Notes under the pieces: model-generated | The model's input: only the letters and a program-made list of their open reading frames with translations | What the model was told of the DNA's origin: nothing | The model's database searches: none | In this document: one piece after another, positions 1 to 64,000 of the stretch | Numbering within the stretch: the first letter of the stretch is position 1 | Layout of the letters: each line of letters starts with the position of its first letter | Translations under genes and position numbers: made by a program | From: Candidatus Poribacteria bacterium | Lineage (GTDB): Bacteria; Poribacteria; WGA-4E; WGA-3G | NCBI GenBank assembly: GCA_965242965.1 | Contig: OZ251518.1 | Span: 800,001 to 864,000, forward strand | Reading direction: 5' to 3' | Length of the DNA: 64,000 bases

Positions 1-1301
1 ACATCGATAGATTCGCGCAAGGCGGAACGCTTTTTGAGCGAACCTACAGCCCCCACATCCCGACGACAAGTGCTTATGCCTCGATGCTGACAGGCATGGA
101 TACTTTTGGCACGCAGGTTGTCGCATTACGGCACCAAGGGCCCCTCCGCGCAGATGTGAAAACGTTGGCGGAGATGCTGAAGGAAGCGGGTTACAATACC
201 AGTTGCATCGGTTTCGGCGGACCGAGTTCGCGCGGGTTTGATACGTATCTCAACTACGCAGGTTGGGGTGGTGACGACACAGGCCGCAGTCCGAAAGCGC
301 AGAACCTCAACAACGTCGCTGTGCCGGAACTGAATCGGCTGGTTGCTGAGAACGATGAGAAACCGTTTTTCTTGTTTCTGCGGCACATGGATCCGCACTC
401 TCCCTATTTGCCGCCCGCGCCTTATGAACGGATGTTCTACCACGGCGACGAGCTCGACCCGAGCAATAAATCGATGGAACCGGTGATGTCCTTCAAGCCA
501 TTTTGCGATTACTTCGCTTCGTGGATGCCGGTGGGCATTACGGATAAGGACTACGTCATCGCGCAGTATGACGGCGCGATTGCCTATATGGATGCCTGCA
601 TTCAGACGCTTTTCAACGCACTGGAAGCGCACGGTATCATGGACGAGACTATCGTTGTTATCAACGGGGACCACGGTGAAACCCTGTATGACCACGAATG
701 TTGGTTTGACCATCACGGGCTCTACGATGTCACGTTACACGTCCCACTGATCATCCGCTATCCGGGGCGCGTGCCTGCCGGCCAGAGGGTCGCGGGCTAT
801 AACCAACACAAGGACTTGGTGCCGACGCTCCTTGAATTGGCAGACGTTGAAACCGACATCGCGTTTGATGGCGATAACCTCATGGCGATGGTAAATGGAG
901 AAGTCGCTTCGTTTGACAGCGAGTTTTACATCACGGAATGCACATGGATGCGGAAGCACGGCTGGCGCACGCCCGAATGGAAACTCATCGTCGCGCTGGA
1001 GCCGGATTTCCATTTCAAACCGCCGGTGGAACTCTATAATTTAATCCAAGATCCGGATGAGAACAATAACGTCGTTGAGGCGCATCCGGATATCGTCAAC
1101 CTGCTAGAGACGCGGATGAAAAATTGGATCCTCCGGCGCGAACGGGAGACCGGTTTAACCAACCCGATTATGACGCAGGGCGATTGGCATGGACATAAAG
1201 GTGTCGGCCCGTTTAAGTCTTCGGAGCAGGCTTACAATACGATGCACATCGGGAATCCGGGCGAGGCGGCAAAATTGCAAGCCAAATCCCGCGACGAGTG
1301 A
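1..1301 (+). CDS. Sulfatase-like / alkaline phosphatase superfamily hydrolase, 5'-truncated by the window edge
   Basis: The frame is open from position 3 (IDRFAQGGTLFERTYSPHIPTTSAYASMLTG). Motifs include HMDPHSPY, YDGAIAYMD, NGDHGE, HVPLIIRYP and ELYNLIQDPDE. The nucleophile position is Thr rather than Cys/Ser. Confidence 0.85.
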   Translation, partial: IDRFAQGGTLFERTYSPHIPTTSAYASMLTGMDTFGTQVVALRHQGPLRADVKTLAEMLKEAGYNTSCIGFGGPSSRGFDTYLNYAGWGGDDTGRSPKAQNLNNVAVPELNRLVAENDEKPFFLFLRHMDPHSPYLPPAPYERMFYHGDELDPSNKSMEPVMSFKPFCDYFASWMPVGITDKDYVIAQYDGAIAYMDACIQTLFNALEAHGIMDETIVVINGDHGETLYDHECWFDHHGLYDVTLHVPLIIRYPGRVPAGQRVAGYNQHKDLVPTLLELADVETDIAFDGDNLMAMVNGEVASFDSEFYITECTWMRKHGWRTPEWKLIVALEPDFHFKPPVELYNLIQDPDENNNVVEAHPDIVNLLETRMKNWILRRERETGLTNPIMTQGDWHGHKGVGPFKSSEQAYNTMHIGNPGEAAKLQAKSRDE

Positions 1302-1368
1302 TGAGAGAACGGACGCGGTAGGCACTGTTTGCAAGCGCGCCTACCGGTGGAGAATATGGAGATACACT

Positions 1369-2190
1369 ATGCCAGATTATACCAGAACCCGGGTTTTATC
1401 CCGTCTTCGGCGGGAGTTAGGCAAGGGGAAATCGCTCCTCGCTGTCGGTGCGGGGACAGGGATTACCGCCAAATTCGCTGAACAAGGCGGCGCAGACCTC
1501 ATCGTGATTTACAATTCCGGCCGGTATCGGATGTCCGGCTTCGGTTCATGCGCCGGGCTGTTGGCATACGGCGATGCCAACGCCATCGTCATGGAGATGG
1601 GCGAACGCGAGGTGCTGCCTGTCGTCAAAGAGACCCCGGTTATCGCCGGTGTCAACGGGACAGACCCGACGCGTCGGATGAGCAACTTCCTCAAGCAGGT
1701 GCGCGATGTCGGTTTTGATGGAGTCAACAACTTTCCGACTGTCGGTGTGATTGACGGCACGTTCCGGCAGACGCTTGAAGAAACCGGCATGGGCTTCTAC
1801 AAAGAGGTTGAGATGATTGGCACGGCGCACGAGATGGATATGTTCACCATTGTCTACGTCTTCAACCCGACAGAGGCAGAGAACATGGCGGCGGCTGGCG
1901 CGGATGTCGTCATCGCGCACATGGGCACGACGGTGGGCGGCACCATCGGTGCGGAGACGGCGTTCACGCTGGAGGATGCGGCGGTGCGCGTGCAAGAAAT
2001 CTGTGACGCGGCGAAGGCACAGAATCCTGATGTCTTATGTATGTCGCACGGCGGTCCTATTTCAACGGCACCGGAAGCGGCGTTTATCAATGAGAAGACA
2101 GATACGGTAGGTTTCGTCGGTGCTTCCAGCATCGAGCGGTTCGCGTGCGAGGAGAGTATCCCGCGGGTGACTGCTTCGTTTAAGGCGTAG
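1369..2190 (+). CDS. Phosphoenolpyruvate hydrolase-like (Tm-1-like) TIM-barrel protein
   Basis: GAGTGITAK..GGADLIVIYNSGRYRM, NFPTVG.IDG.FR..LEETGMG, HGGPI and GFVGASSIER motifs; GGAG RBS before ATG 1369. Confidence 0.85.
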   Translation: MPDYTRTRVLSRLRRELGKGKSLLAVGAGTGITAKFAEQGGADLIVIYNSGRYRMSGFGSCAGLLAYGDANAIVMEMGEREVLPVVKETPVIAGVNGTDPTRRMSNFLKQVRDVGFDGVNNFPTVGVIDGTFRQTLEETGMGFYKEVEMIGTAHEMDMFTIVYVFNPTEAENMAAAGADVVIAHMGTTVGGTIGAETAFTLEDAAVRVQEICDAAKAQNPDVLCMSHGGPISTAPEAAFINEKTDTVGFVGASSIERFACEESIPRVTASFKA

Positions 2191-2314
2191 GATGTCGGAC
2201 ATCCCTACGTCAGCGGGAGCTCCTTTTACCGTAGGGCGAGGGCCTGTCCCTCACCAGAGCGTGCCGTCTATGACGTAGGGCGAGGGCCTGTCCCTCGCCA
2301 GAGCGTTCTGATTT

Positions 2315-2343
2315 TTGCATTTCCGCCGAGGATATGTTATACT
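2315..2343 (+). promoter_or_regulatory. Putative sigma70-type promoter TTGCAT-17-TATACT
   Basis: Hexamers with 17-nt spacing; a similar copy lies at 5602-5630. Confidence 0.5.
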
Positions 2344-2348
2344 AAAAA

Positions 2349-2639
2349 TGAGGATGTTTCATAACTCGCTCAACGTCGCGGTGGCAGGTTGCGACGCGAG
2401 GGACAGGCCCTCGCGCTACGGTGAAAAAAACGCCGCCCCCTCACGTAGGGCGGGGGCCTGTCCCCCGCCATCGCTCGCGCGCCAGGTTCTGTAGGTCAGG
2501 ATCGCCTGATCCTGACCCGTTCGGGAGCGGGCGCTCCCGAACTACAGAGGTGGGCCCGATGCGCCGCCCCGAGGGGGATAAATTACAGAGGTGGGCCCGA
2601 TGCGCCCCCAAGGGGGATAAATTTATGAAACACCCTTCA
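2349..2639. mobile_element. MITE-like element with TGAGG(G/A)TGTTTCATA terminal inverted repeats carrying GTAG-REP palindromes
   Basis: Left end tgaggatgtttcata (2349-2363), right end tatgaaacacccttca (2624-2639); internal REP hairpins; homologous copy at 5635-5875. Confidence 0.65.
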
Positions 2640-2673
2640 TTTAAAATAACAACCTTGAAAGATTCGGAAAAAG

Positions 2674-3000
2674 ATGATTATTGAGATACTTTTGGCGGTA
2701 ATTTTTCAAATTTACGCCTGCGTTACTCTTTTCGGCATGCTCGGGTTCTTTTGGCTGCTATTTCACGTATTGAGAGGTAATGGCGAGGCATATCTTGCGC
2801 GCAGTCCGAAAACGCGCTTCGTCGTTCGCAACTGGAAGCCTTGTCTCTTCGGCTACATGGCCGTTGGCGTAGCCATCGGTCCCGTGCAACGGTGGCACGT
2901 TTACGTCCTTATTGGCACGCTCGTCTTTTGGGCAATGCTTATCGTTCATCGGTGGGTAATAGACACTCACTCCGACGATGACGATGAACTATCCGGTTAA
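2674..3000 (+). CDS. Small hypothetical membrane protein (about 3 TM, acidic C-tail)
   Basis: 108-aa ORF with hydrophobic segments, upstream of and co-oriented with the MTase; resembles 5169..5486. Confidence 0.6.
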   Translation: MIIEILLAVIFQIYACVTLFGMLGFFWLLFHVLRGNGEAYLARSPKTRFVVRNWKPCLFGYMAVGVAIGPVQRWHVYVLIGTLVFWAMLIVHRWVIDTHSDDDDELSG

Positions 3001-3024
3001 CGAAGTTAACCAAGGATAACTGGA

Positions 3025-4680
3025 ATGCTCATAATTCCTGAACTGAATAGCCTCCACTACGGAGACAATCTGAGCGTCATGCGCCAATGGAAAAGCGGCT
3101 TTGTCCAAGCGGTATACGCCGATCCGCCGTTCAACTCCAAGCGGCAATACAATCAACTTTACGAAATTGATGTGGCAAACAAAAGCACCCGTTCCGCATC
3201 ACTCAAAGCGTTTGACGATACCTGGTCCTGGGGGCCTGATGCGCAAGAGCGCGTTGAGAGACTGACTGCCGATAAAGATTCGCCTTACTATCAGGTGTTC
3301 AATGGACTTTGGACGCTTCTCGGCGGCTGCAATATGATGGCGTATCTCAGCTACATGGGTGAACGGCTGATTGAGGTGAAACGCCTCCTCACACCGACCG
3401 GCAGTGTTTATTTGCACTGCGATCAGTCTGCTAGCCATGGGCTGAGGTTCCTCATGGACGGTATCTTTGGCGCGAAAAACTTCCGCGCCGAGATTATCTG
3501 GAAGCGGCACGGCGCGCATAACGATAAACTCTACGGGACTATTCACGACACGATTCTCTATTACAGTTATGGAGATAGGACTATCCGTGACGAGGTTCTT
3601 CTCCCTTTAAGTCCTGAAAGAATCAAAACCGGATACCGTTATTCAGACGAACATGGGAAATATGCCCGCGACGGGTTAACTGCGCCTGGTGCCACCGAAG
3701 GTGAATCGGGACAGCCGTGGCGCGGCATTAGCCCTGGGTATCGCCACTGGTCTCCACCACGAACGGGGAAATATGCTGTCTACATTGAGGAGGTGTTCAT
3801 CCCGAATTACCGTAGCATTAAGGGTGTCCATGCGCGGTTAGATGCATTAGATGAGGCAGGGCTCATTTACTGGCCGCCGAACGGCGGAAAACCACAACTC
3901 AAGCGGTATCTTCTCCCGAATGCAGGGCAACCGCCGCAAAGCATCTGGGACGATATTTCGCAGGTGAAAGGGAAGGAGTCACTCGGCTATAACACGCAGA
4001 AACCGCTGGCACTCTTGGATCGGATTATCAAGGCATCGACTGAACCGGGTGACGTGGTGCTGGATCCCTTCTGTGGATGTGGCACGACTGTCGCGGCAGC
4101 GGATGCGCTTGGCAGAAAGTGGCTCGGCATTGACATTAATCCGAGTGCGTTGGATGTCATCATGACGAACCGCTTCCCCGGTCAGGATATTCCGACTTAC
4201 GGTATCCCCGAAGATTTGGCGAGTGCGAAGCGGCTTGCGCGTTCAAACCGTCGGCACTTCGAGATTTGGGCGATTCAGCGCATCCCGGGCATCGCGCCGA
4301 ACGAAAAAGGCGGCGCGGATAGGGGAATTGACGGGAGAGGCAGAACGGTAGAAACGCCAGATGAAGACTACTCCAACGTGGTCCTCGCGCAGGTGAAAAG
4401 TGGGAAGTTCTCGCTCAGTCAGTTACGTGACTTCCTTTATGTGATGCAGCGCGAAAACGCCTCGATGGGTGTCTATTTGACGCTGGAAGATGTCACCTCT
4501 AAAGAGGCACAAAACGAGGTGATGGAATTTGGCAGGGTGACTATCGGGACAGATGTCTATCCGCGGGTGCAACTCTATTCGATCTCGGCGTTTTTCCACG
4601 GCAAGCATCTGGCGATGCCGGCGATGATTAATCCGTATACCGGCAAACCGCTCACGCGCGTGTTGTCGTTCGATTTTTAA
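3025..4680 (+). CDS. Amino (N6A/N4C) DNA methyltransferase with C-terminal Mrr-like restriction endonuclease domain
   Basis: Catalytic DPPF before SAM-binding DPFCGCGTT (beta-class order); YNTQKPLALLDRII; C-terminal ADRGIDG..AQVKSG (Mrr-type D..QxK). Confidence 0.88.
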   Translation: MLIIPELNSLHYGDNLSVMRQWKSGFVQAVYADPPFNSKRQYNQLYEIDVANKSTRSASLKAFDDTWSWGPDAQERVERLTADKDSPYYQVFNGLWTLLGGCNMMAYLSYMGERLIEVKRLLTPTGSVYLHCDQSASHGLRFLMDGIFGAKNFRAEIIWKRHGAHNDKLYGTIHDTILYYSYGDRTIRDEVLLPLSPERIKTGYRYSDEHGKYARDGLTAPGATEGESGQPWRGISPGYRHWSPPRTGKYAVYIEEVFIPNYRSIKGVHARLDALDEAGLIYWPPNGGKPQLKRYLLPNAGQPPQSIWDDISQVKGKESLGYNTQKPLALLDRIIKASTEPGDVVLDPFCGCGTTVAAADALGRKWLGIDINPSALDVIMTNRFPGQDIPTYGIPEDLASAKRLARSNRRHFEIWAIQRIPGIAPNEKGGADRGIDGRGRTVETPDEDYSNVVLAQVKSGKFSLSQLRDFLYVMQRENASMGVYLTLEDVTSKEAQNEVMEFGRVTIGTDVYPRVQLYSISAFFHGKHLAMPAMINPYTGKPLTRVLSFDF

Positions 4681-4744
4681 ATTCTCTAGTTACGCCGACA
4701 GAAAACGTGCATGCGTCGCCACGCGCCAGCACACTCTAAACACT

Positions 4745-5146
4745 ATGGAAACGAAACTCTATTTCGCATACGGCATGAATCTCAACCATGCTCACATGGC
4801 AACCGCTTGTCCAACGGCGGTACCTATCGGTGCCCGAAAGATTCAGGGATATCGCCTCGTTTTTCGGCGGTATGCCGACATCGTTGAATCTGAGGAGGAC
4901 TGCGTCTTGGGCGGCTGTTGGGAGATAGATGCCGCCGCCGAATACGTGTTAGATGGCATTGAAGGTTATCCGTTTCTTTACCGCAAATTGGTAATCGACG
5001 GGATGATGGTTTATCAAATGAATGAGTCAGGCCACCCTGAGATGGAACCCGCGCCGCACTATTTAGCGATGATCCGGGAGGGGTTAGCCGACTTCGATTT
5101 ACCGACGGAGACGTTGGAGCAAAACTTAGGCAAAGGGCGCGCTTAA
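4745..5146 (+). CDS. Gamma-glutamylcyclotransferase (AIG2-like) family protein
   Basis: LYFAYGMNLN, GYRLVF, LDGIEGYP.LY and P..HYL..IREG motifs. Confidence 0.85.
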   Translation: METKLYFAYGMNLNHAHMATACPTAVPIGARKIQGYRLVFRRYADIVESEEDCVLGGCWEIDAAAEYVLDGIEGYPFLYRKLVIDGMMVYQMNESGHPEMEPAPHYLAMIREGLADFDLPTETLEQNLGKGRA

Positions 5147-5168
5147 GAAGCGCGTCTAAAGGAGCGCA

Positions 5169-5486
5169 ATGTTTTTCACTATCCTTTCCTACATTTGCAT
5201 GGGCTATGCCACGCTCGTTATCCTATGCCTTCTTTATCTCGGAGTCAACTTCTACTTCGGGAGTGAGGAAAAAATCCGCCGGAGTTGGCTGTTCCGGTTC
5301 TTCGCGCGCTATTTCAAATTGATCCTCGGTATCAATCTGGTTCTTGCCGCCGTGACAGGGAGGTTTGGGTGGTTCGAGGTATTTCTCCTCTTATTTGCCG
5401 TCGTTTTTTACGGGTTGTGCATCTTGGGAGATGGGTATCTGGAACGGCTGGAAAAGAAGAACGACCCGGGTAATGATGATTATTGA
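5169..5486 (+). CDS. Small hypothetical membrane protein (about 3 TM)
   Basis: AAGGAG RBS; 105 aa, hydrophobic; apparent distant paralog of 2674..3000. Confidence 0.65.
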   Translation: MFFTILSYICMGYATLVILCLLYLGVNFYFGSEEKIRRSWLFRFFARYFKLILGINLVLAAVTGRFGWFEVFLLLFAVVFYGLCILGDGYLERLEKKNDPGNDDY

Positions 5487-5634
5487 CAAGCATCGAGACC
5501 GGTAGGCGGGACATCCTTGTCCCGATAGGTGCATCAACAAAACGCATCGAGACCAGGAGGGCTCTCTTACGGGGAGGGCTCTGTAAACGGTGGCTTTTTG
5601 GTTGCATCTTCTCGGCGGAGATGTTATACTTATA

Positions 5635-5875
5635 TGAGGGTATTTCATAAATGGCTCAACGTCGCGGAGGACAGGCCCCCGCGCTACGGTAAAAAAACGC
5701 CGCCCCTCACCGTAGGGCGAGGGCCTGTCCCTCGCCATGCGTTTTGGTGTCAGACCGCATCACTCCTGTAGGTCAGGATCGCCTGATCCTGACCCGTTCG
5801 GGAGCGGGCGCTCCCGAACTACAGAGGTGAGCCCGATGCGCCCCCCAAGGGGGATAAATTTATGAAACACCCTCA
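5635..5875. mobile_element. MITE-like element with REP cargo, in the purL leader
   Basis: tgagggtatttcata (5635-5649) and tatgaaacaccctca (5861-5875); internal sequence similar to 2349-2639. Confidence 0.65.
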
Positions 5876-5910
5876 ACGTTAATTCCTCTCGTTAAAAAGC
5901 GGAGAAGCCG

Positions 5911-8316
5911 ATGTCCAGTAACGTGCAAGAAATTGAAATTCTCACTGCAGACGATGCCGAACTGATGCGCATCAGCCGCGAAGGCACGCTGTCACTAAAC
6001 CTTACCGAAATGCAGGCGATTCAGTCTCACTTTCGCGCATTGGAACGCAAACCCACCGATGTCGAGATAGAGACGCTCGCGCAAACCTGGTCAGAACATT
6101 GCGTTCACAAAACCTTCAAAAGCATCATTCATTATACCGAACCCGGTAAAGCACCGGAACGAATCGATGGCTTGTTCCCGACGTTCATCCAACGCGCGAC
6201 GGAAGAAATAGACAAGCCGTGGTGTGTCTCTGTCTTTTCGGACAACGCCGGCATCATCGAATTTGATGACACCTATAACCTCGTCTTTAAGGTAGAAACG
6301 CATAACCACCCTTCTGCAATTGAGCCGTATGGCGGCGCGGGCACCGGTATCGGGGGTGTGATTCGCGATTCACTCGGCACTGGCCTGGGCGCGAAGCCGA
6401 TTTTGAACACCGATGTCTTCTGCTTCGGATTGCCGGATACGCCGGACGATGAATTGCCGAAAGGCACGCTCCATCCGAAACGTGTCTTTAAAGGAGTCGT
6501 CGCTGGCGTGCGCGATTACGGCAACCGGATGGGGATTCCCACGGCGAACGGCGCGATTTTATTTGACGAAGGCTACACGGCGAACCCCCTTGTCTTCTGC
6601 GGCAACGTCGGATTAATTCCCAAAAATAGATGCGAGAAATCGGTTGAACCGGGGGATCTCGTCGTCGCTATCGGTGGGCAAACCGGGCGCGACGGCATCC
6701 ACGGCGCGACGTTCTCCTCCGCCGAATTGGACGATACTTCTGAAAGCCTCGGCAGCGTCGTCCAAATCGGCAATCCTATCATGGAGAAGAAAATCGTTGA
6801 CGCGTTGTTACAGGCGCGCGACCGGAATCTCTATCGTTCCATCACCGATTGCGGCGCGGGAGGTTTTTCTTCTGCTGTCGGTGAGATGGGGCAAGATACC
6901 GGGGCGGAGGTGCATTTAGAACGAGTCTCCCTCAAATACGCAGGGCTCGCGCCGTGGGAGATCTGGTTATCCGAAGCGCAGGAACGAATGGTAGTCGCTG
7001 TGCCGCCGGAAAACCTTGAAGAATTGATGCAAATTTGCGAGGCAGAAGTCGTTGAGGCGACAGTCCTCGGCACGTTCACCGATACGCACAAACTCCAAGT
7101 TTTCTATGAAGGCGCGCTCGTCGCGGATTTGGACATGGAATTCCTGCACAACGGTATTCCGCAGCCTATCAAAGAAGCGGTGTGGGAACCCAAGTCCCCC
7201 GCATCCTCTGTCGATCCGATTTGTAACAGCGCGATGGCGAGTTCGACAGAAACCCTCTGTCGCCTCCTCGCGAGTCCAAACATCGCCAGCAAGGAGAGCG
7301 TTATCCGACAGTATGACCACGAGGTGCAGGGCAGCATCGTGCTGAAACCGCTTGTCGGCGTGGAAAACGATGGCCCGAGCGACGCGTGTATCGCCACTCC
7401 TGTCCTAGGCAGTCGGCAAGGCGTTATCGTTGCCAACGGTATCAACCCGAAATATAGCGCGATCGATCCCTATCATAGTGCCGCCGCTGCTATTGACGAG
7501 GCACTGCGTAATGTCATCGCTGTCGGGGGAACGCTTGAGAAAACGGCGTTACTAGACAATTTCTGTTGGGGTAATCCTGATAAACCAGACCGGCTCGGCG
7601 AATTAGTCCGCGCGGCGAGAGCGTGTTACGACATCGCCACCGCCTACGGCACGCCTTTCATCTCCGGCAAGGACAGTCTCTACAACGAATACCGCGACAC
7701 GACAACGGGGGAGCAACGCGCTATTCCTGCAACCTTGCTCATCTCCGCTATTTGTGTTATTGAGGATGTCAACCGTGCCATCACGATGGATGTGAAATCT
7801 CCCGGCAACGCCATCTACATCGTCGGTAACACCTATCCGGAACTCGGCGGTTCACATTACAGCGCGTTATTGGGGACGGCGGTTCTGCAGGACGCGCCCA
7901 TCGTCAGGCCAGACGAAGGTAAGTTAACGATGGAGACGCTCAGCACCGTCATTGATGATGGCTTGGTGCGTTCCTGCCACGACTGTTCCGAAGGCGGCAT
8001 CGGCGTTGCGGCGGCTGAGATGGCGTTCGCCGGCGGATACGGCATGCACCTCAACCTTACCCACATCCCCGTAAGAGAGCTCCCGGGTCTCGACAACGAT
8101 GTCCGCCTATTTTCAGAATCACAGAGCCGCTTTCTCGTGGAAATTGAACCGCAACACCGGGAAGTTTTTGAAACTCGCATGGCAAGCGTGCCGATAGGAT
8201 GCCTCGGTTCCGTTACAGAAGGCGAGGCATTTATTGTCAATGGTGTAAAAGGGGAGCGTATTATTGAAACCGCGCTCAGCGTCCTCAAATCCGCGTGGCA
8301 GGGGACACTGCGCTAG
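5911..8316 (+). CDS. purL: Phosphoribosylformylglycinamidine synthase subunit PurL
   Basis: WSEHCVHK, ETHNHPSAIEPYGGAGTG, DGIHGATFSS, DCGAGG, SEAQERM and HDCSEGG motifs. Confidence 0.97.
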   Translation: MSSNVQEIEILTADDAELMRISREGTLSLNLTEMQAIQSHFRALERKPTDVEIETLAQTWSEHCVHKTFKSIIHYTEPGKAPERIDGLFPTFIQRATEEIDKPWCVSVFSDNAGIIEFDDTYNLVFKVETHNHPSAIEPYGGAGTGIGGVIRDSLGTGLGAKPILNTDVFCFGLPDTPDDELPKGTLHPKRVFKGVVAGVRDYGNRMGIPTANGAILFDEGYTANPLVFCGNVGLIPKNRCEKSVEPGDLVVAIGGQTGRDGIHGATFSSAELDDTSESLGSVVQIGNPIMEKKIVDALLQARDRNLYRSITDCGAGGFSSAVGEMGQDTGAEVHLERVSLKYAGLAPWEIWLSEAQERMVVAVPPENLEELMQICEAEVVEATVLGTFTDTHKLQVFYEGALVADLDMEFLHNGIPQPIKEAVWEPKSPASSVDPICNSAMASSTETLCRLLASPNIASKESVIRQYDHEVQGSIVLKPLVGVENDGPSDACIATPVLGSRQGVIVANGINPKYSAIDPYHSAAAAIDEALRNVIAVGGTLEKTALLDNFCWGNPDKPDRLGELVRAARACYDIATAYGTPFISGKDSLYNEYRDTTTGEQRAIPATLLISAICVIEDVNRAITMDVKSPGNAIYIVGNTYPELGGSHYSALLGTAVLQDAPIVRPDEGKLTMETLSTVIDDGLVRSCHDCSEGGIGVAAAEMAFAGGYGMHLNLTHIPVRELPGLDNDVRLFSESQSRFLVEIEPQHREVFETRMASVPIGCLGSVTEGEAFIVNGVKGERIIETALSVLKSAWQGTLR

Positions 8317-8334
8317 GTAGACAAGGAAACGAAA

Positions 8335-9171
8335 ATGAAAAAACCGAAAGTGCTTATCTTACGCACGGCGGGGACGAACTGCGATGCCGAAACCGATGCC
8401 GCTTTCCGACTTGCCGGTGCAGAAACTGCCTTAGTCCACATCCAACACCTTATTGATTCTGTAGGCGGAACCTCCCCGTCGCGAGTTCTTTTGTCGGATT
8501 ATCAAATCTTGGCGATTCCCGGCGGTTTCTCCTATGGAGACGATATTTCCGCCGGTATTCTCCTCGCGACAGAGATGAAGCACAAACTCACGGATACCCT
8601 CACGCAATTCATCGCCGATGGCAAACTCATCATCGGGATATGCAACGGGTTTCAGGTGCTGGTAAAAGCGGGACTGCTCCCGAAAGCCGCCCCGGTAGGC
8701 GCGGTTTCCAAACTTAAGGGTAAGGACGAATGTGCATATCCTCCCGAAATGTCACAACAAGCCACCTTGGCAATGAATACCTCCGCCAGATTCGAGTGCC
8801 GCTGGGTAACACTGGAGACGCAGCAGAGCCCGTGCGTCTTTACGAGAGGTATCAAACAGCGTATCTATCTCCCGGTTGCGCACGCCGAGGGCAGATTCAC
8901 TGCGCCGCCGGGGGTGATGGCGCAAATGGAAGCGAATCGGCAGGTTGTCTTCCGCTATGCGTCTGCCGAGTATCCGTGCAACCCCAACGGTTCCGATGCG
9001 AATATTGCCGGCATTTGCGATGCGACGGGGCGCATTTTCGGCATGATGCCGCATCCCGAACGGTTCCTCACCAAATGGAACCATCCTCGCTGGACGCGCG
9101 AAAATCTCCCGGAAGAAGGCGATGGCGTGGCGATTTTCAAAAACGCTGTCAATTACGCACGAACTTCGTAG
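8335..9171 (+). CDS. purQ: FGAM synthase glutaminase subunit PurQ
   Basis: GTNCD, PGGFSYGD, GICNGFQ, AHAEG, NPNGS and MMPHPER motifs; carries two short REP-like in-frame inserts. Confidence 0.96.
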   Translation: MKKPKVLILRTAGTNCDAETDAAFRLAGAETALVHIQHLIDSVGGTSPSRVLLSDYQILAIPGGFSYGDDISAGILLATEMKHKLTDTLTQFIADGKLIIGICNGFQVLVKAGLLPKAAPVGAVSKLKGKDECAYPPEMSQQATLAMNTSARFECRWVTLETQQSPCVFTRGIKQRIYLPVAHAEGRFTAPPGVMAQMEANRQVVFRYASAEYPCNPNGSDANIAGICDATGRIFGMMPHPERFLTKWNHPRWTRENLPEEGDGVAIFKNAVNYARTS

Positions 9172-9176
9172 TCAAT

Positions 9177-9640
9177 TGAGAGGGTTTCATAACTCAAGAA
9201 ACCGTCCGGTTACCGTAGCGCGGGGGCCCTCGGATGCCACACGCGCATCCGAGCGGGTTTCCCCCGCGAGCGTCCCGTAGGAGAGCTCTCCCGGTCTCGA
9301 TGCAATAGACTCGTTCGGGTGCAGGCGCACCCGAACTACGGTCTTTTCCAAGGTCTGGGCACGGCGAGGGACAGGCCCTCGCCCTACGGTAAAGCGTGGC
9401 GTTTTTTTACCGTAGCGCGGGGGCCCTCGGATGCCACACGCGCATCCGAGCGGGTTTCCCCCGCGAGCGTCCCGTAGGGGAGCTCTCCCGGTCTTGATGC
9501 AATAGACTCGTTCGGGTGCAGGCGCACCCGAACTACGGTCTTTTCCAAAGTCCAGGCACGGCGAGGGACAGGCCCTCGCCCTACGGTAAAGCGTGGCGTT
9601 TTTTTACCGTAGCGCGGGGGCCTGTCCCCCGCGAGCGTCC
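9177..9640. repeat. REP cluster with a 197-bp tandem duplication
   Basis: Units start at 9211, 9408 and 9605 (taccgtagcgcgggggcc...); degenerate TIR tgagagggtttcata at 9177. Confidence 0.85.
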
Positions 9641-9656
9641 CGAGAATATAAAAAAC

Positions 9657-10091
9657 ATGAGCCACAAATTAACCCGCAGTCTCCTCCCTTTCTATATGAA
9701 ACTCCCTGTCTTTTGGGCGTTCATCGTTGTGTCGCTGCTGGGGCAGTTGCTCTGGATAGCCATCGTCTCGCAAGACCCGAGGATCGATCTGCGGTGGGCG
9801 ATTTTTGGGTATGCCCTAGGCGTAATCCTCGGCTTTATGCAGGGAGAGTGGAACGCGCGGCTGTGGCAACGTTCCTATCTACAAGTTTTGAAACGGCAGT
9901 TAACCTTCTGGGAAGCGAGAGGCGCGAAAGGCTTAACATGTTATACCTGCCTCGCGCTCGGGCTGCCGATTGTGGCGAGTGTCTTTATCCGTTCGACCGA
10001 GGCGTTGGTGGGCATCCAATCCTACGTTTTCGGCTTCGTCGGCGCGATGAATGTGGCGTTGCTGTTGTGGGTGCGGCAAATTCCGAAGTAG
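9657..10091 (+). CDS. Hypothetical membrane protein (about 4 TM)
   Basis: MSHKLTRS... hydrophobic ORF; the upstream extension in the ORF track is REP-derived. Confidence 0.65.
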   Translation: MSHKLTRSLLPFYMKLPVFWAFIVVSLLGQLLWIAIVSQDPRIDLRWAIFGYALGVILGFMQGEWNARLWQRSYLQVLKRQLTFWEARGAKGLTCYTCLALGLPIVASVFIRSTEALVGIQSYVFGFVGAMNVALLLWVRQIPK

Positions 10092-10098
10092 TGGACAA

Positions 10099-11820
10099 AT
10101 GAACCTTGATAAAAACCAGCGAAAAGCCGTGAACCACCTCGCAGGCCCCGCCATCGTCGTCGCTGGGCCTGGGAGTGGGAAAACCACGGTCATCACCGAA
10201 CGTATCCTGAAACTCATCCACGCGCGCGATGTGCCGTCATCGGACATCCTCGCCATCGCCTTTAATAAGCAAGCGGTTGAAGAGATGGAGAACCGCGTCT
10301 CGGCGAGAAGTGCCGTTCCGGTTACCATCCGCACGCTGCACGCGTTTGGCAAAGATATTGTGATGGCGCACTACAAACGCGCCGGATTTGAAAGCCGCCC
10401 AGAAATTTGGGCTTCGCAGATCGACCAGGTTATTCTGGAAGAGCGGCGACAACTAGCGCGCGAAGCCGCTAATGCCAGCGTTGCTATCTATAAAATCGAA
10501 TGCAAGGCTACTGGGAAGTGTTACATCGGGCAATCGATGAACCCGAAACGCCGGAGAATTGAACACTTCAGTCACTCCTCAAACGATAGGCTTCGGCAAG
10601 CCATCCGTGCTAGGGGGACGAATAGTTTCGATTTTGAGGTGCTGGAGTGGGTTGCCGGGCGCGCTGCAAACCGCCGCGAGGCGCATTGGATTTCGGTTTA
10701 CAGAAACCGTTCCGGTGTATTCAATCGCGCCGATCCGTTGCGCGAACGATATAGCAATCAACTCATGCTGGAGATGTTCTGCCAGCATTTCGGCATCGTT
10801 TATACCGCACATCTTGATAAAGAGCCCGATTTTGAGGATCTTCGCGCCCAGTTTGACACGATAAAAGAGAAGGTAATGCTCGCCAAACGGCAGGTTGAAA
10901 CCGGGCTGTTCGACCCGAGTTCTCTCGCTGACCGGGTCGCCCGCGTCTTCGCCGAAAAATACGAGAACGTCAAAACAGAAGCGAACGCCATTGACTTTGA
11001 GGACATGCTTATCTACGCTGCGAACCTCCTTGAAACTTGCCCTGATTTACGCGAGATTTACGTGGATAAATATCCGTATGTGTTGGTGGATGAGTTTCAG
11101 GATATCGCGCCCACCGATTTCCGTATTATTTCGCTGTTATCTGAGAATCTGTTTGCAGTCGGTGACGATGACCAGGCGATTTACGGCTTCCGCGGCGGCG
11201 ATTCGACGATTATGCAAGCGTTCGCGAACCGCCGCGATGTGAAAAAATATGAAATCACGCGCAATTACCGTTCCACGTCTACCATCGTTGAGCATGCCCG
11301 GGGCTTAATTGAGAGAAACGTGCCGCGCATCAGGAAAAACCTCCGTGCCCAAAATCCGAGACAATTCCAGATAAAATCCGTGGAGACGACACCTGAAACG
11401 CTCGCCGAAGTCCTATTAGCAGAATTGGCAGTGCCGCGGGAGACAGCCATCCTTGCGCGCACCAACTACGAAGTCGGTGAAATCAAACAGATTCTCCGCC
11501 GCTCGGGCATCCAAAGCGCGCACACCGACTTGATCGAGATAACCACTATCCACAAAGCGAAAGGACGTGAATACGAGCGAGTGATTCTCGTCCAAAACAC
11601 GCTTGGGCGGTATTTCCCGCGTCGTGACGATGATATTGAAGAGGAACGGCGCGAACGGCGCGTCTTCTACGTCGCGACGACACGCGCGAAGCGAGAATTA
11701 GTTGTGCTTGGCGGGAATTACCTGTTCATATCGGAGTTTACGGATATCCGTAAAAATGTGGGATATTACCTGCGGCAGTTTGCGTATTGGCGCGCGAGGC
11801 GGAAATTGGAGAAGGGTTAG
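10099..11820 (+). CDS. UvrD/PcrA-like SF1A helicase with an inserted GIY-YIG nuclease domain
   Basis: AGPGSGKT, AFNKQA, TLHAFG, LVDEFQD, VGDDDQAIYGFRG, NYRST, TIHKAKGREY and ERRVFYVATTRAK motifs. Insert about 10480-10730: AIYKIECKATGKCYIGQS..RR..EH..E..N. Confidence 0.9.
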   Translation: MNLDKNQRKAVNHLAGPAIVVAGPGSGKTTVITERILKLIHARDVPSSDILAIAFNKQAVEEMENRVSARSAVPVTIRTLHAFGKDIVMAHYKRAGFESRPEIWASQIDQVILEERRQLAREAANASVAIYKIECKATGKCYIGQSMNPKRRRIEHFSHSSNDRLRQAIRARGTNSFDFEVLEWVAGRAANRREAHWISVYRNRSGVFNRADPLRERYSNQLMLEMFCQHFGIVYTAHLDKEPDFEDLRAQFDTIKEKVMLAKRQVETGLFDPSSLADRVARVFAEKYENVKTEANAIDFEDMLIYAANLLETCPDLREIYVDKYPYVLVDEFQDIAPTDFRIISLLSENLFAVGDDDQAIYGFRGGDSTIMQAFANRRDVKKYEITRNYRSTSTIVEHARGLIERNVPRIRKNLRAQNPRQFQIKSVETTPETLAEVLLAELAVPRETAILARTNYEVGEIKQILRRSGIQSAHTDLIEITTIHKAKGREYERVILVQNTLGRYFPRRDDDIEEERRERRVFYVATTRAKRELVVLGGNYLFISEFTDIRKNVGYYLRQFAYWRARRKLEKG

Positions 11821-11825
11821 GTTAG

Positions 11826-12150
11826 TCGCGGGGGACAGGCCCCCGCGCTACGGTAAAAATAACGCCGCCCTTTCACCGTAGGGCGAGGGCCTGTCCCTCG
11901 CCATCGTTCGCGCTACGGAAAAAACGTCTCTCCTTTCTCTTCAGGTCCTAAAGGACCTAAGAACGATGTCCGAAAAAACGGCGCGCGCGGTACCGTAGGG
12001 CGAGGGCCTGTCCCTCGCCATCGTTCATGTACGCGCACTCCAACGATCGCGGGGGACAGGCCCCCGCGCTACGGGCGAAGAAAAGCCCTACGGAAAAATC
12101 AAGACCAGGAGGTCTCTCCTACCGAACGCATCAAAATATGAAACACCCTC
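11826..12150. repeat. REP cluster ending in a MITE TIR
   Basis: Several gtagggcgagggcctgtccctcgcc and cgcgggggacaggcccccgcgctac units; tatgaaacaccctc at 12137-12150. Confidence 0.8.
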
Positions 12151-12180
12151 GGTTAAGTATCACACGCTGCGAAAAAAGAT

Positions 12181-12209
12181 TTGACATTTTGGCAATTTTG
12201 TGGTATACT
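12181..12209 (+). promoter_or_regulatory. Sigma70-type promoter TTGACA-17-TATACT
   Basis: Near-consensus hexamers upstream of the ATPase operon. Confidence 0.7.
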
Positions 12210-12360
12210 ATATATTATTGAGAATCAGAGAGTAACGCGCAGTTTTTGCTCGCGTCCAAACCCGTAACTTGATGATGGAGATAGTCAATTTGTAGACAGG
12301 ATGTTTTTCCTGACATTCGGTGCTGCAACTCCGGAGAGTTCATTCGCAGGAGATAAAACG

Positions 12361-13671
12361 ATGAAGATTACGCAATTTACAATGGAAGAGGTCCGCTGTT
12401 TTAGCGAACGCCAGACGCTGGAAATTCGGCCCCTCACGTTCCTAGTCGGCGAGAACAGCACCGGCAAGACGACAGCACTCGCGTGTTTCCACGTGTTGGC
12501 AAACTATTTGCGGCGTGAGGGAGTGGATTTTAATTCGCATCCCTATTCGATGGGCACCTTCAAGGACATCGTCAGGAACAGCCGGAAAAAAGAGAAGGCG
12601 TTTAAGTTGGGTATTGCTTATGAACATGCCAACGAAACTGTTGAGTGGACAGTCGAATTTGTCCAAAAAAATGAACGCATTGAACCTGTAGTGAATTCAA
12701 TCGCGATAAAATTCACTGATGGCGAAATCGTTTTTGAAATCGAAGATAAGCACGAAATGCATTCGTGTTTGACTACCTTTGATGAAAAACGAAATCAGTA
12801 CCGAATAGTTTGTAGCCCTGATTTTTCCACACTGCTGGGATTGGGTGTCTTTTTACGTTTTTTAGAAGCACCCGCTGAGGGTAAAATTGCCCTAGAAAAG
12901 TATTTGGCAGCGCGTGAAGGGGCTACAAGCACCCTATACGGGCCGTGGACAATTTGGGAACCCCTCGGTGTATTTAGCACCGCCCCGATTCGCTCTAAAC
13001 CCGAACGCACCTATGATCCGACACGCGAATTCAGCAATCCCGGAGGTAGCGATGTTCCGATGCAGTTGATGCGAATAGCAGCAACTGAAAAAGACGATTG
13101 GCCGGTACTGAAAGAGTTGTTAGTCGAATTTGGCAAGATTTCTGGCTTGTTTCAGAACATAGAGGTAAAGAATCTTGGAGGTTCCTTGGCTAACCCGTTC
13201 CAATTGAAATTCAAAGTCAGGGGCCCTAACGCAAATCTCATTGATGTCGGCTACGGTGTCAGTCAAATTTTGCCGGTTTTGGTGCATATTTTAAATCCTG
13301 AGGTGCTAAGTAGAGTTCGTCCCATTTATAGCACCTACCCGTTTTTCTTGTTACAGCAACCCGAAGTCCACTTGCATCCCCGAGCGCAGGCGGAGTTCAC
13401 CTCGTTACTCGTTCAGTTGGCAAGCACGAGTAACCGGTCGTTCATCATTGAGACGCACAGCGACTATATGATCGATCGGGCGCGCATCGACATCCGAAAG
13501 GGGCACATTCGGCACGAAGACGTGTCCCTCATCTATTTTGAACCGAAACGGAATACCGTCAAGGTGCATAACATCAGTTTTGATGAGATGGGCAACCTAG
13601 TCGGTGTCCCAGCGCATTATCGGGATTTTTTCCTGAAAGAGAGCGACCGGCTCATGGGTTTTGAGGATTAA
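12361..13671 (+). CDS. ABC-type (AAA_15/AAA_21, DUF3696-like) ATPase of the defence-associated class
   Basis: Walker A GENSTGKT, signature DVGYGVSQILP, Walker B/D-loop LLQQPEVHLHP, H-loop IIETHSD; AGGAG RBS. Confidence 0.88.
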   Translation: MKITQFTMEEVRCFSERQTLEIRPLTFLVGENSTGKTTALACFHVLANYLRREGVDFNSHPYSMGTFKDIVRNSRKKEKAFKLGIAYEHANETVEWTVEFVQKNERIEPVVNSIAIKFTDGEIVFEIEDKHEMHSCLTTFDEKRNQYRIVCSPDFSTLLGLGVFLRFLEAPAEGKIALEKYLAAREGATSTLYGPWTIWEPLGVFSTAPIRSKPERTYDPTREFSNPGGSDVPMQLMRIAATEKDDWPVLKELLVEFGKISGLFQNIEVKNLGGSLANPFQLKFKVRGPNANLIDVGYGVSQILPVLVHILNPEVLSRVRPIYSTYPFFLLQQPEVHLHPRAQAEFTSLLVQLASTSNRSFIIETHSDYMIDRARIDIRKGHIRHEDVSLIYFEPKRNTVKVHNISFDEMGNLVGVPAHYRDFFLKESDRLMGFED

Positions 13672-13674
13672 ACG

Positions 13675-14040
13675 ATGGACATTATTTTAGATGCCGACAC
13701 TTTTCAGCAATTCATGGATGCGGACAACGCTGAGATGAAGTTGATTATGCGGAAGTGGTTATTTAAACGGAACGGCAAGATCGCTTATTATCCTACGGGG
13801 AAATTGGAACCGGGGAGAAAAAGAGGCGGTCCGGAAGATCTGTGGATGAAGGAGCAAATCCGGGCGGGTAGAGTCCGACAAGCCACACGTGATGAGGTGG
13901 AAAAGGCAGAGAAGGAGGCTTGGGAGGCAACGCGCGAATTGGAAAACTCGCCGGAAATCGTGGCGAGTTTAGCTCGGGCAGAGGCAGATATCAAAGCGGG
14001 GCGGCTCAAGAGCTGGAACGATGTTAAACGCGACGTTTGA
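13675..14040 (+). CDS. Chimeric protein: truncated PIN-like N-terminus plus Phd/YefM-like antitoxin C-terminal helix
   Basis: N-terminal MDIILDADTF resembles the first strand of a PIN domain. C-terminal EAWEATRELENSPEIVASLARAEADIKAGR resembles type II antitoxin toxin-binding tails. Overlaps the relE-like gene. Confidence 0.55.
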   Translation: MDIILDADTFQQFMDADNAEMKLIMRKWLFKRNGKIAYYPTGKLEPGRKRGGPEDLWMKEQIRAGRVRQATRDEVEKAEKEAWEATRELENSPEIVASLARAEADIKAGRLKSWNDVKRDV

Positions 14041-14293
14041 AATTCAACTCACGAACGAAGCCGGCACCCATTACGACAGGCTAGATGACAAGATGAAGCG
14101 GCGCGTCAACAAAGCGTTTGATATGTTAATGGAGGATCCTTTTTTCGGAAATAATATCAAGAAGCTTAAGGGAAAGCATACGGGACAATACCGTTACCGT
14201 GTCGGTAGTTATCGGATTATTTATAGCATAGACACCGAACGGCGTAAGTGCACTGTCAGCGGCATCCATCGGCGTAAAAGGGCATACCGCTAG
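14021..14293 (+). CDS. RelE/ParE family type II toxin
   Basis: 90-aa basic protein: L.EDPF..NIKKLKG...YRYRVGSYRIIYSID...V.GIHRRKRAYR. Confidence 0.9.
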   Translation: MLNATFEIQLTNEAGTHYDRLDDKMKRRVNKAFDMLMEDPFFGNNIKKLKGKHTGQYRYRVGSYRIIYSIDTERRKCTVSGIHRRKRAYR

Positions 14294-14312
14294 GTGCAAC
14301 ATGTTTCTCGTT

Positions 14313-14478
14313 GGCATGTCTGCGGAAGATTTTCCGTTTTTTGGGAATTTCCAGAGAAAAAACTTTGACATGTATCCACATTTAGTGTATAATTAACATC
14401 AACATCATTCGGTTTCCGGTCGCCCCAACACGCGGTTCAAAAGGGGTTTGCACACCTGTCGCATCCCCAACCGATTGA
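14313..14478 (+). promoter_or_regulatory. Promoter (TTGACA 14365, TATAAT 14388) plus conserved putative leader RNA, copy A
   Basis: Perfect consensus with 17-nt spacer; homologous to 15269-15410. Confidence 0.75.
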
Positions 14479-14494
14479 AGAGGAGGTGCATGTT

Positions 14495-14782
14495 GTGAGA
14501 TTATCAGAAGACAAACAGGTCGTCGGGGCTCTCAATCAAATTCTGGAGGAGTATCCTTATCTAGAATATGATGAACAGCGGCCTCAACGCGATAGCAGTT
14601 TTGGCGGCCTCCATATTAAGGTCCGTCCAAAAGCGGAACGTAATGTTCAGGTTATCTGGGACATTCGTGAAAAATTAAAGCGCGCCACTCACCGGGACTA
14701 TTTTTTCACCTACGGCGGCAGCTATTCGGGCGCGGATAATCTTGATGCGGCCTGGACATATTTCACCTTGCGGGAATTCTAG
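14495..14782 (+). CDS. Hypothetical protein (about 95 aa)
   Basis: AGGAGG at 14481 followed by GTG at 14495, downstream of a consensus promoter; no family recognised. Confidence 0.6.
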   Translation: MRLSEDKQVVGALNQILEEYPYLEYDEQRPQRDSSFGGLHIKVRPKAERNVQVIWDIREKLKRATHRDYFFTYGGSYSGADNLDAAWTYFTLREF

Positions 14783-14796
14783 GACTCGGTGATACA

Positions 14797-14850
14797 AAAT
14801 TAACCCTCAGAGAACTGAAGAAGTCACTCTCGGTCGCTGAGGGTTAATTT
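14797..14850. terminator. Inverted repeat between convergent ORFs (possible bidirectional terminator)
   Basis: aaattaaccctcag ... ctgagggttaattt, 14-bp perfect arms. Confidence 0.5.
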
Positions 14851-14940
14851 CGCGGCAGATATACCCGTATGTGCAGCCATTATCCGAGTAAATCTGCAAT
14901 TTCGGAAATGTCAAAATTGACGAGGCTACGGAAAAGATGC

Positions 14941-15180
14941 TCAACAATTTTTCAGACTGACGATGAGCGCGATGAGTCCGCTGATAGCCCCAACGAGACT
15001 AAGGACAAGCGTCCAAAGGGAGCGATTCTTTGAAGACGCTTCAGAATGTCCTTCCAATTTCCCTTTATTTTCGATCAACTTTTTCACGTCTTGCTCAATC
15101 ACAGCGAGACGATTTTCAATGCGGTCCATCCACCGAAAAATTATATCCCAAAATTTATTGTCCCCAGAATTATTGTCCAT
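14941..15180 (-). CDS. Small coiled-coil protein with a C-terminal TM helix (XhlA/holin-like architecture)
   Basis: MDNNSG..RMDRIENRLAVIEQDVKKL..LWTLVLSLVGAISGLIALIVSL; AAGGAGG RBS; own minus-strand promoter TTGACA(15257)-17-TATCCT. Confidence 0.65.
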   Translation of the reverse strand: MDNNSGDNKFWDIIFRWMDRIENRLAVIEQDVKKLIENKGKLEGHSEASSKNRSLWTLVLSLVGAISGLIALIVSLKNC

Positions 15181-15268
15181 TATCCCCTCCTTACCAAATA
15201 GCATGCAACTGATGCATGCCTTGGAAAGAGGATACCTTATTCCAGTCCGTTTGTCAAGGCAATTCTGG

Positions 15269-15410
15269 GGCACGTCTGCGGAAGGATTCCCGTTTTTAGA
15301 GATTTCCAAAGAAAAAACTTGACAATTCATCACGTTTTGCGTATAATCTACAACATCATTCGGTTTTCGGTTCCCCGCACGCGGCTCAAAAAGGGAACCG
15401 CGCAACCGCC
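15269..15410 (+). promoter_or_regulatory. Promoter (TTGACA 15319, TATAAT 15342) plus conserved putative leader RNA, copy B
   Basis: Perfect consensus with 17-nt spacer; stem cggttccc/gggaaccg encloses a conserved loop. Confidence 0.75.
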
Positions 15411-15549
15411 GCACCCACCGGATAACGAAATCATTGTAATAACTCAAGATAGCAAACAGCTATCTCGTCTTTCACTTCCGAGGCAGATGCCTGGGAGGCA
15501 CCCTATACCCGGCAGAGCACCACAGTTTTGCTCCGCCACATTTACAAAT

Positions 15550-16704
15550 ATGAATGTGATAAAATATCCGAACCAACACTTGCTTTACAAAGCCATCTAC
15601 CAGATTTACTTCCCTGCCATCCGGCCGTTTATGGCCCGGGTCTTAGTGGCACTTCCGAATCGGGAAGGAGAAGTCTCAATCCAAAACGAGGCTGATATAG
15701 ATATTAAGGATGTCCCTCATCTTTTCCGAAAGTTCTGGGCTCCGCCTGAGCATGTCCTGCTCCGCAACCCCGGGGTAGTCTACTTCGAGTCCCTTTTCGA
15801 CCGGAATAAGGACGTTCGGAGCACGATAGGGATAATAGGAGAAGCACGAAATCTCGTCGCGCATCCTGATACCCAAGACATCGATCCGGAATATGCGAGA
15901 GCGCGGCTGTATGACATCGCCGAGGTGCTCGGGTTCATCCACGCCGCCGAAGAAAAACTCGTCGTCCTCACTCTCCGCGATGAACTTATCCGTAACACCA
16001 GCGGACTGCCATTATCGCCAAGCGAGCCGCCACAAATAAGCGTTACGCCTTTTGCTGTGGCTCCGCCGGAGGAATCCCCGGCACCTATCTCTTTGCCTCA
16101 CGTCGCGGAGAGTCGTCAGGACATTGTGCCGATGCACAACGCGAATGAACATTTAGAGTTGGCCCCCGAACTCCCGTTGATTTGGGACACAATTGCCGAT
16201 GCTTATAACAACCTGACACCTGTCCGAGGTGTCGTGAAAAGACTTCGCCCTTTTGGCGCGTTTGTGAACCTCGGTGGGGTTGAGGGGTTGGTTCCCAAGT
16301 CTGAATTGACGTGGAATTGGAAGCGCATTGAGCATCCGTCGAAAGTCGTCTCTGTCGGCGATGAAGTTGAAGCCCTGGTTATCCGGGTTGATCGGGAGAA
16401 GCAGGAAATCTCGTTGAGTATGAAACAAATGACGCGAGATCCGTGGCTAGACGCTGAGGAGAAATACCCGGTCGGCGCAATAGTGCAAGGCACGGTTGTT
16501 AACGCAGTCAGTTATGGCGCGTTCCTTCAGTTAGAAGATGGCGTTGCGGGGCTCATTCACATCACCGAGATGGCTTGGGAACGCGTTAGACATCCTTCTG
16601 AAGTCGTTTCAGTTGGCGAACGGGTTGATGCTGTGGTGCTTGAAATCTCTAATCTAGATAGACGGATTTCGTTTGGACTAAGACAGTTGCAACCGAATCC
16701 CTAG
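15550..16704 (+). CDS. Swt1-like HEPN domain fused to two S1 RNA-binding domains resembling ribosomal protein bS1
   Basis: HEPN Rx4H motif RNLVAH in a helical N-domain; Pro-rich linker; FGAFVNLGGVEGLV and YGAFLQLEDGVAGLIHITEMAW..HPSEVV S1 repeats. Start codon uncertain. Confidence 0.8.
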   Translation: MNVIKYPNQHLLYKAIYQIYFPAIRPFMARVLVALPNREGEVSIQNEADIDIKDVPHLFRKFWAPPEHVLLRNPGVVYFESLFDRNKDVRSTIGIIGEARNLVAHPDTQDIDPEYARARLYDIAEVLGFIHAAEEKLVVLTLRDELIRNTSGLPLSPSEPPQISVTPFAVAPPEESPAPISLPHVAESRQDIVPMHNANEHLELAPELPLIWDTIADAYNNLTPVRGVVKRLRPFGAFVNLGGVEGLVPKSELTWNWKRIEHPSKVVSVGDEVEALVIRVDREKQEISLSMKQMTRDPWLDAEEKYPVGAIVQGTVVNAVSYGAFLQLEDGVAGLIHITEMAWERVRHPSEVVSVGERVDAVVLEISNLDRRISFGLRQLQPNP

Positions 16705-16740
16705 GTGCTATGCCGCGCAAAGGTAGCGGGCGGCCTCAGT

Positions 16741-17937
16741 ATGCCAAACACCCCATCCACCCAGAAACAGTTTTACTTCCTCACCTTCACGCACACGGTG
16801 TTAGATTCCTACGCGACGCTATTATCGCATCTGCTGCCGCTCCTGTTGGCAAAACTCGTCACAACGGCGGCGCGGAATAGTTTCGCCGGCACGCTTGTCT
16901 CTGTCTACAGCGTCTTCAGTTCGTTAGGACAAATCCTCTTCGGATGGCTGTCCGACCGGGTGCGGACGCTCCATTTCTTGACGTTCGGCGTTTTACTCAC
17001 CGCAGTCTGTCTAAGTCTATTAGGACTCGCGCCTTCCAAGCTGAGCGTGTATCTACTACTCGCTGTCGGCGGCCTCGGAGTCGCCGCCTTTCATCCGCAG
17101 GCGACGACTTACGCTGGCGCGCTCGCGAAGGAAGGGAGAGGGTTAGGCATCTCCATTTTCCTCACCGGCGGGAATATCGGCCGCGCTCTCGGGCCGCTGG
17201 CACTGATGGCCATCCCGTATCGGTTCGGGTTGGAATCACTCGCCTGGGGGATGATACTTGGCGTTATCGTGGCATTGTTCGTGCCAAAAGTGTTGCGCGA
17301 TGCAAGTCATTTTAACGTTTCTGTTGATGACGACGATAGAGAAATCGGCGCGCCACTGCCACCGCTCCGACGCGGCATCCTTTTGCCGCTCACTGTGCTT
17401 TTCATTATCGCCGCGTTCCGAACGGTGACAGCCGTCGGGTTAGAGAGTTTCCTATCCATTTATCTCGATAACCAAAACTATCCAGACCAGGTTCGCTCGC
17501 TCATCATCGCGCTTTTTATCTTTGCCGGTTCAGTGGGTATCATGGGTGGCGGTTGGATTTCCAATCGGGTGAACACCTATGTGCTGTTGCTCTTGTCGCT
17601 ACTCGGCGCGCCGCCGCTGCTCTACGCGTCGCTTCATTCTGATGGTGTGCTATTCCTCGTTTTCCTATTTTTAGGCAACGTCATCCTCGCGAGTTCGATC
17701 ACGATTAACATCGTGCTTGCGCAGATGCTTTTGCGGGGACGTGAAAACATAGCGTCCAGTCTGATGATGGGCGCGGCTTGGGGTGTCGGCGGGGTGTTGA
17801 ATAAACTGGTGGGCGTGCTAGGGGACAGGTTTGGGTTGCCTATCGTGTTAGATGGGTTGGTAATGTTGCCGCTATTGATGGCACCGCTCCTGATTCTCCT
17901 CCGCGATGAACCGGATTTGTCAAAGCCCCCGAAATAG
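16741..17937 (+). CDS. MFS transporter (Fsr-like)
   Basis: About 12 TM; FGWLSDR, GLGVAAFHP and GGNIGRALGPL motifs. Confidence 0.9.
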   Translation: MPNTPSTQKQFYFLTFTHTVLDSYATLLSHLLPLLLAKLVTTAARNSFAGTLVSVYSVFSSLGQILFGWLSDRVRTLHFLTFGVLLTAVCLSLLGLAPSKLSVYLLLAVGGLGVAAFHPQATTYAGALAKEGRGLGISIFLTGGNIGRALGPLALMAIPYRFGLESLAWGMILGVIVALFVPKVLRDASHFNVSVDDDDREIGAPLPPLRRGILLPLTVLFIIAAFRTVTAVGLESFLSIYLDNQNYPDQVRSLIIALFIFAGSVGIMGGGWISNRVNTYVLLLLSLLGAPPLLYASLHSDGVLFLVFLFLGNVILASSITINIVLAQMLLRGRENIASSLMMGAAWGVGGVLNKLVGVLGDRFGLPIVLDGLVMLPLLMAPLLILLRDEPDLSKPPK

Positions 17938-17956
17938 GGGAGAACGTCGTGCTATC

Positions 17957-18115
17957 CCAGCGCGGGGGCCTGTCCCCCGCGAATATCGCTATCTCTACCG
18001 TAGCGCGGGGGCCTGTCCCCCGCGAACATCGTGCTACGAAGATCGCAGCGCGGGGGCCTGTCCCCCGCGAGTGTTCGCTATCTCTACCGTAACGCGGGGG
18101 CCTGTCCCCCGCGAA
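17957..18115. repeat. REP cluster (4 x cgcgggggcctgtcccccgcg)
   Basis: Four direct copies between convergent genes. Confidence 0.85.
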
Positions 18116-18151
18116 CATCGCGCTACGAGAAACGCCGTTAAACGCGAACCA

Positions 18152-19264
18152 TCAAAAACGCCACAACAAACTCAGAAAATGCGTATTGATAATATCGCCG
18201 ATGAGGAGCGCGTAATCAAGGCGGAACTGACGCAACTGCACCCCCACGCCGCTCGTCAACCCACCGGAGCGATAACCCATCCGGAGTGCCAACGGCGCGC
18301 TGAGGTGATATTCCGCGCCGAGGTGCGTTTGCCCGCCATAGCGTCCCTGCCACTGATAGGAGACGATGAGTTCCCGGTTGAAAACGCGACGGTTAGAATA
18401 CGCCAGCCCGAGGTTCACATTCGCCGGAATCGACTCTTTGTAAGTTGCAAACGGCGTGTTCCACGTCAGCGTCGTCTGTGAGATGTCTTGCCAATTGATG
18501 CCGAATGCGAAACTGCCGACTTGCAAACCAAAAAGCGCGTTGAGATCTGGGATACGGATGAGCATCCCGGCATCAAATCCATAGCCGCTGCTGCCGTAAT
18601 TGTAGATTGCAGCAGATGCCTCGTCTAGACTGCCCCCATCGTTGATGCGCTGCGAAATCCACTTCGTGTTAAGCCCAATGAGGAACTCTGGCGGCAACGA
18701 CTCTCTCCCGAAATTATCCCACCACGATTGACTGACGACGAACCGCTTCGCGAGGGTAAGGACATACGCGTTTTCGCTATCGCTGAGGTAACCTGTCGGG
18801 ATAAAATCTTGCTCTTTCGGACGCAGTCGCTCAATGTTTTTCCGTGCATCTGCGCTGATATTTTCGTCAAACGCAGGAATAGTCGGGTAAATCGGAATAT
18901 CGTCAATCCCGGCGCGAATCCACGAAACCCCAACGGCGAGGTTCGGGACGATGTGCCGAACGCCGCTCACATAGTTAAACGCGCCTAACCCCGAACGCCG
19001 GGCGGCGTGCATCAAACAGACTTGATTGGCGGTGGCAGTGCCACCTTCCGCTGTCGTTGCTTGTTGACGTGCAACGCTTGCGATGCCTGCAGGATTCCAG
19101 TAGGTTGCCGTGGCATCGTCCGCGATGCTGACATAGGCACCGCCGAGCCCGAGGGCGCGGCCGCCAACGCCGTTCGTCAAAAAATCCCCGGTATAGTTTT
19201 CCGCTGATGCCGCTAAAACGGCGATGCAACTCCAGCCGATCAGCAGCAGAATTTTCTTAGCCAA
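18152..19264 (-). CDS. PorV/UPF0164-like outer-membrane beta-barrel protein
   Basis: Signal peptide; FL..GVGGRALGLGGAYVSIADDATATYWNPAG; amphipathic strands; C-terminal Phe; TTG start after an AAGGAA RBS. Confidence 0.8.
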   Translation of the reverse strand: MAKKILLLIGWSCIAVLAASAENYTGDFLTNGVGGRALGLGGAYVSIADDATATYWNPAGIASVARQQATTAEGGTATANQVCLMHAARRSGLGAFNYVSGVRHIVPNLAVGVSWIRAGIDDIPIYPTIPAFDENISADARKNIERLRPKEQDFIPTGYLSDSENAYVLTLAKRFVVSQSWWDNFGRESLPPEFLIGLNTKWISQRINDGGSLDEASAAIYNYGSSGYGFDAGMLIRIPDLNALFGLQVGSFAFGINWQDISQTTLTWNTPFATYKESIPANVNLGLAYSNRRVFNRELIVSYQWQGRYGGQTHLGAEYHLSAPLALRMGYRSGGLTSGVGVQLRQFRLDYALLIGDIINTHFLSLLWRF

Positions 19265-19321
19265 TGCTTTCTGTTTCCTTCTCGTTTTTTGGATAAACCT
19301 AACGCTTAATCCCAGATTAAC

Positions 19322-19770
19322 TGAGGGTGTTTCATCTATCAATGCCTTCCCAGTAGGAGAGACCTCCTGGTCTCGATGCAATACCGTAGGTGCTCCCTCC
19401 GGGTCTTGATTTTCCCGTAGCGCGGGGGCCCTCGGATGCCATCCGCGCATCCGAGCGGGTTTCCCCCGCGAGCGTTGGATTGCGCGAGCGATGGCGAGGG
19501 ACAGGCCCTCGCCCTACGGTGAGGGACAGGCGTTTTTTCCCGTAGCGCGGGGGCCCTCGGATGCCATCCGCGCATCCGAGCGGGTTTCCCCCGCGAGCGT
19601 TGGATTGCGCGAGCGATGGCGAGGGACAGGCCCTCGCCCTACGGTGAGGGACAGGCGTTTTTTCTCGTAGCGCGGGGGCCCTCGCCTTACGACGAAGGGG
19701 ACCTTCTGCCGCCGCGGTCCCGGTAGGCGCGCCTCCCTAATGCATCGAGACCAGGAGGTCTCTCCTACGG
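19322..19770. repeat. MITE TIR plus REP cluster with a 125-bp tandem duplication
   Basis: tgagggtgtttcat at 19322; duplicated units at about 19414 and 19539. Confidence 0.8.
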
Positions 19771-19791
19771 GAAAATCACGACCTGGGGTGC

Positions 19792-20667
19792 CTACCGGGC
19801 GTGTTCCATCCGATTCAACTCAAAAGCGTTCCAATAGTATTGATACTTCGTGGAATGCCAATCGGCGTAAATCTCATCCCAACCCATCCGATTAAAATGC
19901 GGCAGTAACGAACCCTCCGTGACAGGCTTGGAGCCTCCCTGATACCGGTAATCCACCGAGAGGCGAATCCGTTCTGCTGTCTGATTCGGCAGTGCCTTAT
20001 GCACGGTGTGGCTATGAAAGAAGAGCGCGTCGCCGAGCGCGAAATCTCCCGCCACCCACTCAAGGCCGTCTGCCTCCAACGGCGCGGTATCAATGCCGAG
20101 TCCGCCTGCGCCGTGTGCCGGCTTCACCGGGAATATACCGAACCGATGTGAACCAGCAAGCACTGACAACCCACCTAACTCTTCCGGGCACGCGCCGAGC
20201 GGAATCCACCCCGTGTAGGTATCTTCCGTGCCGCGGATGTGGATGTAATCCTGATGCGCGGGGGTTGTATATTTAGTGTTTTCTGGGAACATAATTCTTC
20301 CAATATTCCGCGGATGCACGAGCGTCTTCTCGCCGAATAGCTTGTCGCATACGTCCAAAATCGCCGGGTGATGCGCGAAGGCGTGGAACGATTCAAGCCG
20401 TTGGAATTTGTCTAAAACGGGCCAATATCCGTCATCGCCTTCCATGAAAGGCGTGCTGGTGCGGATAGCGTCCATCAGGTTTTCGCCGCCTTCTACCCAT
20501 CCGTGGCGGTGGCAGATTTCTAGGAAATCTCGCCGCAGATTGAGGATAGACTCGGCATCAATGAGCCCGCGGAAGTAGAGGTAGCCGTCTTGTCTCGCCT
20601 GCTCTCGCAGTTTCTCGGCATCCTCTATCAGTGGATTTGAGACGGTAAAGGGTTTGATTTGTGTCAT
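19792..20667 (-). CDS. Phytanoyl-CoA dioxygenase (PhyH) family Fe(II)/2OG oxygenase
   Basis: DGYL.FRGL, HQD (HxD), WIPL, GSHR, GDALFFHS.TVH and RLSVDYRY motifs. Confidence 0.92.
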   Translation of the reverse strand: MTQIKPFTVSNPLIEDAEKLREQARQDGYLYFRGLIDAESILNLRRDFLEICHRHGWVEGGENLMDAIRTSTPFMEGDDGYWPVLDKFQRLESFHAFAHHPAILDVCDKLFGEKTLVHPRNIGRIMFPENTKYTTPAHQDYIHIRGTEDTYTGWIPLGACPEELGGLSVLAGSHRFGIFPVKPAHGAGGLGIDTAPLEADGLEWVAGDFALGDALFFHSHTVHKALPNQTAERIRLSVDYRYQGGSKPVTEGSLLPHFNRMGWDEIYADWHSTKYQYYWNAFELNRMEHAR

Positions 20668-20813
20668 CGTGTTCTCCTTATCAAATTCTCTATCAATTAT
20701 ACCATCAAAACCGATGGTGTGTCAACAAAATTGTTGCCGCCGCAAAATTTCCTTGCGCTCTTCTCCGTTTTCAGGTAAACTATGATGAATTCCATTGACG
20801 AGGCACGCTCGCG

Positions 20814-21095
20814 ATGCTATTTATTTTTTTTGTCGTCCTCATCCCGATTGCGGTTTGGCTGGTTTTGCATTTCGTATCCCGGCGCGAGGCGGATGACGAA
20901 GCACTCCCGAAAGTCCCGATGGAGGTGTGCGCGCTCTGCCAAAACGAATTCCCGATGGAGCAGCTGCTTGAAAAAGAGGTGGGCGGCTACGGCAGAGTCT
21001 ACTGTTTCTGTGGGCAATGCATTGAGAATTTAAACCGCGAATATCAAGAGACGCGCGCTCACAGCACGCCTACCGAACACACCGAAACCGAATAG
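20814..21095 (+). CDS. Small membrane-anchored protein with a putative zinc ribbon
   Basis: N-terminal TM helix, then CALC and CFCGQC. Confidence 0.6.
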   Translation: MLFIFFVVLIPIAVWLVLHFVSRREADDEALPKVPMEVCALCQNEFPMEQLLEKEVGGYGRVYCFCGQCIENLNREYQETRAHSTPTEHTETE

Positions 21096-21105
21096 GATAG
21101 GATGC

Positions 21106-21235
21106 CGGTAGGAGGGACATCCCTGTCCCGATACGAACTAGTAGGAGGGACATCCTTGTCCCGATACGAACCAGTAGGAGGGACATCCCTGTCCCGATAC
21201 GAACCAGTAGGAGGGACATCCCTGTCCCGATACGA
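21106..21235. repeat. Tandem 33-bp REP (GTAGGAGGGACATCCCTGTCCCGATACGAA) x4
   Basis: Four near-identical head-to-tail copies with no unique spacers. Confidence 0.9.
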
Positions 21236-21250
21236 AGAGGAGATTTTTCT

Positions 21251-22294
21251 ATGTATGATTTGATAACCTTTGGCGAAGCGATGATTCGCCTGACAGCACC
21301 AGAGTTTATGCGGCTTGAGCAGACAGACACTCTCTCGATTACCGCTGGCGGCGCGGAGATGAATGTTGCCGTGAACGCCGCACAACTCGGCTTGAAAACC
21401 GCCTGGGTATCGAGGCTTGTTGACAATTGGAGTGGCCGCTATATCCGCAACAAAGGCCGCGAACTCGGCGTGGATATGTCCAACATCGTTTGGGTGGATT
21501 TTGACGGTGTTGGATTGGAACGCAACGGATTTTATCACTTGGAATTAGGCGCGGGACCGCGTGCCAGCAGCGTCACTTACGATAGAGCATATTCGGCGAT
21601 GTCCAACGTGCAACTCGGCGAGATTGACTGGGCATCCATTTTTAGTGGCGCGCGATGGTTTCACCTCAGCGGGATAACACCGGCGTTGTCGGAATCGGCG
21701 GCGGCTGTCGCGGCAGAGGCATTGCAGGCAGCGCGTGCAGCGGGAGTCAAAACCAGTTACGATCTGAACTTCCGCTCTAAATTGTGGAGCGCAGAACAGG
21801 CGCAAGCGGCGAACCGGCCGATGATGGAGCATGTCTCTGTCCTCATTGGTAACGAAGAGGATTTCGAGAAATCCCTCGGCTTCGCAGCCGAAGGCACGAC
21901 AGAAGCATACAGCAAGCTTGAACCCGACAGTTACAAAAACGTCGCGCAGCGTGTCAAGGACGCGTTCCCGAACATCGAGATAATCGGCACGACGCTACGC
22001 GATGCCAAAACCGGCTGGCTCAATGACTGGCGCACCTTGCTTTTCGATGGCGAGGAATTCTACCTCTCGCGCATCTACGAAGATTTAGAATTAGTAGACA
22101 GGGTTGGCGGCGGCGATAGTTTCTCGGCGGGATTAATTTACAGCCTGCTGAACGGAAAATCGCCGCAGGCTTCTGTCGATTTCGCGGGCGGCTATTCCGC
22201 CTTAGCGCACACTTTCCCCGGCGATTTCAATTGGGCAACCGCCGAGGAGGCAGAGAAAGCGATGCAGGCAGGCGGCGTTCGGATTAGCCGTTAA
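21251..22294 (+). CDS. kdgK: 2-keto-3-deoxygluconate kinase-like PfkB sugar kinase
   Basis: FGEAMIRL, GGAEMNVA, FHLSGITPALS, SYDLNFRSKLWS, GNEED and DRVGGGDSF motifs. Confidence 0.85.
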   Translation: MYDLITFGEAMIRLTAPEFMRLEQTDTLSITAGGAEMNVAVNAAQLGLKTAWVSRLVDNWSGRYIRNKGRELGVDMSNIVWVDFDGVGLERNGFYHLELGAGPRASSVTYDRAYSAMSNVQLGEIDWASIFSGARWFHLSGITPALSESAAAVAAEALQAARAAGVKTSYDLNFRSKLWSAEQAQAANRPMMEHVSVLIGNEEDFEKSLGFAAEGTTEAYSKLEPDSYKNVAQRVKDAFPNIEIIGTTLRDAKTGWLNDWRTLLFDGEEFYLSRIYEDLELVDRVGGGDSFSAGLIYSLLNGKSPQASVDFAGGYSALAHTFPGDFNWATAEEAEKAMQAGGVRISR

Positions 22295-22349
22295 GGCTTG
22301 TTATCCGCAGGCGGGAACGCGAGTTCCCGCCATGCCTTCTGCCTGCATT

Positions 22350-22583
22350 TCAAGCCGTTTGAACCTCGGTAAACGAAAGCATATTTGCCTTACCGCATCC
22401 TAAAATTGCATCTTGAACGAAAGTGGTTGCATTGAGAATCTCAATGCCGATGAGTTCACCCGCCTCGTTCAATTCCGCCGTGATGTCAGGGCTCAGTTCA
22501 AGACTGCCTCTTTCTGGTCCTTCCGAAATCACGAGGTGTAATATGTCTTCTTGTTCAAAATATCTCAACTTTGCCTTAGTCAA
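22350..22583 (-). CDS. DUF2283 family small protein
   Basis: YFEQEDILHL.ISEG...ITAELNEAGELIGIEILNAT; GGAGG RBS before a TTG start. Confidence 0.75.
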   Translation of the reverse strand: MTKAKLRYFEQEDILHLVISEGPERGSLELSPDITAELNEAGELIGIEILNATTFVQDAILGCGKANMLSFTEVQTA

Positions 22584-22607
22584 CGGTATACCTCCCCATA
22601 GAAAAGC

Positions 22608-22956
22608 GAGGGGGGCGCATCGGGCCCACCTCTGTAGTTCGGGAGCACCCGCTCCCGAACGGTTCAGGATCGCTTGGCAGGTATGCCAGAGCTTCAGACG
22701 ATCCTGACCTACAGGGGTGAGTCTGTCAGCCAAACGCACGGCGAGGGCCTGTCCATCGCCCTACGCGGAAGGGGGCCGTTTTTCGACCAAGAAACCCTCC
22801 TGGTACCGTAGCGCGGGGGCCTGTCCCCCGCGAACATCCGGTAGACCGCAGCATGGCGAGGGCCTGTCCCTCGCCCTACGTGAAGCGGCGGCGTTTTTTT
22901 CACCGCATCGCGGGGGACTGTCGCCGCGACGTTGAGCGATTTATGAAACACCCTCA
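22608..22956 (-). mobile_element. Inverted copy of the MITE/REP element
   Basis: cgcgacgttgagcgatttatgaaacaccctca (ends 22956) matches the reverse complement of the left end at 2349/5635; same REP order reversed. Confidence 0.65.
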
Positions 22957-22988
22957 TAGGAATGGAAGACTGCAACCGGAGAGTTCGG

Positions 22989-23969
22989 CTACGCATCGTC
23001 TTCCTGCACTTCGTCGCGCTCGGGGGCATACAAGCGGTAAATCCCACGTCTTACCCACCAATAATATTGGTAGGCCCCGGGATGATAAACGTATGACCGC
23101 ACATTGGGACATCCTGCATTAAGCTGCCCCTGCAATGTACGAGAATTGAAATTGGGATACTCCTGCCTGACATGTGCCAGGAGCTCTCTGGGCGTAAATT
23201 CAACGTTTGTGTCTCCATCTGTGAGTTCACGCGCTGCTTCCAACACCACATCTCTTACCAAGCGGTCATCCGACCACCGAACTGAAATGCTGGAGGCTAT
23301 GCTTCCACCTGTTGAGGGGTTGTCGCTTGACTGCGGCGGGGTTTGGGGAGTCGCCCGCAGCAGAACTTTGAGGGTGGCGTTTTCTTCTCCTCCAACCTTC
23401 GCTTCCGTAGTGACGAGCACATCTTCCAATTCGGTTTCAAAGGTTGAAACAACTATACAGTTAATGTCCATGTCATGCGAGTCCCGGAGAAATTGGCACA
23501 CCTTCAGGATCCTATCCGGAATTCTCTGCGCTATGATGAATAAGCGCAAACTCCGATTTAACGGCGGAACCTCGTCGGTGTCAAACTCTTCGCAAAAAGC
23601 GGCTTGAAATTTACCGCGTGTCTGGGAATAAGCATCCCCTAACTGGTGAATCTCCTCGTCGGTAAGCGTCTTTGCCCAAGCCGCATATTCCAGCAGCTGC
23701 GCTACGACTTCACGTGGAGCCTTGTCCTTCTTTAGCTCGACAATGACAAGATTTCCTTCAATGTCAACGCCGAGCAGGTCGGGAAAGACGGTGGTGCTTT
23801 CAACTGTCGCACTGGTTTGTCTGCCAATCCAGATGAGAGACTCGCCGGTAAGTGCCCACGGGCTATTTTCTAGCCAATTCTCCAGATGGCTTTCCAATTC
23901 AATAGCCTTTTCATTCGCGATGACGAGCCTCGCGTCGGCACCGTCACCTTCTAATCTAAACAGAGACAT
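22989..23969 (-). CDS. NucS-like PD-(D/E)xK endonuclease with a C-terminal putative winged-helix domain
   Basis: E..LE.WL..., PDLLGVD.EGNLVIVELKK and REVVAQLLEYAAW motifs; C-terminal FTPRELL..YPNFN..T. Confidence 0.78.
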   Translation of the reverse strand: MSLFRLEGDGADARLVIANEKAIELESHLENWLENSPWALTGESLIWIGRQTSATVESTTVFPDLLGVDIEGNLVIVELKKDKAPREVVAQLLEYAAWAKTLTDEEIHQLGDAYSQTRGKFQAAFCEEFDTDEVPPLNRSLRLFIIAQRIPDRILKVCQFLRDSHDMDINCIVVSTFETELEDVLVTTEAKVGGEENATLKVLLRATPQTPPQSSDNPSTGGSIASSISVRWSDDRLVRDVVLEAARELTDGDTNVEFTPRELLAHVRQEYPNFNSRTLQGQLNAGCPNVRSYVYHPGAYQYYWWVRRGIYRLYAPERDEVQEDDA

Positions 23970-24121
23970 TGTTTCCTCCATAGGCGGAGTTCTTGGCACC
24001 TCGCGCGCAAGCGCGGCTTGCCAAAACCCCGCAATTTTCGTTTGTGAATTTCATAACGGCAAGTTAACAAGCAACCACATAATCCTGCTAATCTTACTAA
24101 TCTTGGCCATCCTGCTTCAGA

Positions 24122-25357
24122 TTACGTATGCCGCAGTGCGTCAATCGGTGCCATCTTCGCCGCTTGACTCGCAGGATAGTAACCGAAGAAAATGCCCACC
24201 GCCGCCGCCGCCCCAACCGCAGTCAGCACCGACTTTAAGGTAATGACGGATGGCCATTGAAAGCCGAAGAACTTCCCAACTACCCACGCGAAACCTTGTC
24301 CGGTAATCGCGCCTAGCACAATGCCTAGCAGACTGCCGACGAGGCACAGAATCACCGACTCTGTCAGGAATTGGATGCGAATGTCGAACGACTTCGCGCC
24401 GACTGCTTTCCGAAGCCCAATCTCCGGAATCCGTTCTGTCACCGAGACGAGCATGATGTTCAGGATACCGATGCCGGCGACAATCAAGGCGACGGAGGCG
24501 ATGATAACCAGCACCATTTCTATGACGAAAATCGTCTGTTTTGCGGACTTAATGCCCTGCTTCGCCGACCAGGTGCGGAAAAACGTGTCATCCCCGCTGT
24601 GGTTGCGCCGCAAAATGGTTTTCACCTCTTTGAGTGCCTGTTCGACTACCGCCGGGCTTTTCGCGCGCGCCATGATAGCGCCGACGTTTTTGCTACCCCA
24701 AAATCGGTTTTGGGCTGTGGTAATCGGAATGAATATCATGTTGTCGTCACTTCTACCCTCCTCTAACCCATCGCCGCGGCTCTCCATAACGCCGACGACG
24801 GTGAAGCGTCTGCCGTTAATCGCGACCTCCTTGCCGAGCGGGTCCGCGCCTTTAAACTGCTCCTCCCAAACTTTTGAGCCGATGACACAGACTTTCGTCC
24901 AGAAACTCATGTCTGAATCGGCGAGGAATCTACCGTATTGGGTTTTCCACTGGCGCACCTCTTGGTATTCGCGCGTCGTCGCACGCATATAGGTTTCCCG
25001 ATGTCGCCCATCAACTTTGAAATCAATGTAATAACTCGTCTCCACGGTGGCGAATTCCACGGAGGGGCATTCTTCCCGAATTGCGCGCAAGTCGCGCATT
25101 TCCAATTTATGCGGACTCGTATTGCGCCGCCAACGGCCGTTCACCTCAACCCAACCGGGCCGGTAAACGCCGAACATACTGGGTCCGCCGATTTTCTCGA
25201 TTTCCGACATGATGAGTCTTTCCGCGCCTGCGCCGATGGACATCATCGCAATCACGCCCGCGATGCCGATCATGATGCCTAAAAGCGTTAAGAGGGTGCG
25301 AAGTTTGCTTGCGCCCAGCACGGAAAACGCCGAGATAAAATTTTCAAGGAGTTTCAT
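24122..25357 (-). CDS. MacB/FtsX family ABC transporter permease
   Basis: LRTLLTLLGIMIGI and GIGILNIMLVSVTERIPEIGLRKAVGA motifs; ends PIDALR. Confidence 0.93.
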   Translation of the reverse strand: MKLLENFISAFSVLGASKLRTLLTLLGIMIGIAGVIAMMSIGAGAERLIMSEIEKIGGPSMFGVYRPGWVEVNGRWRRNTSPHKLEMRDLRAIREECPSVEFATVETSYYIDFKVDGRHRETYMRATTREYQEVRQWKTQYGRFLADSDMSFWTKVCVIGSKVWEEQFKGADPLGKEVAINGRRFTVVGVMESRGDGLEEGRSDDNMIFIPITTAQNRFWGSKNVGAIMARAKSPAVVEQALKEVKTILRRNHSGDDTFFRTWSAKQGIKSAKQTIFVIEMVLVIIASVALIVAGIGILNIMLVSVTERIPEIGLRKAVGAKSFDIRIQFLTESVILCLVGSLLGIVLGAITGQGFAWVVGKFFGFQWPSVITLKSVLTAVGAAAAVGIFFGYYPASQAAKMAPIDALRHT

Positions 25358-25559
25358 GTTTCTCTATTTTCCTTGCATGAATTCCCGAAGGCTGCTAAAC
25401 TATGTATGAGACGCGCCCTCGCGAATTAACGTTTGATAGTAGTATACCATAAAAATTTTGACGATGCAAGTTTTTAATTTTTATCTCGGTAGACGCGGTT
25501 TGTAACCGCGCGTTTTGGAGATGCACGCTTGCAAAGCGAATTTTGAAGGCAGATGACTC

Positions 25560-27332
25560 GTGGACACAAATCGCTCACATATCCCTAGCGGCACCGTGCT
25601 TCAATGGCCCGGGGCGCAAAAACCGGCGGTGCCACGGGGCATGCGCGCATGGATACAACTGCCTTCCGCCTTGCTGCAGACACGCTATCGGTTAAAGGCG
25701 ATAGAACGAACCTTCGGAGAAGCCGAGGACGCGTGGATAATTCAGTCAGTGCTTCGACAGTGGGAAGCGCAGGAACATGAATTTCATGAGCACTATCTCA
25801 TCGCACAGCCGCATGCAGGCGAACCGTGCTATCAGATCAGCGAGTATGTGCAGCGATGCGTAGCAGGCGAACTTGCCATCGCGGAACGGTTGCGCGGGAG
25901 AACCGTGCTACACCTCTACCAAACCGAAGGACAAGGCACGCGAGATCTGTTGAGTGCAAACGGCGTTTCGGTATTCATAAAACAGGTGCTGATGCCTTAT
26001 CTCAACGCACACGGGAAAGCGTCCCTCATCGGTTTCGCGTGCGAATTGCCGCGGTTTCTATCCATCTTGGATTCAGAGGCCGATTCGGTGCCGTGGAGCC
26101 GGACGTTGGAAGACGCTGTTCAGGCATACTTGCCGCTCGTCTTTTATGAAACTTACGACTCCGCGGCGGTTCGGAACGCGTTTTGGCGCGCGGTGACGAA
26201 GCAATTCGCGAGTTGCTTCCTCGCGGGCGTGCGCGATTTTTGTCATCAAGAGGGATTACGGTTCGCTGTGAGTATCTCGGAAAGTGCTAGAACGTTAGAA
26301 TTTGAACTAGGCGCGATGCTGACGGCGGTGGACTGTCCGATACTCCATCTGTCTAATGAACGGAAAGCGCGCTTGCAACGCGCGACTGCAGGCGGCACGG
26401 CAAGGCGTTTTGTCGTCTCCCAGTGGGTTTCTGGGAACGCGCGCTACGCGGGGCTCTCGCGGAAAGGTTCAGGACAACTGCAGCAGACGCTGCAAGATGT
26501 TGCCCTCGGTTTTAACCTCTCGGTTTCCGAAAAACCGCCGCCAATGTGTGAGGACTTGTTGGCAATTGGGCATCCGAAGCGGCAGCTGTTGATGCTCGCA
26601 CCGACGCAGAGTCTCTGGACGAAACCTGATGAGAAGCAGTGGAATTATCTGACGAAAGCGTGGGGGTGGCTGTGCCAAACGGTATCGCAGTTGGGATACG
26701 ATTTTCGGATTGTCTCTGAAGGAGAACTGCGTTTGGCAACGGTAGATAAGAGATGTCGCGGGCTCTATTTTACCGATTCAGCTGCTGTTTATCGCATCGT
26801 CCTGCTGCCGAGTTGCATCTCGCTGCAGGAAGAGACGGTGGACTGCCTGCGCGCATTCACAAAAGCGAAGGGACAGTTGATAGCGAACGAACCGGTGCCG
26901 TATCTGCTCAACGGACGCATCGGGCTGAAGCCGTATCCGCTGGAACGACTTATTTATGGGCGGCGGACAACTATCCTCCGCGGTCCGCCCGATGAACGGG
27001 CGGCGGCACTCAAAAAGTATCTCCGAAAACGGGTAACCCGTGTTATTTCGGTGTATGCAAAACCGATGAACGAACCGACACTGGCACTCCGGTGTCAGCA
27101 CCGAGTGACTGAAACGTCAGATCTGTTCTATCTCTACAATGCGGCGCGTGAACCGATTGATGTCTTAATTGAGATGCGCGGTGCTTCGGAGAGTGTGCAG
27201 GAATGTTGTTTGCTGGCAGGCACGAAAACCGCCTCTGATTTTTGGCTTGCCGATGGAAAAACGTATCTGCATTGCGCATTCGCGCCTGAACAGGCGAGGT
27301 TTTTGGTGCGTAGAAAAAGGAGGGAACAATGA
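25560..27332 (+). CDS. Hypothetical protein; divergent glycoside hydrolase-associated (GH106/GH42 middle-domain-like) fold possible
   Basis: 590-aa ORF; VR..FW..V...F...F..GVRDFC..EGL, GYDF..VSE, YRIVLLP and LFYLYN segments; overlaps the next gene by ATGA. Confidence 0.5.
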   Translation: MDTNRSHIPSGTVLQWPGAQKPAVPRGMRAWIQLPSALLQTRYRLKAIERTFGEAEDAWIIQSVLRQWEAQEHEFHEHYLIAQPHAGEPCYQISEYVQRCVAGELAIAERLRGRTVLHLYQTEGQGTRDLLSANGVSVFIKQVLMPYLNAHGKASLIGFACELPRFLSILDSEADSVPWSRTLEDAVQAYLPLVFYETYDSAAVRNAFWRAVTKQFASCFLAGVRDFCHQEGLRFAVSISESARTLEFELGAMLTAVDCPILHLSNERKARLQRATAGGTARRFVVSQWVSGNARYAGLSRKGSGQLQQTLQDVALGFNLSVSEKPPPMCEDLLAIGHPKRQLLMLAPTQSLWTKPDEKQWNYLTKAWGWLCQTVSQLGYDFRIVSEGELRLATVDKRCRGLYFTDSAAVYRIVLLPSCISLQEETVDCLRAFTKAKGQLIANEPVPYLLNGRIGLKPYPLERLIYGRRTTILRGPPDERAAALKKYLRKRVTRVISVYAKPMNEPTLALRCQHRVTETSDLFYLYNAAREPIDVLIEMRGASESVQECCLLAGTKTASDFWLADGKTYLHCAFAPEQARFLVRRKRREQ

Positions 27333-28888
27333 CTGGAGGCCATATCTTTGTTGAATGTTTGAAAGCACAAGGCGTTGAGGTAATCTTCGGATTGCCGGGA
27401 AACCACCTTGACACTGTCTATGAGGCGTTATATTACAACCAAGACAGCATCCGCCACTACGTCACGCGGCACGAGGGCGGCACGGCGTTCATGGCAGATG
27501 GCTATGCCCGCGCCACCGGCGATGTCGGTGTGTGCATGACTGTGCCTGGGCCCGGTTCTAACAACGCCTCTATCGGGATTTGCGAGGCGTATACGGCGTG
27601 TTCACCCGTGCTGTGGGTAACCGGGCAGAATCCATCTTCGCTGGCTCACAAAGACCCGAGGAAGAGTTTCCACGGCTTGGATCAGCGCGCCGCCTTCGCA
27701 TCGATGACGAAACACATTGAGATTGTGCATCAAGTGGAACAGATTCCAGCCGCTGTTAACCGCGCGTTCGGTGCGCTGCGCTCAGGCAGGCCCGGACCGG
27801 TGTTGATTGAATTGGCAACCGATGCATTGCAAGCAAAGGCGGATTTGCCCATCCCGCCGAGAAATAACGGCATCCGCACCGCGGCAAGCGACGCGGATAT
27901 TGAGGCGGCGGTGAAACTTTTATGCGCCGCGGAACGGCCGTTCATTCTCTCGGGTAGCGGCGTTAGCCACTCCCGCGCAACCGAAGAACTGCTTGCATTC
28001 GCGCGCCGCCTCAACGCGCCGATAGCGATGACGAGCATGGGCAAAGGTTCTGTCCCCGAAGATTCGCCTTACTCCATCGGCATCTTTCGGGACAGCGTTG
28101 CGCAAGCAGCGATGGCAGCGGCAGATCTGGTGATTGCCATCGGCACTCGATTTACTTATCGAGATACCGGCAATTGGACGCTGAAAATCGATAAACCGTT
28201 GTTGCACATCGAGGCTGACGTGGAAGAGATTCACAAGGAATACCCCGCAACCCTCGGCATCGGTGCGGATGCGAAGTGCGTTTTGCAACAACTAAACGCC
28301 GCGTTGCACGGCGAGAAACGGACAGATGGATGGGGGGAAGGAGTCCGGCAATTACGGAATCAATTCACAGCCATTGAACCGCCGCAAATCCTACGAGAGA
28401 TGCGCGATGTCTTGCCGCGCGATGCCATCTTATCGGTAGATGTCAACGTCACCGGTTACGGCGCGCTGCCGCATTTTCCTGTCTATTCTCCCGGAAGTTT
28501 CATCTTCTCCGGCATTTCTGTCGCCATGGGAATTGGTTTGACAGGTGCTATCGGTGCGCAAGTTGCGTATCCGGACAGGAAGGTTGTCGCCCTCAGCGGC
28601 GATGGCGGCTTCCTCATGACGAGCCCCGACTTGGCGACAGCGGTGATGTATAACCTCCCCATCGTCACGCTGGTGATGAACGATAATCAGTATACTTCCA
28701 TTGAGCGAGGACAACTGCGCCGTTTCGGCAAGCGCATCGGCGTTGAATTGGTGAACCCGGATTTCGTGCAGTTCGCCGAATCGTTCGGGGCAATCGGGCT
28801 GCGGGTTGAAGACCCGGGCGATTTCAAACCGGTGCTTGAGAAGGCACTCGCTTTGGATAAACCAGTCGTCGTTGAAGTGATGAAGTAG
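27329..28888 (+). CDS. Thiamine pyrophosphate-binding enzyme (acetolactate synthase large subunit-like)
   Basis: IFGLPG, RHE..AFMADGYAR, GPG, GRPGPV and GDGGF..N ThDP motifs; NPDFV.FAESFG. Confidence 0.92.
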   Translation: MTGGHIFVECLKAQGVEVIFGLPGNHLDTVYEALYYNQDSIRHYVTRHEGGTAFMADGYARATGDVGVCMTVPGPGSNNASIGICEAYTACSPVLWVTGQNPSSLAHKDPRKSFHGLDQRAAFASMTKHIEIVHQVEQIPAAVNRAFGALRSGRPGPVLIELATDALQAKADLPIPPRNNGIRTAASDADIEAAVKLLCAAERPFILSGSGVSHSRATEELLAFARRLNAPIAMTSMGKGSVPEDSPYSIGIFRDSVAQAAMAAADLVIAIGTRFTYRDTGNWTLKIDKPLLHIEADVEEIHKEYPATLGIGADAKCVLQQLNAALHGEKRTDGWGEGVRQLRNQFTAIEPPQILREMRDVLPRDAILSVDVNVTGYGALPHFPVYSPGSFIFSGISVAMGIGLTGAIGAQVAYPDRKVVALSGDGGFLMTSPDLATAVMYNLPIVTLVMNDNQYTSIERGQLRRFGKRIGVELVNPDFVQFAESFGAIGLRVEDPGDFKPVLEKALALDKPVVVEVMK

Positions 28889-29038
28889 GAGAGTCGCTTG
28901 CATCGAGACCGGGAGGTCTCTCCTACGGGGACAGGGAGGGCTCTCCTATGGAGAGTCGTCGTTGAAGTGATGAAGTAGGAGGAATCTCCAGGTCTCGAAC
29001 GTAGGCGGGATTTCCACATCCCGAAAGGAATTTTAACT

Positions 29039-30241
29039 ATGCCTAAAAAAATCGGAGTTTTAACAGGGGGCGGCGATACGAGCGCGCTTAACGCCACCCT
29101 CAAAGGAATCGCCTTGAAAGCCGAGGAACTCGGTTTTGAATTGGTGGGGTTCATGGAGGGGTGGAAAGGCGTGCTGAAAGGCGGACGCTATTTCACCCTC
29201 ACCCCGGACTTAATTGACGAAAATTATGGGGGCACGCTGCTGAAAAGTTCGCGCACCAACCTCATCGCGATGAACAAATTGGACGAGGCGATTCAGAACC
29301 TAAAAAAATTGGACATTAGCGGCCTCATCCCCATCGGCGGTGACGATACGCTGACAGTCGGTGCCGCGCTCTCCGAGCAGTTCACCACCGGGTTCGTCAC
29401 AAAAACAATTGACAACGATGTCGGCATCAATCCGCCGGAAGGCGATACCGTTGATTACTCGAAGATGGTGAACTATTTCTGCCCCGGGTTCCCGACAGCG
29501 GCGAGCCGCATCATCAGTGCTGTCCGCGACTTGCGCACCACAGCCTATTCGCACGACAGGGTTATCGTGGTGGAGGCGATGGGACGGGATGCAGGATGGT
29601 TGACACTCGCCGCTGCTTATGGCCACGCAGATCTCATCGTTGTGCCGGAGGTGCCGTATCAACCAGACCGGCTGGCGGAAGCGATTCGCGAGAAACACGC
29701 CGAACGCGGTGACGTGATTGTCGTCGTCTCGGAGGGTATCCGAAACGATAATGGCGAATTAATGATAACCTCGCAAGCAGAATTGGACGCGTTCGGGCAC
29801 ACAAAACCGGGCGGCTGTTCCGAGATTATCGTGGAGGCGATGAAGACGCGGCTCCCACATATTTCGGGTTCGGCGTTCCGGGCGTTGATACTCGGCTATC
29901 TCCAACGGTGTGGCAGCCCAACGCCTTTGGATAGAGACTCGGCGATTAAGGCGGGTGCCCTCGCCGTGCGCGCGCTTGCAGATGGCATGGTAAACGGTGT
30001 CGCGACGATTACGCGAACCGATACCGGCATTGAACCGACGTTATTGCCGTTAGAGCAGGTATTGAAACGCGATGATACGGGGCATGTCATCCGTCGCAGC
30101 CTCGATCTTCGGTTTTACGATGCCGAGCGGTATCAGATGTCGGCGGCGGGTGCGGGGTATTTCCGTCCCCTCTTCGGTGATCTGCCGCGGCGTTCACTGT
30201 CCTTGGATGAGCGCGGCATCTCGATCGGCGAGATTGCGTAA
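29039..30241 (+). CDS. pfkA: 6-phosphofructokinase, probably PPi-dependent
   Basis: TGGGD, GGDDT, KTIDND, EAMGRDAGW, VSEG and LGYLQR motifs. Confidence 0.88.
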   Translation: MPKKIGVLTGGGDTSALNATLKGIALKAEELGFELVGFMEGWKGVLKGGRYFTLTPDLIDENYGGTLLKSSRTNLIAMNKLDEAIQNLKKLDISGLIPIGGDDTLTVGAALSEQFTTGFVTKTIDNDVGINPPEGDTVDYSKMVNYFCPGFPTAASRIISAVRDLRTTAYSHDRVIVVEAMGRDAGWLTLAAAYGHADLIVVPEVPYQPDRLAEAIREKHAERGDVIVVVSEGIRNDNGELMITSQAELDAFGHTKPGGCSEIIVEAMKTRLPHISGSAFRALILGYLQRCGSPTPLDRDSAIKAGALAVRALADGMVNGVATITRTDTGIEPTLLPLEQVLKRDDTGHVIRRSLDLRFYDAERYQMSAAGAGYFRPLFGDLPRRSLSLDERGISIGEIA

Positions 30242-30308
30242 ATAGGAATGCTCTTCCGTAGGCGCGGTTTCAAACCGCGCCTACCGGGAGCGTTTCTGTG
30301 CAATTTGA

Positions 30309-30338
30309 TTGACATTTGTCAACCGAATAGGGTATCAT
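30309..30338 (+). promoter_or_regulatory. Promoter whose -35 is half of a perfect TTGACA-TT-TGTCAA inverted repeat
   Basis: TTGACA 30309-30314, TGTCAA 30317-30322, TATCAT 30333-30338. Confidence 0.55.
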
Positions 30339-30348
30339 AATATCAGCT

Positions 30349-31119
30349 ATGAATACACACATTGAGATTTCGCGGTTGGAAGACTACATCAACCACATCG
30401 GCAATATCACTACATCGGAGAGGAGTCACCTCTATCGCGGGCAAGAAGACGCAGAGTGGGAAGTGACAAGCAGTGTCTATCGGCGTTTGTTAAGAGTCCA
30501 TAAGGGACAGAGGCAGTTACTCCCCTCGCTGTGCTGGGGTTATCTTCTCCAGCTCGTTGATGAAGTTCAACTTGAATATCCATCAATCTACCGAAGCCTG
30601 TCTCCGTTGGAGTGTCTGGCACACTTGCAACACAACGGTGTCGCGACAGGACTAATCGATTTTACGTTTAATCCGCTTGTTGCCCTGTGGTTTGCCTGCG
30701 CAGAGGAGGCAAAGAAGGCAAGCGGCAAAGTCACTGTTTTGGAAAACGACAGTGCTCAGATTTGTCCAATAAAGTCAATAAAGGAGCTTGAAAGTGGGTT
30801 AGAAAATTTCTTTGGCCCCGCTGGAAGCGAATGGCACCTTTGGGCACCGGCGTTGGATAGTCGAGTGGTAGACACCCAACGCATCACCCGGCAATATTCC
30901 GTGTTTCTCTTTGGTTTACCCGAAGTGGGCGACGAAATGATCTCCAACGAAATCGTGATTCCTCATGCTCACAAAGCGGTGTTGATAACCGAACTGGCAA
31001 CTGTGGGCATCTCGGAGGAGACGCTCTTTGCCGATCCGCCCGCTTTTTGGGAGAGGAACACGTCACAACACTATTACGACATGGAACTCATCAAACCTTA
31101 CTATGGAGAAATCCTATGA
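30349..31119 (+). CDS. FRG domain protein
   Basis: LYRGQ, LQHNG.ATGLIDFT.NPLVALWFAC, RI..Q.SVF and L...GISEETLF.D motifs. Confidence 0.9.
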   Translation: MNTHIEISRLEDYINHIGNITTSERSHLYRGQEDAEWEVTSSVYRRLLRVHKGQRQLLPSLCWGYLLQLVDEVQLEYPSIYRSLSPLECLAHLQHNGVATGLIDFTFNPLVALWFACAEEAKKASGKVTVLENDSAQICPIKSIKELESGLENFFGPAGSEWHLWAPALDSRVVDTQRITRQYSVFLFGLPEVGDEMISNEIVIPHAHKAVLITELATVGISEETLFADPPAFWERNTSQHYYDMELIKPYYGEIL

Positions 31120-31892
31120 GCGAAAACAGAGTCATTAAAGGGGTTCACCTCCACTCGCACTATTTGATTCGTGGCAGTTTCAGGTTGGCTGCTGACGAAT
31201 ACGACCCGGCAATTGAGGACTTTAACAAGTCGCTTGAGTTAAAACCGGATCAGGTGCACGCACATAGTTATCGCGGCCTCGCTTATCTGGCTAAAGGCGA
31301 ATACGATTTAGCGGGTGAGGACTTCAACACCGTAAGGAAACTTGATCCGAAGTATCCTTACACCTATTACAATCTCGGCGAACTTTACCGTGCTCAAGGC
31401 GATGTGGCGCGAGCGATTGAGGAATATAACGCCGCCATAAAATGCCAGATTGATTTGGCAGAGGCATACAATCGGCTCGGCGAAATTTACTACGCTCAAG
31501 GCGACGTGGCGCGGGCGATTGAAGAATACTCCACTGCCATCAAATGGCGATACCATTTTGTGGATGCCTATATCAACCGCGGCACTGCCTATTACGAGAA
31601 AGGTGCCCTGATGCGTGCCATCAAAGACTTCAGCCGGGTGATAGAATTCAACCCTCAGTTTGCCGAGGCGTATTACTATCGTGGTAACGCCTATCGGGAC
31701 AAAGGCTACTACGAATTCGCTATTGAGAATTATAGCGAGGCAATCAGTCTCAAACCCGATTATGCCGAAGCGCAGGCGGAAATAATCGCCGAGTTTCGGA
31801 AGCATTATGAAAGCCTCGCGGCATTTGAGGAAGAAACCGGCGAGACTTTGCCGCAAGACATCGCCGCATTGGTAACGCAACCACAGTCGTGA
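31116..31892 (+). CDS. Tetratricopeptide repeat protein
   Basis: About 6 TPRs (AY.NRG.AY...G....AI.D); ATGA overlap with the FRG gene. Confidence 0.9.
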   Translation: MSENRVIKGVHLHSHYLIRGSFRLAADEYDPAIEDFNKSLELKPDQVHAHSYRGLAYLAKGEYDLAGEDFNTVRKLDPKYPYTYYNLGELYRAQGDVARAIEEYNAAIKCQIDLAEAYNRLGEIYYAQGDVARAIEEYSTAIKWRYHFVDAYINRGTAYYEKGALMRAIKDFSRVIEFNPQFAEAYYYRGNAYRDKGYYEFAIENYSEAISLKPDYAEAQAEIIAEFRKHYESLAAFEEETGETLPQDIAALVTQPQS

Positions 31893-31898
31893 AAACCG

Positions 31899-32360
31899 AT
31901 GAATCTGCCGCAAGAATATCTGGCAATGTGCCGACATCCCGAAATTCAGGCTCTGTGCCCCGAAAAAGTGCCTCAACCTGCATCGCGAGGGCCTGTCCCT
32001 CGCGAGCCGGCCCAACCCGTAGCGCGAGGGCCTGTCCCTCGCGATCTCGCGGAATCAGAGAACCTACGCGATCTCGCGGAATCAGAGAACCTACGCGATC
32101 TCGCGGAATCAAAAAACCTATGGCTCCCCACGCGCGAACAACTCCTCGCGCTTTTGGCGGAGAAATTACCCTATCCAGAAACATCCATTTTTCGCCAAAC
32201 TGCCGACGGATGGGAATACCAGACATGCCTACGCGAATGGGCATCAGATTACGGCACCTATATCGATGCACACCGCCGATTCGTCGGCACTTGCCCAGAA
32301 ATGGTGCTGCTGCAGGCGTTAACCGCAACCCTCGGCATCGGCGAACGATGGATGGTGTAA
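31899..32360 (+). CDS. Hypothetical protein with an in-frame REP insertion and 9-aa tandem repeats
   Basis: YLAMC..PEIQAL, then RGPVPR x2 and RDLAES(E/K)NL x3, then WLPTREQL..EMVLLQAL. Confidence 0.6.
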   Translation: MNLPQEYLAMCRHPEIQALCPEKVPQPASRGPVPREPAQPVARGPVPRDLAESENLRDLAESENLRDLAESKNLWLPTREQLLALLAEKLPYPETSIFRQTADGWEYQTCLREWASDYGTYIDAHRRFVGTCPEMVLLQALTATLGIGERWMV

Positions 32361-32383
32361 GGACAGAAAAACGGAGGAACGCG

Positions 32384-33091
32384 ATGAACTTTGGAACCCT
32401 ATTGACAACAATCCAAGAATACCAACAGGCACAAATACCGACTTTCGAGACATTAAATTCCCTCCTGAACGATACGTTCGGCGGCTGGCTGGCATCGCAA
32501 GGCATTAGTCACCTCGCGCTGCTTCCGAAAGCCAGGCTCTGTCTCAACGTGACAGGCCAACTCCAAAACGCCGCGCAGATCGAAGGGATTGAATTATATC
32601 AACGCTTTCTCATTGTCGCCTTGCGAGAAATTGCAGGGCCCGATGCAATTGCGGCGGCACTCACGCACTACGATTCCGATGGTGACGGTGCTTACGTCTG
32701 GCTCATCCCGGACGGCTACATGGCGGCGTTAACCCCGGCCGAACAGGAGTGGGAACGAGATGGCGGCGGCTATTTCTCGCACGAATCCATCTGCATCTCC
32801 AATACGTCAGACCGCGGGACCCGGTGTCTGTTAGAGGTGCTTTATGAGGATACGTCCATCGCAAACGTTTCTTGCGAGTTTGACGTGCCGGCGCACCGGT
32901 CCGTGCATTATCGCTTGGATAAACTGCAGGACGACAGCGGCGCACCGCTCATCGCGAAAGACGCGCCGGTCAGTTACAAAATCACGAGTCGCTACGCGCG
33001 CATTGTCGTCCAAGGCTCACGCATCCTGACTAGCGGCGAAAATAGCGCGTTCGCCAGTTTCGGCACCGTCATGGCATGGTGCCCGCAATAA
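32384..33091 (+). CDS. Protein with a C-terminal ASRT (Anabaena sensory rhodopsin transducer-like) domain
   Basis: G..VWLIPDGY..SHESICISN..VPAHRSVH.RLD.L..IVVQ.SR matches the ASRT pattern; GGAGG RBS. Confidence 0.75.
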   Translation: MNFGTLLTTIQEYQQAQIPTFETLNSLLNDTFGGWLASQGISHLALLPKARLCLNVTGQLQNAAQIEGIELYQRFLIVALREIAGPDAIAAALTHYDSDGDGAYVWLIPDGYMAALTPAEQEWERDGGGYFSHESICISNTSDRGTRCLLEVLYEDTSIANVSCEFDVPAHRSVHYRLDKLQDDSGAPLIAKDAPVSYKITSRYARIVVQGSRILTSGENSAFASFGTVMAWCPQ

Positions 33092-33112
33092 AGAAGAGAG
33101 GAGAACGAACTG

Positions 33113-33706
33113 ATGAAAATTCATGACGAGTCGGCGTTTGAGGCGGCATGCAAGCACTTTGACGAAGGCACCGCGAAAGTAGACCGGCTGCAATTTGACG
33201 AGGCTGTTGAAGACTTCAACGAGGCGATCCGATTAGCACCGGACTTCGCCGAGGCATACCATAACCGCGGCGTTGTGTTGGCAAAAACAGGACAATCGGA
33301 AGCGGCGATATCGGACTTTACCGAGGCAATCCGATCGAACCCTGTGCAAGCCATTTCCTACAGCAATCGAGGGTTTGAACGAGCGAACCTCGGGCAATTC
33401 CAAGAAGCTGTTGACGATTACGACATCGCCATCACCTTGGCACCCGATGTGACTGACAACTATGGCAAACGCGGATTTGCAAAGGCTGCCCTCGGACAAA
33501 CGGAAGCCGCCATTGAAGATTTCGACGAGGTCCTCCGTCGGAATCCCGATGATCTTGGCGCGTATGGCGGCCGCGGCCTTGCGAAGGCGATACTCGGCCA
33601 CATCACGGAAGCGAAGCAGGATATCCAAAAGGCATTGAAACTCGCCGAAGGCGGGGACCCGAGAGTTATCGCCGCTCTTCAGCAAACCCTCTCTGGTCTT
33701 GGTTAA
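33113..33706 (+). CDS. Tetratricopeptide repeat protein
   Basis: About 5 TPRs (AYHNRG, SYSNRG, YGKRG). Confidence 0.9.
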   Translation: MKIHDESAFEAACKHFDEGTAKVDRLQFDEAVEDFNEAIRLAPDFAEAYHNRGVVLAKTGQSEAAISDFTEAIRSNPVQAISYSNRGFERANLGQFQEAVDDYDIAITLAPDVTDNYGKRGFAKAALGQTEAAIEDFDEVLRRNPDDLGAYGGRGLAKAILGHITEAKQDIQKALKLAEGGDPRVIAALQQTLSGLG

Positions 33707-33724
33707 GCAGTGAGAATTACCCTC

Positions 33725-33980
33725 TTTCGGTCCGTAGGACCTTAATGTCTATAGCACGTCCGCATTAACCGTAGCGCGAGGGCCTGTCCCTCGCGATCTA
33801 GTATTCTTCTTTCACCGTAGACCGTTTCGGGATCAGGCGATCCCGAACTACTTTATTAACCCGTAGCGCGAGGGCCTGTCCCTCGCGATCTAGCATTCTT
33901 CTTTCACCGTAGCGCGAGGGCCTGTCCCTCGCGATTGCCGCTTATTAACCCGTAGTGCGAGGGCCTGTCCCTCGCAATCG
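33725..33980. repeat. REP cluster (gtagcgcgagggcctgtccctcgcg x4)
   Basis: Repeated palindromes between co-oriented genes. Confidence 0.85.
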
Positions 33981-34003
33981 CCCGATCCGACAAGGAGACT
34001 CAA

Positions 34004-35470
34004 ATGAACCCAAAAACCCAATTCCCGCGGAAACGACTCCCTTACCTCACCGTCGCCGCCCTGTTCCTCTTCTCCATAACAACCGTTGCATCTGCCTTAA
34101 CCACGGAACAGATTGCCAAAAAAGCGTTAGCCGCCACTGTCTATTTAGAGATGAAAAATAGCACCGGCACGACACTCGGTTTTGGCAGCGGCTTCTTCGT
34201 CAAACCGGACCAGATTGCCACCAATTTCCACGTCATTGAAGGCGCAGCGCGAGGCACAGCGAAGTTAGTCGGCAAATACGCGCGGTATCAAATCGAAGGC
34301 ATCATCGCCACCGATAAGGACAACGATCTCGCCGTTCTGAAAGTCACCGCGTATGGTATCCCCCCGTTGTCCCTCGGCGATAGCGATACCGTGAATATCG
34401 GCGCGAAGGTTTACGTCGCCGGCAACCCGAAAGGACTAGAAGGGACATTCTCTGATGGCCTCATCAGCCGCCGCGAGCGTTATCCCAAAAAGCGGCTCCA
34501 GATGACAGCACCGATTTCGCCGGGGAGTAGCGGCGGGCCCGTGCTGAATAGCAAGGGACAGGTTATCGGGATTTCAGTTTCTGTCCATCGTGCCCTTGAC
34601 GCGCAGAACCTGAATTTTGCGATTCCATCAAATTACCTGAAGGTGCTGTTGGCAAAGGCGCGTCCTGCCAAACCTTTGTCGAAGAATAGCCCATCCATAT
34701 CTGCGGAGACCTACTTCCTTCGCGGGAATGCGAAAGATGAGTTGGGGTTGTATCATGCCGCCATTTCTGATTACGATGAGGCTATCCGCCTCAAACCTAA
34801 CTATGCCGGTGCTTACAACAACCGGGGACATGCGAAAGCGGCATTAGGCGAATACTTTCCCGCTATTGCTGATTATGATATGACTATCCGCCTCAAGCCA
34901 GATGATGTCAATGCCTACTTCAATAGGGGAATTGCGAAGTATGCTCTGGAGCAATATGAGGCCGCGATTGCGGATTATACGGCGGGTATCCGTCTCAAAC
35001 CTGATTATGCCTTTGCCTACTACATGCGGGGACATGTGAAGTATGATCTGAAGCGATATGAGGCCGCTATTGCGGATTATGACGTGGCTATCCGCCTCAG
35101 ACCTGATTATGCCGGTGCCTACTACAATCGGGGACATGCGAAGTATAGTCTGAAGCAATACTTCCGTGCCATCTCTGATTATGATATGGCAATTCGCCTC
35201 AACCCCGACTATGCCAATGCCTACGTCTATCGGGGACATGCGAAGCGTGATCTGAAGCAATATGAGGCCGCTATTGCGGATTATGATATAGCGATTCTTC
35301 TCAAACCCGACTATGCCGATGCCTACTACATGCGGGGATTTGCGAAGGCCCTGCTCAAGCGGACTTGGGAGGCGAAGCAGGATTTTCGGACTGCATGGGG
35401 ACTCGCGGAAAAGGCGGGCGATGAGAGCCTTAAAGCCCACATTGAGGAAACTCTTCGGCTTCTTGAATAG
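34004..35470 (+). CDS. Secreted trypsin-like serine protease (Trypsin_2) fused to TPR repeats
   Basis: Signal peptide; GSGFF, TNFHV (His), DLAVL (Asp) and ISPGSSGGP (Ser); about 7 TPRs. Confidence 0.92.
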   Translation: MNPKTQFPRKRLPYLTVAALFLFSITTVASALTTEQIAKKALAATVYLEMKNSTGTTLGFGSGFFVKPDQIATNFHVIEGAARGTAKLVGKYARYQIEGIIATDKDNDLAVLKVTAYGIPPLSLGDSDTVNIGAKVYVAGNPKGLEGTFSDGLISRRERYPKKRLQMTAPISPGSSGGPVLNSKGQVIGISVSVHRALDAQNLNFAIPSNYLKVLLAKARPAKPLSKNSPSISAETYFLRGNAKDELGLYHAAISDYDEAIRLKPNYAGAYNNRGHAKAALGEYFPAIADYDMTIRLKPDDVNAYFNRGIAKYALEQYEAAIADYTAGIRLKPDYAFAYYMRGHVKYDLKRYEAAIADYDVAIRLRPDYAGAYYNRGHAKYSLKQYFRAISDYDMAIRLNPDYANAYVYRGHAKRDLKQYEAAIADYDIAILLKPDYADAYYMRGFAKALLKRTWEAKQDFRTAWGLAEKAGDESLKAHIEETLRLLE

Positions 35471-35510
35471 TCACATTTTCTCGCGCAAAAATGCCTGCAG
35501 CAAAATTAAT

Positions 35511-35540
35511 TTGACATGAAAGCGCGAAATGTGGTATCCT
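35511..35540 (+). promoter_or_regulatory. Sigma70-type promoter TTGACA-18-TATCCT with TG extension
   Basis: Lies upstream of the structured leader and the TIR gene. Confidence 0.6.
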
Positions 35541-35543
35541 ATT

Positions 35544-35730
35544 TGCAATGCAGTGGTTAATTCCTTTGAGCATCCGCAACCGATTCGCGGTTGCGGATGG
35601 ACATTGCATCCGGAAATTTGCGACCGCGAAGCCGGAAGAACCAGATACGGGTAGTTTTCACATTTTCCTCTCTAAAAATCCTTTTCTGTGCTAAAATGGT
35701 TTGCACAGACTGATATCAAGGAATTAACTG
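35544..35730 (+). ncRNA. Putative structured RNA or leader upstream of the Thoeris-like genes
   Basis: 11-bp perfect long-range IR (35556-35566/35718-35728); 12-bp perfect hairpin 35571-35599; hairpins at 35609-35636 and 35685-35709. Confidence 0.45.
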
Positions 35731-35760
35731 AAACCATCTTCAAACCTAGCAGGTGGAGTT

Positions 35761-36342
35761 ATGAGTACCGACAAGAAATTCCACGTTTGCTTCGACGGTG
35801 TTAATGATTTTCATTACTACCGGATGATGCAAGAATGGAAGCGAAACCACTACCTGAGATTTGATTTTCACCACTCACGTGGCTTCGGTGGTGAAAACCC
35901 CTGGGAAACGGCTAAGTCCGGCCGAGTAAAGTCAATTCGTCCGGATGAACCCTTCGTCGTTTTGATTGGGGAAAGCACGCGCTATCTCCGTTTTGTGGAT
36001 TGGGAGATAAGACAGGCATTGGAACAACACGTGCCCATAATCGGGGTGAACTTGAACGGCCTGAGATTCCAAGACCTCGATCGGTGTCCCGATATTCTTC
36101 ACGGCAAACTAGCTGTTCACATCAGCTTTAACGCCCTTATCTTGCAGCATGCTTTGGAGACTTGGCCAGGGCATCACGACAGATTGCGGGAACAAGGGAA
36201 ATCGGGGCCCTACTACTACAACCAAAGCCACTACGAGAAATTAGGCATAGGACGGACGCAGAACGAATCCCGTGGGCGCGGTGACAAACCGCGTAATCCT
36301 GCACGTGCGTGGTTTCAAACCGAGTCTACCAGGGGGAAATGA
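35761..36342 (+). CDS. thsB: Thoeris ThsB-like TIR domain protein (DUF1863/MTH538-like)
   Basis: HVCFDG.ND.HYYR.M.EWK, FVVLIGE.TRY.RFVDWEI..AL...VPIIGVNLNG.R..D..RCP; catalytic Glu in WEI. Confidence 0.8.
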   Translation: MSTDKKFHVCFDGVNDFHYYRMMQEWKRNHYLRFDFHHSRGFGGENPWETAKSGRVKSIRPDEPFVVLIGESTRYLRFVDWEIRQALEQHVPIIGVNLNGLRFQDLDRCPDILHGKLAVHISFNALILQHALETWPGHHDRLREQGKSGPYYYNQSHYEKLGIGRTQNESRGRGDKPRNPARAWFQTESTRGK

Positions 36343-37319
36343 GGACATTTGCGCAGGTCCTAAGTTCTATGAAACCACGTATGAAATTACCCCTTATGTT
36401 CACTAAGGACCTCCGCCGCTCCATGCTGGCTGGGGGCGTAAAAATTTTCCTCACGGTTTGTGGCGGACTTTGGTGCTTAGTTGAAGTTCCCGCTTTCTTC
36501 TTTCCCAAGCATTTGGAATGGGCACAAGGAAACTTATGGGCGTTTTGCGGATACGTTGTATTTGCCCTAGTTGTAGTTATCTTTAAGGTTCGGCAACAAG
36601 CGAACGCTATGCTTTCGGTTCGTGAGAACTTGGAAGGAAAAGACTGTTCAATAGAAATTCAAGTCGGTGATATTTTCAAAGTGAAGGAGAAAAGTGATTT
36701 TATCATTGGCACGAATACGGACTTTGACACCGATATGTCCGACGGCCCGATCTCAAAGGACAGTTTGCAAGGGCAGTTCACAACAAAGTACTACGCCGGA
36801 AGGGAACAACACCTATATCGGGATTTGGAAGCCTCCTTGGCGGCCGAAAAGCACCCTCTTGTCGAAAATACGCATCGGCAAACCAAACGTTACGAGTTTG
36901 GCACTGTGGCTGAGGTGTCTGCTGACGATCGAGAGGTTTACTTCGTTGCCATTGACGAGTTGGACAAACAGGGAGTTGTCACTAGTTCACTCGAAAATGT
37001 CAGACAGAGTCTCTCAGAACTTTGGGGGTACATCGGCGACTATGGTGAAGTCGGGGAACTTGTCATCCCTATCTTGGGCACAAGAGGGGCTAAGATTCAG
37101 GTTCCGCGAGAGGTTATGATTATCGAAATTATTAATTCCTTTATCAAGGCTACGTATTTAGGAAAGACAATCTGCGAACGCCTGAAAATTGTTGTTTATG
37201 AGGAAGACTATCGAAATCATAACATAGATTTGAACAAATTGCGGAGTTACCTCCACGTTCACGCGACACCGAAACGATGGCAAGCTGAGGAATACGAAGT
37301 GCCTGGGAAATCTGTCTAA
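36339..37319 (+). CDS. thsA: Thoeris type II ThsA-like effector: 2 TM plus Macro domain (DUF6430-like)
   Basis: Two N-terminal TM helices; IEI.VGDIF, IIGTNTDFDT, SLQGQF, YE.GTVA, YFVA and IPILGT motifs; ATGA overlap with thsB. Confidence 0.78.
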   Translation: MRTFAQVLSSMKPRMKLPLMFTKDLRRSMLAGGVKIFLTVCGGLWCLVEVPAFFFPKHLEWAQGNLWAFCGYVVFALVVVIFKVRQQANAMLSVRENLEGKDCSIEIQVGDIFKVKEKSDFIIGTNTDFDTDMSDGPISKDSLQGQFTTKYYAGREQHLYRDLEASLAAEKHPLVENTHRQTKRYEFGTVAEVSADDREVYFVAIDELDKQGVVTSSLENVRQSLSELWGYIGDYGEVGELVIPILGTRGAKIQVPREVMIIEIINSFIKATYLGKTICERLKIVVYEEDYRNHNIDLNKLRSYLHVHATPKRWQAEEYEVPGKSV

Positions 37320-37337
37320 ACCAGAAATCCACAGCAC

Positions 37338-40088
37338 CTACCTCTTCGGATTCCAAAACGCGCAAATCATCGCGGTAATCGGAATCGCCAACACCAATCC
37401 TAACGTCCCGGCCAACAACCGCACAATCTCCGCGGACACCACGCCAATGCTCAATAACTGCGCCGGCGGCGACTTGAAAAAGTCTAGGTTCGGCGCAGCG
37501 ATTGTGATGACCAGCAGTAACTCTACGCCGAGATACGCAAATACTAACGTGTTTACCATCGTGCCCAGGATATCCGTGCCGACGTTAAGGCCTGAGGCGA
37601 TGAGCCGCCACGTCGGCATGTTCGGATTCGCACGCCGAATCTCTTCCATGCTGGATGCCACCTCAATCGCGCCATCAACTGCCACGCCTAATACGCCCAT
37701 CAACATCCCTGCCAACAGAATCTGCACGAAGTCAAACGGCGGCGTGCGCGTCGCTTCGACGATGTCCGCCGAAATGGCGTTCTCTAACCCAGAAAAGTGG
37801 AGGTGCTGCTGCGCGTAGAGGACGATGAGCCCGGCGACAAGAATGCCGCCCATCGTGCCTAGCACTGCCGAAAACGTTTTTCGGCTCGGACCGATGACGA
37901 AAACAAGTGAGACGAACGCAATCACGCCAGAAGTCAGCGTCACGATAAACACGGCGTTCGCGCCTTGCGAAATGAGCGGCAGCATGAAGAAGTAGATAAC
38001 CGTCGCGGAGATGAGCATGGCGCACGCGGTGCGGATGCCCTCAATTCTGCCGACGATAATGATGAGCAGTAACATCCCGCCTACCATCCATACCAAAAAC
38101 CCATCGCGCCCGTATTCTTGGACGATATTGACAAGACCGACTCGCTCGGGGTCTCCCCCAACGCGGCACAGCACGATGTCCCCGGGCTCCGCAGGGATAC
38201 TCAGCAACGGCATGTTATGATTGACGATGTTTCGCAGGACGAGGCGTTGTCCTTGATACATGCCGCTCAGCATTTCGACTTCAAGGATATGATGCTCGGT
38301 TTTGGTGTCGTAAACGTGTAGGGAGCGAGGAACAGAAGGGTCTGGGGAGATCGAGGGTTCGCGAGGGACAGAGAGGTCTGGTGAGACCGAGGAGTCGCGA
38401 GGGACAGGCCCTCGCGCTACGGTATCAGGCGTGGTAGGGACAGGTCCGCGCGCTGCGGGATTGGGTGTGGTGCGGATGCTGTAGGTCTGCTCGTATTTTA
38501 CATCGGAGATGAGCCAGCGGCTGTCTTTCCACGGCTTAATCGAAACTATAACCTCCTCGGAAATAGGGATGTTGTGTTTTTCAAACGCCTCGCGCAAAGC
38601 AGGTGGAAAGACGCTGTTGTCTAAATCGGCAGTGACAGAATCAGGCGATTCCGTTCTATTATCAACGGTAAACAGGAAATCGCCACTGGATTCCAGCAGT
38701 CGGATGACCTTGCCTTTCGCATATTCCGACTGCGTGAGGATGCCTCCCTGTTCGTCGCGCTGTTCGCTGATTGTGGCGGCGTTGCGTTGGACGCGTTGAT
38801 AGACAAAAGTTGTGCCGACTAGCACCAGCACCATCGCGATGGGCACGGCGATGCGGGATGCACTGCGCGGGTTCTCGGCACGGAACAGTTCCTCTAATTC
38901 CTCCTCTGAAGGCAGGTCTTCGTGAATTTCGGTTCTGTCCACTTTGGCGTATTGGGTGAGGAATCCGGCGATTGTCGCCGCGATCGGCACGGTCAGCACC
39001 AATCCAATCGTGCCGACAACGGCTTGGATAATGGCCACCGAAGTCGCTTCGTCATTGACAAGTCTGAGGAACGGATAGAGGGTGCCTGCTTCTGGGAATT
39101 CGATGCGCGGGAGGAGCATCGTCATCATGTGCGCGCCGAGGTAGGCGAAGATGAGCGTATCTGCCATCGTCCCCATAATATCGCGTCCGACGTTCAACCC
39201 CGCACGAATAGATTGCCGCACCGTGATATTCGGGTTAACCTGTTTGACTTCGTGCACGCTTGAGGAGATGGACATGCTCACGTCCATCATCGCGCCGACG
39301 GCACCGAGGATGATGCCTGCGGAGAGGATGCCGGTGAAATTCCAGTGATGCGATTCGGGTGTCCGCCACAGCGCGATGCCGAGTTCAAGAAAGCCAAACT
39401 CTTGCGCAAGCCCAGTCAGCACCAATGCGTGTTGGCTGATAACGGATAGCACGCCTACTGCCGCCAAACCGCCGAGTGTGCCTAGCACCCCAGAAACGAC
39501 TTTGAAACTGAACCCGGTAATCAAGACGAATGTCGTCAACGTCAACAGCGCGGCGATGCCGAGCGCGATGGCGATGGGGTTGTAACCGGCGATAGTCATC
39601 GGGACGAGCAGGTAAAGCACGGTGAGCGCGGTGACGAAAAGCGTCAAAATTGCGCGCACGCCTTTCATCCCGGCGACGAGAATCATCAGCACGCCGAGCG
39701 CGCCCGCGAGATAAAGCAGGAAGGGGGTCCGGAAATACTCGCGCATTCGGACATTGTCAAGCGTCGGATTGCTCGGGTCGCGGAGGGGGATATCGAGGAA
39801 CAGCACATCGCCGCGGCTGAGCACCCGGTCTCCGAAGGCGCGCCCTGTCCAGATGTTATTTACCGCGACTGTCTCGCCGCGAAACTGCCCGGAGAGGATG
39901 CGGAACGTTAACACCTGGTCTGCCTCATCGCTGGTATCTATCGCAACGACGCGGCCGAGGCAGACGAGCACCTGCAAGGCACCGTCGTGTGTAATTTCTG
40001 CGAACCGATAGAGTCTGACATGCAACACGGCAACGCTGAGCAGAATGAGCAGGATGCTGATGATTTTGATTGTTTTTGTTGATGCCAT
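37338..40088 (-). CDS. YibE/F family membrane protein with two tandem YibE/F domains
   Basis: Two repeats of G..MDV...ISS...E..NP..G.NVG.DI.GTM..TL.FAY.G; many TM helices; REP-derived linker insert. Confidence 0.85.
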   Translation of the reverse strand: MASTKTIKIISILLILLSVAVLHVRLYRFAEITHDGALQVLVCLGRVVAIDTSDEADQVLTFRILSGQFRGETVAVNNIWTGRAFGDRVLSRGDVLFLDIPLRDPSNPTLDNVRMREYFRTPFLLYLAGALGVLMILVAGMKGVRAILTLFVTALTVLYLLVPMTIAGYNPIAIALGIAALLTLTTFVLITGFSFKVVSGVLGTLGGLAAVGVLSVISQHALVLTGLAQEFGFLELGIALWRTPESHHWNFTGILSAGIILGAVGAMMDVSMSISSSVHEVKQVNPNITVRQSIRAGLNVGRDIMGTMADTLIFAYLGAHMMTMLLPRIEFPEAGTLYPFLRLVNDEATSVAIIQAVVGTIGLVLTVPIAATIAGFLTQYAKVDRTEIHEDLPSEEELEELFRAENPRSASRIAVPIAMVLVLVGTTFVYQRVQRNAATISEQRDEQGGILTQSEYAKGKVIRLLESSGDFLFTVDNRTESPDSVTADLDNSVFPPALREAFEKHNIPISEEVIVSIKPWKDSRWLISDVKYEQTYSIRTTPNPAARGPVPTTPDTVARGPVPRDSSVSPDLSVPREPSISPDPSVPRSLHVYDTKTEHHILEVEMLSGMYQGQRLVLRNIVNHNMPLLSIPAEPGDIVLCRVGGDPERVGLVNIVQEYGRDGFLVWMVGGMLLLIIIVGRIEGIRTACAMLISATVIYFFMLPLISQGANAVFIVTLTSGVIAFVSLVFVIGPSRKTFSAVLGTMGGILVAGLIVLYAQQHLHFSGLENAISADIVEATRTPPFDFVQILLAGMLMGVLGVAVDGAIEVASSMEEIRRANPNMPTWRLIASGLNVGTDILGTMVNTLVFAYLGVELLLVITIAAPNLDFFKSPPAQLLSIGVVSAEIVRLLAGTLGLVLAIPITAMICAFWNPKR

Positions 40089-40452
40089 GGCGTTTCTCCA
40101 GTCATGCCGTATCACTTACGGTTGTGTTTCAGAACGAGTCAGTTCACGTATCTTCTGTTTTTTCTTTGCAAATAATATGCCAACGAAAAACGGGTTCAGG
40201 AGCCTTATTTGCACGATTTCGGGCAAAACGCCAGATGCAAAAGCACAAATTCGGGCAAAAATCCCATTCTCCTCACCGTAGCGCGAGGGCCTGTCCCTCG
40301 CCATTTTGTTGCAAAAACCCTGTTGCGATCAGGCGATCGCAACCTACAGAAAGAGAAGCCTGTGCCTTGCGATCCCTCGACCGCCCCGCGGCCCGTAGCG
40401 CGAGGGCCTGTCCCTCGCGATCTCGCGACCGCTCCTCCCTCACCATTTCGCC

Positions 40453-42276
40453 CTAAAGATGCTTTCGGATATTCTCAGCGACGCGACGCGGAATGCCCTT
40501 TACAGACAAAAGTTCATCTAAACTTGCCTCCCGAATAACGTCAACCGAACCGAAGTGCTGAAGCAACGCCTGCTTGCGTTTCGGGCCGATGTCTGGAATT
40601 TCATCTAGCACCGACTCGCTCAGTGCCTTCTGGCGGAGTTTACGATGATACGTCACGGCGAACCGATGCGCTTCGTCTCGTAAACGTTGGATGAGATGCA
40701 GTGTCGGGTTATCCTTCCGCAGCACTATAGGTTCCGGTTTCCCCGGCACGAAAATCTCCTCAACCCGTTTTGCGAGTGCAATTATCGGAATCTTTTGCGG
40801 CAGTTTCGCTTCATGCACGCGCATGGCGGCTTGCGCTGCACTCAACTGTCCCTTGCCACCGTCGATTAAAACCAGGTCTGGCAGTTTGCTAAACTTTTCG
40901 TCTTGTGCAATGGCGCGGCGGAGTCTCCGAGTCAGCACTTCGTTCATCATGGCGAAGTCGTTCTGTCCTGCAACGGTGCGAATCTTAAACCGCCGATATT
41001 CTCCCGAAGCCGGTTCGCCATCTTCCATGACAACCATTGAACCGACAGCAAACCTGTCGCCGAGGTTGGAGATGTCAAACGCCTCAATGCGCCGCAACGG
41101 CTGTGGCAAGTTGAGTAGTTCTTGGAGTTCGGCGAGTGCAGGATGTGTGCCGCGCCTATACACTACGTTCTGTCCGTGTTGCGTGACGATAATGTCGGCG
41201 TTTTTCGTCGCCATCGCTACTAAGCGATGCAGCCTCCCGGCTCTCGGCACATGCAGCGTCACCCGGTTGCCGCGTTTTTCCGTCAGCCACCGCTCAATGA
41301 GCTCCACCGATTCGACCGGCGTTGGCAGCGCAATTGTCTTTGGCACGAAGACCGCGTTCTGATAATACTGCGTCATGAAGGCGGCGAGTGCATCAGCAGG
41401 CGAATCAGGGTTCGCATCGTTGAGATAGTAGTGTTCGCGCTCAAGCAGTTTCCCATCCCGCACGCGTAATATCTGCACACAGGCGACATCGTTTTTCGCC
41501 GCAATGCCAAGCACGTCTTCATCTGTTGCCGAGACGTTGTCCAGACTCTGCGTCGTAATCGCTTGTTGCACGTCGTTGAGCGTGTCCCGATACTTCGCCG
41601 CCGCTTCAAAATCGAGTGCTTCTGCGGCGGCTTGCATCTGCTTTGACAACTGGTTCACGACAGCATCCGTGTTACCGCCGAGGAAGTGGCATACCTTCTG
41701 CACTATCGCGTCGTAATCCTGCGCGCTGATCTTGTCTGCACAAGGAGCCGGGCACCGGCCGATGTGGTAATCAAGGCAGACTCGGTGGCGGTTGCCTATC
41801 TCCGCAAGTGGTAGGTTGCAGGTGCGGATCGGAAAAACCTTGGTCAGCTGTTTCATCGTTTGGCGCGTGGAACGGACATGAACGAACGGACCGAAATACC
41901 GCGTGCCGTCATTTTCGGCATTGCGCGTAATCTGGATGCGTGGAAACGGTTCGTTTACAGTTACCTGCAGATACGGGTAACGTTTGTCATCTTTCAGTTT
42001 CACGTTATAGCGCGGCTGATGCGCTTTGATCAGGTTGTTTTCAAGGATGAGTGCCTCAACTTCTGTCTCTGTCACGATGTAATCAATGTCGGCGACATAT
42101 CGCATGAGTTGCACAATCGTCGGAGTTGGTGTGCCTCGGCGTTGGAAATAGGAGCGGGCCCGATGCCGCAAACGCAGTGCCTTGCCGACATAAATCACCG
42201 CGCCATCGGAGGCTTTCATCAGGTAAACCCCCGGCGCGTCGGGTAGAGATTGCCACAGTTTCTGTTGCGTGCTCAT
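40453..42276 (-). CDS. uvrC: Excinuclease ABC subunit C
   Basis: PGVYLM..VIYVGKA, ALILENNLIK..PRYN..LKDDK.YP, IEAFDISN, DGGKGQ and RDEAHRFA motifs; C-terminal HhH. Confidence 0.97.
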   Translation of the reverse strand: MSTQQKLWQSLPDAPGVYLMKASDGAVIYVGKALRLRHRARSYFQRRGTPTPTIVQLMRYVADIDYIVTETEVEALILENNLIKAHQPRYNVKLKDDKRYPYLQVTVNEPFPRIQITRNAENDGTRYFGPFVHVRSTRQTMKQLTKVFPIRTCNLPLAEIGNRHRVCLDYHIGRCPAPCADKISAQDYDAIVQKVCHFLGGNTDAVVNQLSKQMQAAAEALDFEAAAKYRDTLNDVQQAITTQSLDNVSATDEDVLGIAAKNDVACVQILRVRDGKLLEREHYYLNDANPDSPADALAAFMTQYYQNAVFVPKTIALPTPVESVELIERWLTEKRGNRVTLHVPRAGRLHRLVAMATKNADIIVTQHGQNVVYRRGTHPALAELQELLNLPQPLRRIEAFDISNLGDRFAVGSMVVMEDGEPASGEYRRFKIRTVAGQNDFAMMNEVLTRRLRRAIAQDEKFSKLPDLVLIDGGKGQLSAAQAAMRVHEAKLPQKIPIIALAKRVEEIFVPGKPEPIVLRKDNPTLHLIQRLRDEAHRFAVTYHRKLRQKALSESVLDEIPDIGPKRKQALLQHFGSVDVIREASLDELLSVKGIPRRVAENIRKHL

Positions 42277-42280
42277 TTGC

Positions 42281-43003
42281 TCACCTCTTCTCGTAAACCA
42301 CCCGATAAATCTGCCTGCCTTCCGCGCGATACTTCAGTTCAAAACTGGTAGGAATGTGGTGTTGTTCATGAGGCGGTTCCAGCGTCACGCGGTGCAACGG
42401 CGTATGTTGGGAAATCCGTTCTTGGAGTTCGGCGAAGTATTCGGCGTAATCGGTTACGATGTGGAGTCGTCCGCCAGCGGTTAAAGTTCTCGCGAGCGAG
42501 GCCAAGAAGTCCTGATTCCGAAAAATCCGTCGTTTGCGCTGCCGCTTTTTCGGCCACGGGTCTGGAAAATAGATGTGATACGCCTGCACCGATTCGGTTA
42601 ACACATACCGCGTCAAAAAGTAGGTAGCATCTGTCCAGACGAGACGGACATTTGTAAACGCGCCCGTGACTTTCGCCTCAGCAGGTGCTTCTGCCGAGTG
42701 CATCCTATTGTGCCTTATATGTTTCTGGAATCGTTCCCGCGTCAATTCAACATATTTATGCGCGCGTTCAATGCCGACGTAGTTCATTTCCGGGTGCCGT
42801 TTCGATGCCTCCAAGAGGAACCGCCCTTTGCCGCAGCCAATCTCAATTTCAATCGGCTGCGCGTTCCCAAAGAGTGCATGCCAATCAATTGGAGTTTGCA
42901 CCTCGCTGAGTGCTGTCGCTGTCTCACCGACGATGTCAATGAGTTGTGAGTGAACCGTCGTGGATTGATAGTAAATGTCGTTATAGCGCGGTTCTTCGTT
43001 CAT
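42281..43003 (-). CDS. trmB: tRNA (guanine-N7)-methyltransferase
   Basis: EIEIGCGKG, YFPDPWPKKRQ.KRR, TDYAEY and TSFE.KY..EGR motifs. Confidence 0.93.
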   Translation of the reverse strand: MNEEPRYNDIYYQSTTVHSQLIDIVGETATALSEVQTPIDWHALFGNAQPIEIEIGCGKGRFLLEASKRHPEMNYVGIERAHKYVELTRERFQKHIRHNRMHSAEAPAEAKVTGAFTNVRLVWTDATYFLTRYVLTESVQAYHIYFPDPWPKKRQRKRRIFRNQDFLASLARTLTAGGRLHIVTDYAEYFAELQERISQHTPLHRVTLEPPHEQHHIPTSFELKYRAEGRQIYRVVYEKR

Positions 43004-43761
43004 GAGTTGCCGTTCAAAAACTTGTGCAGATGCGTTTTCACCAAGTTGTCCTGTGGTTGATAGCCTAACACCTCAACCGCGCCGCTGATATCGAGAAAAC
43101 TTTGCTGATACCCATCCGAATTTGCGGAGCGGCCGTAGGTAATCAGATACTTCACTGGGCCATCGTAATCCACGGCGCGCCCAAAGAGTTGCACGCAATC
43201 ACGCGGGGTGAGGAGCGTGCTGCAGTGACGGATGCCGTTCGGTTCCGAAGTGCCGCTGAAAGTGCCGATGCGGATGCTGATGAACCGCATCCCGTGCGCA
43301 TCGACGAGATAGCGGCCGGCGATTTCCGCCATCCCCTTCATCGCGCCGTACCAGCTATCGGGACGAAACTGAGCACCGGTGGAGAACCTGGGCGGCGAGC
43401 TCAACCTTTCATTCCAGCCAGAGACGTGGTTCGTGCTGGCGTAGACGATTTTCTGCACGCCGCCTTCGCGCGCCGCTTCAAACAACGTCATCGATGCACC
43501 GATGTCGCTGACTTCCCCCGGCACTTTTCCAAGCGAATCTTGGCGCACATAGGCGAGATGCACGAGGACATCTTGTCCTTCGCACAATTCTTTCATGGCG
43601 GCGTAGTCGCGAATGTCCGCCTGTTCCACGCGAGACATTGCATCTTTAATCGGGTTGATATCCGTCAAAGTGAGCGCGTAGGTATCTTGTTTCTCCCATG
43701 CCTGCCAGAGCGCGGTGCCAACTTTACCTGCTGCCCCGGTGATGAGGACGCGTTGCTTCAT
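43000..43761 (-). CDS. NAD-dependent epimerase/dehydrogenase (uronate dehydrogenase-like SDR)
   Basis: LITGAAGKVG, YASTNHV, RPDSWYGAMK (YxxxK), IRIG and PRDC.QL motifs. Confidence 0.85.
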   Translation of the reverse strand: MKQRVLITGAAGKVGTALWQAWEKQDTYALTLTDINPIKDAMSRVEQADIRDYAAMKELCEGQDVLVHLAYVRQDSLGKVPGEVSDIGASMTLFEAAREGGVQKIVYASTNHVSGWNERLSSPPRFSTGAQFRPDSWYGAMKGMAEIAGRYLVDAHGMRFISIRIGTFSGTSEPNGIRHCSTLLTPRDCVQLFGRAVDYDGPVKYLITYGRSANSDGYQQSFLDISGAVEVLGYQPQDNLVKTHLHKFLNGNS

Positions 43762-43771
43762 ATTTTTCCCT

Positions 43772-44353
43772 CTATTCAAAAAGTTCCTCCACTTGACAAG
43801 CGAAACCTTCAACGACATCTTCGCCGGCGAGGGTGTCGCCGCACTTAAGCGTCCGGATGTCCGTGCGGGAACGGTAAACCGTCACCGTTTTCGTCACGGG
43901 TTCAATTACCCAGACGAGACGCGTTCCGGCATTGAGATAATCAAGTGCCTTTTCCGCAACGCTATAGAGGGTATCGGACGGTGAAACTACCTCGACTGCC
44001 AAATCGGGGGGTTGAGGTGAGCTCTGCCGTCTGTCTTCCGGCAAGTTTGCGGCTGCGACAAAGGCTGCATCAGGCTTCACGGCGCGCTCGCCGAGGCGGA
44101 ACGTAGTTTCGGCTGTGTAGACACGCCCCAGCCGGTGCTCGCGAACATGCGACTGCAAATACCAGACAACGTTGGTGCTGATTTCGCCGTGCTCCATTGT
44201 CGGTGGTGCCATCGGCACTAATTCTCCTTTGACGTATTCGTATCCCTCCACATCGCTGGCAAGGAACGCCTCCAACGTCATCGGGAAACTTTCAACAGCC
44301 GTGGCAGGGGGAGGACTTCCTGAAAGGAGTTGAGAAGTTTCTAGTGCCTTCAT
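43772..44353 (-). CDS. Uma2 family (DUF820) PD-(D/E)xK endonuclease
   Basis: YEYVKGEL, H, KPDAAFV, PPDLAVEVVSPSD, K...YL.AG.RLVWVI.P and GF...V.ELF motifs. Confidence 0.92.
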   Translation of the reverse strand: MKALETSQLLSGSPPPATAVESFPMTLEAFLASDVEGYEYVKGELVPMAPPTMEHGEISTNVVWYLQSHVREHRLGRVYTAETTFRLGERAVKPDAAFVAAANLPEDRRQSSPQPPDLAVEVVSPSDTLYSVAEKALDYLNAGTRLVWVIEPVTKTVTVYRSRTDIRTLKCGDTLAGEDVVEGFACQVEELFE

Positions 44354-44357
44354 CTGC

Positions 44358-47102
44358 TTATCCCTCCTCCAATTCGGCGAGGATTTGTTCGTGCAGGGCG
44401 CGTGTATCCACAACCGGTGGAACATAGAACCTATCTACGGCTTGCCCGCCGAGGACGGAGCACTTGCACATATCAACGTTCAATCCCAACTTTGCGAGGA
44501 TGCCGCTAAAATAGTGGAGGAATCCCAACTTTTCCTCAGCTTTGACGACAATTTCGGTGTAGCTGCGCGCCATTTCTACGCGGACATCGTCAACCCGCCA
44601 CGTGCCAGTCGGATTCACGTAGTGTCGCTCGAAAATCTGCTCCAGCGTCACTTCCTGTTCTAAAAGGCTGCGGATGTCAAAATCGAGGTTGCGTTTCAGT
44701 TCTTCGTCAAGCGGCATCGGCTCCCCGCGCAGATGCGGCGGCTGATGCACCAGTCGATAGATTTCCAATTCTACCGACGTGTCTTGTTTCGGGTAGACGC
44801 GCGCGTCGCGCACGTCAATGTTATTCGCGAAGAACAGCCCGCTCACCGTGTGTAACCTGCCGATGCGGCTTTTCCCGCACAGATGCAACTCTGTGAATCC
44901 CGGCTTATCGACAAATTGGATGATAGCCGTGCTTGCTTCCGGGCTTGCCTCCGCGCTCGCTTCCGGGCTTGCTTCTGCCTGGGCCACCATTTTCATGTGC
45001 ATCGCAATCTCTTCCGGGGCGAGACTGATGCGATAGGAGACAGGCATCTGCTGCAAGAACTGCTGGAACTCTTCCGGCGGCGCGTAACTACCCCACTGCG
45101 CCTCCTCTTGCCCGACATAACGGCTGCGGACCACTTCATACAACCGCTTCAGGTTATGCTTGACGAGATTGTTGAAGTTCTGCGGCCCGTTCGCTTTGGA
45201 ATCGCAGTAGGTGAGCAGATAGAGCGCGGACAGACGTTCTAGCGTGTTTACCTTCTGGCAAAACTCGGAGATGGTGCCTTCCTCCCACTGATGATAGCGA
45301 GCGAGGGAAATCATCGCCAGATGCTCGCGAATCAGGAAGCAGATCTCCTCTGTCTGCTGCGCGTTGAACCCGAATTCGGGTGCGATGCGTTTCGCCTTTT
45401 CCGCGCCTGTCTCCGGATGCCGCGGATCGGGTTTATCGATATCGTGCAAAAAGATTGCCATGTAAAGCGGGCCCGGGTCTGCGAGGGACTTGAAAACGGT
45501 GTTCAGTTCCTCAAGCTCACTATTCGCAGACGGTGACGCTGACGCTGGCGATGGGGTTGGCGGCATCTGACGCGCGCCACCGAACGGGCTGCTCGTCTCC
45601 GTTTGGCGGATCTCATCGAGATACCCTATCGCAACAAGCGTGTGCTTGCCGACAGTGTAAGGGTCTTGGCTCCGTTCACTGCGTGTGAGCATCGCCTGCT
45701 CAAACCGTTTTCCGCCTTCGCCGAGCCGCGCCAGAATGCCGAGCCGGTGCAGCCGCGTCAGACTCTTTTCTACATTGCCCGGTAGGTTCATCAACTCTGC
45801 CATTCGGTTGCTGAAACGTTCCAGGTCAAACGCCGAAATATAGGAGAAGATGAAACTGGACAGCGAAGCGTCTATCTCGAAATCATACTGCTGGAAGTAG
45901 GAGAACAACTCAAACAGTTCGTCGATATCCAATTCGCCGAAGTTGTTATCGATGCAGTAAAGCAGATCTCGCCGCACGCCAAGGACTTCTGAGAACGGTA
46001 TGCCGTTTGCGAGGAGCCGTCGGATCAGCAGTTCCGATTTGAAGTGCAGATACTTCGCCTTCGCGTAGTAGTCTGCCATGAACGCGTAACGGCATTCTTC
46101 GGGGGGTTCGTCAGTTTCAGAGACAGATTCGCCTGCGTATCCCAATGCGGCGGCGACGCGCGTCTGCATTCTGTCGCCGGTTTCGGGTTCGTAAGACAGG
46201 AGATCATGCTCATCATTGGCGAAAACGTGGAGGAGGTTCCGCACTTTCAGGACGAAATCGAGCGCAGGCTCCAGTTCGTCATCGTGAAAGCGTTTATAGA
46301 GGTCGATGCTCGGTGTGAACCCGGCGAGTCCGTACATCCAAAACGCGTACTGAAGCGTGCGCAACCCGCCGCGTCCTGTCTTGATGTTCGGCTGGTTCAT
46401 GTAAATCGTGTCCTCGGCTGCCACGGACGCGCTATCCCGCGATTTCAACAGATCCAGGACAAGCGAAATATCGCATTTTTCGTCCTGCACTGTTTTCTTG
46501 AACCGGTCGGTGAGGACAGCATCCCCTGCGATGAACCGCATGTCGATGAGTGCCGTCATGTCCTGATAGTTCCACTGCTGGATTTCGCCCAGGGGCCGGT
46601 AGATGAAACTGAATTCAAAACCGGGTATGACGGCGTGGAGGCTATCAAAGAAATCGTAGAACCATCGGATGAGTTCTAGCGTTCGTTCGTCGTAGACTTC
46701 CTCGAGATCTACGGCGGAAGTGTAGATAACGTCCAGATCGGAATAGTAGCAGAGTTCCTGCCGTCCGTAGCTGCCGACGGCATACAGGGCGATATCGGGT
46801 GTCCAGGGCCCTGTCAGATCCGACAGCAGTTCGGCTATCTCGCTATCGCCAAGTTTGGCGAGCTCTTCGATCTGGTTGGCGAACTCGGTCTGGATTTGGT
46901 AATGCGCGACGTTGTAAACTTTCTGGAGGACCGCGTCCCACATTTGCGTATGCTGGTTGCACGCGGCGAGCCCGCTTTCACCTTTGAGGATGCAGGTTTT
47001 GAGCTGCTCCCGTTCGGTTTGAATGAAAGCGGTAAGTTGCTTTTGCAACTCGTCAAAAGGGACGTTCAAATCGGGAACGTATGAATTAATTCGATTTTCC
47101 AT
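44358..47102 (-). CDS. glnD: GlnD-like bifunctional PII uridylyltransferase/uridylyl-removing enzyme
   Basis: NTase AVGSYGR.EL..SDLD; PNIKTG.GGLR; YTVGKH; HD motif LHDIDK; C-terminal ACT-like domains. Confidence 0.82.
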   Translation of the reverse strand: MENRINSYVPDLNVPFDELQKQLTAFIQTEREQLKTCILKGESGLAACNQHTQMWDAVLQKVYNVAHYQIQTEFANQIEELAKLGDSEIAELLSDLTGPWTPDIALYAVGSYGRQELCYYSDLDVIYTSAVDLEEVYDERTLELIRWFYDFFDSLHAVIPGFEFSFIYRPLGEIQQWNYQDMTALIDMRFIAGDAVLTDRFKKTVQDEKCDISLVLDLLKSRDSASVAAEDTIYMNQPNIKTGRGGLRTLQYAFWMYGLAGFTPSIDLYKRFHDDELEPALDFVLKVRNLLHVFANDEHDLLSYEPETGDRMQTRVAAALGYAGESVSETDEPPEECRYAFMADYYAKAKYLHFKSELLIRRLLANGIPFSEVLGVRRDLLYCIDNNFGELDIDELFELFSYFQQYDFEIDASLSSFIFSYISAFDLERFSNRMAELMNLPGNVEKSLTRLHRLGILARLGEGGKRFEQAMLTRSERSQDPYTVGKHTLVAIGYLDEIRQTETSSPFGGARQMPPTPSPASASPSANSELEELNTVFKSLADPGPLYMAIFLHDIDKPDPRHPETGAEKAKRIAPEFGFNAQQTEEICFLIREHLAMISLARYHQWEEGTISEFCQKVNTLERLSALYLLTYCDSKANGPQNFNNLVKHNLKRLYEVVRSRYVGQEEAQWGSYAPPEEFQQFLQQMPVSYRISLAPEEIAMHMKMVAQAEASPEASAEASPEASTAIIQFVDKPGFTELHLCGKSRIGRLHTVSGLFFANNIDVRDARVYPKQDTSVELEIYRLVHQPPHLRGEPMPLDEELKRNLDFDIRSLLEQEVTLEQIFERHYVNPTGTWRVDDVRVEMARSYTEIVVKAEEKLGFLHYFSGILAKLGLNVDMCKCSVLGGQAVDRFYVPPVVDTRALHEQILAELEEG

Positions 47103-47315
47103 TTTCTCCTACTCGGCGTTAATGTCTCGGAACGGATTTGGTGTTTCGTGCTTGCGATTCACGTGATATATTATACCGCAAATGCATAAAAAAATCAAGT
47201 TTTTTATTTATGAGAGCCGCGGCATTTCGTTTTTTGCTTTCGCTACACGTGATCTCAAGCAATAGAGGTTCATTTGGTATTATACAATTTCGCGTTAGAA
47301 TGTGCAAGAAAAAAA

Positions 47316-48270
47316 GCGCGGGGGATAGGTTTCCCCCGCGCGATGGATTCAGCACGGCTTATTTTTTCGTAGGGCGAGGGCCTGTCCCTCGCCATGCAGC
47401 GATCGCGAGGGAAACCCGCTCGGAGCCTGAAACGATCGCGGGGGACAGGCCCCCGCGCTACGGTAGCCGGAAACGGCCCGTTTTATCGTAGGGCGAGGGC
47501 CTGTCCCTCGCCATGCACCGATCGCGGAGGAAATCCGCTTGGAGCCTGAAACGATCGCGGGGGAAACCCGCTCGGATGCGCGTGTGGCATCCGAGGGCCC
47601 CCGCGCTACGGTATCCTGAGCGTCCCGTTTTATCGTAGGGCGAGGGACAGGCCCTCGCCATGCAACGATCGCGAGGGAAACCCGCTGCGGAGCCTGAAAC
47701 GATCGCGGGGGACAGGCCCCCGCGCTACGGTATCCGGAACGGCCCGTTCTACCGTAGGGCGAGGGCCTGTCCCTCGCCATGCTGCGGTCTACCAGACGAT
47801 AGCGGGGGACAGGCCCCCGCACTACAGGCGAAAAAAAAGCGCGAAGGACAGGCCTCCGCCCTACGCGGAAAATAACGTCTCTCGTTCTCTTAAGGTCTGT
47901 AAGACCTTAATGTCTATAGCAGCCCAAACGCAAAAGGCCTTAAGGTCCTTTAGGTCCTTAATAGAGTTTGCCAGGGCCGCGCGTGTTTTTATTAAGGACC
48001 TAAAGGACCTTGAAAAGGGAACGACACGTTTTTCTATAGACATTAAGGACCTAAAGGACCTAAAGACATCACTTGACAATGGACGATCGCGGGGGATAGG
48101 CCCACGCGCTACGGTAAGACGGGCCTACTCCTGTAGGTCAAGAGCACCTGCTCTTGACCCGATTGCGATCAGGCGATCGCAAACTACAGAGGAGGAACGC
48201 GAGGGACAGGCCCTCGCCCTACGGACCAGGAAGAAAAAATGCGCGGGGGCCTGTCCCCCGCGCTACGGTG
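47316..48270. repeat. Large mosaic of REP palindromes plus an AAGGACCTAAAGGACCT-type repeat family
   Basis: More than 10 gcgagggcctgtccctcgc/cgcgggggacaggcccccgcg units; 47890-48065 is bounded by the inverted ttaatgtctatag/ctatagacattaa. Confidence 0.85.
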
Positions 48271-48280
48271 ATCGGAACGG

Positions 48281-51200
48281 CTATTTTCGCCGTTTCAACG
48301 CACCGAACGTCGTCAGCATCCGATTTGCCGCAGAAACAGGACCCGGCAACAACCGCGTCACTAACGTCTCCGGCTTACCATCAAACGCAACTTCCTCAAT
48401 CTGGTAGTAATACTCAATCCCCGGCTTCGCAGACGTATCCGTAAACGTATACGTTTGACGCTCACCTGTCGTGCCGGCACCGGCGATGAGCGCAGGATTC
48501 AAGAGCGTGAAACCGCTCGCGCGCTTTTCACTGCGACGCAGGTTGAAGCCCGCGTTGTCGACTTCAGATTCGGTTGTCCATGTCAAGACGACAGCACCTG
48601 CCTCGGTGCGCGTCAGCGAGAAACTCGATAACTCCACCGGCAATGCACCGCCTTCACGATGCCCCGGCGTGCCGATGTCTTCGGCATCACCCCAGTAGAG
48701 CGCATCGCTGCTAGAGACAACTTTCTTGACACGCGCCGCCAAAACCCAACTCGCACGCTTTTGTCCCGGCAGCGCAACACCTTTATCATAACGCCGAATG
48801 ACAGAACTCCGCGAACCTTCCTCAAAACTCAACGGTAATGCCCATGCAGGCGCATCGTCCGAACGCCTGTCGCTGTCCCTATTCCCGACTTCGTCAACAA
48901 GATTCCCGTTCCTATCGGAGAGTTGCAGGTAGAATCCCTCGGTACTTAGGAACGTATCCCGCGCCCGCTTGATGCGCAGATTCTTCTCATGCAGTGCGAG
49001 CAGGTCATAAACCCTGTCCGCCGGCAGATACGAATCCGACGAGGCACGCGCCGGACCTGCGACGATGAGCAACGTTTGATTCGGCTGAATCACTTTCTCG
49101 CTGAGCGTCAACGTGACAATCGGGCGGCCGACTAAATCCTCGGAATCCACATTCTGAATCTCCAACCTCCAGCGGTTGAGATTAATGGCATCCGTTTTGG
49201 AATTGTTGTAGAGTTCGATCCACTGCGGCAGTGTGCGCCCGCCGGAATCCACCATGATTTCGCTGAAGGTGACGCTGCCTTTCGGCGTGGCGGCTTCCGT
49301 TTTCACTGCACCATTCGGATAGCCCGGTGTGCCGGCAGTGGCAGCCGACTCCGAGACCTTCCTATCATAACCGATACCGGTGAATGCCGATTCTGCCCAG
49401 GCATCCCTGTGGTATCCCACAATGTCCGCCTTGGCGCGCTGCCAGACTTTGCCTGAGCCGAGTGCATCTTCGGTGTCACCACCGGGTGCCTGCAGCACTT
49501 GCAAGGGCCAGACATGCGTATCATAATCGCCTGTCTGTTCACGGACAAACGCATCCGTGTCACTGCCGCCACCACCAGCGACATCCACGAACGCCTCGTT
49601 CAAGCCGCGTTTATCCTTCGCGTTCCGGAGAATTAACAGGAATTTTCCATCATCTGGCAGGGACAACTCCGATTTGACAAAATATAGGTGCGAAGAACCT
49701 TTTGTCTCGACCTCGGCAGTCGCCACGTTATCACCGCCTGCAAGCGCGTTGCCTTCCGCTGTCGGATCGCTGTTGGTAATCAACAACAGCCCATTCGCCG
49801 GCACACTCACATCTTCTACGAAAGCAATCAGGGAAGTATCTTCCTTCTTGCCATCCTGCACGACGCTGAGCTCCCAGTCTTTCAAGGAAACAGCCGCGCC
49901 GGTGACATTGCGAAGTTCCAGCCAATCATCAGCATCGCCGCTACCGTTGCCGAGTTCGTTGAAGACAACGGGACTGCGCGGCACATCAGAGGTCGGCGAC
50001 TTCGGATCTGACGTTTCCGGAAGGTAAATCACCGGCACCACCGGTGTCTCCGAAACTACCGGGGCAATCTCACGGCCAGACGTATCTTCCAAAGGCAATG
50101 GATCTGCCACCGGCACCGTTGTTGGCGCAGCACCAGACTCCGCCGCAGCCTCCTCTGTCCCAACCTGCCGCTCAGACGGTGCAGTCAGTGGCCCAGAAAG
50201 CAACATCGTCTTGTCCGGCACGAGTATCTTGACAGAGGGGACACGCACTGCCTCCGCCACCGTGTCCGTTGGTGCCACCGTATACGCGAACGTCACTTTC
50301 GTCGAATTCGTGTCTTCTGAGGCACTCCAGACAGCATGCCGAGCATTTGCCTGCACCTCTTCACCCAGATACACCGTCACATACGGCGGGTTCTCCCCTT
50401 CATAGCGGAGATTCTCCCTGTCATATGTCACTTCAACTTCAATCTTATCCCCAGCGGTATAGGCACCGGCGGGAGGCGCGACAATCTCCGGCTTTTCCAC
50501 CACGCGCAACGGATTATCCACTGACACCGTCAACGTATTCGATGCGAGATTTTTGTTGCGAGCGATGTCCATCGTGACCTCCGCAGGCACCTGGATAGCC
50601 ACATCTCCCTTAAAAGCAAGCGGCGGCGCGAGGGTGACACGGTAGACTTTGCTTTGCGGATGGCCCACTCCGAAACGCGGCACCCTCGTTATCGGCACAT
50701 AACTATACCCGATAAACTCTGGGGTTGATACCGTCCACCCCTCCAAGACATTCCCGGAGGCATCGGTGAAACGGAGAGCATCGGCATCAATGTCCGCCAC
50801 TTCATCGGCGATATCCACCGTCCGGTCCGGTGCACCATCCGAGTCTGGAGCAGACATGACATTGTAAAACTTGATGTCCACCGTGAAAGGCCCCGTCACG
50901 TCTGTCCCCTCATCAACTTTCGTCAGTGCCACCGACGGCCGGATGCCATCCACTTGGTGCTCAAGTCCCCCTTGCCAATTCTTCTTCGTATGCGAGGCAT
51001 AGTTACGAAAACTGTCTGCTCCCGGCTTACCCCTTGAATTCGTGTTAAGCTGCGTAAAGGGGTTACCGCTCAAGTCTTGGATTGCATAGGTAGTTTCGTG
51101 ATGCTGAATGTGATTTTCACCCGGAGCCGCCGGATGCTGAGTATGACCCGGCCCCCCGAACGGATCGTTCGGGTCTTCGCTGCGTGTGGCAAAGGGCCAA

Positions 51201-52438
51201 AAGGTGCTAATGCCGCTACTGAAAGCACCGTCACCCTCCTGCACGGTGTAACCGAAGTATAACTTGTTGTCAGCATCACTCCTCGTGCCACGGCTGAGAC
51301 TTGCAAGTCGCGCCTGCCCGCTGAAAGTCAGGATCATGACAACATCAGGATGGGCTTCAACAGGTCTCGTAAACTCCACCGAAACCTCAAGCGTATCCCC
51401 TATCCCGTAGAAACGGGTGGATTTCGGGGACAGGTCGTCAACCGTAGGTCCCCGAGCGAGCCCATCGGCATCAAGACATGCCGCCACCGGCATCGGATCA
51501 CCGTGCATGTATTGCTGCAACCAAGCAGTTGTAGGGCTCCCTCTATAAGTCGTCAGGTCTACCCCAGTGCAGACTTCGTGAACCGCGGCGGCGAGACTGG
51601 GGCCTTTATGCGGTGCTTCGCTAACCAACTCATACGGGCTTGTCAGCATGACAGAGTCTGAATTAGCGGCTGGATCCACATCTGGACCCGGCGGCGAAGA
51701 ACCTTCCGGCCCGAATGTTGCATCAACGATCGTCGGGCTAACGGCATATATCCTGGGATAGTAGATAGTGCCGGTATAAGTTGCGCTTGTCGCTCCAACC
51801 CACCGTTGGAAAGGCTTGTCACCACCACGCAGATGCAACCAACTGCCATCCTCGTCCGTGTCGCCTGACTTCACGCGGTAGGCGTATACCACAGTAAAGG
51901 AGTAGGGTGTTCCTGGGGGTATATTCACCTTCACATTCCGACTTGCTTCTATGAAGCGGCTCGGGGACAAGATCTTTGTATATGTGGTACTTGTCCATGA
52001 CTCATACACTGTCCTGTGCGGGCCGCCAGTATCCCAACCACTGAGAGATATAACTGAACCGTGCCTGACATCAGGACCGTTCCTGGTTACCTTAAAGGCA
52101 ATCGCGATAATGTCACCAGCCTTCGCAGTATAGGGATCTGCGCCACCGTGCGCCTTAGCTTCGGTGATTTCAACACCACCGTCATCAATGCTCAGCGTCC
52201 CTTCAGAGAACTCGTCAACCTCCGGCAGCATGTCGCTACCGTTAATGACAATGGGAGTCTTCCGCGCGCCGTCAAACTCCTCTGGCATGCCATCCTCACT
52301 AGGGGGCACCATGTCAGGGTTCACATAAATTCTAACATTATTAATGGTGTAACTTGCCTGCGCGTCGGTTCCCGTTCCGAGGGAAACCACCAGGGTGACG
52401 ATGAGCAAGCAACCTAAGCAACAAAACGTTTTCATCAA
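48281..52438 (-). CDS. Large secreted protein with Ig-like and two lamin-tail-like domains and a C-terminal sorting-type motif
   Basis: Signal peptide; repeated F.YTV..GD Ig-like segments; VVFNE..DWLELRN and VTFSEIM..QWIELYN (lamin tail); LPVELSSF..WTTESEVDNAGFN; ends LTTFGALKRRK. Confidence 0.8.
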   Translation of the reverse strand: MMKTFCCLGCLLIVTLVVSLGTGTDAQASYTINNVRIYVNPDMVPPSEDGMPEEFDGARKTPIVINGSDMLPEVDEFSEGTLSIDDGGVEITEAKAHGGADPYTAKAGDIIAIAFKVTRNGPDVRHGSVISLSGWDTGGPHRTVYESWTSTTYTKILSPSRFIEASRNVKVNIPPGTPYSFTVVYAYRVKSGDTDEDGSWLHLRGGDKPFQRWVGATSATYTGTIYYPRIYAVSPTIVDATFGPEGSSPPGPDVDPAANSDSVMLTSPYELVSEAPHKGPSLAAAVHEVCTGVDLTTYRGSPTTAWLQQYMHGDPMPVAACLDADGLARGPTVDDLSPKSTRFYGIGDTLEVSVEFTRPVEAHPDVVMILTFSGQARLASLSRGTRSDADNKLYFGYTVQEGDGAFSSGISTFWPFATRSEDPNDPFGGPGHTQHPAAPGENHIQHHETTYAIQDLSGNPFTQLNTNSRGKPGADSFRNYASHTKKNWQGGLEHQVDGIRPSVALTKVDEGTDVTGPFTVDIKFYNVMSAPDSDGAPDRTVDIADEVADIDADALRFTDASGNVLEGWTVSTPEFIGYSYVPITRVPRFGVGHPQSKVYRVTLAPPLAFKGDVAIQVPAEVTMDIARNKNLASNTLTVSVDNPLRVVEKPEIVAPPAGAYTAGDKIEVEVTYDRENLRYEGENPPYVTVYLGEEVQANARHAVWSASEDTNSTKVTFAYTVAPTDTVAEAVRVPSVKILVPDKTMLLSGPLTAPSERQVGTEEAAAESGAAPTTVPVADPLPLEDTSGREIAPVVSETPVVPVIYLPETSDPKSPTSDVPRSPVVFNELGNGSGDADDWLELRNVTGAAVSLKDWELSVVQDGKKEDTSLIAFVEDVSVPANGLLLITNSDPTAEGNALAGGDNVATAEVETKGSSHLYFVKSELSLPDDGKFLLILRNAKDKRGLNEAFVDVAGGGGSDTDAFVREQTGDYDTHVWPLQVLQAPGGDTEDALGSGKVWQRAKADIVGYHRDAWAESAFTGIGYDRKVSESAATAGTPGYPNGAVKTEAATPKGSVTFSEIMVDSGGRTLPQWIELYNNSKTDAINLNRWRLEIQNVDSEDLVGRPIVTLTLSEKVIQPNQTLLIVAGPARASSDSYLPADRVYDLLALHEKNLRIKRARDTFLSTEGFYLQLSDRNGNLVDEVGNRDSDRRSDDAPAWALPLSFEEGSRSSVIRRYDKGVALPGQKRASWVLAARVKKVVSSSDALYWGDAEDIGTPGHREGGALPVELSSFSLTRTEAGAVVLTWTTESEVDNAGFNLRRSEKRASGFTLLNPALIAGAGTTGERQTYTFTDTSAKPGIEYYYQIEEVAFDGKPETLVTRLLPGPVSAANRMLTTFGALKRRK

Positions 52439-52497
52439 ATTTTCTCCTTAAAGGTTTGATTCCTCTCCTGTTAGGAGAGAGCAGCGTGTTCTAGGAG

Positions 52498-52538
52498 AAA
52501 AACAGGGTAACCGTGGGCGGGCGCCCACGGTTATCCTG
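52498..52538 (-). terminator. Intrinsic terminator inside the 5' leader of the large secreted protein
   Basis: 16-bp stem caggataaccgtgggc/gcccacggttaccctg (one mismatch) followed by TTTTT on the minus strand. Confidence 0.65.
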
Positions 52539-53010
52539 CCCCTTAATACCCAAAGTGGGGATTGAATTTTCCCCGGAACAACGCTGGTAGATTTCGGCGT
52601 TGCAGTGGAAAGTGCAACGCGAAAAGCCCCGTGGCAGGCGCGTTTTCGCGAGAGCGTGCGCGTGCCAAGAGGCGATATGAAAAATGGCGCGCTTTGCAAG
52701 CGCGTCCGTTTTCGTCATGTTGGAATTGTCTGTAGGGATACTCCCCCGAATCGGCTTCCTGCGGAGAACGCAAGTGGTTAACAGCCGTATATGAAGGGGG
52801 GGGTAAATCGGAATTATGTTTAGTGTGGGAGTGTCCAGAGGCGGCGCGAACGTGAACAGCGCGTAGCCTGGGCGGCTGGCGCGTCGCTGCAATGGCGTTA
52901 TTCGGGCGGATGTGCGTATCCGCGATGAGAAGAACGGGTTGAGTGTTCACGTTTGGCATCCTATGTTTCGTTTCCGCGCTAAACATGTCAATTTTCACTA
53001 TATGTTATAT

Positions 53011-53039
53011 AGTATACCACATTTTTCTGCGTTTGTCAA
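53011..53039 (-). promoter_or_regulatory. Sigma70-type promoter TTGACA-17-TATACT (minus strand)
   Basis: tgtcaa 53034-53039 and agtata 53011-53016, about 570 nt upstream of the ATG at 52438. Confidence 0.65.
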
Positions 53040-53157
53040 ATTAAAATGCGATTAAAATGTGATTTTAGCAGATTTTTGCGTTTTTTTCAAGACTTTTTTG
53101 AAAAAAACGCGTTGCGCGCGGAAAAAATCGCGTTGCGCGCGGGAAAAATTTTGTTTT

Positions 53158-53515
53158 CACCGTAGCGCGCGGGCCTGTCCCGCGCGTTTTTCGGATTCCC
53201 GTAGCGTTTTCCCGTTACCGTAGCGCGAGGGCCTGTCCCTCGCGTGCAGCAAACCACGCTCCGATCACCGTAGCGCGAGGGCCTGTCCCTCGCGATCTCT
53301 CGGTGGAACACAAAACGCCCCGTTTTACCGTAGCGCGAGGGCCTGTCCCTCGCGAATGTTCCGCGCGTCCCGGGCATGGCGGGGGACAGGCCCCCGCCCT
53401 ACGGTTAAAAGGAGCCTCCTCCTTCTGTAGTTCAAGAGCACCTGCTCTTGACCTGATGGCGATCAGGCGATCGCAAACTACAGAGGGGGAACGCGAGGGA
53501 CAGACCCTCGCGAAC
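53158..53515. repeat. REP cluster
   Basis: Several gtagcgcgagggcctgtccctcgcg units; partly duplicated at 54180-54555. Confidence 0.85.
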
Positions 53516-53633
53516 GTTCGCAAACGACAGAAATACGAAAATTCAATTGGCCTATCAAAACGCGATTTCGGTTTGCATTTTGTTTCAAAAAGGTGTATAC
53601 TATACCTAAAACTTTCATGAGGAGGCACAAGAT

Positions 53634-54152
53634 ATGAAATACTGCACCCTTTTTGTGGTTGGGGTTTTGCTCTTAAGTTTCACTGCGTTCGGCGAGCTAA
53701 GCGTCAAAGACCTCGAGAAATTCCACGGGATGTTCAAAGAATCGGAGGCGCGGATGCAGGAATTCATGAAGGAGTCCGAAGAACGGACGAAGGAATACGT
53801 ATCGCAAGAAATCGCGCTGGTTAATCTCCGCATTGACGAGACGAACAAGCGGATAGAGAACGAATCTAAAGCGGCAAACATCCGACACGATTCGGTAAAC
53901 AACCGGTTTAGCGATGTGAACCGTTTCTTGAGTTTCATCTTTGGTTTGCTGGCGGCGTTGATTGTTGCTGTCATCGGCATGCCGTTATGGGAGCGGAAAA
54001 AGGCGCGTGAACAAGACGAGCAATTGAAAGCGCAACAACGGCAACTTGAGGCGCAACAACAGCAAATTGAGGCACAGCAGCGGCAACTTGAGGCGCAACA
54101 AGTTGAACTCAACGCGATGCGAGAGGCATTGGCAGCTCTGGAGCAGCGTTGA
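53634..54152 (+). CDS. Signal peptide, coiled-coil, TM and heptad-repeat tail hypothetical protein
   Basis: GAGGAGG RBS; AQQRQLE heptads encoded by 21-nt repeats; paralog at 58260..58622. Confidence 0.75.
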   Translation: MKYCTLFVVGVLLLSFTAFGELSVKDLEKFHGMFKESEARMQEFMKESEERTKEYVSQEIALVNLRIDETNKRIENESKAANIRHDSVNNRFSDVNRFLSFIFGLLAALIVAVIGMPLWERKKAREQDEQLKAQQRQLEAQQQQIEAQQRQLEAQQVELNAMREALAALEQR

Positions 54153-54179
54153 GGCGTGCAGCAAACCATGCCGCGACAA

Positions 54180-54555
54180 CCGTAGCGCGAGGGCCTGTCC
54201 CTCGCGAACGCTCGATCTCCGTAACGTTTTCGCGATTCCCGTAGCGCGAGGGCCTGTCCCTCGCGAGTGTTCCGCACGTCCCTGGCATGGCGGGGGACAG
54301 GCCCCCGCCCTACGATTAAGAGGAGCCTGCTCCGTCTGTAGTTCAAGAGCGCCTGCTCTTGACCCGATGGCGATCAGGCGATCGCAAACTACAGAGGGGC
54401 GCGCGGTTTGTCCCGCGCGTGCGGCAAACCACGCCCCTTCACCGTAGCGCGAGGGCCTGTCCCTCGCGATCGCTCGATTACCGTAGACGGGAAGAAATCG
54501 AGACCAGGAGGTCTCTCCTACCCTATTGCATCGAGACCAGGAGGTCTCTCCTACC
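54180..54555. repeat. REP cluster
   Basis: Same unit composition as 53158-53515, plus tandem atcgagaccaggaggtctctcctac. Confidence 0.85.
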
Positions 54556-54585
54556 AAGAAGCCATTGATAACAAAAAATATATTG

Positions 54586-54614
54586 TTGACAAACACCTCA
54601 CAATTTGCTATAAT
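54586..54614 (+). promoter_or_regulatory. Sigma70 promoter TTGACA-17-TATAAT
   Basis: Perfect consensus 40 nt upstream of the DUF547 gene. Confidence 0.75.
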
Positions 54615-54654
54615 AAAATTGCTTAATTTCCAGAAGGCATAAGGAACGCATCAA

Positions 54655-55461
54655 ATGAAAACCAATTCATGGTTCATCGCGGGTTTATTCGTCCTATCGG
54701 CGGTAGGCACCGGGTTTCTCTACTGGTTCCGCGTTGAGACAGATGCGCGCGTTGTTCAGCGTGCGCCGCTCAGCAGCGAGGCACCAAATCACGCGCTATT
54801 TGACGAAGTGTTGCAGGCGCATGTCAACGCCGAAGGACAAGTAGACTACGCAGGGCTGAAAGCACACCCTGAAAAATTGGAGGCATACTTGGATATGCTG
54901 GCAATGACGAACCCGGCGGCGTTATCCTACAACGAACAACTGGCGTTTTGGCTCAATGCCTATAACGCGCTCGTCATCAAAGCCGTTGTAGATAGATACC
55001 CGACGACGAGCGTCCGAAGCATCAAACCGTTCGGTGGGTTTTTCTCTCGGCTGAAATTTCAGGTAGCTGGCAAACCTTACACGCTCAATGAAATTGAGCA
55101 CGACGTTATCCGCGCCGAGTTTGTGGATGCGCGCGTGCACTTCGCGCTCGTCTGTGCATCGGTAGGATGCCCGGCGTTAGAAAACCGCGCCTTTTTCGCC
55201 GATACGCTTGAGGAACGGCTTGAAACCGTCACGTTTAACTTCGTTACTAATCCAGAAAAAGTGCGGCTTGAACGCGGCGAACGTCGAATCTATCTCTCCA
55301 AAATTTTTAAATGGTATGCCGCTGATTTCACGGAGGGATACGCGGGCGTAACCGATTTCCTCGCGGATTACCTGCCGTTGGAGGATGCGGCATTTCTTGA
55401 AACGGAAGAGGTTGAATTGCACTATTTGGATTACGATTGGACGTTGAACCATCAGCGGTAG
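54655..55461 (+). CDS. DUF547 domain protein
   Basis: G.VDY..LK, QLAFWLNAYNA, TLNEIEH..IR, DARVHFALVCASVGCP.L, LSKIFKWY..DF and YDW.LN motifs. Confidence 0.92.
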   Translation: MKTNSWFIAGLFVLSAVGTGFLYWFRVETDARVVQRAPLSSEAPNHALFDEVLQAHVNAEGQVDYAGLKAHPEKLEAYLDMLAMTNPAALSYNEQLAFWLNAYNALVIKAVVDRYPTTSVRSIKPFGGFFSRLKFQVAGKPYTLNEIEHDVIRAEFVDARVHFALVCASVGCPALENRAFFADTLEERLETVTFNFVTNPEKVRLERGERRIYLSKIFKWYAADFTEGYAGVTDFLADYLPLEDAAFLETEEVELHYLDYDWTLNHQR

Positions 55462-55666
55462 GAGATACGGCCTTGACACCCGTAGCGCGGGGGCCTGTCC
55501 CCCGCGTTGCCGGAGCGTGGCGAAGGCTTGTCCCTCTGTAGTTTGTGATCGCCTGATCACAAACGAGTCAGGATCAGGCGATCCTGACCTACAGAGCCTG
55601 GCGCGCGAACGCTGGCGAGGGACAGGCCCCCGCCCTACGAAAAAGGAGAATTTTGGAGAAATTTTT

Positions 55667-56704
55667 ATGACAAACACTGCAATAATCGGTTACGGCTATG
55701 CCGGCCGCGCGTTTCATTCCTATCTCGTCGGTTTGGCAGATGGATTGAACCTTTACGCCATCGCCACGCGGGATGCTGAACGGCAGGCCGCCGCACGCGA
55801 AGCCTACCCAAATGCGCGGATTTACCAAACCATTGACGAAGTCATCGCAGATGATGCTGTGGAGCTCGTTGTGCTGGCCACGCCGCACGATACACACGCC
55901 GAACTCGCCATCAAAGCGATGAATGCCGGCAAACACCTCGTCACAGACAAGATCATGGCGATGAACACGCCCGAGGCGGACGCGATGATTACCGCCAGCA
56001 AACGGAATAACGTCATGCTCAGCGTCTTCCACAACAGGCGATGGGATTGGGACTACCTCACCGTCAAAAAGGTTATCGCCGATGGGCTGCTCGGCAGGCC
56101 TTACCTTTTCCAAGTTGCGATTATGCGCTATGGGAAGCCCGGCGGCTGGCGGGGTATCAAGAAACGTAGCGGCGGTATCCTCTACGATTGGCCCGCGCAC
56201 TTCGTCGATCAGGCGTTGCAGCTCGTGCAGGCACCGGTCTCGTCTGTCTTCTGCGATATCTACTACGATACAAAATGGGGCGTGGACATCGGCAACTACG
56301 CGAATCTCATCATTAAGTTCATGAACGATGTCCGGTATCAGATTGAGATAAGCAATCTCTCCAAGGCTGAGAAGCCGCGGTGGTATGTCGTCGGTGACGA
56401 GGGCGGCCTCATCAAATACGGGTTGGACCCGCAGGAGGGCCCAATGCGCGATGGCGATATCGATGCCGCCGAGGAAGACCCGGGCAATTACGCGAAAGTC
56501 TGGACAGAATCGGGCGGTGAACCTCGCGAACTCGTGATTGAGAGTGTGCGCGGCACGTGGAAATCTTACTATCAGAACATCGCCGATGTGCTGAACAACG
56601 GCGCGGAATTGGCTGTCAAACCTGAGGAAGTTCGGAAAGTCATGCGGGTTTACGATGCGGCGATGAAATCCGCGGCAACAGGCAGAACGGTATTTCTCCG
56701 GTAG
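55667..56704 (+). CDS. Gfo/Idh/MocA family oxidoreductase (YdgJ/IolW-like)
   Basis: IIGYGYAG..FH, ATPH..H, GKH.V.DK, VFHNRRWD.D, GG.LYD...H.VDQ and G.DPQE motifs. Confidence 0.92.
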   Translation: MTNTAIIGYGYAGRAFHSYLVGLADGLNLYAIATRDAERQAAAREAYPNARIYQTIDEVIADDAVELVVLATPHDTHAELAIKAMNAGKHLVTDKIMAMNTPEADAMITASKRNNVMLSVFHNRRWDWDYLTVKKVIADGLLGRPYLFQVAIMRYGKPGGWRGIKKRSGGILYDWPAHFVDQALQLVQAPVSSVFCDIYYDTKWGVDIGNYANLIIKFMNDVRYQIEISNLSKAEKPRWYVVGDEGGLIKYGLDPQEGPMRDGDIDAAEEDPGNYAKVWTESGGEPRELVIESVRGTWKSYYQNIADVLNNGAELAVKPEEVRKVMRVYDAAMKSAATGRTVFLR

Positions 56705-56785
56705 GAGGAATTCTGCTGCGTTGTTCAAATTCTGGACAATCGTGTTCATTTTGTCACGGGTATTGTCGAGGCCGTTTCCCTTTCA

Positions 56786-56966
56786 CCGTAGGGCGAGGGC
56801 CTGTCCCTCGCCATCGTTTTGGTGTCAGACTGCATCACCTCTGTAGGTCAAGATCGCCTGATCTTGACCCGTTCGGGATCAGGCGATCCCGAACTACAGA
56901 GTGGGCCCGATGCTGAAACATCTCGCCGGCAACGAACGATCGCGGGGGACAGGCCCCCGCCCTACG
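56786..56966. repeat. REP cluster
   Basis: Contains the same units as the MITE cargo at 5710-5840. Confidence 0.8.
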
Positions 56967-57088
56967 AAACCTGAATGCGAACCGAATGCCTATCCCTATC
57001 GCATCACAAAACTGGCATGATACTTGCTATAACATCTAGTAAACACCAATGCGCGCTGCGAAAGCACGCGAAATCAGGAGAGTCAAAA

Positions 57089-58195
57089 ATGAAAACGAAT
57101 TTTTGGAGCACAAGCCTCGCATTCCTGCTGATAGTCCTCTTCGCTGGTGCGGTAGCGGCAGACCGGCATGCCGCGGAGTCGCCTTACCACGAACTCAACC
57201 AGCAAGTCATCGCGAGCATTGACAAAGGGTTGGAATGGTTGAAGGCACAGCAGGGAGAAGATGGCCTCTTCCGCAACCATCCTGGGATAACGGCACTTGC
57301 GGTTACCGCCTTTTTGCGGCATCCACAGGGAAAATACACGGAGGCGAACAGCCCGTTCCTCCAGAAGGCCATCCGGCAGCTCATCGCGATGCAACAACCG
57401 AACGGTGCTATCTATGACGCGGACAAGCAACCGGCGTTGCCGAATTACAACACCTCTATCTCCGTGATGGCACTCGCCTCAACGGGAAATTCGGCATACG
57501 CCGAGGTTATCGCCAAAGCGCAAGGGTTCCTGAAGAGCCTGCAAATCACCGATGAAGAGAGCGTCTATTACGGCGGTATCGGCTACGGCAGCCGCGAAAC
57601 CGTGCATGATCTTTCCAATTTGAATATCGCTGTTCAGGCACTCAAAGAGAGCGGCTCCGATGACGACGAAGTCTGGAACAAGGCGATTAAGTTTCTGGAA
57701 CGGACGCAGAACCGCAGTGAGAGCAATGACCAGGGATGGGCAGGCAACGACGGCGGTTTCATCTATTCGCCAGACGGCGAGAGCAAGGCAGGCACGGATG
57801 AGGCGGGGAGTCCGCGCAGTTATGCGAGCATGACTTATGCGGGGTTGTTGAGTTTCATCTACGCGAACGTCGATAAAGATGACCCGCGCGTGCAATCGGC
57901 TATTGATTGGATTCAGAAGCACTTCACCTTGGAAGAAAACTACGGCATGGGTGCGCAGGGGCTCTATTACCACTATCACACCATGGCAAAGGCGTTGCGG
58001 CTTTACGGCCAGCCGGTTCTTGTGGATGCGAAGGGCATCTCGCACGACTGGTATCAAGAATTCGCCGGAAAGTTGATGGAATTGCAGAAACCGGAAGGCT
58101 TTTGGCTCAATGAAGAGAGCCGCTGGATGGAGGCAGATCCGGTGTTAGTTACGAGTTATTCTGTTCTCGCGCTGGATACGGCTTACCCGCGTTAA
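57089..58195 (+). CDS. Secreted prenyltransferase/squalene oxidase repeat protein
   Basis: Signal peptide; QW-like repeats (WLKAQQGEDG, MQQPNGA, LQKPEGFW), DGGFIY and SMTYAGL.S motifs. Confidence 0.85.
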   Translation: MKTNFWSTSLAFLLIVLFAGAVAADRHAAESPYHELNQQVIASIDKGLEWLKAQQGEDGLFRNHPGITALAVTAFLRHPQGKYTEANSPFLQKAIRQLIAMQQPNGAIYDADKQPALPNYNTSISVMALASTGNSAYAEVIAKAQGFLKSLQITDEESVYYGGIGYGSRETVHDLSNLNIAVQALKESGSDDDEVWNKAIKFLERTQNRSESNDQGWAGNDGGFIYSPDGESKAGTDEAGSPRSYASMTYAGLLSFIYANVDKDDPRVQSAIDWIQKHFTLEENYGMGAQGLYYHYHTMAKALRLYGQPVLVDAKGISHDWYQEFAGKLMELQKPEGFWLNEESRWMEADPVLVTSYSVLALDTAYPR

Positions 58196-58259
58196 TTTCA
58201 TGTTGCGCTCGGGGGCGGATCTCCGCATCCGCCCTTTTCCTATATTTTATCTTCCTGCA

Positions 58260-58622
58260 TCACGATTCCCCAGTAGGAGAGACCTCCCGGTCTCGATGCA
58301 TTTCTCGCTGCAGCTGTTCTGCCTTCAGCGTTATCCACTGTTTAATCTCGGTTAATTCCTTACGCATCGTTTCCAATTCGCGCGCTTGTGCTTCAATGCG
58401 CTTTTCTTGCGCATCAAGGCGTTTTTCTTGCGCCGCCAATTTTGCATCCTGCTCGCGTTCCTTTTTCCAACCTAGGATGAGCAGCAGGCCAATCAACGCC
58501 AACAAAGCGACAAACAGCATAAAGACGTGACCGAAGTTTTTGTCCACCGAACTTATCTCGCTAAAAGTGGGGATGCCCAAGAACAACAGCCCACACATCA
58601 AAAATAGGCAAATTAACTTCAT
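58260..58622 (-). CDS. Short paralog of 53634..54152 (signal, TM, heptad tail); C-terminus supplied by a REP
   Basis: AAGGAGG RBS; KKEREQDAKLAAQEKRLDAQ; ends HRDREVSPTGES, the translation of a REP. Confidence 0.65.
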   Translation of the reverse strand: MKLICLFLMCGLLFLGIPTFSEISSVDKNFGHVFMLFVALLALIGLLLILGWKKEREQDAKLAAQEKRLDAQEKRIEAQARELETMRKELTEIKQWITLKAEQLQREMHRDREVSPTGES

Positions 58623-58722
58623 CGGTTGCACCTCCTTGACAAAGATTTCTTATATTATATCGTAATTGCTAGGAAATGTCAAGCAAAAATAAACTTATTT
58701 CCGCGAATTGCGTTAAAATAAC

Positions 58723-59132
58723 TGAGGGTGTTTCATATTTCGAGGCGTTCGGTAGGAGAGACCTCCCGGTCTCGATTTTCCCGCATCGCGGTGGCCTGTC
58801 CTCCGCGATGGCTCAAGAACCGTTTTTTATCGTAGCGCGGGGGCCTGTCCCCCGCGATCTCCATCGTCACGATGTGTGTTTTCCCTCTGTAGTTCGGGAG
58901 CGCCCGCTCCCGAACGGGTCAGGATCAGGCGATCCTGATCTACAGAGCCTGGGGCGCGCGAACGATGGCGAGGGACAGGCCCTCGCCCTACGATGAAGGG
59001 AGACCTTCTGCTGCCGCTGCCGCGGGAGGCGCGCCGCCTATTGCATCGAGACCGGGAGGTCTCTCCTACCGGCAGAAATCGAGACCGGGAGGTCTCTCCT
59101 ACGGGTGTGCATCGAGTTATGAAATACCCTCA
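58723..59132. mobile_element. Complete MITE-like element with REP cargo and an apparent target-site duplication
   Basis: tgagggtgtttcata (58723-58737) and tatgaaataccctca (59118-59132), flanked by aaataac at 58716-58722 and 59133-59139. Confidence 0.75.
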
Positions 59133-59286
59133 AAATAACACCAAAGCGAACAGATTGCGGGTATGTGCACACAATATAAACCTATTTCCTCAAACTGCGT
59201 CTAAACGTACAAAATCCGAACTTTATTCGTCCTTCGTTTGTCTAAAAGTTAGTAATTAAATATCATTTTGCAGGTTCAGGAGGAAA

Positions 59287-60591
59287 ATGATGCGCATATT
59301 GGAGGGAATATCTGTTGGCATCGCGGCGATCCGCAGCAATAAATTGCGTTCCCTACTGACAATGCTCGGGATTATCATCGGCGTTGCATCGGTGCTCGCG
59401 ATGATAGCCATCGGCGACGGTGCCAAAGTCATCGTGCTACAAGATGCCCAGAAACTCGGCGGTGTGAACCAATTTACGATGTATCGCAGCAGCCATAAAC
59501 GCGTTGGCAACCGGTGGGTGCGGAATCGCAGCAACGAATACTTTGAATATGAGGACGTTCTCGCGATTGAAGCGGAATGCCCCTCTGTCAAGGTAGTCGT
59601 GCCTAGAATTCCTGAATGGCGAGGCGTGCTGGTGCAAGCCGCCGACGGTTCCGAAACCCGAACCGGCTATAACGGCGTAAATGCCTCATTTGCAACAGCA
59701 ATGGATTGGGATACATCGCAAGGACGTTTTATTTCCGAGGAAGATATTGATAATGAGTCCAAAGTTTGCGTGCTGGGCTCGGACGTGGTGACAGCCTTGT
59801 TTGGCAACGACTCGCCCCTCGGCAAAGAGGTGAAAATCGGCAGAGGTGGTGGCCGTTATGACAGATACGGCAGGAAAGACCGGAGGCGGACGACCGAACG
59901 GTTCACCGTTGTCGGAACAATGGAAGTCAGAGGGAGAAGTCTCCGGTTCGGTTGGAATCTGGACGACATGGTGTTTCTCCCACTCACGACGACGCAAGAA
60001 CGCTTCACCGGCAACGACCGGATTGTGATGCTTTCTGTCCAAGCGAATACTGTTGAAGAGGTGCCGAAGGCGATCGAAGAGGTGAAAACGGTTCTCCGGA
60101 AACTGCACAACAATCAGGACGATTTCTTCAGTATCTGGGATATGCGGGAAGGCATGGCGCAGTTAGAGAAAATCAGTAAAGTGATCAAAATCGCGTTGGG
60201 GAGCATCGCCGGGTTCTCGCTACTTGTCGGCGGCATCGGCATTATGAATATGATGCTCGTCGCAGTTACCGAACGCACCCGCGAGATTGGGCTCCGGAAG
60301 GCACTCGGCGCGAAGCGGATGGATATCTTGGTGCAGTTCTTAATGGAGGCGGTAGTGCTGTGTAGCATCGGCGGCGCGCTCGGAGTGGTGCTCGGCATCG
60401 CGGCTGGCGAAGGCATGGCAATGCTGGCGGTGAACATCGTTCAGATTGTGCCTGAATGGCCCTCGGTGGTTTCAAAGGAGTGGATTGCCATTGCAGTCTC
60501 ATTCTCGGCGGCAATCGGCATCTCCTTCGGGATGTATCCCGCGATAAAAGCGTCTTCGTTATCACCCATCGAAGCATTAAGAACGGATTAA
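59287..60591 (+). CDS. MacB/FtsX family ABC transporter permease
   Basis: NKLRSLLTMLGIIIGV and GGIGIMNMMLVAVTERTREIGLRKALGA motifs; ends PIEALR. Confidence 0.93.
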   Translation: MMRILEGISVGIAAIRSNKLRSLLTMLGIIIGVASVLAMIAIGDGAKVIVLQDAQKLGGVNQFTMYRSSHKRVGNRWVRNRSNEYFEYEDVLAIEAECPSVKVVVPRIPEWRGVLVQAADGSETRTGYNGVNASFATAMDWDTSQGRFISEEDIDNESKVCVLGSDVVTALFGNDSPLGKEVKIGRGGGRYDRYGRKDRRRTTERFTVVGTMEVRGRSLRFGWNLDDMVFLPLTTTQERFTGNDRIVMLSVQANTVEEVPKAIEEVKTVLRKLHNNQDDFFSIWDMREGMAQLEKISKVIKIALGSIAGFSLLVGGIGIMNMMLVAVTERTREIGLRKALGAKRMDILVQFLMEAVVLCSIGGALGVVLGIAAGEGMAMLAVNIVQIVPEWPSVVSKEWIAIAVSFSAAIGISFGMYPAIKASSLSPIEALRTD

Positions 60592-60612
60592 GCGGAGGAG
60601 GAACGTTAACAA

Positions 60613-61926
60613 ATGAATCTCATTGAATGTGTCATTCTCGGTATTGCGAGTCTTCGGCGGAACCCGCTACGTTCCTGCCTTACCATCTTAGGCATTATCG
60701 TCGGTGTCGGCTCTGTTGTGAGTATGGTATCTGTCGGCGACGGTTCTAGCGCGATGGTATTGCGCGAGATTGAGCGGACCGGCGGCACGAAAATCATTGA
60801 AGTCGTGCGAGACGAATGGGACAAACAGGCCGGCACGCTCAGCCGCGCCGCCGGACGCGCCGTGCGCGGCAAAAGCCGCTGGCAAAGAAACCGGGCAGAA
60901 CACTTGGAAACCGACGATGCTTTCGCATTGCAGGACAGCGTGCGCGGGATTGTCAACGTCGTCGCTGAAGACGATATGCCAGGGTGGAGTGTGAACTATG
61001 CGGGCCGCAGCAAGGAATCACGCATCGTCGCCTCAACTGCCGGCTATGACAGATCGCACAACTGGTACCCCGAAAGTGGACGCTTCTTTACTGCAGAAGA
61101 AGTCGAATCGGCGAGTACCGTCGCTGTCATCGGCGTGAAAATTAAGGAAGAAGTGTTTTTGGGCGAAGACCCGGTGGGAAAGGAGATTAAGGCATCTCGT
61201 CAGTCTTCTTGGCGGCGTAGTGGCCGCTATGATGTCCGCTTGAAAGTCATCGGTGTCATGGAGGAGAAAGGCGATGCAATGGATACCTCTGGCTGGGATG
61301 ACAGGTTTATCATTCCGATAACCACACTTCAGCAGCGGTTTAAAGGCCGGCAGGATGTTGAACGCATCCGCATCGAAGCGATGGACATTGACACGATTCC
61401 GCTCGCTATCACTGATGCAAAGCGGGTTCTCGGACGACGGCATAATAACACCGGTGAAGAATATAACTACTGGACAGCCACAGAGGAACTCGCAACCGCT
61501 AACAAGGTGGGGGTTGTCATGAAACTGCTGATGGGCGGCATCGCGGGCATTGCCCTGCTTGTCGCGGGCATCGGTGTGATGAACATCATGCTCGTCTCTG
61601 TTACTGACCGGACTCGCGAGATAGGTTTGCGCAAGGCACTCGGCGCAACGCGTGGGGACATCTTGGCGCAATTCCTGATTGAGGCATCCGTGCTCACTCT
61701 CGCCGGTGGCATCCTCGGTGCAATTGCAGGTATTTTTATGGGACAGGGGACAGCCGCGCTCATCTCTAAATTCGTCTGGGAAGGGAGCGACTGGCCCTCG
61801 GTAGTCTCTTTTGGAACGATGCTCATCGCGCTGCTTGTTTCAGTGGCAATCGGTGTCTTCTTCGGGCTTTATCCCGCGAACAAGGCGGCGAAACTCACCC
61901 CGGTGGAGGCACTCCGTTCCGAGTAA
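60613..61926 (+). CDS. MacB/FtsX family ABC transporter permease
   Basis: NPLRS.LT.LGIIVGV and GIGVMNIMLVSVTDRTREIGLRKALGA motifs; ends PVEALR. Confidence 0.93.
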   Translation: MNLIECVILGIASLRRNPLRSCLTILGIIVGVGSVVSMVSVGDGSSAMVLREIERTGGTKIIEVVRDEWDKQAGTLSRAAGRAVRGKSRWQRNRAEHLETDDAFALQDSVRGIVNVVAEDDMPGWSVNYAGRSKESRIVASTAGYDRSHNWYPESGRFFTAEEVESASTVAVIGVKIKEEVFLGEDPVGKEIKASRQSSWRRSGRYDVRLKVIGVMEEKGDAMDTSGWDDRFIIPITTLQQRFKGRQDVERIRIEAMDIDTIPLAITDAKRVLGRRHNNTGEEYNYWTATEELATANKVGVVMKLLMGGIAGIALLVAGIGVMNIMLVSVTDRTREIGLRKALGATRGDILAQFLIEASVLTLAGGILGAIAGIFMGQGTAALISKFVWEGSDWPSVVSFGTMLIALLVSVAIGVFFGLYPANKAAKLTPVEALRSE

Positions 61927-61999
61927 GAATCAATCAACCGGAGGTGCCGATTCGCATTCGCATTGGCACCTCCTATAACATACACAGGAGAAATTAACC

Positions 62000-63883
62000 G
62001 TGAAAAAAGTAATTATTAGCGTCGCTGTCCTCCTTGTCCTCGTCGTCGCAATCGGTTGGGCGGTGCTAGGACGTGGGAAAAACGGCGCGGCCCCGGGCAT
62101 GGAGAAGAAAATCGAAGTTGTTGAACGCGGCGACTTCCAAATGCGCATCAGCGCGACCGGCAACTTGGAACCCCTCCTCGACGTGGAAGTCAAGGCTCAA
62201 GTTGAAGGCGAAGTCATTAACCTCCACGTAGACGATGGCGATTATGTGGAGAAGGACCAGGTTTTGGTGGAGTTGGACCCGGAGCTCTATCAAGAGGAAC
62301 TCAAACAGGCGAGAGCGGATGTCAGTGCCGCCAAAGCACAACGCACCCAAGCAGAATTAAATATCGAACTCCGGAAAGAACGGCTTGAAAGCGAATTGAC
62401 GCAGGCGGAAGCCGCTGTCAAAATGGCGCAGGCGAATCTGGAGACGAGCCAGGCCACGACGATAACACAGATTAGCCAAACGGAGACTGATATTCAGACG
62501 ATGCGGAACGCGCTCGCTGAGGATAAGATTGAATTGGAACAGGCCAACATTGCCTTTGAACAGGCGGAGCTCGCGCTGGCTGAACAAGAATCTTCGCGGC
62601 AATCCGCCGAAGTGGATTTGAAAACGGCTGTCGCCGAATTGGAGCGGAACAAATCGCTCTATGAGAAGAACCTCGTCTCGAAAAAAGCGTTGGAAGACGC
62701 TGAATCGCGGCACGCAAACGCTGTCACGCAGCGAGAGAACGCGATGAAGCGGGTCGAATCGCAAAAGAAGACGGTTCTGTCGCGGGAGCGCACCATCTCT
62801 GCACGCCAATCCGCTATTAGCACGCGGGAAGCAACACTGGAACAGCAGCACATTAACCTAGAAAACCTCAAGAAAATGCGCGAGAAGGCGGAAGAAGAAG
62901 ACCGGCTGCAACTAGAGAACGCCGAAACCCGCTGGCAGGAACTGTCCCTGACTATCAACAACGAGAAATTGCTCACCGAGCAGTCTAAAGTCAGCGCGGA
63001 TGCCAACCTGCTTCGCCGGCAAAGTAGCCTGAAGAATCAGAATGAGCGACTCGAGTGGACCACGATTAAGGCACCGATGGCGGGAACCGTCACGCTCCTT
63101 GCAATTGAAGAGGGTGAGATTGTGACTTCCGGCCGTTCCGCCTTTTCGCAAAGCCCGCCGCTCATGACAATCGCTGATCTTTCCCGAATGGTAGTCAAAA
63201 CCTATATCAACGAGGTGGATATGGAACGCCTGCGTCTCAATCAGCGTGCCGAGATTAAGGTGGATGCCTACCAAGAAAAGAAATACGAGGGACGCGTCTA
63301 TGAAATCTCGCCGAGTGGACAGGAACAGGATAACATCATCTCTTTTGAGGTGATGATAGAGGTGGTAGGCTCCCCCGAAGAGCTGCGTCCAGGGATGAGT
63401 GCTGACGTGGACATTATCACTTACGAAGAGAAAAACGTCCTCTTGCTACCGCTTGATGCGCTGATAAAACAGCCCTCGGCGACGCTCACCGCGCAAGTTG
63501 ACGATATATCACCCTATAAGGCGGGGCAGCCGATTGAGGTGCAGACTATCAGCGAGAAAATCTTCCGCGGCACCATAGCGAACGTCGGTTCCGGTTCGGT
63601 GACAATTAGTCTGGATAGTTCGCAGCGCGGCATTCGCCCGGGCCCGACGACGCTTTCGTTGCTCGTCAAAGGGCAAAAGAAGGCAGATGGCGTGCGAGCC
63701 GACATCAAAATCTCGAAAGGGAAATCGGTTATGTTGGATAGTGGCGACGGCCCCGGCACAAGCACCCCCGTGGACGTTGGCATGCAAAACGAAACAAACG
63801 TGATTGTCAAAAGCGGGCTCTCCGCCGGTGACCGGGTTGTGTTACAACAGCGGAAGCCGCAGCGGGGTGGTTGGGGAAGATAG
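62000..63883 (+). CDS. MacA/HlyD family periplasmic adaptor with an extended coiled coil
   Basis: N-terminal TM; ISATG.LEP..VEVK..VEG.V..L.V..GD.V.K; TIKAPM.G.V; LRPGMSADV.I; V.SGL..GD.V. Confidence 0.9.
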   Translation: MKKVIISVAVLLVLVVAIGWAVLGRGKNGAAPGMEKKIEVVERGDFQMRISATGNLEPLLDVEVKAQVEGEVINLHVDDGDYVEKDQVLVELDPELYQEELKQARADVSAAKAQRTQAELNIELRKERLESELTQAEAAVKMAQANLETSQATTITQISQTETDIQTMRNALAEDKIELEQANIAFEQAELALAEQESSRQSAEVDLKTAVAELERNKSLYEKNLVSKKALEDAESRHANAVTQRENAMKRVESQKKTVLSRERTISARQSAISTREATLEQQHINLENLKKMREKAEEEDRLQLENAETRWQELSLTINNEKLLTEQSKVSADANLLRRQSSLKNQNERLEWTTIKAPMAGTVTLLAIEEGEIVTSGRSAFSQSPPLMTIADLSRMVVKTYINEVDMERLRLNQRAEIKVDAYQEKKYEGRVYEISPSGQEQDNIISFEVMIEVVGSPEELRPGMSADVDIITYEEKNVLLLPLDALIKQPSATLTAQVDDISPYKAGQPIEVQTISEKIFRGTIANVGSGSVTISLDSSQRGIRPGPTTLSLLVKGQKKADGVRADIKISKGKSVMLDSGDGPGTSTPVDVGMQNETNVIVKSGLSAGDRVVLQQRKPQRGGWGR

Positions 63884-64000
63884 GAGAATGTGAGGAATGT
63901 GAGGGCGGATGCTGTATCCGCCCTTACGCTTTTACAAATAAATCACTTGTCCATCATACGCGAGCGTCGCATTATCGGGCAGTTCAATCTGCTGTTCCGC

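Follow-up and report, generated by a model that had tools for sequence, protein, structure and literature searches.

The window, by which we mean the whole 64,000-nucleotide stretch of Candidatus Poribacteria DNA that was analysed, contains a three-gene operon whose middle gene, ORF2, joins pieces of two protein families. Sequence comparisons confirm that ORF2 is a real, derived chimera: it begins as a PIN-like partner protein of the ABC ATPase encoded by the first gene, and ends as an antitoxin tail just ahead of a RelE-type toxin encoded by the third. Both parents persist in sister genomes, one as a two-gene ATPase-PIN module, the other as a stand-alone antitoxin-RelE cassette. Many defence systems consist of an ABC ATPase and a swappable effector, and the acquisition of new effectors has mostly been deduced from domain catalogues; the present fusion may illustrate how toxin-antitoxin genes are recruited into ATPase-controlled defence systems. 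Our preferred reading, which we place slightly below an even chance, is an effector swap: the output gated by the ATPase is no longer the PIN nuclease but RelE, which the antitoxin tail keeps in check.

The layout of the operon bears out the original prediction of a single consensus promoter ahead of three coupled genes. A sigma-70-type promoter (TTGACA-17-TATACT with a TG extension) lies at positions 12181..12209, on the forward strand like all the features described here. It matches the consensus at 11 of 12 positions and is nearly identical, base for base, in a sister species of the same genus (genome G066; the window belongs to genome G000). The region 11700-14600 holds 7 promoter-like sites, versus 3.1 +/- 1.8 in shuffles. 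The 5' leader that follows, of about 150 nucleotides (12210..12360), ends with the Shine-Dalgarno sequence GGAGA, and some 100 of its nucleotides (roughly 12262-12352) are about 90% identical between the two genomes. No conservation of this leader was found in 15 two-gene loci of other genera, and no Rfam family matches it: the sub-threshold match to MIR5084, on the opposite strand upstream, is a chance match at 29 bits, where the cut-off is 110.

The ATPase gene (12361..13671) encodes 436 amino acids, and its true start, according to an alignment with 16 orthologs, is the ATG at 12361. The alternative start at an upstream ATG, position 12301, was rejected, since the alignment favours 12361 and the sister species has no ATG there. 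After a gap of 3 nucleotides comes ORF2 (13675..14040, 121 amino acids), which overlaps the RelE-type toxin gene (14021..14293, 90 amino acids) by 20 nucleotides; a terminator-like hairpin followed by a T-run is found 3' of the toxin gene, at 14322..14345. The gene upstream of the ATPase encodes a UvrD helicase with a GIY-YIG insert. It was rejected as a conserved partner of the system, tblastn yielding a match in none of the 15 two-gene loci.

It had been claimed that the middle gene switches family after about 75 amino acids, and the alignments locate this switch at residues 79/80, a junction that is identical in all 13 aligned chimera sequences, with all frames open. A library-wide search with ORF2 gave 32 matches: 14 cover only residues ~1-100, 15 cover only residues ~58-121, and the single one that spans 1-121 is the cluster of ORF2 itself. 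Residues 1-79 (13675..13911), with the succession strand, two helices, strand, helix, strand and helix, correspond to the N-half of a PIN-fold ATPase partner whose catalytic C-half is missing. Residues 80-121, with the stop codon (13912..14040), form the putative toxin-binding module of a family of 76-amino-acid antitoxins (KEAWEAT...AGRLKSWNDVKRDV), and are 70-81% identical to the tails of stand-alone antitoxins. ORF2 has no match in Pfam, NCBIfam or PADLOC at E <= 1, and hence no recognisable DNA-binding domain, as had been foreseen. An internal start at Met58, which would give a short antitoxin, was rejected, since 2 of the 13 chimeras have Ile at that position.

The fused gene is not unique to the window genome: it is present in the sister species, within the same five-gene synteny, and in 12 protein clusters at 72-96% identity. 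It is thus seen in the genomes of two species from a single genus and in these clusters, with gene context covering 2 of the 13 chimera sequences. The junction was rejected as an assembly artefact because it recurs in the sister species and in contigs of 425-525 nucleotides (4 runs from 2 studies, one run being possibly the source sample) that bridge position 13832 to 14256 or beyond. Metagenome scans for further chimera loci, queried with the N-half and with the chimera alignment, found none. A scan of genome contigs with two peptide patterns from that alignment returned five loci in Poribacteria MAGs, all with the antitoxin tail only and none full-length.

The first parent is well represented in Poribacteria. 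All 15 related loci examined, from as many genomes, have a PIN-like gene of 138-161 amino acids right behind an ortholog of the ATPase (58-69% identity), with the same 3-nucleotide gap or a 4-nucleotide overlap, and no toxin gene is found in these loci. Members of the PIN-like family were detected in 105 of 176 genomes of the phylum. The full-length partner, of about 140 amino acids, is modelled at a pLDDT of 88.5, and its top structural matches by VIA-align are VapC PIN domains, with Z between 8.7 and 6.9; the best of them has an rmsd of 3.1 over 117 aligned residues. Foldseek gives no match to this model at E <= 0.001, the best being at E 0.02, and the Pfam PIN family is found on six of six PIN-like proteins at 12.8-21.1 bits, under the cut-off of 23.6. 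The PIN-like label first given to the start of ORF2 has support from the fold, and no passing Pfam score behind it. In PADLOC, the six proteins have no NsnC or HEC-03 match, and two of them show a weak N-terminal match to PDC-M11A.

Residues C2, D6, D87, D106, D112, H128 and C137 are invariant in the PIN-like family, and E46 nearly so; the alignment shows that the family keeps an acidic set resembling D-E-D-D. ORF2 is without the C-half that bears D87, D106 and D112. In the N-half of the chimeras, Ala stands in place of D6 in 4 of 13 sequences, C2 is replaced by Asp or Lys, and 29 of 79 positions are invariant: PIN catalysis appears to have been lost, and the fold retained.

The second parent is the antitoxin-RelE cassette. 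Of 28 loci with the antitoxin module, 16 have a toxin homolog, with 50-67% identity, immediately behind it, and in those toxin-bearing loci where it was read the overlap is about 17-20 nucleotides, as in the window. The 42-amino-acid tail also ends TPR proteins in 5 of the 28 loci, one of which (L008) shares the N-terminal boundary seen in the window. The stand-alone 76-amino-acid antitoxins have no Pfam or PDB match, and hence no match to a DNA-binding domain either; the Atlas leads for them, DUF2281/PaaA2, are weak, with scores of 0.76-0.83, all below 0.9. As for the Phd/YefM-like label that had been attached to the tail, it is probably wrong: neither ORF2 nor two stand-alone antitoxins have a Pfam match at E <= 1. 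The toxin is placed in the RelE/ParE superfamily by PF05016 (33.2 bits, cut-off 23), its best PDB matches are RelE 9g12, archaeal RelE 1wmi and YoeB, and it retains all 30 residues that are invariant among 13 homologs; PADLOC gives no useful match for it. Toxin and upstream ORF2 tail thus look like a type II RelE/ParE toxin-antitoxin pair. Taken together, the comparisons with the two parents show that, in the ancestor of one genus, an antitoxin-RelE cassette entered a PIN gene by in-frame recombination at an EKE/DKE microhomology.

Computed on a single species pair, the window genome against its sister, dN/dS is 0.27 for the ATPase, 0.23 for ORF2 and 0.36 for the toxin, with dS of 0.42-0.52; within ORF2, on sub-regions of only 36-44 codons, it is 0.16 for residues 1-44 and 0.14 for residues 80-115. 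These values indicate that all three genes are under purifying selection. They bear directly on the alternative raised originally, that the fusion is a chance recombination scar; such a scar would be neutral, on its way to decay, and the fusion as such would have no function. Truncated PIN remnants without replacement do exist: in genome G103, the PIN-like gene ends after residue 54 behind an intact ATPase, and nothing took its place. However, one identical junction in 13 sequences that are now 75-96% identical to the window protein, all open frames, is not what decay predicts, nor is the ratio of ORF2 at such values of dS; moreover, the toxin is intact, so that losing the antitoxin tail would be lethal rather than neutral. 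The conserved junction and the purifying selection make a scar very improbable.

The ATPase itself is best matched in PADLOC by NsnB (3.2e-44, to model position 343 of 345); the other models are HEC-03B (6.2e-25), AriA (2e-24) and PtuA (1e-10). In Pfam it matches AAA_15 (1e-21) and AAA_21 (2e-16), and DUF3696 does not appear at E <= 1. It has a Walker A motif, GENSTGKTT, an atypical Walker B, LLQQPE, and an H-loop, ETHSDY; in the ortholog alignment it retains all motifs together with every family-invariant residue. The Walker B region was aligned with OLD and PtuA, and the canonical Asp-Glu is Gln-Gln in 17 of 17 orthologs, which makes ATP hydrolysis by this protein uncertain.

That the ATPase would hold the N-terminal half of ORF2 had been conjectured at the outset, and complex modelling points the same way. 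With two copies of the ATPase and ORF2, the prediction scores 0.70, versus 0.02 for the best of 3 controls; among reference cases, 116 of 157 solved complexes attain that mark and 2 of 215 mismatched pairs do so, a rough comparison given the self-made alignments and the two copies. The runs agree on at least 78% of contacts, with a partner pLDDT of at least 59. Confident contacts link residues 368-434 of both ATPase copies to residues 7-71 only of ORF2, mainly 53-71, and residues 72-121 are free of ATPase contacts: in the model, the N-half, and only the N-half, docks on the ATPase C-terminus.

One may ask at this point whether the transcript simply carries two independent functions, the ATPase acting alone or with some other partner, and ORF2 being a plain antitoxin whose N-half binds nothing. 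The model of ORF2 by itself has only moderate confidence (pLDDT 69.8, pTM 0.51), and half a PIN domain may not fold on its own; a predicted complex falls short of a measured one, and the alignment behind the prediction included full-length PIN partners. Yet a family profile search of the window genome finds no second PIN-like partner, its one match being ORF2, and the low dN/dS of residues 1-44, the 29 invariant positions of the N-half and the retained 3-nucleotide coupling to the ATPase gene speak against this reading. We regard independent functions as improbable.

The effector swap starts from a two-gene operon that is common in Poribacteria, with an NsnB-like ABC ATPase and a PIN-fold protein of about 140 amino acids. 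Recombination removed the catalytic half of the latter, leaving the N-half, with its predicted docking, followed by the 42-amino-acid antitoxin tail and by the RelE gene, and the three genes have since remained intact and under constraint. ORF2 could then act as a bridge: its N-half would sit on the C-terminal domains of the ATPase dimer, and its free tail would hold and inhibit RelE. Because ORF2 would bridge the two proteins, RelE would now be the output in place of the lost PIN nuclease. A change of state of the ATPase, due to its nucleotide state or to a phage trigger, would release or destabilise the adaptor, along the lines of what has been proposed for PARIS, Septu and Menshen, and the freed RelE would stop translation, resulting in abortive infection. 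If the bridge model holds, an antitoxin tail fused to the docking element of a sensor suffices to wire a toxin-antitoxin pair to an ATPase, and the operon offers a compact set of three proteins for studying how an ATPase controls an antitoxin.

There is, however, the possibility that the cassette parasitises the operon by addiction only: the PIN nuclease was destroyed, the promoter and the translational coupling of the ATPase gene are used, and there is neither infection sensing nor an immune role. The PIN N-half would be a mere scaffold for the tail, maybe stabilised by docking on the ATPase in a TAC-like dependence, and both would be retained because their loss would free the toxin, so that the purifying selection on the ATPase and on the N-half might reflect addiction rather than immunity. 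The strongest constraint in ORF2 indeed falls on the putative toxin-binding tail (mean conservation 0.91, with 26 of 42 positions invariant), which would equally be expected of a plain antitoxin; the residues of the predicted interface are not specially conserved compared to the rest of the N-half (0.77 vs 0.75, permutation p 0.36), and the PIN catalytic residues have decayed in the chimeras. Other genomes can do without the parent module and often carry it broken, with erosion seen in G103, G053, G150, G121, G098 and G026; antitoxin N-domains are freely swapped in Poribacteria; and the window genome, in which a search with ORF2 returns only ORF2, has no other copy of the antitoxin module as a backup.

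Against addiction, the dN/dS of the ATPase is within the 0.08-0.33 range of 22 intact-module pairs and its motifs are all kept, which an addiction based on transcription only would not need. The specific docking predicted for the N-half suggests more than an inert tag, and known relatives, as outlined in PMC12065111, control a RelE-fold effector through this same contact between ATPase and PIN-like domain. We regard addiction as the main rival of the effector swap, possible rather than probable; if it alone holds, the operon is a clear case of a toxin-antitoxin cassette locking a host operon in place.

Returning to the effector swap, the original prediction recognised no named relative of this architecture, but the available accounts of the NsnB-NsnC pair of Menshen/PtuXYZ and of HEC-03 make them close precedents. 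In Menshen, the ABC ATPase NsnB is accompanied by NsnC, a PIN-like domain covalently fused to a RelE-fold RNase (PMC12065111, PMC11980606); AlphaFold 3 models place the PIN-like domain of NsnC on the C-terminal DUF3696 domains of NsnB, and RelE-fold RNases account for 9 of the 15 families of NsnC effectors (PMC12065111). The window operon resembles Menshen, as outlined there, in its ATPase, for which NsnB is the best PADLOC match, in a partner whose first part is a PIN-like element, catalytically dead and with the C-terminus of the ATPase as its predicted docking site, and in the RelE-fold (BECR) RNase that we infer as its output. It differs in lacking NsnA, the ParB/DUF262 protein whose gene precedes that of the ATPase in Menshen, the UvrD gene occupying that place instead; nor is there any DUF262/NsnA among 62 neighbour proteins of the 15 related loci. 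The PIN element of the window is a half domain, from a family that looks catalytically active and has no PADLOC NsnC match, and the RNase is a separate protein held via an antitoxin peptide, whereas NsnC is a single fused polypeptide. It is tempting, though this is a more tentative step, to see the ATPase-gated antitoxin, with the state of the ATPase deciding on toxin release, as a natural form midway between toxin-antitoxin pairs and effectors of the Menshen type. If this is true, it would suggest that NsnC owes its dead PIN-like adaptors to PIN effectors that were formerly active and were reduced to docking pieces after the capture of a new toxin.

HEC-03 is a defence pair of an ABC ATPase and a PIN protein, both of them required (bioRxiv 10.1101/2024.01.29.577857, as there summarised). 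The two-gene parent module of Poribacteria has this architecture, with a VapC-like PIN, but its PIN partner has no match to the PADLOC HEC-03 models, and the window operon departs further: its ATPase is closer to NsnB, its PIN is truncated with no complete copy present, and a toxin-antitoxin pair is added. PARIS (AriA/AriB) and Septu (PtuA/PtuB) share the principle of an OLD-type ABC ATPase that holds and gates a small effector, and the Walker B region aligns with that of PtuA; however, their effectors are Toprim or HNH nucleases bound directly, with no antitoxin-like intermediary, and neither ORF2 nor the toxin has a PADLOC or Pfam match to AriB (DUF4435 Toprim) or PtuB (HNH).

Among toxin-antitoxin systems, tripartite forms include TAC, with its SecB-like chaperone, and PaaR2-PaaA2-ParE2. 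As in type II RelE-family pairs, the antitoxin gene of the window precedes and overlaps the toxin gene, and a short helical tail would neutralise the toxin; in contrast to them, the antitoxin has a piece of a PIN domain as its N-domain, and no DNA-binding domain can be recognised in it. As in TAC, a third protein may control the antitoxin, but this protein is an ABC ATPase and not a SecB chaperone or a repressor. A literature search at the level of catalogue entries found no antitoxin-PIN chimera on an ABC ATPase. Judging from the sequences, what is unusual here is the way in which the toxin would be attached to half a PIN domain: non-covalently, via an antitoxin tail.

ORF2 joins two parents at a single in-frame junction with loss of the catalytic half of one of them, and it lies in an operon whose three genes, all on the forward strand, have been retained and are constrained. 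The close coupling of these genes announced by the original prediction is borne out: the ABC ATPase ends at 13671, ORF2 (121 amino acids, 13675-14040), with a GAGGA Shine-Dalgarno motif ahead of it, follows after 3 nucleotides, and the RelE-type toxin gene (90 amino acids, 14021-14293) overlaps ORF2 by 20 nucleotides. On the same strand are a promoter TTGACA-17-TATACT with a TG extension (12181-12209, 11/12 matches), near-identical in the sister species G066, and, 3' of the toxin gene, a terminator-like hairpin with a T-run (14322-14337). Ortholog alignment puts the ATPase start at ATG 12361; an earlier ATG, at 12301, was rejected, since 16 of 16 orthologs begin with M(S/N/K)ITQFTMEE and this ATG is missing in G066. 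The junction and both gene boundaries are bridged by contigs from four sequencing runs of two studies, one run possibly being the source sample.

About 100 nucleotides of the 150-nucleotide 5' leader (12262-12352, +) are some 90% identical between the window's genome, G000, and G066, more than the synonymous sites of coding regions (dS about 0.5). This segment, non-coding, without an Rfam family and not common to other genera, is a possible genus-specific regulatory element. At 14365-14782 (+), a perfect TTGACA-17-TATAAT promoter precedes an ORF of 98 amino acids that has no Pfam family, is 81% identical in G066 and, with a dN/dS of 0.28, is under purifying selection. Directly 5' of the operon, at 10051-11820 (+), lies a UvrD-type helicase of 589 amino acids, of which residues 145-219 are an inserted GIY-YIG nuclease domain. 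It is syntenic in G066 and missing in the 15 two-gene loci from other genera described below. A 25-nucleotide palindromic element with core GCGAGGGCCTGTCCCTCGC has 40 sites in the 64 kb (at most 3 mismatches) versus 0 expected, including two between the helicase gene and the operon promoter (11878-11902 and 11995-12019); it has the look of a dispersed repeat of REP-like type and seems to be largely intergenic. About 8 kb from the operon, a protein at 3025-4680 (+) has an N6/N4 DNA methylase domain (1.2e-41) and, at its C-terminus, an Mrr-type restriction endonuclease domain, which suggests a single-chain restriction-modification enzyme.

The composite nature of ORF2 appears in database searches. 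At E <= 1, neither Pfam nor PADLOC nor NCBIfam gives a match, and a search of 1.84 billion library representatives (E <= 1e-3) yields 32 matches: one full-length, its own cluster; 14 that cover only about residues 1-100, mostly proteins of about 140 amino acids; 15 that cover only about residues 58-121, in proteins of 49-92 amino acids and two TPR proteins (223 and 285 amino acids); and 2 repetitive odd ones. A word-based search adds 12 full-length clusters with 72-96% identity, and 29 proteins of 76-94 amino acids that cover the last 35-51% of ORF2 with 60-81% identity. By alignment, the junction falls between residues 79 and 80 (...EVEKAE/KEAWEAT..., cut after EKAE), where (E/D)KE occurs in both parents, a possible microhomology. 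All 13 aligned chimeras (the window, G066 and 11 clusters, with cluster P0005 omitted as identical to G066) have this one junction and an open frame. In four of four runs (X1, X2, X3 and X5), other contigs track the window up to 13692, codon 6 of ORF2, and then diverge into a sequence whose translation, TNTFHRFRDP, is similar to the full-length PIN-like family. These samples probably also contain relatives whose module is intact.

The parent of the N-terminal half, residues 1-79, is a PIN-like protein of about 140 amino acids found by its family profile in 105 of 176 Poribacteria species genomes, usually in single copy. In 15 of 15 loci from 15 genomes, its gene (138-161 amino acids) lies 3' of an ATPase ortholog (58-69% identity), with a 3-nucleotide gap or a 4-nucleotide overlap. 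None of these 15 loci has a toxin homolog, the genes flanking the module vary from genus to genus, and no DUF262/ParB domain occurs in the 62 nearest neighbour proteins scanned, taken from the 109 ORFs that were called within about 3.3 kb and are 70 amino acids or longer. The model of the full-length family (pLDDT 88.5, pTM 0.82) has weak Foldseek E-values (best 0.022), nearly all top rows being PIN domains; VIA-align retrieves VapC PINs (Z 8.7-6.9, 110-119 residues aligned), and Pfam PIN scores 12.8-21.1 bits in six of six members, under the 23.6 cut-off. Residues C2, D6, D87, D106, D112, H128 and C137 are invariant, and E46 and W47 nearly so; this suggests that the full-length family is an active nuclease, in contrast to the Menshen system, whose PIN-like domains are inactive. 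Of the 13 chimeras, 4 carry Ala in place of the first catalytic Asp; the chimeras also have a substitution at Cys2 and lack the E46-W47 motif, changes that fit the loss of nuclease activity. Alignment A3 of the family has Cys2, His128 and a C-terminal Cys-Pro invariant in full-length members, and Cys2 is missing from every chimera, all without that C-terminus; the pattern suggests that a metal or a disulfide connects the two ends of the domain structurally. The PIN-like gene has also decayed without replacement, being truncated, split or interrupted by stops in G103 (locus L053, 3935-4141), G053, G150, G121, G098 and G026, often beside a still intact ATPase.

The other parent is a stand-alone antitoxin of 76 amino acids without Pfam or PDB match: an N-terminal LIEQLP...DYLxYL helix, then the 42-residue tail retained by ORF2. 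It had been labelled Phd/YefM-like; the Atlas leads (0.76-0.83, under the 0.9 level) point instead to a DUF2281/PaaA2 type. Directly 3' of the antitoxin module, 16 of 28 loci carry a toxin homologous to that of the window (50-67% identity), intact in one piece in 11, split in two in 3 and partial in 2, and the two genes, where read, overlap by about 17-20 nucleotides, as in the window. The window toxin itself passes PF05016 (33.2 bits, cut-off 23), has RelE, archaeal RelE and YoeB as nearest solved structures, and keeps 30 of the 30 residues invariant among 13 homologs. The tail also terminates TPR-repeat proteins of 223-420 amino acids in five of the 28 loci: L008 (874-1638), L012 (835-1692), L021 (802-1692), L026 (1024-1695) and L029 (430-1692). 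In L008 its start coincides with that in ORF2. The tail thus acts as a portable module. The RelE homolog 3' of these fusions is intact in L012, L021 and L029 and partial in L026, and no toxin match was seen for L008; they form a second kind of fusion, one that would tether the toxin to another protein.

Could the junction be a neutral scar? A phylum search finds a full-length ORF2 only in G000 and G066, of the same genus, and both chimera and ATPase are absent from another genome of this genus, 86% complete, and from three genomes of neighbouring genera; G070 carries an intact pair. G000 and G066 share the order UvrD-GIY-YIG, ATPase, chimera, toxin, orf98. Between them (Nei-Gojobori, dS 0.42-0.52), dN/dS is 0.27 for the ATPase, 0.36 for the toxin and 0.23 for the whole of ORF2, with 0.16 for residues 1-44, 0.65 for 45-62 and 0.14 for 80-115. 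In 22 pairs with intact modules, dN/dS runs from 0.08 to 0.33 for the ATPase and from 0.11 to 0.73 for the first 78 codons of its partner, so the chimera lineage shows no sign of relaxed selection. We regard the neutral scar as very improbable.

The ATPase matches Pfam AAA_15 (1e-21) and AAA_21, and keeps every family-invariant residue of the ortholog alignment. At the Walker B position, 17 of 17 orthologs have QQPE (LLQQPE; residues 332-335, 13354-13365), against EEPE in OLD nucleases and DQIE in PtuA, so that Gln replaces both canonical acids. The family may act as a switch that binds nucleotide without hydrolysing it fast. In Septu, ATP reportedly acts as an inhibitory ligand.

A complex prediction with two ATPase copies and ORF2, using our own alignments, scores 0.70 (runs 0.67, 0.70 and 0.71), and the best of three controls 0.02. 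Of 157 solved complexes, 116 reach the 0.70 mark, as do 2 of 215 mismatched pairs, counts that are only rough here because of our own alignments and the two copies. The runs share at least 78% of contacts, with a partner pLDDT of at least 59, and the confident contacts join residues 368-434 of both ATPase copies to ORF2 residues 7-71, mainly 53-71, with none in the antitoxin tail. The model of ORF2, of moderate confidence (pLDDT 69.8), retains strands 2-6, 36-39 and 67-70 with their helices, after which come two long helices, 72-90 and 93-107. The prediction supports binding of the N-terminal half to the ATPase. Against docking, conservation over the 13 chimeras is unexceptional at the predicted interface (0.77 versus 0.75 for the rest of the half, p 0.36) and highest in the tail (0.91). 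That this half binds nothing is, in our judgement, unlikely.

In the reading that we favour, ORF2 would bridge the ATPase and RelE, RelE would be the new output of the module, and a changed state of the ATPase would free it; we advance this combination tentatively, at a little short of an even chance. Its main rival is that the cassette merely parasitises the operon, the ATPase and the N-terminal half being kept since their loss would free the toxin; docking might then stabilise the antitoxin, a role that SecB, a chaperone, plays in TAC systems. We consider this parasitic arrangement a serious possibility, on the doubtful side.

The literature search found no description of an antitoxin-PIN chimera like ORF2. 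The locus differs from TAC by having no SecB, and from PARIS and Septu by having no Toprim or HNH partner. PADLOC ranks NsnB of Menshen best for the ATPase (3.2e-44), followed by PDC-M55A, HEC-03B and AriA. HEC-03 is an ABC ATPase and PIN pair in which defence needed both genes (bioRxiv 10.1101/2024.01.29.577857); the parent module of Poribacteria has the same architecture, but the locus in the window, with its truncated PIN, is not HEC-03. Menshen, also called PtuXYZ, is the closest known system: it pairs the NsnB ATPase with NsnC, in which an inactive PIN-like domain is joined covalently to an effector; 9 of the 15 effector families have the RelE fold (PMC12065111; PMC11980606). The locus falls outside Menshen: it lacks NsnA, has only half a PIN domain, and encodes the RNase as a protein of its own, apparently held through an antitoxin peptide. 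The AlphaFold 3 models described there show the PIN-like domain of NsnC in an asymmetric position on the DUF3696 domains at the C-terminus of NsnB (PMC12065111), an arrangement mirrored by the predicted contact of the N-terminal half of ORF2 with the C-terminus of the ATPase.

Follow-up and report, generated by a model that had tools for sequence, protein, structure and literature searches.

The window, that is, the whole stretch of 64,000 nucleotides of Candidatus Poribacteria DNA analysed here, carries on its plus strand a gene (15550..16704, 384 aa plus stop) whose product is composed, in this order, of a Swt1-like HEPN domain, a disordered Pro-rich linker and two S1 domains, and which is referred to below as HEPN-S1. 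The frame is intact, with no internal stops in the translation, and a syntenic orthologue (78% identical) is present in a genome of the same genus, G002. Translation probably begins at the ATG at 15550, because relatives begin with MNEIKYPNQ, MIKYPNQ or MTIIKYPNQ and because the alternative longer TTG frame, which opens at 15319, overlaps a promoter-like site. A first-pass annotation, made from the letters of the sequence, had described an Rx4H motif, a Pro-rich stretch and S1 repeats with bS1-like linkers in this protein, and all the strings that it quoted were found in the translation: RNLVAH corresponds to residues 100-105 (nt 15847-15864, plus strand, within the HEPN domain), the Pro-rich stretch to residues ~153-209, SLSMKQMTRDPW..EEKYPVG lies between the S1 repeats and GLRQLQPNP is the C-terminus. 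A search of PADLOC-DB v2 with the protein (P0001) returned 0 families at E<=1, so a defence role would be without precedent by homology beyond the HEPN family.

The locus and its neighbours

HEPN-S1 lies in a variable, defence-like island whose gene content is not the same from genus to genus; transposases, methylases and toxin genes are part of it. Its conserved left border is helicase A (10051..11820, plus strand), a UvrD-family helicase with an inserted GIY-YIG nuclease domain (Pfam), which matches GajB-like models in PADLOC (2.7e-65). A segment of helicase A occurs in 109 of the 176 genomes examined for the phylum; within the family the count is 107 of 111. In G000, G002 and G116 helicase A lies upstream of the HEPN/S1 genes, and in G004 and G006 it lies upstream of a giant UvrD-GIY-YIG-(GrpE) protein, helicase B. 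A functional link between helicase A and HEPN-S1 could be proposed from this linkage, which is based on three loci (G000, G002 and G116). The 589-aa helicase of the window was also considered as a truncated helicase B; this was rejected, as it corresponds by orthology to the short helicase A and is about 70% identical to the short copies found next to helicase B in G004 and G006.

Between helicase A and HEPN-S1 there is an accessory cassette (12301..14293, plus strand; Pfam and PADLOC) made up of an AAA_15/AAA_21 ATPase (12301-13671), a 121-aa ORF (13675-14040) and a ParE/RelE-type toxin gene (14021-14293), all on the plus strand, with PADLOC matches to NsnB (3.9e-44), PDC-M55A and AriA-like families. 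The cassette is syntenic in G002 and absent at the same locus of G004, G006 and G116. The core neighbours of HEPN-S1 are genes for an MFS transporter, an outer-membrane protein and PhyH, and neither an MNT nor any other recognisable antitoxin was found among its neighbours with Pfam and PADLOC.

The HEPN domain

The N-terminal domain (residues 1-152, 15550..16005, plus strand) gives no direct match in Pfam, even at E<=1. Its assignment to PF18731 therefore rests on profile-profile and transitive homology: 40 of 54 scanned relatives match this family (E<=1e-3), 20 of them above its curated cut-off of 27.5 bits, and a profile of the S1-fused clade aligned by hhalign with a profile of 13 PF18731-positive proteins, each scoring above that cut-off, gives a probability of 99.9% (E=3e-33, 139 columns). 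R100 and H105 of the Rx4H motif are invariant in 87 of the 87 aligned relatives, and N101 is conserved at >=90% in the close set.

An AlphaFold2 (AF2) model of the domain is all-helical, with six helices and a pLDDT of 91.6. The top structural matches of this model in VIA are themselves HEPN domains, 2hsb (Z 7.9, rmsd 3.2, 99 residues aligned) and the C-terminal domain of yeast Swt1, 4pqz (Z 7.9, rmsd 3.9, 126 of 136 residues aligned), followed by AbiF (8vz6, Z 7.3), Csm6 (4rgp), sacsin, HEPN-MNT toxins and Cas13. Foldseek ranks 4pqz second (TM 0.46/0.51, E=1) and gives no match against the PDB at E<=1e-3. The fold evidence taken alone is only suggestive, since in helical bundles a Z below about 13 may reflect a common arrangement. 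A profile of the domain searched against the sequences of solved structures retrieved designed helical proteins only (E>=0.027). Prediction of a homodimer (two copies of residues 1-160, 87-row alignment) gave scores of 0.14 and 0.26, against a mark of 0.42, and counts neither for nor against a dimer.

Taken with the structural matches, the invariant Arg and His residues and the PF18731-positive relatives uphold the first-pass description of the domain, which we predict to be a Swt1-like HEPN with an intact Rx4H motif. Its closest relatives are the N-terminal domains of Poribacteria HmaC (DUF499) ATPases, with which it shares 42-53% identity and a common clade in the tree (support 96*); one of these, P0135, is identified as HmaC by PADLOC (3e-226). 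HEPN-S1 thus belongs to the same HEPN family (PF18731) as the HmaC/Ava_2192 proteins, in which the HEPN accompanies a DUF499 AAA+ module in the R-M-like Hma system, and shares their RNxxxH, but it lacks the AAA+ ATPase and the methylase and helicase operon partners and carries S1 domains instead. Bacterial Swt1-like HEPNs of the Ava_2192 type are classed as 'Active' and linked to defence in the corresponding section of the 2013 survey by Anantharaman et al. (PMC3710099), whose main text contains no occurrence of the term 'S1 domain' and no mention of an S1 fusion.

The linker and the S1 domains

The Pro-rich linker (residues 153-209, 16006..16176, plus strand) is predicted to be disordered and differs in length among relatives. 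In the full-length AF2 model the pLDDT falls below 50 at residues 155-176 and 178-208 and the pTM is 0.50, so the model defines no fixed orientation of the HEPN and S1 parts. The two S1 domains, S1a (residues 210-300, 16177..16449, plus strand) and S1b (residues 301-384, 16450..16701, plus strand), are both modelled as confident OB folds (five-stranded barrels, pLDDT >90), and PF00575 matches the protein in two stretches (E=7.6e-41). The best NCBIfam models for this block are all bS1 models, matched at positions ~190-360. The bS1 equivalog model TIGR00717 gives 192.3 bits against a cut-off of 577 and covers its positions 189-349 only; HEPN-S1 is a derivative of bS1 and not bS1 itself.

The block corresponds to repeats 3-4 of rpsA and stops exactly at the repeat 4/5 linker. 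The first-pass annotation had read it as two S1 repeats apparently taken from bS1, which holds for S1b, derived from repeat 4, and needs a correction for S1a. Residues 227-300 of S1a align to repeat 3 (residues 433-504 of the genome's own rpsA product), and residues 210-226 align best to the segment that precedes repeat 2 (scores of 60 and 54 with helicase-B proteins, and of 39 with residues 329-345 of its own rpsA). S1a is therefore a hybrid, with a helix and first strand from the repeat 1/2 junction of bS1 and a body from repeat 3.

The two domains also differ in conservation. Eleven of 44 bS1-invariant positions are changed in the block and nine of these 11 fall in S1a, where the His of repeat 3 (position 249) is Pro in the host's genus and the invariant Asp 240 is Asn (8 of 9 HEPN-linked blocks have another residue in place of D240); F238 is retained. 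S1b keeps Y322 (Y or F), G323, F325 and H337 in all nine HEPN-linked blocks. The aromatic and His positions of the Y322/F325/H337 type are those that we take, from the PNPase and bS1 literature, to form the RNA-binding face of S1 domains. As S1a lacks several bS1-invariant residues, only one of the two domains looks like a canonical RNA binder. D370, R371 and R372 are invariant in nine of nine close relatives, and the C-terminal end ...GL[RK]QLQ[PL][NR][PS] is shared by all nine aligned ones.

Origin of the S1 block

An intact resident rpsA is present elsewhere in the genome (G000:C1:3114344-3115882, 601 bits), and its repeats 3-4 are 57% identical to the S1 block. The comparison of the S1 repeats with rpsA that had been proposed as a check of the first-pass annotation places the block inside the family-level radiation of Poribacteria rpsA and not among the non-bS1 S1 proteins. 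Its sister group is formed by the S1 arrays of helicase B, found at the same locus in other genera. The claim that the S1 domains were taken from bS1 is thus borne out as regards descent, and is contradicted, by the 57% identity and the helicase-B sister group, if it is meant as a fresh copy of the resident rpsA.

In the first S1 tree, P0052 and P0007, two rows labelled bS1, fall on a long branch within the HEPN-linked group, a placement treated as long-branch attraction; in a second tree, built without them, all HEPN-linked S1 blocks form one clade on long branches, and therefore do not follow the rpsA of each host. The depth of this clade equals that of the family radiation. P0180 and P0167 have HEPN domains far from the main clade, yet in their S1 blocks they belong with the remaining HEPN-linked proteins, so that one S1 lineage is found attached to two different Swt1-HEPN lineages. 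The block is best described, from these trees, as an old and fast-evolving rpsA paralogue, copied long ago.

Promoter and leader region

A sigma-70-type promoter sequence, TTGACA-17 nt-TATAAT (15319..15347, plus strand), lies about 200 nt upstream of the start. It agrees with the consensus at 12 of 12 positions, and it is the single perfect one among four promoter-like sites in the region (2.2 +/- 1.4 in shuffled sequences); both its hexamers are kept in G002. HEPN-S1 would thus have a putative promoter of its own, a consensus match being no proof of function. The 5' leader that follows (about 200 nt, 15348..15549, plus strand) is conserved with G002 over its first ~110 nt. It contains a hairpin, GGTTCCC(17 nt)GGGAACC (15369-15375 / 15393-15399, plus strand), and its predicted fold has an MFE of -57.2 kcal/mol (z=-3.2 against shuffles). 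This leader might act as a regulatory 5'UTR or as an antitoxin-like RNA.

The second possibility would make the locus similar to type III toxin-antitoxin systems of the AbiD/AbiF kind, with the leader RNA occupying the HEPN site and silencing the RNase until infection or stress. A review (PMC13064643) describes how an ncRNA encoded upstream neutralises AbiF, which belongs to the sister Abi2 group of HEPNs, and the AbiF-ncRNA structure is the 8vz6 entry matched by the HEPN model. Abi2 and Swt1 are neighbouring HEPN groups in the classification section of PMC3710099. Like AbiD and AbiF, HEPN-S1 is a single HEPN protein, and its gene is preceded by conserved non-coding sequence that follows a promoter predicted to be strong; AbiD and AbiF have no S1 domains, and the sequence relationship is at the superfamily level only. 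The perfect-consensus promoter, the predicted fold and the conservation of the leader, which persists despite a dS of ~0.5 in the gene, are in line with such an arrangement. However, a 77%-identical copy of the promoter and of the beginning of the leader stands upstream of an unrelated small gene, orf98 (copy at window positions 14347-14446), so that a shared regulatory 5'UTR fits better than a dedicated antitoxin. The leader has no tandem repeats and a search of Rfam with positions 14300-16900 of the window gave no match at E<=1. The exact leader motif is in no other fetched locus, that of G116 included, and the comparison of leaders is one of two sequences. We regard this type of control as very unlikely; it concerns regulation and is compatible with the S1-tethered endoribonuclease proposed below. 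The product of orf98 (14486-14782) was also considered as a dedicated partner of HEPN-S1 and rejected, as it belongs to a multi-copy family present in 75 of the 176 genomes, far beyond the distribution of HEPN-S1.

Distribution and selection

The architecture is represented by about 88 member sequences in 9 clusters, with the frame intact. HEPN-S1 is present in only 2 of the 176 species genomes of the phylum, the full-length fusion in 2 of 31 close genomes and the N-domain of the subfamily (>55% identity) in only 3 of the 176; in G116 the HEPN and S1 parts are two separate ORFs. Pattern matches to the family in JGI metagenome contigs (230) and IMG/VR viral contigs (23) gave 0 confirmed members in either set. 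In tblastn searches, 0 records among GenBank phages or PLSDB plasmids cover >=80% of HEPN-S1, and among the matches listed only the S1 part is covered, mostly by sequences annotated as rpsA.

Compared with the G002 orthologue, dN/dS is 0.24 overall, 0.18 in the HEPN domain, 0.33 in the linker, 0.16 in S1a and 0.41 in S1b, with a dS of synonymous sites as given above. The gene is under purifying selection, and evolves faster than the flanking core genes (0.055-0.10).

These values bear on the idea that HEPN-S1 is a functionless by-product, a decaying leftover of the rearrangements that destroyed a helicase-B-S1 gene. In G004 and G006 the C-terminal S1 array of helicase B occupies the position of the S1 block exactly, directly upstream of the same MFS gene, and the split gene of G116 and the partial degeneration of S1a would also fit a decaying remnant. 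Against this, the frame is intact in all 9 clusters, dN/dS stays between 0.16 and 0.41 in every domain, the catalytic Arg and His and the core residues of S1b are invariant, the consensus promoter is kept in G002 and the clade of HEPN-linked S1 blocks reaches back as far as the radiation of the family, so we consider this origin scarcely credible.

HEPN-S1 could also be a lineage-specific housekeeping RNase, devoted to S1-guided mRNA turnover or quality control and with no role in conflict. Enzymes of RNA decay (RNase E/G, PNPase, RNase II/R) have S1 domains as their standard means of binding substrates, and the analogy with these and with eukaryotic Swt1 would suit such a role, as would a chromosomal gene, syntenic in two species, under purifying selection and with ordinary core neighbours. 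The very patchy distribution just described, with the gene split in G116, argues against it, as do a locus that varies by genus and holds transposases, methylases and toxin genes, and the fact that the nearest HEPN relatives are in Hma-type defence ATPases. This role seems quite unlikely.

Possible function of HEPN-S1

The reading that we favour, at about even confidence, is that HEPN-S1 is an S1-tethered endoribonuclease that acts on mRNA, and probably a conflict or defence effector rather than a housekeeping enzyme. The Swt1-like HEPN with its intact RNxxxH would be the catalytic part, a presumed RNase, joined by a flexible linker of ~55 residues to the two-domain S1 module. This module would bind single-stranded RNA; the likeliest ligands are mRNA leaders, to which the middle repeats of bS1 bind naturally. 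It would thereby raise the local concentration of substrate and pick the targets that the HEPN would cut. The protein is probably dimeric, by analogy with other HEPN RNases, and the outcome would be a shut-off of translation or abortive infection. An mRNA-targeted RNase, one of the two possibilities raised in the first-pass annotation, may be supported by the retention of the RNA-binding residues of S1b, and the data fit it; the closeness of the HEPN to HmaC/DUF499 proteins, neighbours that include a ParE/RelE toxin, a GajB-like helicase and an ATPase of the NsnB/AriA-like kind, the patchy distribution and an evolution faster than that of the flanking core genes provide a context of conflict. 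A free HEPN RNase would normally need a cognate inhibitor, and that none was found among the neighbours of HEPN-S1 speaks against this reading.

Related fusions point to a second difficulty. The survey of other translation-related HEPN fusions suggested with the first-pass annotation found relatives in which an IF2 N-terminal fragment is attached to the same HEPN, either replacing the S1 block or added to it. This fragment comprises the first ~175 residues of IF2, including a degenerate GHVDxGKT remnant, and is 74% and 44% identical to infB of that same genome. Another relative, P0123, has the same HEPN with a different tail (the C-terminal 270 residues), for which no homologue was found in the genome of the window with the whole protein as query, nor any usable match in the ESM-Atlas. 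Of 15 helicase-B proteins, 11 carry GrpE and 7 carry S1; the bS1 repeats found on them are 1-4, some carry GrpE together with repeats 1-2, and in the GrpE part they share 48-49% identity with grpE of the respective genome. One helicase B of 1521 aa (L128) has a 550-residue C-terminus that might be a further fragment of a host protein. IF2_N and GrpE are not known as RNA-binding modules, so that tethering to RNA does not explain the IF2-HEPN fusions or the GrpE-bearing helicase B.

These fusions are better accommodated by the other possibility of the first-pass annotation, an integrated decoy or guard, in which the bS1 module (or the IF2 fragment of relatives) would mimic a translation factor targeted by phages and, once engaged, would release or dimerise the HEPN, shutting down translation; we think this rather unlikely. 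The locus downstream of helicase A would then be, with the same small probability, a hot spot for such decoys, with fragments of bS1, IF2 and GrpE wired to a HEPN RNase or to a helicase-nuclease, and HEPN-S1 might, though we doubt it, sense a phage factor that targets bS1 and respond by cutting RNA. That fragments of three housekeeping proteins have been captured at the same locus in different genera speaks for it, and the part that varies is the sensor-like one, as in immune receptors. Moreover, bS1 is exploited by Qbeta replicase and T4 RegB. On the other side, the block is a poor mimic, with 57% identity to the resident rpsA, long branches and 11 of the 44 invariant positions changed, and it forms a single HEPN-linked clade instead of following the rpsA of each host; this strong divergence argues mildly against a faithful mimic. 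Repeats 1-2 of bS1 are the part that docks on the ribosome and binds Qbeta replicase, and HEPN-S1 lacks them. No phage partner is known, and a literature search combining 'integrated decoy' and 'anti-phage' found no such bacterial system described.

Comparison with known systems

As an S1-tethered endoribonuclease, HEPN-S1 would combine elements of several known proteins. It shares with bS1 (rpsA; TIGR00717) homologous repeats 3-4 and inter-repeat linkers, but has two repeats only, the first one hybrid, and is devoid of the ribosome-docking repeats 1-2. HEPN-MNT pairs of types II and VII also contain a small Rx4H HEPN, and 7ae2 and 8xdj match HEPN-S1 at Z ~6, whereas HEPN-S1 belongs to another HEPN family, has an extra RNA-binding module and has no nearby MNT nucleotidyltransferase gene. 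Plant NLR integrated decoys likewise place a duplicated host fragment on an immune executor, with several fragments at a fast-changing locus; HEPN-S1 has no NLR/STAND module, and the resemblance is one of logic only. S1 domains appear as RNA binders in defence in the TERNS3 (OST-HTH+S1) effectors, as described in the relevant part of PMC8195603, and in Tiamat-like type VI-A systems, as described in that of bioRxiv 10.64898/2026.09.30.754977. In both, as in HEPN-S1, bS1-type S1 domains are fused to a protein of a conflict system, although the catalytic partners are others, with no HEPN, and in these parts of the two sources the origin of the S1 domains is not traced to the host rpsA.

Among toxins and immune effectors HEPN RNases form a major class, and how they are targeted and switched on is known for few of them. 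In HEPN-S1 the part presumed to target or to sense has an origin that can be followed, one residue after another, back to the bS1 of the cell itself, and the sister genes with pieces of IF2 and GrpE make up a natural series of chimeras of an executor with a host fragment within one lineage. If these fragments only tether RNA, they would be a clean example of a defence nuclease gaining specificity through a borrowed housekeeping module; if they are baits, they would be the first integrated decoys of the plant style in bacterial immunity found in the literature searched. The locus would also fit the view that sponge symbionts harbour a wealth of unusual genes for defence.

The host, Candidatus Poribacteria, is a symbiont of sponges. 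None of the sequencing runs listed as containing this DNA is recorded as RNA; part of the window is present in 15 of the 18 runs listed, sponge metagenomes among them.

Architecture of the HEPN-S1 protein

The HEPN-S1 gene (15550-16704, forward strand) is an open frame of 384 codons without interruption, whose ATG start at 15550 agrees with the N-termini of its relatives and whose translation contains every motif quoted in the first-pass annotation. Its product, P0001, contains two S1 domains at residues ~225-292 and ~305-380 (Pfam, E=7.6e-41; hereafter S1a and S1b), and its top NCBIfam matches are all bS1 models, which cover positions ~190-360 and score well under the bS1 cut-offs (192 bits for TIGR00717, against a cut-off of 577). 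In a model of the full-length protein, a disordered linker connects the HEPN domain to two confidently predicted OB folds, with a pTM of 0.50 and an orientation that is not fixed. The genome is 5.7 Mb in 2 contigs, and the sequencing runs containing the stretch include sponge metagenomes.

The N-domain has no Pfam match of its own. With residues 1-155 as the query, a full HMMER scan over 1.84 billion representatives retrieved at least 150 relatives at E<=1e-3 (31 of them at E<=1e-10), and PF18731 (HEPN_Swt1) was matched by 40 of the 54 relatives scanned, in 20 of the 54 above the curated cut-off. In an alignment of 87 N-domains, no column other than R100 and H105 is invariant, and a profile of nine S1-fused proteins matched a profile of 13 PF18731-positive proteins with a probability of 99.9% (E=3e-33). 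The AlphaFold2 model of the domain is all-helical and confident (pLDDT 91.6); its top structural matches are HEPN domains, AF_0298 (2hsb, Z 7.9) and the C-domain of yeast Swt1 (4pqz, Z 7.9, 126/136 residues), followed at lower rank by AbiF, Csm6, sacsin, HEPN-MNT toxins and Cas13. Foldseek ranked 4pqz second, yet with E=1. Such Z values for helical bundles are only suggestive, so HEPN membership rests on the sequence evidence, by which the N-domain is assigned to the Swt1-like HEPN family, as the first reading had claimed. A related protein, P0123 (475 aa; 8 cluster members), shares HEPN and linker with P0001 up to an LIWNEIS junction, beyond which a 270-residue C-terminal region takes the place of the S1 block; this region has no Pfam family or ESM-Atlas match, and stayed unmatched when the whole protein was used as a query against the window's genome.

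Descent of the S1 block

Compared with the resident rpsA (841 aa), S1b corresponds to the fourth S1 repeat and residues 227-300 to the third (433-504), but residues 210-226 (LIWDTIADAYNNLTPVRG) match the helix and first strand that come before the second repeat. S1a is therefore a repeat-2/repeat-3 hybrid, and by this alignment one S1 repeat unit has been lost through an in-register deletion; the hybrid marks descent from a multi-repeat bS1-type array, not from a generic S1 domain. Identity of the block to rpsA repeats 3-4 declines with distance, being 57% for the resident rpsA, up to 62% in other genera of the family, 49-55% in other families of the order and 42-55% in other phyla, so that the resident gene is not the top match.

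A first maximum-likelihood tree (70 rows, 165 columns) was built from 24 Poribacteria rows, seven HEPN-linked blocks and 39 further bS1 blocks, the last sampled by taking one in three of 117 hits as ranked by BLAST; it excluded P0002 as a near-duplicate and P0134 because its alignment was short. It separates rpsA of the window's family (f1) together with the HEPN-linked and helicase-linked blocks from all other bS1 (support 99/99), and the HEPN-linked and helicase-linked blocks from the rest (98/90). The best two-repeat blocks of P0052 (556 aa) and P0007 (560 aa), two bS1-length proteins, form a very long branch adjoining the HEPN-linked blocks in this tree, a placement that may reflect an artefact or an out-of-register block. 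Both were dropped as suspected long-branch artefacts from a second tree (76 rows, quick search), in which all ten HEPN-linked blocks lie on one side of a branch (SH-aLRT 91), seven helicase-linked blocks lie on another (88), and a 29-row set including family-f1 rpsA is recovered with support 98. The earlier claim that the repeats were taken from bS1 is borne out by this grouping and by the alignment to repeats 3-4; the comparison with the genome's own rpsA that it had proposed agrees with bS1 descent, but the resident gene is not the closest.

With P0167 and a gappy row from genome G098 not counted, 44 columns are at least 95% invariant across 59 genuine bS1 blocks; P0001 retains 33 of them, and nine of its 11 changes fall in S1a. 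Two derived states are common to HEPN-linked and helicase-linked blocks: Asp to Glu at position 252 (9/9 and 6/6) and Gly to Ser at position 290 (8/9, plus one Thr, and 6/6). The two S1 lineages are sisters. By homology P0001 belongs to the Swt1-like HEPN family; it derives from bS1 without being one.

The locus and its relatives

The region from 4 to 27 kb is syntenic throughout with G002, a genome of the same genus. Its left border is helicase A, a UvrD helicase of 589 aa into which a GIY-YIG domain is inserted and a segment of which is present in 107 of 111 family genomes, and its right border consists of an MFS transporter, an outer-membrane protein and a PhyH dioxygenase; gene content between them varies by genus. 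In the window's genome and G002, helicase A is followed by an NsnB/AriA-like AAA_15 ATPase, a 121-aa ORF, a ParE/RelE toxin, orf98 and then HEPN-S1, with a doubtful minus-strand ORF (dN/dS 0.66) between the last two. In two other genomes the locus holds helicase B, a second and giant helicase of 1675 aa in G004 (L115 3608-8635, minus strand) and 1233 aa in G006 (L116 2927-6628, minus strand), composed of UvrD plus GIY-YIG, GrpE (of these two, in G004 only), bS1 repeats 1-4 and a low-complexity tail, and stopping directly ahead of the same MFS gene. From this comparison, the window's S1 block sits at the place of the C-terminal S1 array of helicase B. The G116 locus reads helicase A, a 350-aa IF2_N-HEPN protein (L094 9787-10839, minus strand), a separate downstream 154-aa ORF with two S1 domains (9251-9715, minus strand) and MFS.

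Further helicase B genes lie in loci L121-L130; helicase B proteins range from 988 to 1675 aa, have one or more inserted GIY-YIG domains and are encoded beside the short helicase A. GrpE occurs in 11 and bS1 repeats 1-4 in 7 of the 15 proteins examined, and the GrpE part shares 48-49% identity with the grpE of the respective genomes. Such duplicates of two housekeeping proteins on a DNA helicase-nuclease are perhaps a more striking case than HEPN-S1. The G117 protein (L128 353-4918, minus strand; 1521 aa) has a GrpE domain and ~550 C-terminal residues without a Pfam match at E<=1e-6, which could hold a further captured fragment.

The survey for other translation-related HEPN fusions suggested at first pass yielded the IF2_N-HEPN protein of G116 and P0134, an unsplit 536-aa IF2_N-HEPN-S1x2 form. 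In P0124 and P0134 the window's HEPN subfamily is fused to an N-terminal piece of IF2 that matches residues 1 to ~175 of the infB product of G116 (74% and 44% identity), with two IF2_N domains and, at its end, a degenerate GHVDxGKT remnant of the G-domain P-loop.

The cassette at 12301-14293 is present in G002 and missing at the same locus in G004, G006 and G116. Its AAA_15/AAA_21 ATPase matches NsnB in PADLOC (3.9e-44) and is also AriA/PDC-M55A-like, and its 121-aa ORF, without known family, overlaps the ParE/RelE-type toxin gene; it is possibly a small defence or toxin-antitoxin cassette. orf98 (14486-14782) has no Pfam or PADLOC family; its relatives are multi-copy, occur in 75 of 176 phylum genomes, every one in the window's family, and are ~100-aa proteins or the C-terminal part of ~200-230-aa frames.

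Origin, selection and promoter region

The Swt1-like HEPN domain is very common (90 of 176 phylum genomes; 78 of 111 in the window's family), and the window's own subfamily (>55% identity) is rare, being found among the 176 only in the window's genome, G002 and G116. A tree of 108 N-domains places P0001 in a clade of nine proteins with S1, IF2 or other fusions (SH-aLRT 98), itself nested within a 35-row clade (support 96) with the N-domains of ~1100-aa Poribacteria proteins that are HmaC/DUF499 ATPases (P0135, PADLOC HmaC 3e-226). These N-domains correspond to the Ava_2192-type Swt1-like HEPN of R-M-like systems, which Anantharaman et al. 2013 (PMC3710099) class as 'active'. A second Swt1-like HEPN domain in the window's genome (C1:229330-230004, minus strand; locus L006; 34-38% identical) is the N-terminal part of a 1177-aa frame encoding an HmaC/DUF499 ATPase (PADLOC HmaC 5.5e-154).

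Against G002, dN/dS of HEPN-S1 is 0.24 overall (HEPN 0.18, linker 0.33, S1a 0.16, S1b 0.41), and that of flanking core genes is 0.055-0.10. The architecture comprises nine database clusters with ~88 sequences, several on 5-6 Mb contigs, and in all nine aligned relatives the protein stops at one and the same position within the repeat 4/5 linker.

A perfect sigma-70 promoter match (TTGACA-17-TATAAT) at 15319-15347, kept in G002, is followed by a ~200-nt leader, the first ~110 nt of which are conserved with a predicted fold of z=-3.2. The leader is a possible AbiF-like RNA antitoxin, of the kind covered in a review (PMC13064643), but this reading is weakened by its sharing with orf98: the promoter and leader start (15300-15400) are duplicated upstream of that gene at 14347-14446 with 77% identity. 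Three further genomic sites carry weaker partial copies of the element.

Proposed function

Patchy distribution, fast evolution, defence-type neighbours and the HmaC ancestry of its HEPN domain point to a conflict role for HEPN-S1. That it acts as an S1-tethered endoribonuclease is a proposal with roughly even chances, favoured because the HEPN domain keeps every conserved catalytic residue of the 'active' family, because S1b, derived from repeat 4, retains the bS1-invariant aromatic and His residues, because the block comes from the middle repeats of bS1, which are its mRNA-binding part, and because a flexible linker suits a bind-and-cut arrangement. Alternatively, the S1 block could be an integrated decoy, a mimic of bS1 that senses a phage factor and triggers the HEPN domain, as the first reading had suggested. 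The wider locus lends this some indirect support, since fragments of three housekeeping proteins (bS1, IF2 and GrpE) occur on executors at one fast-changing site and two of them, IF2 and GrpE, are not known to bind RNA. We nevertheless consider it unlikely: the block is strongly diverged from its host counterpart, which it does not track, repeats 1-2 are missing and a phage ligand is not known. Under the endoribonuclease proposal, the S1 module would bind RNA through its flexible tether and HEPN would cut, probably as a dimer; active-site formation in HEPN RNases generally needs dimerisation, according to a statement quoted in bioRxiv 10.64898/2026.09.30.754977.

HEPN-S1 resembles AbiD/F and HEPN-MNT toxins in logic but has the partners of neither, and no antitoxin-like protein is encoded among its locus neighbours. 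S1 domains are described on TERNS3 (PMC8195603) and Tiamat-like VI-A (bioRxiv 10.64898/2026.09.30.754977) defence proteins. No description of a Swt1-like HEPN fused to S1 domains was found in the open-access literature searched, and the supplementary architecture tables of the 2013 HEPN survey could list one.

Downstream, intergenic repeats flank the outer-membrane-protein gene on both sides (17952-18120 and 19410-19684). They comprise four ~44-nt units in tandem, which contain the palindrome GCGCGGGGGCCTGTCCCCCGCG, and a 125-nt unit present as two exact tandem copies and an incomplete third. Parts of the two sets are complementary to one another, and the repeats look like REP-type elements.

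Follow-up and report, generated by a model that had tools for sequence, protein, structure and literature searches.

Does the stretch of about 215 nt that lies between a strong promoter and a Thoeris gene pair in this genome specify an RNA with a part in defence? The DNA analysed here (the window), a stretch of 64,000 nt, most likely comes from a sponge symbiont of the Poribacteria. An earlier note, made from the sequence alone, had described the leader as a structured RNA closed by an 11-bp stem and had proposed an RNA-regulated or RNA-containing Thoeris variant, a conformational switch or an orphan retron-like RNA acting in trans. We find that the leader is probably no separate RNA gene, no retron RNA and no general part of Thoeris, and that it is probably a lineage-specific, cassette-borne 5' UTR which acts in cis if at all. 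Native regulation of Thoeris expression has been little studied, and among the listed papers on Thoeris UTRs and on its non-coding RNAs, the latter mostly reviews by title, none was seen to describe a leader RNA native to Thoeris. The leader is important only if it regulates Thoeris; if it did so as a dedicated RNA domain, this would be the first RNA-regulated Thoeris system.

The genes of the locus and its flanks, in window coordinates, are as follows.

34004..35470, plus strand: trypsin-like protease with TPR repeats, left anchor of the defence slot (Pfam Trypsin_2, 1.7e-30; several TPR families)
35511..35540, plus strand: slot promoter P1, with -35 TTGACA (35511-16), an 18-nt spacer and the extended -10 TGgTATCCT (10/12 consensus)
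35545..35760, plus strand: untranslated leader of about 215 nt, cassette-borne and presumed to be the thsB-thsA 5' UTR (homology break; single copy)
35761..36342, plus strand: thsB, TIR-like signal synthase, 193 aa (PF08937, 2.3e-10; PADLOC ThsB1, 3e-40; PDB 8v6t, 4e-09)
36248..36310, plus strand: REP-like dispersed element, in frame within the 3' tail of thsB (80-91% matches in G000, G001 and G002)
36339..37319, plus strand: thsA, effector, 326 aa, Macro domain preceded by two hydrophobic N-terminal helices (PF20016, 4.5e-43)
37338..40115, minus strand: YibE/F-like membrane protein, convergent, right anchor of the slot (PF07907, 3.6e-119)

The gene pair is an ordinary type II Thoeris system consisting of a TIR protein, ThsB, and a two-helix TM-Macro ThsA. 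Pfam, PADLOC and hydropathy agree on this, and the earlier note had already read a Thoeris-like TIR and TM-Macro pair. The match of ThsB to PF08937 is over the cut-off and the PADLOC ThsB1 match spans the full model. There is a glutamate in the motif LIGES (E71) that is invariant in the five aligned ThsB proteins and that may be the TIR catalytic glutamate. ThsB is 76% identical to its orthologue in G001, a genome of the same genus, and 45-53% identical to those of other relatives; beyond the genus, no ThsB in the databases exceeds 53% identity. A ThsB scan of genome contigs gave one relative among 66 pattern matches. ThsA covers positions 1-183 of 183 in the PF20016 profile, matches PADLOC ThsA (3.2e-60) and the PDB ThsA Macro chains 9uuz and 8r66 (~1e-13), and is of the Macro type, not SIR2-SLOG. 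Its hydropathy profile has maxima around residues 29-55 and 62-86, giving two hydrophobic segments (Kyte-Doolittle 19-residue windows of at least 1.6, starting at residues 29-37 and 62-68). The thsB stop and the thsA start overlap by 4 nt (ATGA, 36339-36342), and the gene order thsB-thsA is also found in G001 and four further relatives. With this locus, the known type II Thoeris pairs gain a diverged member from a sponge symbiont that is uncultivated. The locus resembles type II Thoeris in its TIR-like ThsB, its Macro ThsA with N-terminal helices, the 4-nt overlap and the variable defence slot, and it differs in having a lineage-specific leader of ~215 nt where relatives have short UTRs.

Judging from its flanks, the Thoeris operon is an exchangeable cassette of ~1.8 kb in a slot between the protease-TPR and YibE/F genes. 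G001 (with two copies) and G002 likewise have the protease-TPR gene ahead of the slot promoter. As in swappable-cassette hot spots, the same flanks hold different contents: G000, the genome under study, carries Thoeris, G001 carries Thoeris and a remnant of another gene, and G002 carries a PD-Lambda-4_A-like gene. In G002 the end of the protease-TPR gene and the promoter are followed after ~35 nt by the PD-Lambda-4_A-like gene (2e-19). In G001 the Thoeris cassette is followed by a second protease-TPR gene, the promoter and a remnant of the PD-Lambda-4_A-like gene; the whole unit (protease-TPR, promoter, cassette and right junction) is in tandem duplicate. The right junction lies at the 3' end of the YibE/F gene and is itself duplicated in G001. 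Such a tandem duplication sets the slot apart from the known hot spots, as does a promoter that belongs to the conserved flank. The slot is a small and clear example in which the chromosomal promoter stays and the defence cassettes change. Homology to G002 and to the second G001 promoter copy stops after TATCCTATT(T/C), i.e. at 35543-35544, and a metagenome contig in run X11 also diverges at 35542. Homology thus ends at 35544, and the leader therefore arrived with the Thoeris cassette. There is no regulator gene within the cassette, by ORFs or by Pfam.

The strong promoter that the earlier note placed directly upstream is borne out. The -10 of P1 is TATCCT (35535-40), preceded by TG, ten of 12 positions match the sigma-70 consensus, and P1 fits a promoter consensus that recurs at ~12 other sites ahead of unrelated genes in the genome. 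The same promoter is present in G002, where another gene is under its control, and in the second copy in G001. Transcription would start near 35547, which would make the leader the thsBA 5' UTR, ~4 times longer than the UTRs that follow the same promoter type elsewhere in the genome.

The leader itself contains the following elements.

35556..35566, plus strand: 5' arm of the closing stem, 11 bp, GTTAATTCCTT, perfect reverse complement of 35718-35728
35571..35599, plus strand: hairpin 1, perfect 12-bp stem, CATCCGCAACCG (35571-82) with CGGTTGCGGATG (35588-99), 5-nt loop
35609..35636, plus strand: hairpin 2, the variable centre of the leader (RNAfold prediction)
35685..35709, plus strand: hairpin 3, the palindrome TCTGTGC-N11-GCACAGA, unique in the genome and identical in G001
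35689-35697, plus strand: -10-like TGcTAAAAT within hairpin 3 (sequence reading)
35718..35728, plus strand: 3' arm of the closing stem, 11 bp, AAGGAATTAAC, identical in G001
35734..35758, plus strand: small hairpin CCAUCU/AGGUGG, overlapping the Shine-Dalgarno sequence GGTGGAG (MFE structures of G000 and G001, sequence identical)

The perfect 11-bp inverted repeat, the perfect 12-bp hairpin and the two further hairpins that they were said to accompany are all present, hairpin 2 as an RNAfold prediction and hairpin 3 also by direct reading. RNAfold of 35544-35765 predicts that the 11-bp stem closes the domain, with an MFE of -66.7 kcal/mol (z = -2.87; 2 of 200 shuffles fold as well as the native sequence) and with pair probabilities of 0.97-1.0 for nine of the 11 closing pairs. 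The minus strand of the leader folds equally well (z = -3.05) and folding is therefore uninformative on strand. When the mononucleotides of the 290-nt intergenic region were shuffled, 2 of 300 shuffles contained a perfect long-range repeat of at least 11 bp; a 12-bp local hairpin arose in none of 1000 shuffles. By our arithmetic, chance would yield about one such 11-bp repeat (100-200-nt spacer) across the 64-kb window, so the closing stem alone is weak evidence. The 12-bp hairpin and the 11-bp stem together in one leader are beyond chance. The stem begins ~9 nt from the predicted 5' end, which is too distant for the classical role of a 5'-hairpin stabiliser.

Comparison with G001 shows an uneven pattern of conservation. 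Over positions 35661-35760, G000 and G001 share 99-100% identity, compared with ~83% for the locus on average and ~75% for the proteins. Such constraint on the 3' 100 nt would exceed what is expected of a passive spacer; a recent recombination tract could also explain it. This near-perfect conservation is the sole feature of the leader that merits experiment. Hairpin 1 in G001 is reduced to ~7 bp with a 20-nt loop and has two uncompensated changes at the base of its stem. There is a 38-nt gap (35625-35662) in G001 that deletes the 3' half of hairpin 2, the remainder being rearranged; in metagenome runs X6, X7 and X11 hairpin 2 is retained with C35611>T (U-G). The change C35563>T, seen in G001 and in the same three runs, still allows pairing on the plus strand, as G-U. 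In the extended closing stem both of the two substitutions keep plus-strand pairing (G-U to A-U; G-C to G-U), which mildly favours a selected RNA helix. Four of the seven substitutions at paired positions break pairs and none is compensatory. The fold of the G001 leader has a z of only -1.29.

With one copy in the genome of 5.7 Mb, the leader is not a REP family, in keeping with the earlier note. The only match that spans it is to itself; the other 38 genome matches are pieces of at most 45 nt, of which every significant one falls in the promoter. Leader-length matches are present in two of 112 family genomes and in two of 176 phylum genomes. By sequence or covariance model the leader is absent from 85 of 86 homologous thsB loci, the exception being the same-genus orthologue, which partly keeps it. 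There is no blastn or nhmmer match at 80 metagenome thsB loci and no match in phages or plasmids, the palindrome pattern of hairpin 3 has no match in metagenome and viral contigs, and the covariance model recovered only its two training sequences among 87 sources (next best E = 0.68). A long-range repeat of at least 11 bp was found in none of 71 homologous upstream regions. Three Poribacteria relatives with 45-49% ThsB identity (G004, G023 and G029) lack the leader: in G004 and G023 the promoter lies ~45-55 nt ahead of the start codon, and in G029 a gene ends ~130 nt upstream with no evident promoter. By a crude stop-to-stop estimate, the upstream gap has a median of 66.5 nt at the 66 of 80 metagenome loci with an upstream ORF, and ten of these 66 gaps reach or exceed the 290 nt seen here. 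Judged from these searches, the leader is confined to one genus.

Two findings had been named in advance as speaking against an RNA element of Thoeris, namely that homologous loci lack the structure or that the segment is a dispersed repeat. The second does not apply to a single-copy leader; the first is what we see at 85 of 86 loci, and an RNA-containing class of Thoeris is not supported. Covariation did not appear either: the leader is present in one orthologue only and has no compensatory substitution. Nor did a search of Rfam 15 over 35300-35900 at permissive E-values give anything other than chance matches (best scores of 8-16 bits against gathering thresholds of 44-55, all to eukaryotic or archaeal families).

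Taken together, the data favour a 5' UTR, with the slot contributing the consensus sigma-70 promoter and the cassette its own leader of ~215 nt (35545-35760). With a start near 35547, the leader would form the 5' UTR of the thsBA mRNA, in which the 11-bp stem is predicted to close the fold. Since the TIR protein and the membrane effector are a potentially toxic pair, the leader could serve to damp or tune the output of their strong constitutive promoter. The conserved 3' half of the leader could also hold the cassette's former weak promoter and operator. Reports on type II Thoeris state that the signal made by ThsB activates ThsA and that histidine-ADPR is part of the TIR product (bioRxiv 10.1101/2024.01.03.573942; Sci Adv PMC11204291). 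Another report describes a type II ThsB1 as cytotoxic and 5'-UTR mutations in a cloning construct as reducing this toxicity, so ThsB dosage can matter (bioRxiv 10.64898/2026.01.22.701046). The Shine-Dalgarno sequence GGTGGAG (35752-58) lies outside the closed domain, and no simple tuning mechanism is therefore visible. There is no intrinsic terminator in the leader, nor another 3' end between the closing stem and thsB.

The conserved 3' half could also act at the level of DNA, which is possible, though unlikely. It would then be a promoter and operator of the cassette, a repressor could bind the palindrome and the 11-bp repeat would be incidental. The near-identity of the 3' 100 nt, so far above the ~83% of the locus, would fit this reading. 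There is a sequence TGTGcTAAAAT in hairpin 3 that is similar to the genome consensus TGTGgTATACT, and with transcription from about 35704 the UTR would measure ~57 nt, comparable with the promoter distances in G004 and G023. The palindrome overlaps this -10, which lies within TCTGTGC-N11-GCACAGA, and operators often overlap -10 elements. However, no -35 is recognisable and a consensus scan makes no call here. The palindrome is found a single time in the genome (the sole looser match is within a coding region), and the cassette carries no regulator gene. Additionally, 100 nt of strict identity far exceeds the need of a single operator.

A function as cis-regulatory RNA, in which the leader would gate Thoeris as a sensor or switch with the closing stem and hairpin 3 as its core, is quite unlikely. 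Like riboswitches, attenuators and stabilisers, the leader is non-coding, lies between promoter and first gene and folds more stably than its shuffles (z = -2.87). The closing-stem pair probabilities of at least 0.97 at nine of 11 pairs, the pairing kept by both stem substitutions, the strong conservation of the 3' half and a length ~4 times that usual after this promoter type all point the same way. Unlike structured 5' leaders, however, it has no terminator/anti-terminator pair, its ribosome site is outside the domain, and it is conserved in one genus only, with no covariation and no Rfam family. The absence of compensatory changes, with four of seven paired-position substitutions disruptive, and the state of G001 (hairpin 2 deleted, hairpin 1 degraded, z only -1.29) also argue against such an RNA, as does its absence from 85 other Thoeris loci. 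A conformational switch had been proposed from the complementarity of TGCAATG (35544-50) to CATTGCA (35602-08). This complementarity is present, but the 5' arm begins at 35544, at or before the likely start (~35547), and the 3' arm is broken, reading CATTTAC in G001 and carrying 35608 A>C and a T inserted behind 35603 in metagenome variants. The alternative helix is thus not conserved and the switch is not supported. The stronger claim, that a dedicated cis-acting RNA domain made up of the closing stem and the invariant 3' half with hairpin 3 gates thsBA expression, is highly improbable; such gating could answer infection-related changes in transcription, RNA decay or ligand.

We consider it very unlikely that the stem-bounded 173 bp is a MITE-like relic with the 11-bp arms as its terminal inverted repeats. 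These repeats are perfect and flank ~170 bp of non-coding DNA (~150 bp within the arms), the interior is indel-variable with the ends retained in G001, and the genome is rich in small repeats, one of them even within thsB. In contrast with MITEs, the segment is single copy and found nowhere else: it is absent from the other 174 phylum genomes and from phages and plasmids. Its flanks (..CAGTG| and |TGAAA..) have no clear target-site duplication, and conservation is highest, not lowest, in the 3' part of the interior. That the leader is a retron-like msr-msd RNA or other trans-acting partner of Thoeris is extremely improbable. The terminal inverted repeats around three predicted hairpins do resemble the a1/a2 repeats at the ends of msr-msd, but the leader fronts a Thoeris operon, it matches no RNA family, is missing at 85 other Thoeris loci and has no terminator or 3' end between stem and thsB, and the lack of a reverse transcriptase noted for the window extends to the whole genome (PF00078, no match in a genome 94.66% complete; the control matched three of 14 genomes).

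Several smaller candidates were rejected. There is no conserved ORF in the leader: a 48-aa ORF at 35548 is cut off at codon 3 by 35555 G>A, a change found in G001, X6, X7 and X11, and a 49-aa ORF on the minus strand is frameshifted by the G001 indel. The invariant part also contains a possible 21-codon minus-strand ORF and a possible 5-codon uORF, though neither has a convincing ribosome site. A Rho-utilisation tract was discarded as the C/G ratio of the leader is at most 1.5 in 60-nt windows, which is unremarkable. An integron attC-like site was discarded because the arms run GTT...AAC outward, the reverse of the attC order, and because the element is upstream of the cassette genes and not downstream. 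The spacing of the palindrome does not match the LexA or CRP consensus sites. The 11-mer of the stem arm has three genomic copies (1.7 expected), the third lying inside an unrelated coding region, and on this count it was rejected as a recurrent protein-binding motif. A 10-mer copy in thsA (37132) is synonymously changed in G001 and was taken as chance.

Finally, the C-terminal tail of ThsB is built from the REP-like element, unlike in other type II Thoeris systems. The PADLOC ThsB model stops at residue 163 of 193, leaving a tail with this element, the copies of which have GGACGGACGCAG..GCGCGGTnnCAAACCGCG in common.

The two genes behind the promoter are a Thoeris TIR and TM-Macro pair, as the earlier note had read them. 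The TIR protein ThsB matches PF08937 (2.3e-10), PADLOC ThsB1 (3e-40) and PDB 8v6t (4e-09). ThsA has a full-length Macro domain (PF20016, 4.5e-43; PADLOC, 3.2e-60; PDB ThsA Macro chains, ~1e-13) and two hydrophobic segments at its N-terminus. The architecture is that of type II Thoeris, a known defence family of which this operon is a new and diverged representative. Every structural element that the earlier note described ahead of these genes is present, and the features are as follows.

35511-35540, + strand: slot promoter, TTGACA-18-TATCCT with an upstream TG (10/12 consensus matches)
35556-35566 and 35718-35728, + strand: closing stem, GTTAATTCCTT with AAGGAATTAAC, 11-bp perfect pairing by direct reading
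35571-35599, + strand: hairpin 1, perfect, 12 bp
35609-35636, + strand: hairpin 2
35685-35709, + strand: hairpin 3, TCTGTGC-N11-GCACAGA
starting at 35544: candidate alternative helix, the short complementary pair TGCAATG and CATTGCA
35761-36342, + strand: thsB
36339-37319, + strand: thsA, overlapping thsB by ATGA

The leader (35545-35760) is predicted to fold into a domain closed by the 11-bp stem (RNAfold MFE -66.7 kcal/mol, z = -2.87; 2 of 200 shuffles equally stable), and pair probabilities are at least 0.97 in 9 of the 11 pairs. The opposite strand is equally stable (z = -3.05), so folding alone does not name the strand. Shuffling the 290-nt intergenic region 300 times gave a long-range repeat of at least 11 bp twice and, by simple arithmetic, about one such 11-mer pair is expected by chance in the whole 64-kb window; the closing stem by itself is therefore weak evidence. 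A 12-bp hairpin was seen in none of 1000 shuffles, and the stem and hairpin together in a single leader are not due to chance.

The promoter reported directly before the leader is confirmed. The stretch 35506-35542 matches about 12 other genomic sites, all TTAATTTGACA-N17-TGTGGTATaCTAT and located 30-110 nt ahead of unrelated genes and one tRNA; judged by these matches, it is the organism's consensus strong promoter. At least four copies of one gene, near-identical to each other (start ...VN.QPVFLIADTHI...), also have the consensus ahead of them, in the form TTAATTTGACA-N17-TGTGGTATACTAT, and so do three copies of a second gene; such sites are at 453290, 853009 (window ~53009, minus strand), 3949190, 5563690 and other positions on contig C1 of the source genome. 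These multi-copy genes, each with its own identical strong promoter, are possibly mobile.

The promoter lies between a protease-TPR gene (34004-35470) and a YibE/F gene (37338-40115, minus strand). The same-genus genome G002 has the protease-TPR gene end and promoter in common with the window, and after TATCCTATTT there is a 35-nt UTR and a different gene, whose product matches PADLOC PD-Lambda-4_A (2e-19). In G001, of the same genus, thsA of the Thoeris cassette is followed by a duplicate of part of the YibE/F 3' end. Further downstream come a second complete protease-TPR gene, a promoter repeat (94% identical), a G002-type gene reduced to a truncated remnant, and YibE/F itself; the whole unit is tandemly duplicated, with Thoeris in one copy and the remnant in the other. 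Homology of the window with G002 and with the second G001 copy stops at 35544, and a contig from metagenome run X11 departs at 35542 into a third, different continuation. The slot is thus a hot spot, and the leader arrived with the Thoeris genes. By this comparison the promoter is the chromosome's and the 215 nt from 35545 to the thsB start codon are the cassette's. The region 34004-40115 is a defence hot spot (the window and loci L022, L024 and L029), organised as is ordinary among defence islands. Most of the public runs that contain this DNA carry the label sponge metagenome, and the closest relative among the genome contigs searched is assigned to Poribacteria, so the organism is very probably a Poribacteria sponge symbiont.

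Taken together, the leader is a genuine structured element confined to one lineage, and is probably a plain 5' UTR of thsBA. Transcription from the slot promoter would start at ~35547, as placed from the -10 element, and the folded RNA, if active at all, would act in cis. The leader might plausibly reduce or buffer expression of the two genes, whose products are a TIR enzyme and a membrane effector and whose promoter is strong and constitutive. According to a recent preprint (10.64898/2026.01.22.701046), one type II ThsB1 is cytotoxic and mutations in the 5' UTR made a construct less toxic, which supports such a role only indirectly. In literature searched mainly at listing level, no published report of a native Thoeris leader RNA was found.

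The leader is unevenly conserved within the genus. Contigs from runs X6, X7 and X11 carry a full-length leader of the source-genome type (~95-97% identity). In G001 the closing stem has one change (C35563>T, which leaves a G-U pair on the + strand). Hairpin 1 carries two changes at the stem base, both uncompensated, and its loop is different and 20 nt long; hairpin 2 is mostly lost to a 38-nt gap (35625-35662), the remainder being rearranged. From 35663 to the thsB start codon, hairpin 3 included, one base differs. Identity between the two genomes in 50-nt windows averages ~83% across the locus (54-96% in coding sequence), and 35661-35760 is 99-100% identical though the proteins are only ~75% identical. 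Within it are hairpin 3, the closing stem's 3' arm and a small hairpin that overlaps with the Shine-Dalgarno. For these two sequences the identity could come from a DNA site under selection, from selection acting on the 5' region of the mRNA, or equally from a tract of recent recombination. An internal promoter or operator in the conserved half is rather unlikely; there is a -10-like TGcTAAAAT on the loop side of hairpin 3.

A true regulatory RNA domain is less likely still. Twelve substitutions, taken from among the differences listed, were mapped on the source-genome MFE structure. Seven of the 12 are at paired positions (3 keep the pair by a one-sided change, 4 break it) and none of the 12 is compensatory; both listed substitutions in the extended closing stem preserve pairing. 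The G001 leader folds no better than shuffles (z = -1.29). Three features count against a classical 5' leader role: only ~9 nt separate the predicted 5' end from the stem, the closed domain does not include the ribosome site, and no terminator or transcript end is predicted between the closing stem and thsB. The suggested conformational switch is likewise not supported: the alternative helix starts at or before the likely transcription start and is broken in G001, X7 and X11.

The idea of a general RNA component of Thoeris found no evidence in locus, genus or homologue comparisons. A match of leader length is confined to two genomes, the source genome and G001, out of 112 in the family and 176 in the phylum; three more family genomes have only 20-30-nt pieces (E 0.001-0.006), and phage and plasmid collections gave no match, nor did the hairpin-3 pattern in metagenome and viral contigs. 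At the more distant Poribacteria Thoeris loci of G004, G023 and G029 (ThsB 45-49% identical) the leader is absent; the promoter is ~45-55 nt upstream of the thsB start codon in G004 and G023, and the upstream gene ends ~130 nt ahead of it in G029. Loci L028 (G004), L026 (G023) and L089, all distant and of Poribacteria type, share the conserved motif GTATACT(A/T)ATAGATATAAT(G/T)ACT ~30-55 nt ahead of thsB, and two -10-like hexamers stand in tandem within it. Among the best 80 of 334 metagenomic relatives (ThsB at most 52% identical), neither blastn (best E 0.43) nor nhmmer matched the leader. A covariance model of the closing stem and hairpin 3, built on the source-genome and G001 alignment, recovered only these two training sequences from 87 sources (next E = 0.68, away from thsB). 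No long-range repeat of at least 11 bp was found in 71 homologous upstream regions of testable length. Outside the one genus, the homologous loci compared thus all lack the structure, which is the outcome that the earlier note had named as refuting its idea.

As the earlier note held, the leader is no REP; it is single copy in the 5.7-Mb genome. A lone MITE relic is improbable. The retron-like or trans-acting RNA that the earlier note proposed can be dismissed almost entirely: no reverse transcriptase (PF00078) is found genome-wide (94.66% complete; control genomes match), no RNA family matches the leader and no transcript end is predicted ahead of thsB. The likeness is confined to inverted repeats enclosing hairpins.

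Palindromic REP elements of several families (CGTAGCGCGAGGGCCTGTCCCTCGCG among them) are very dense throughout the window, with dozens of copies in its 64 kb, for example at 2205-2303, 33745-33994, 47343-47836 and 53156-54486. A REP-like dispersed element (GGACGGACGCAG...GCGCGGTnnCAAACCGCG, 36248-36310) lies in frame within the thsB 3' tail and makes up most of the 30-residue C-terminal tail past the end of the ThsB model. There are other copies in the source genome, G001 and G002 (80-91% identity), and read depth in the metagenome runs spikes at this element.
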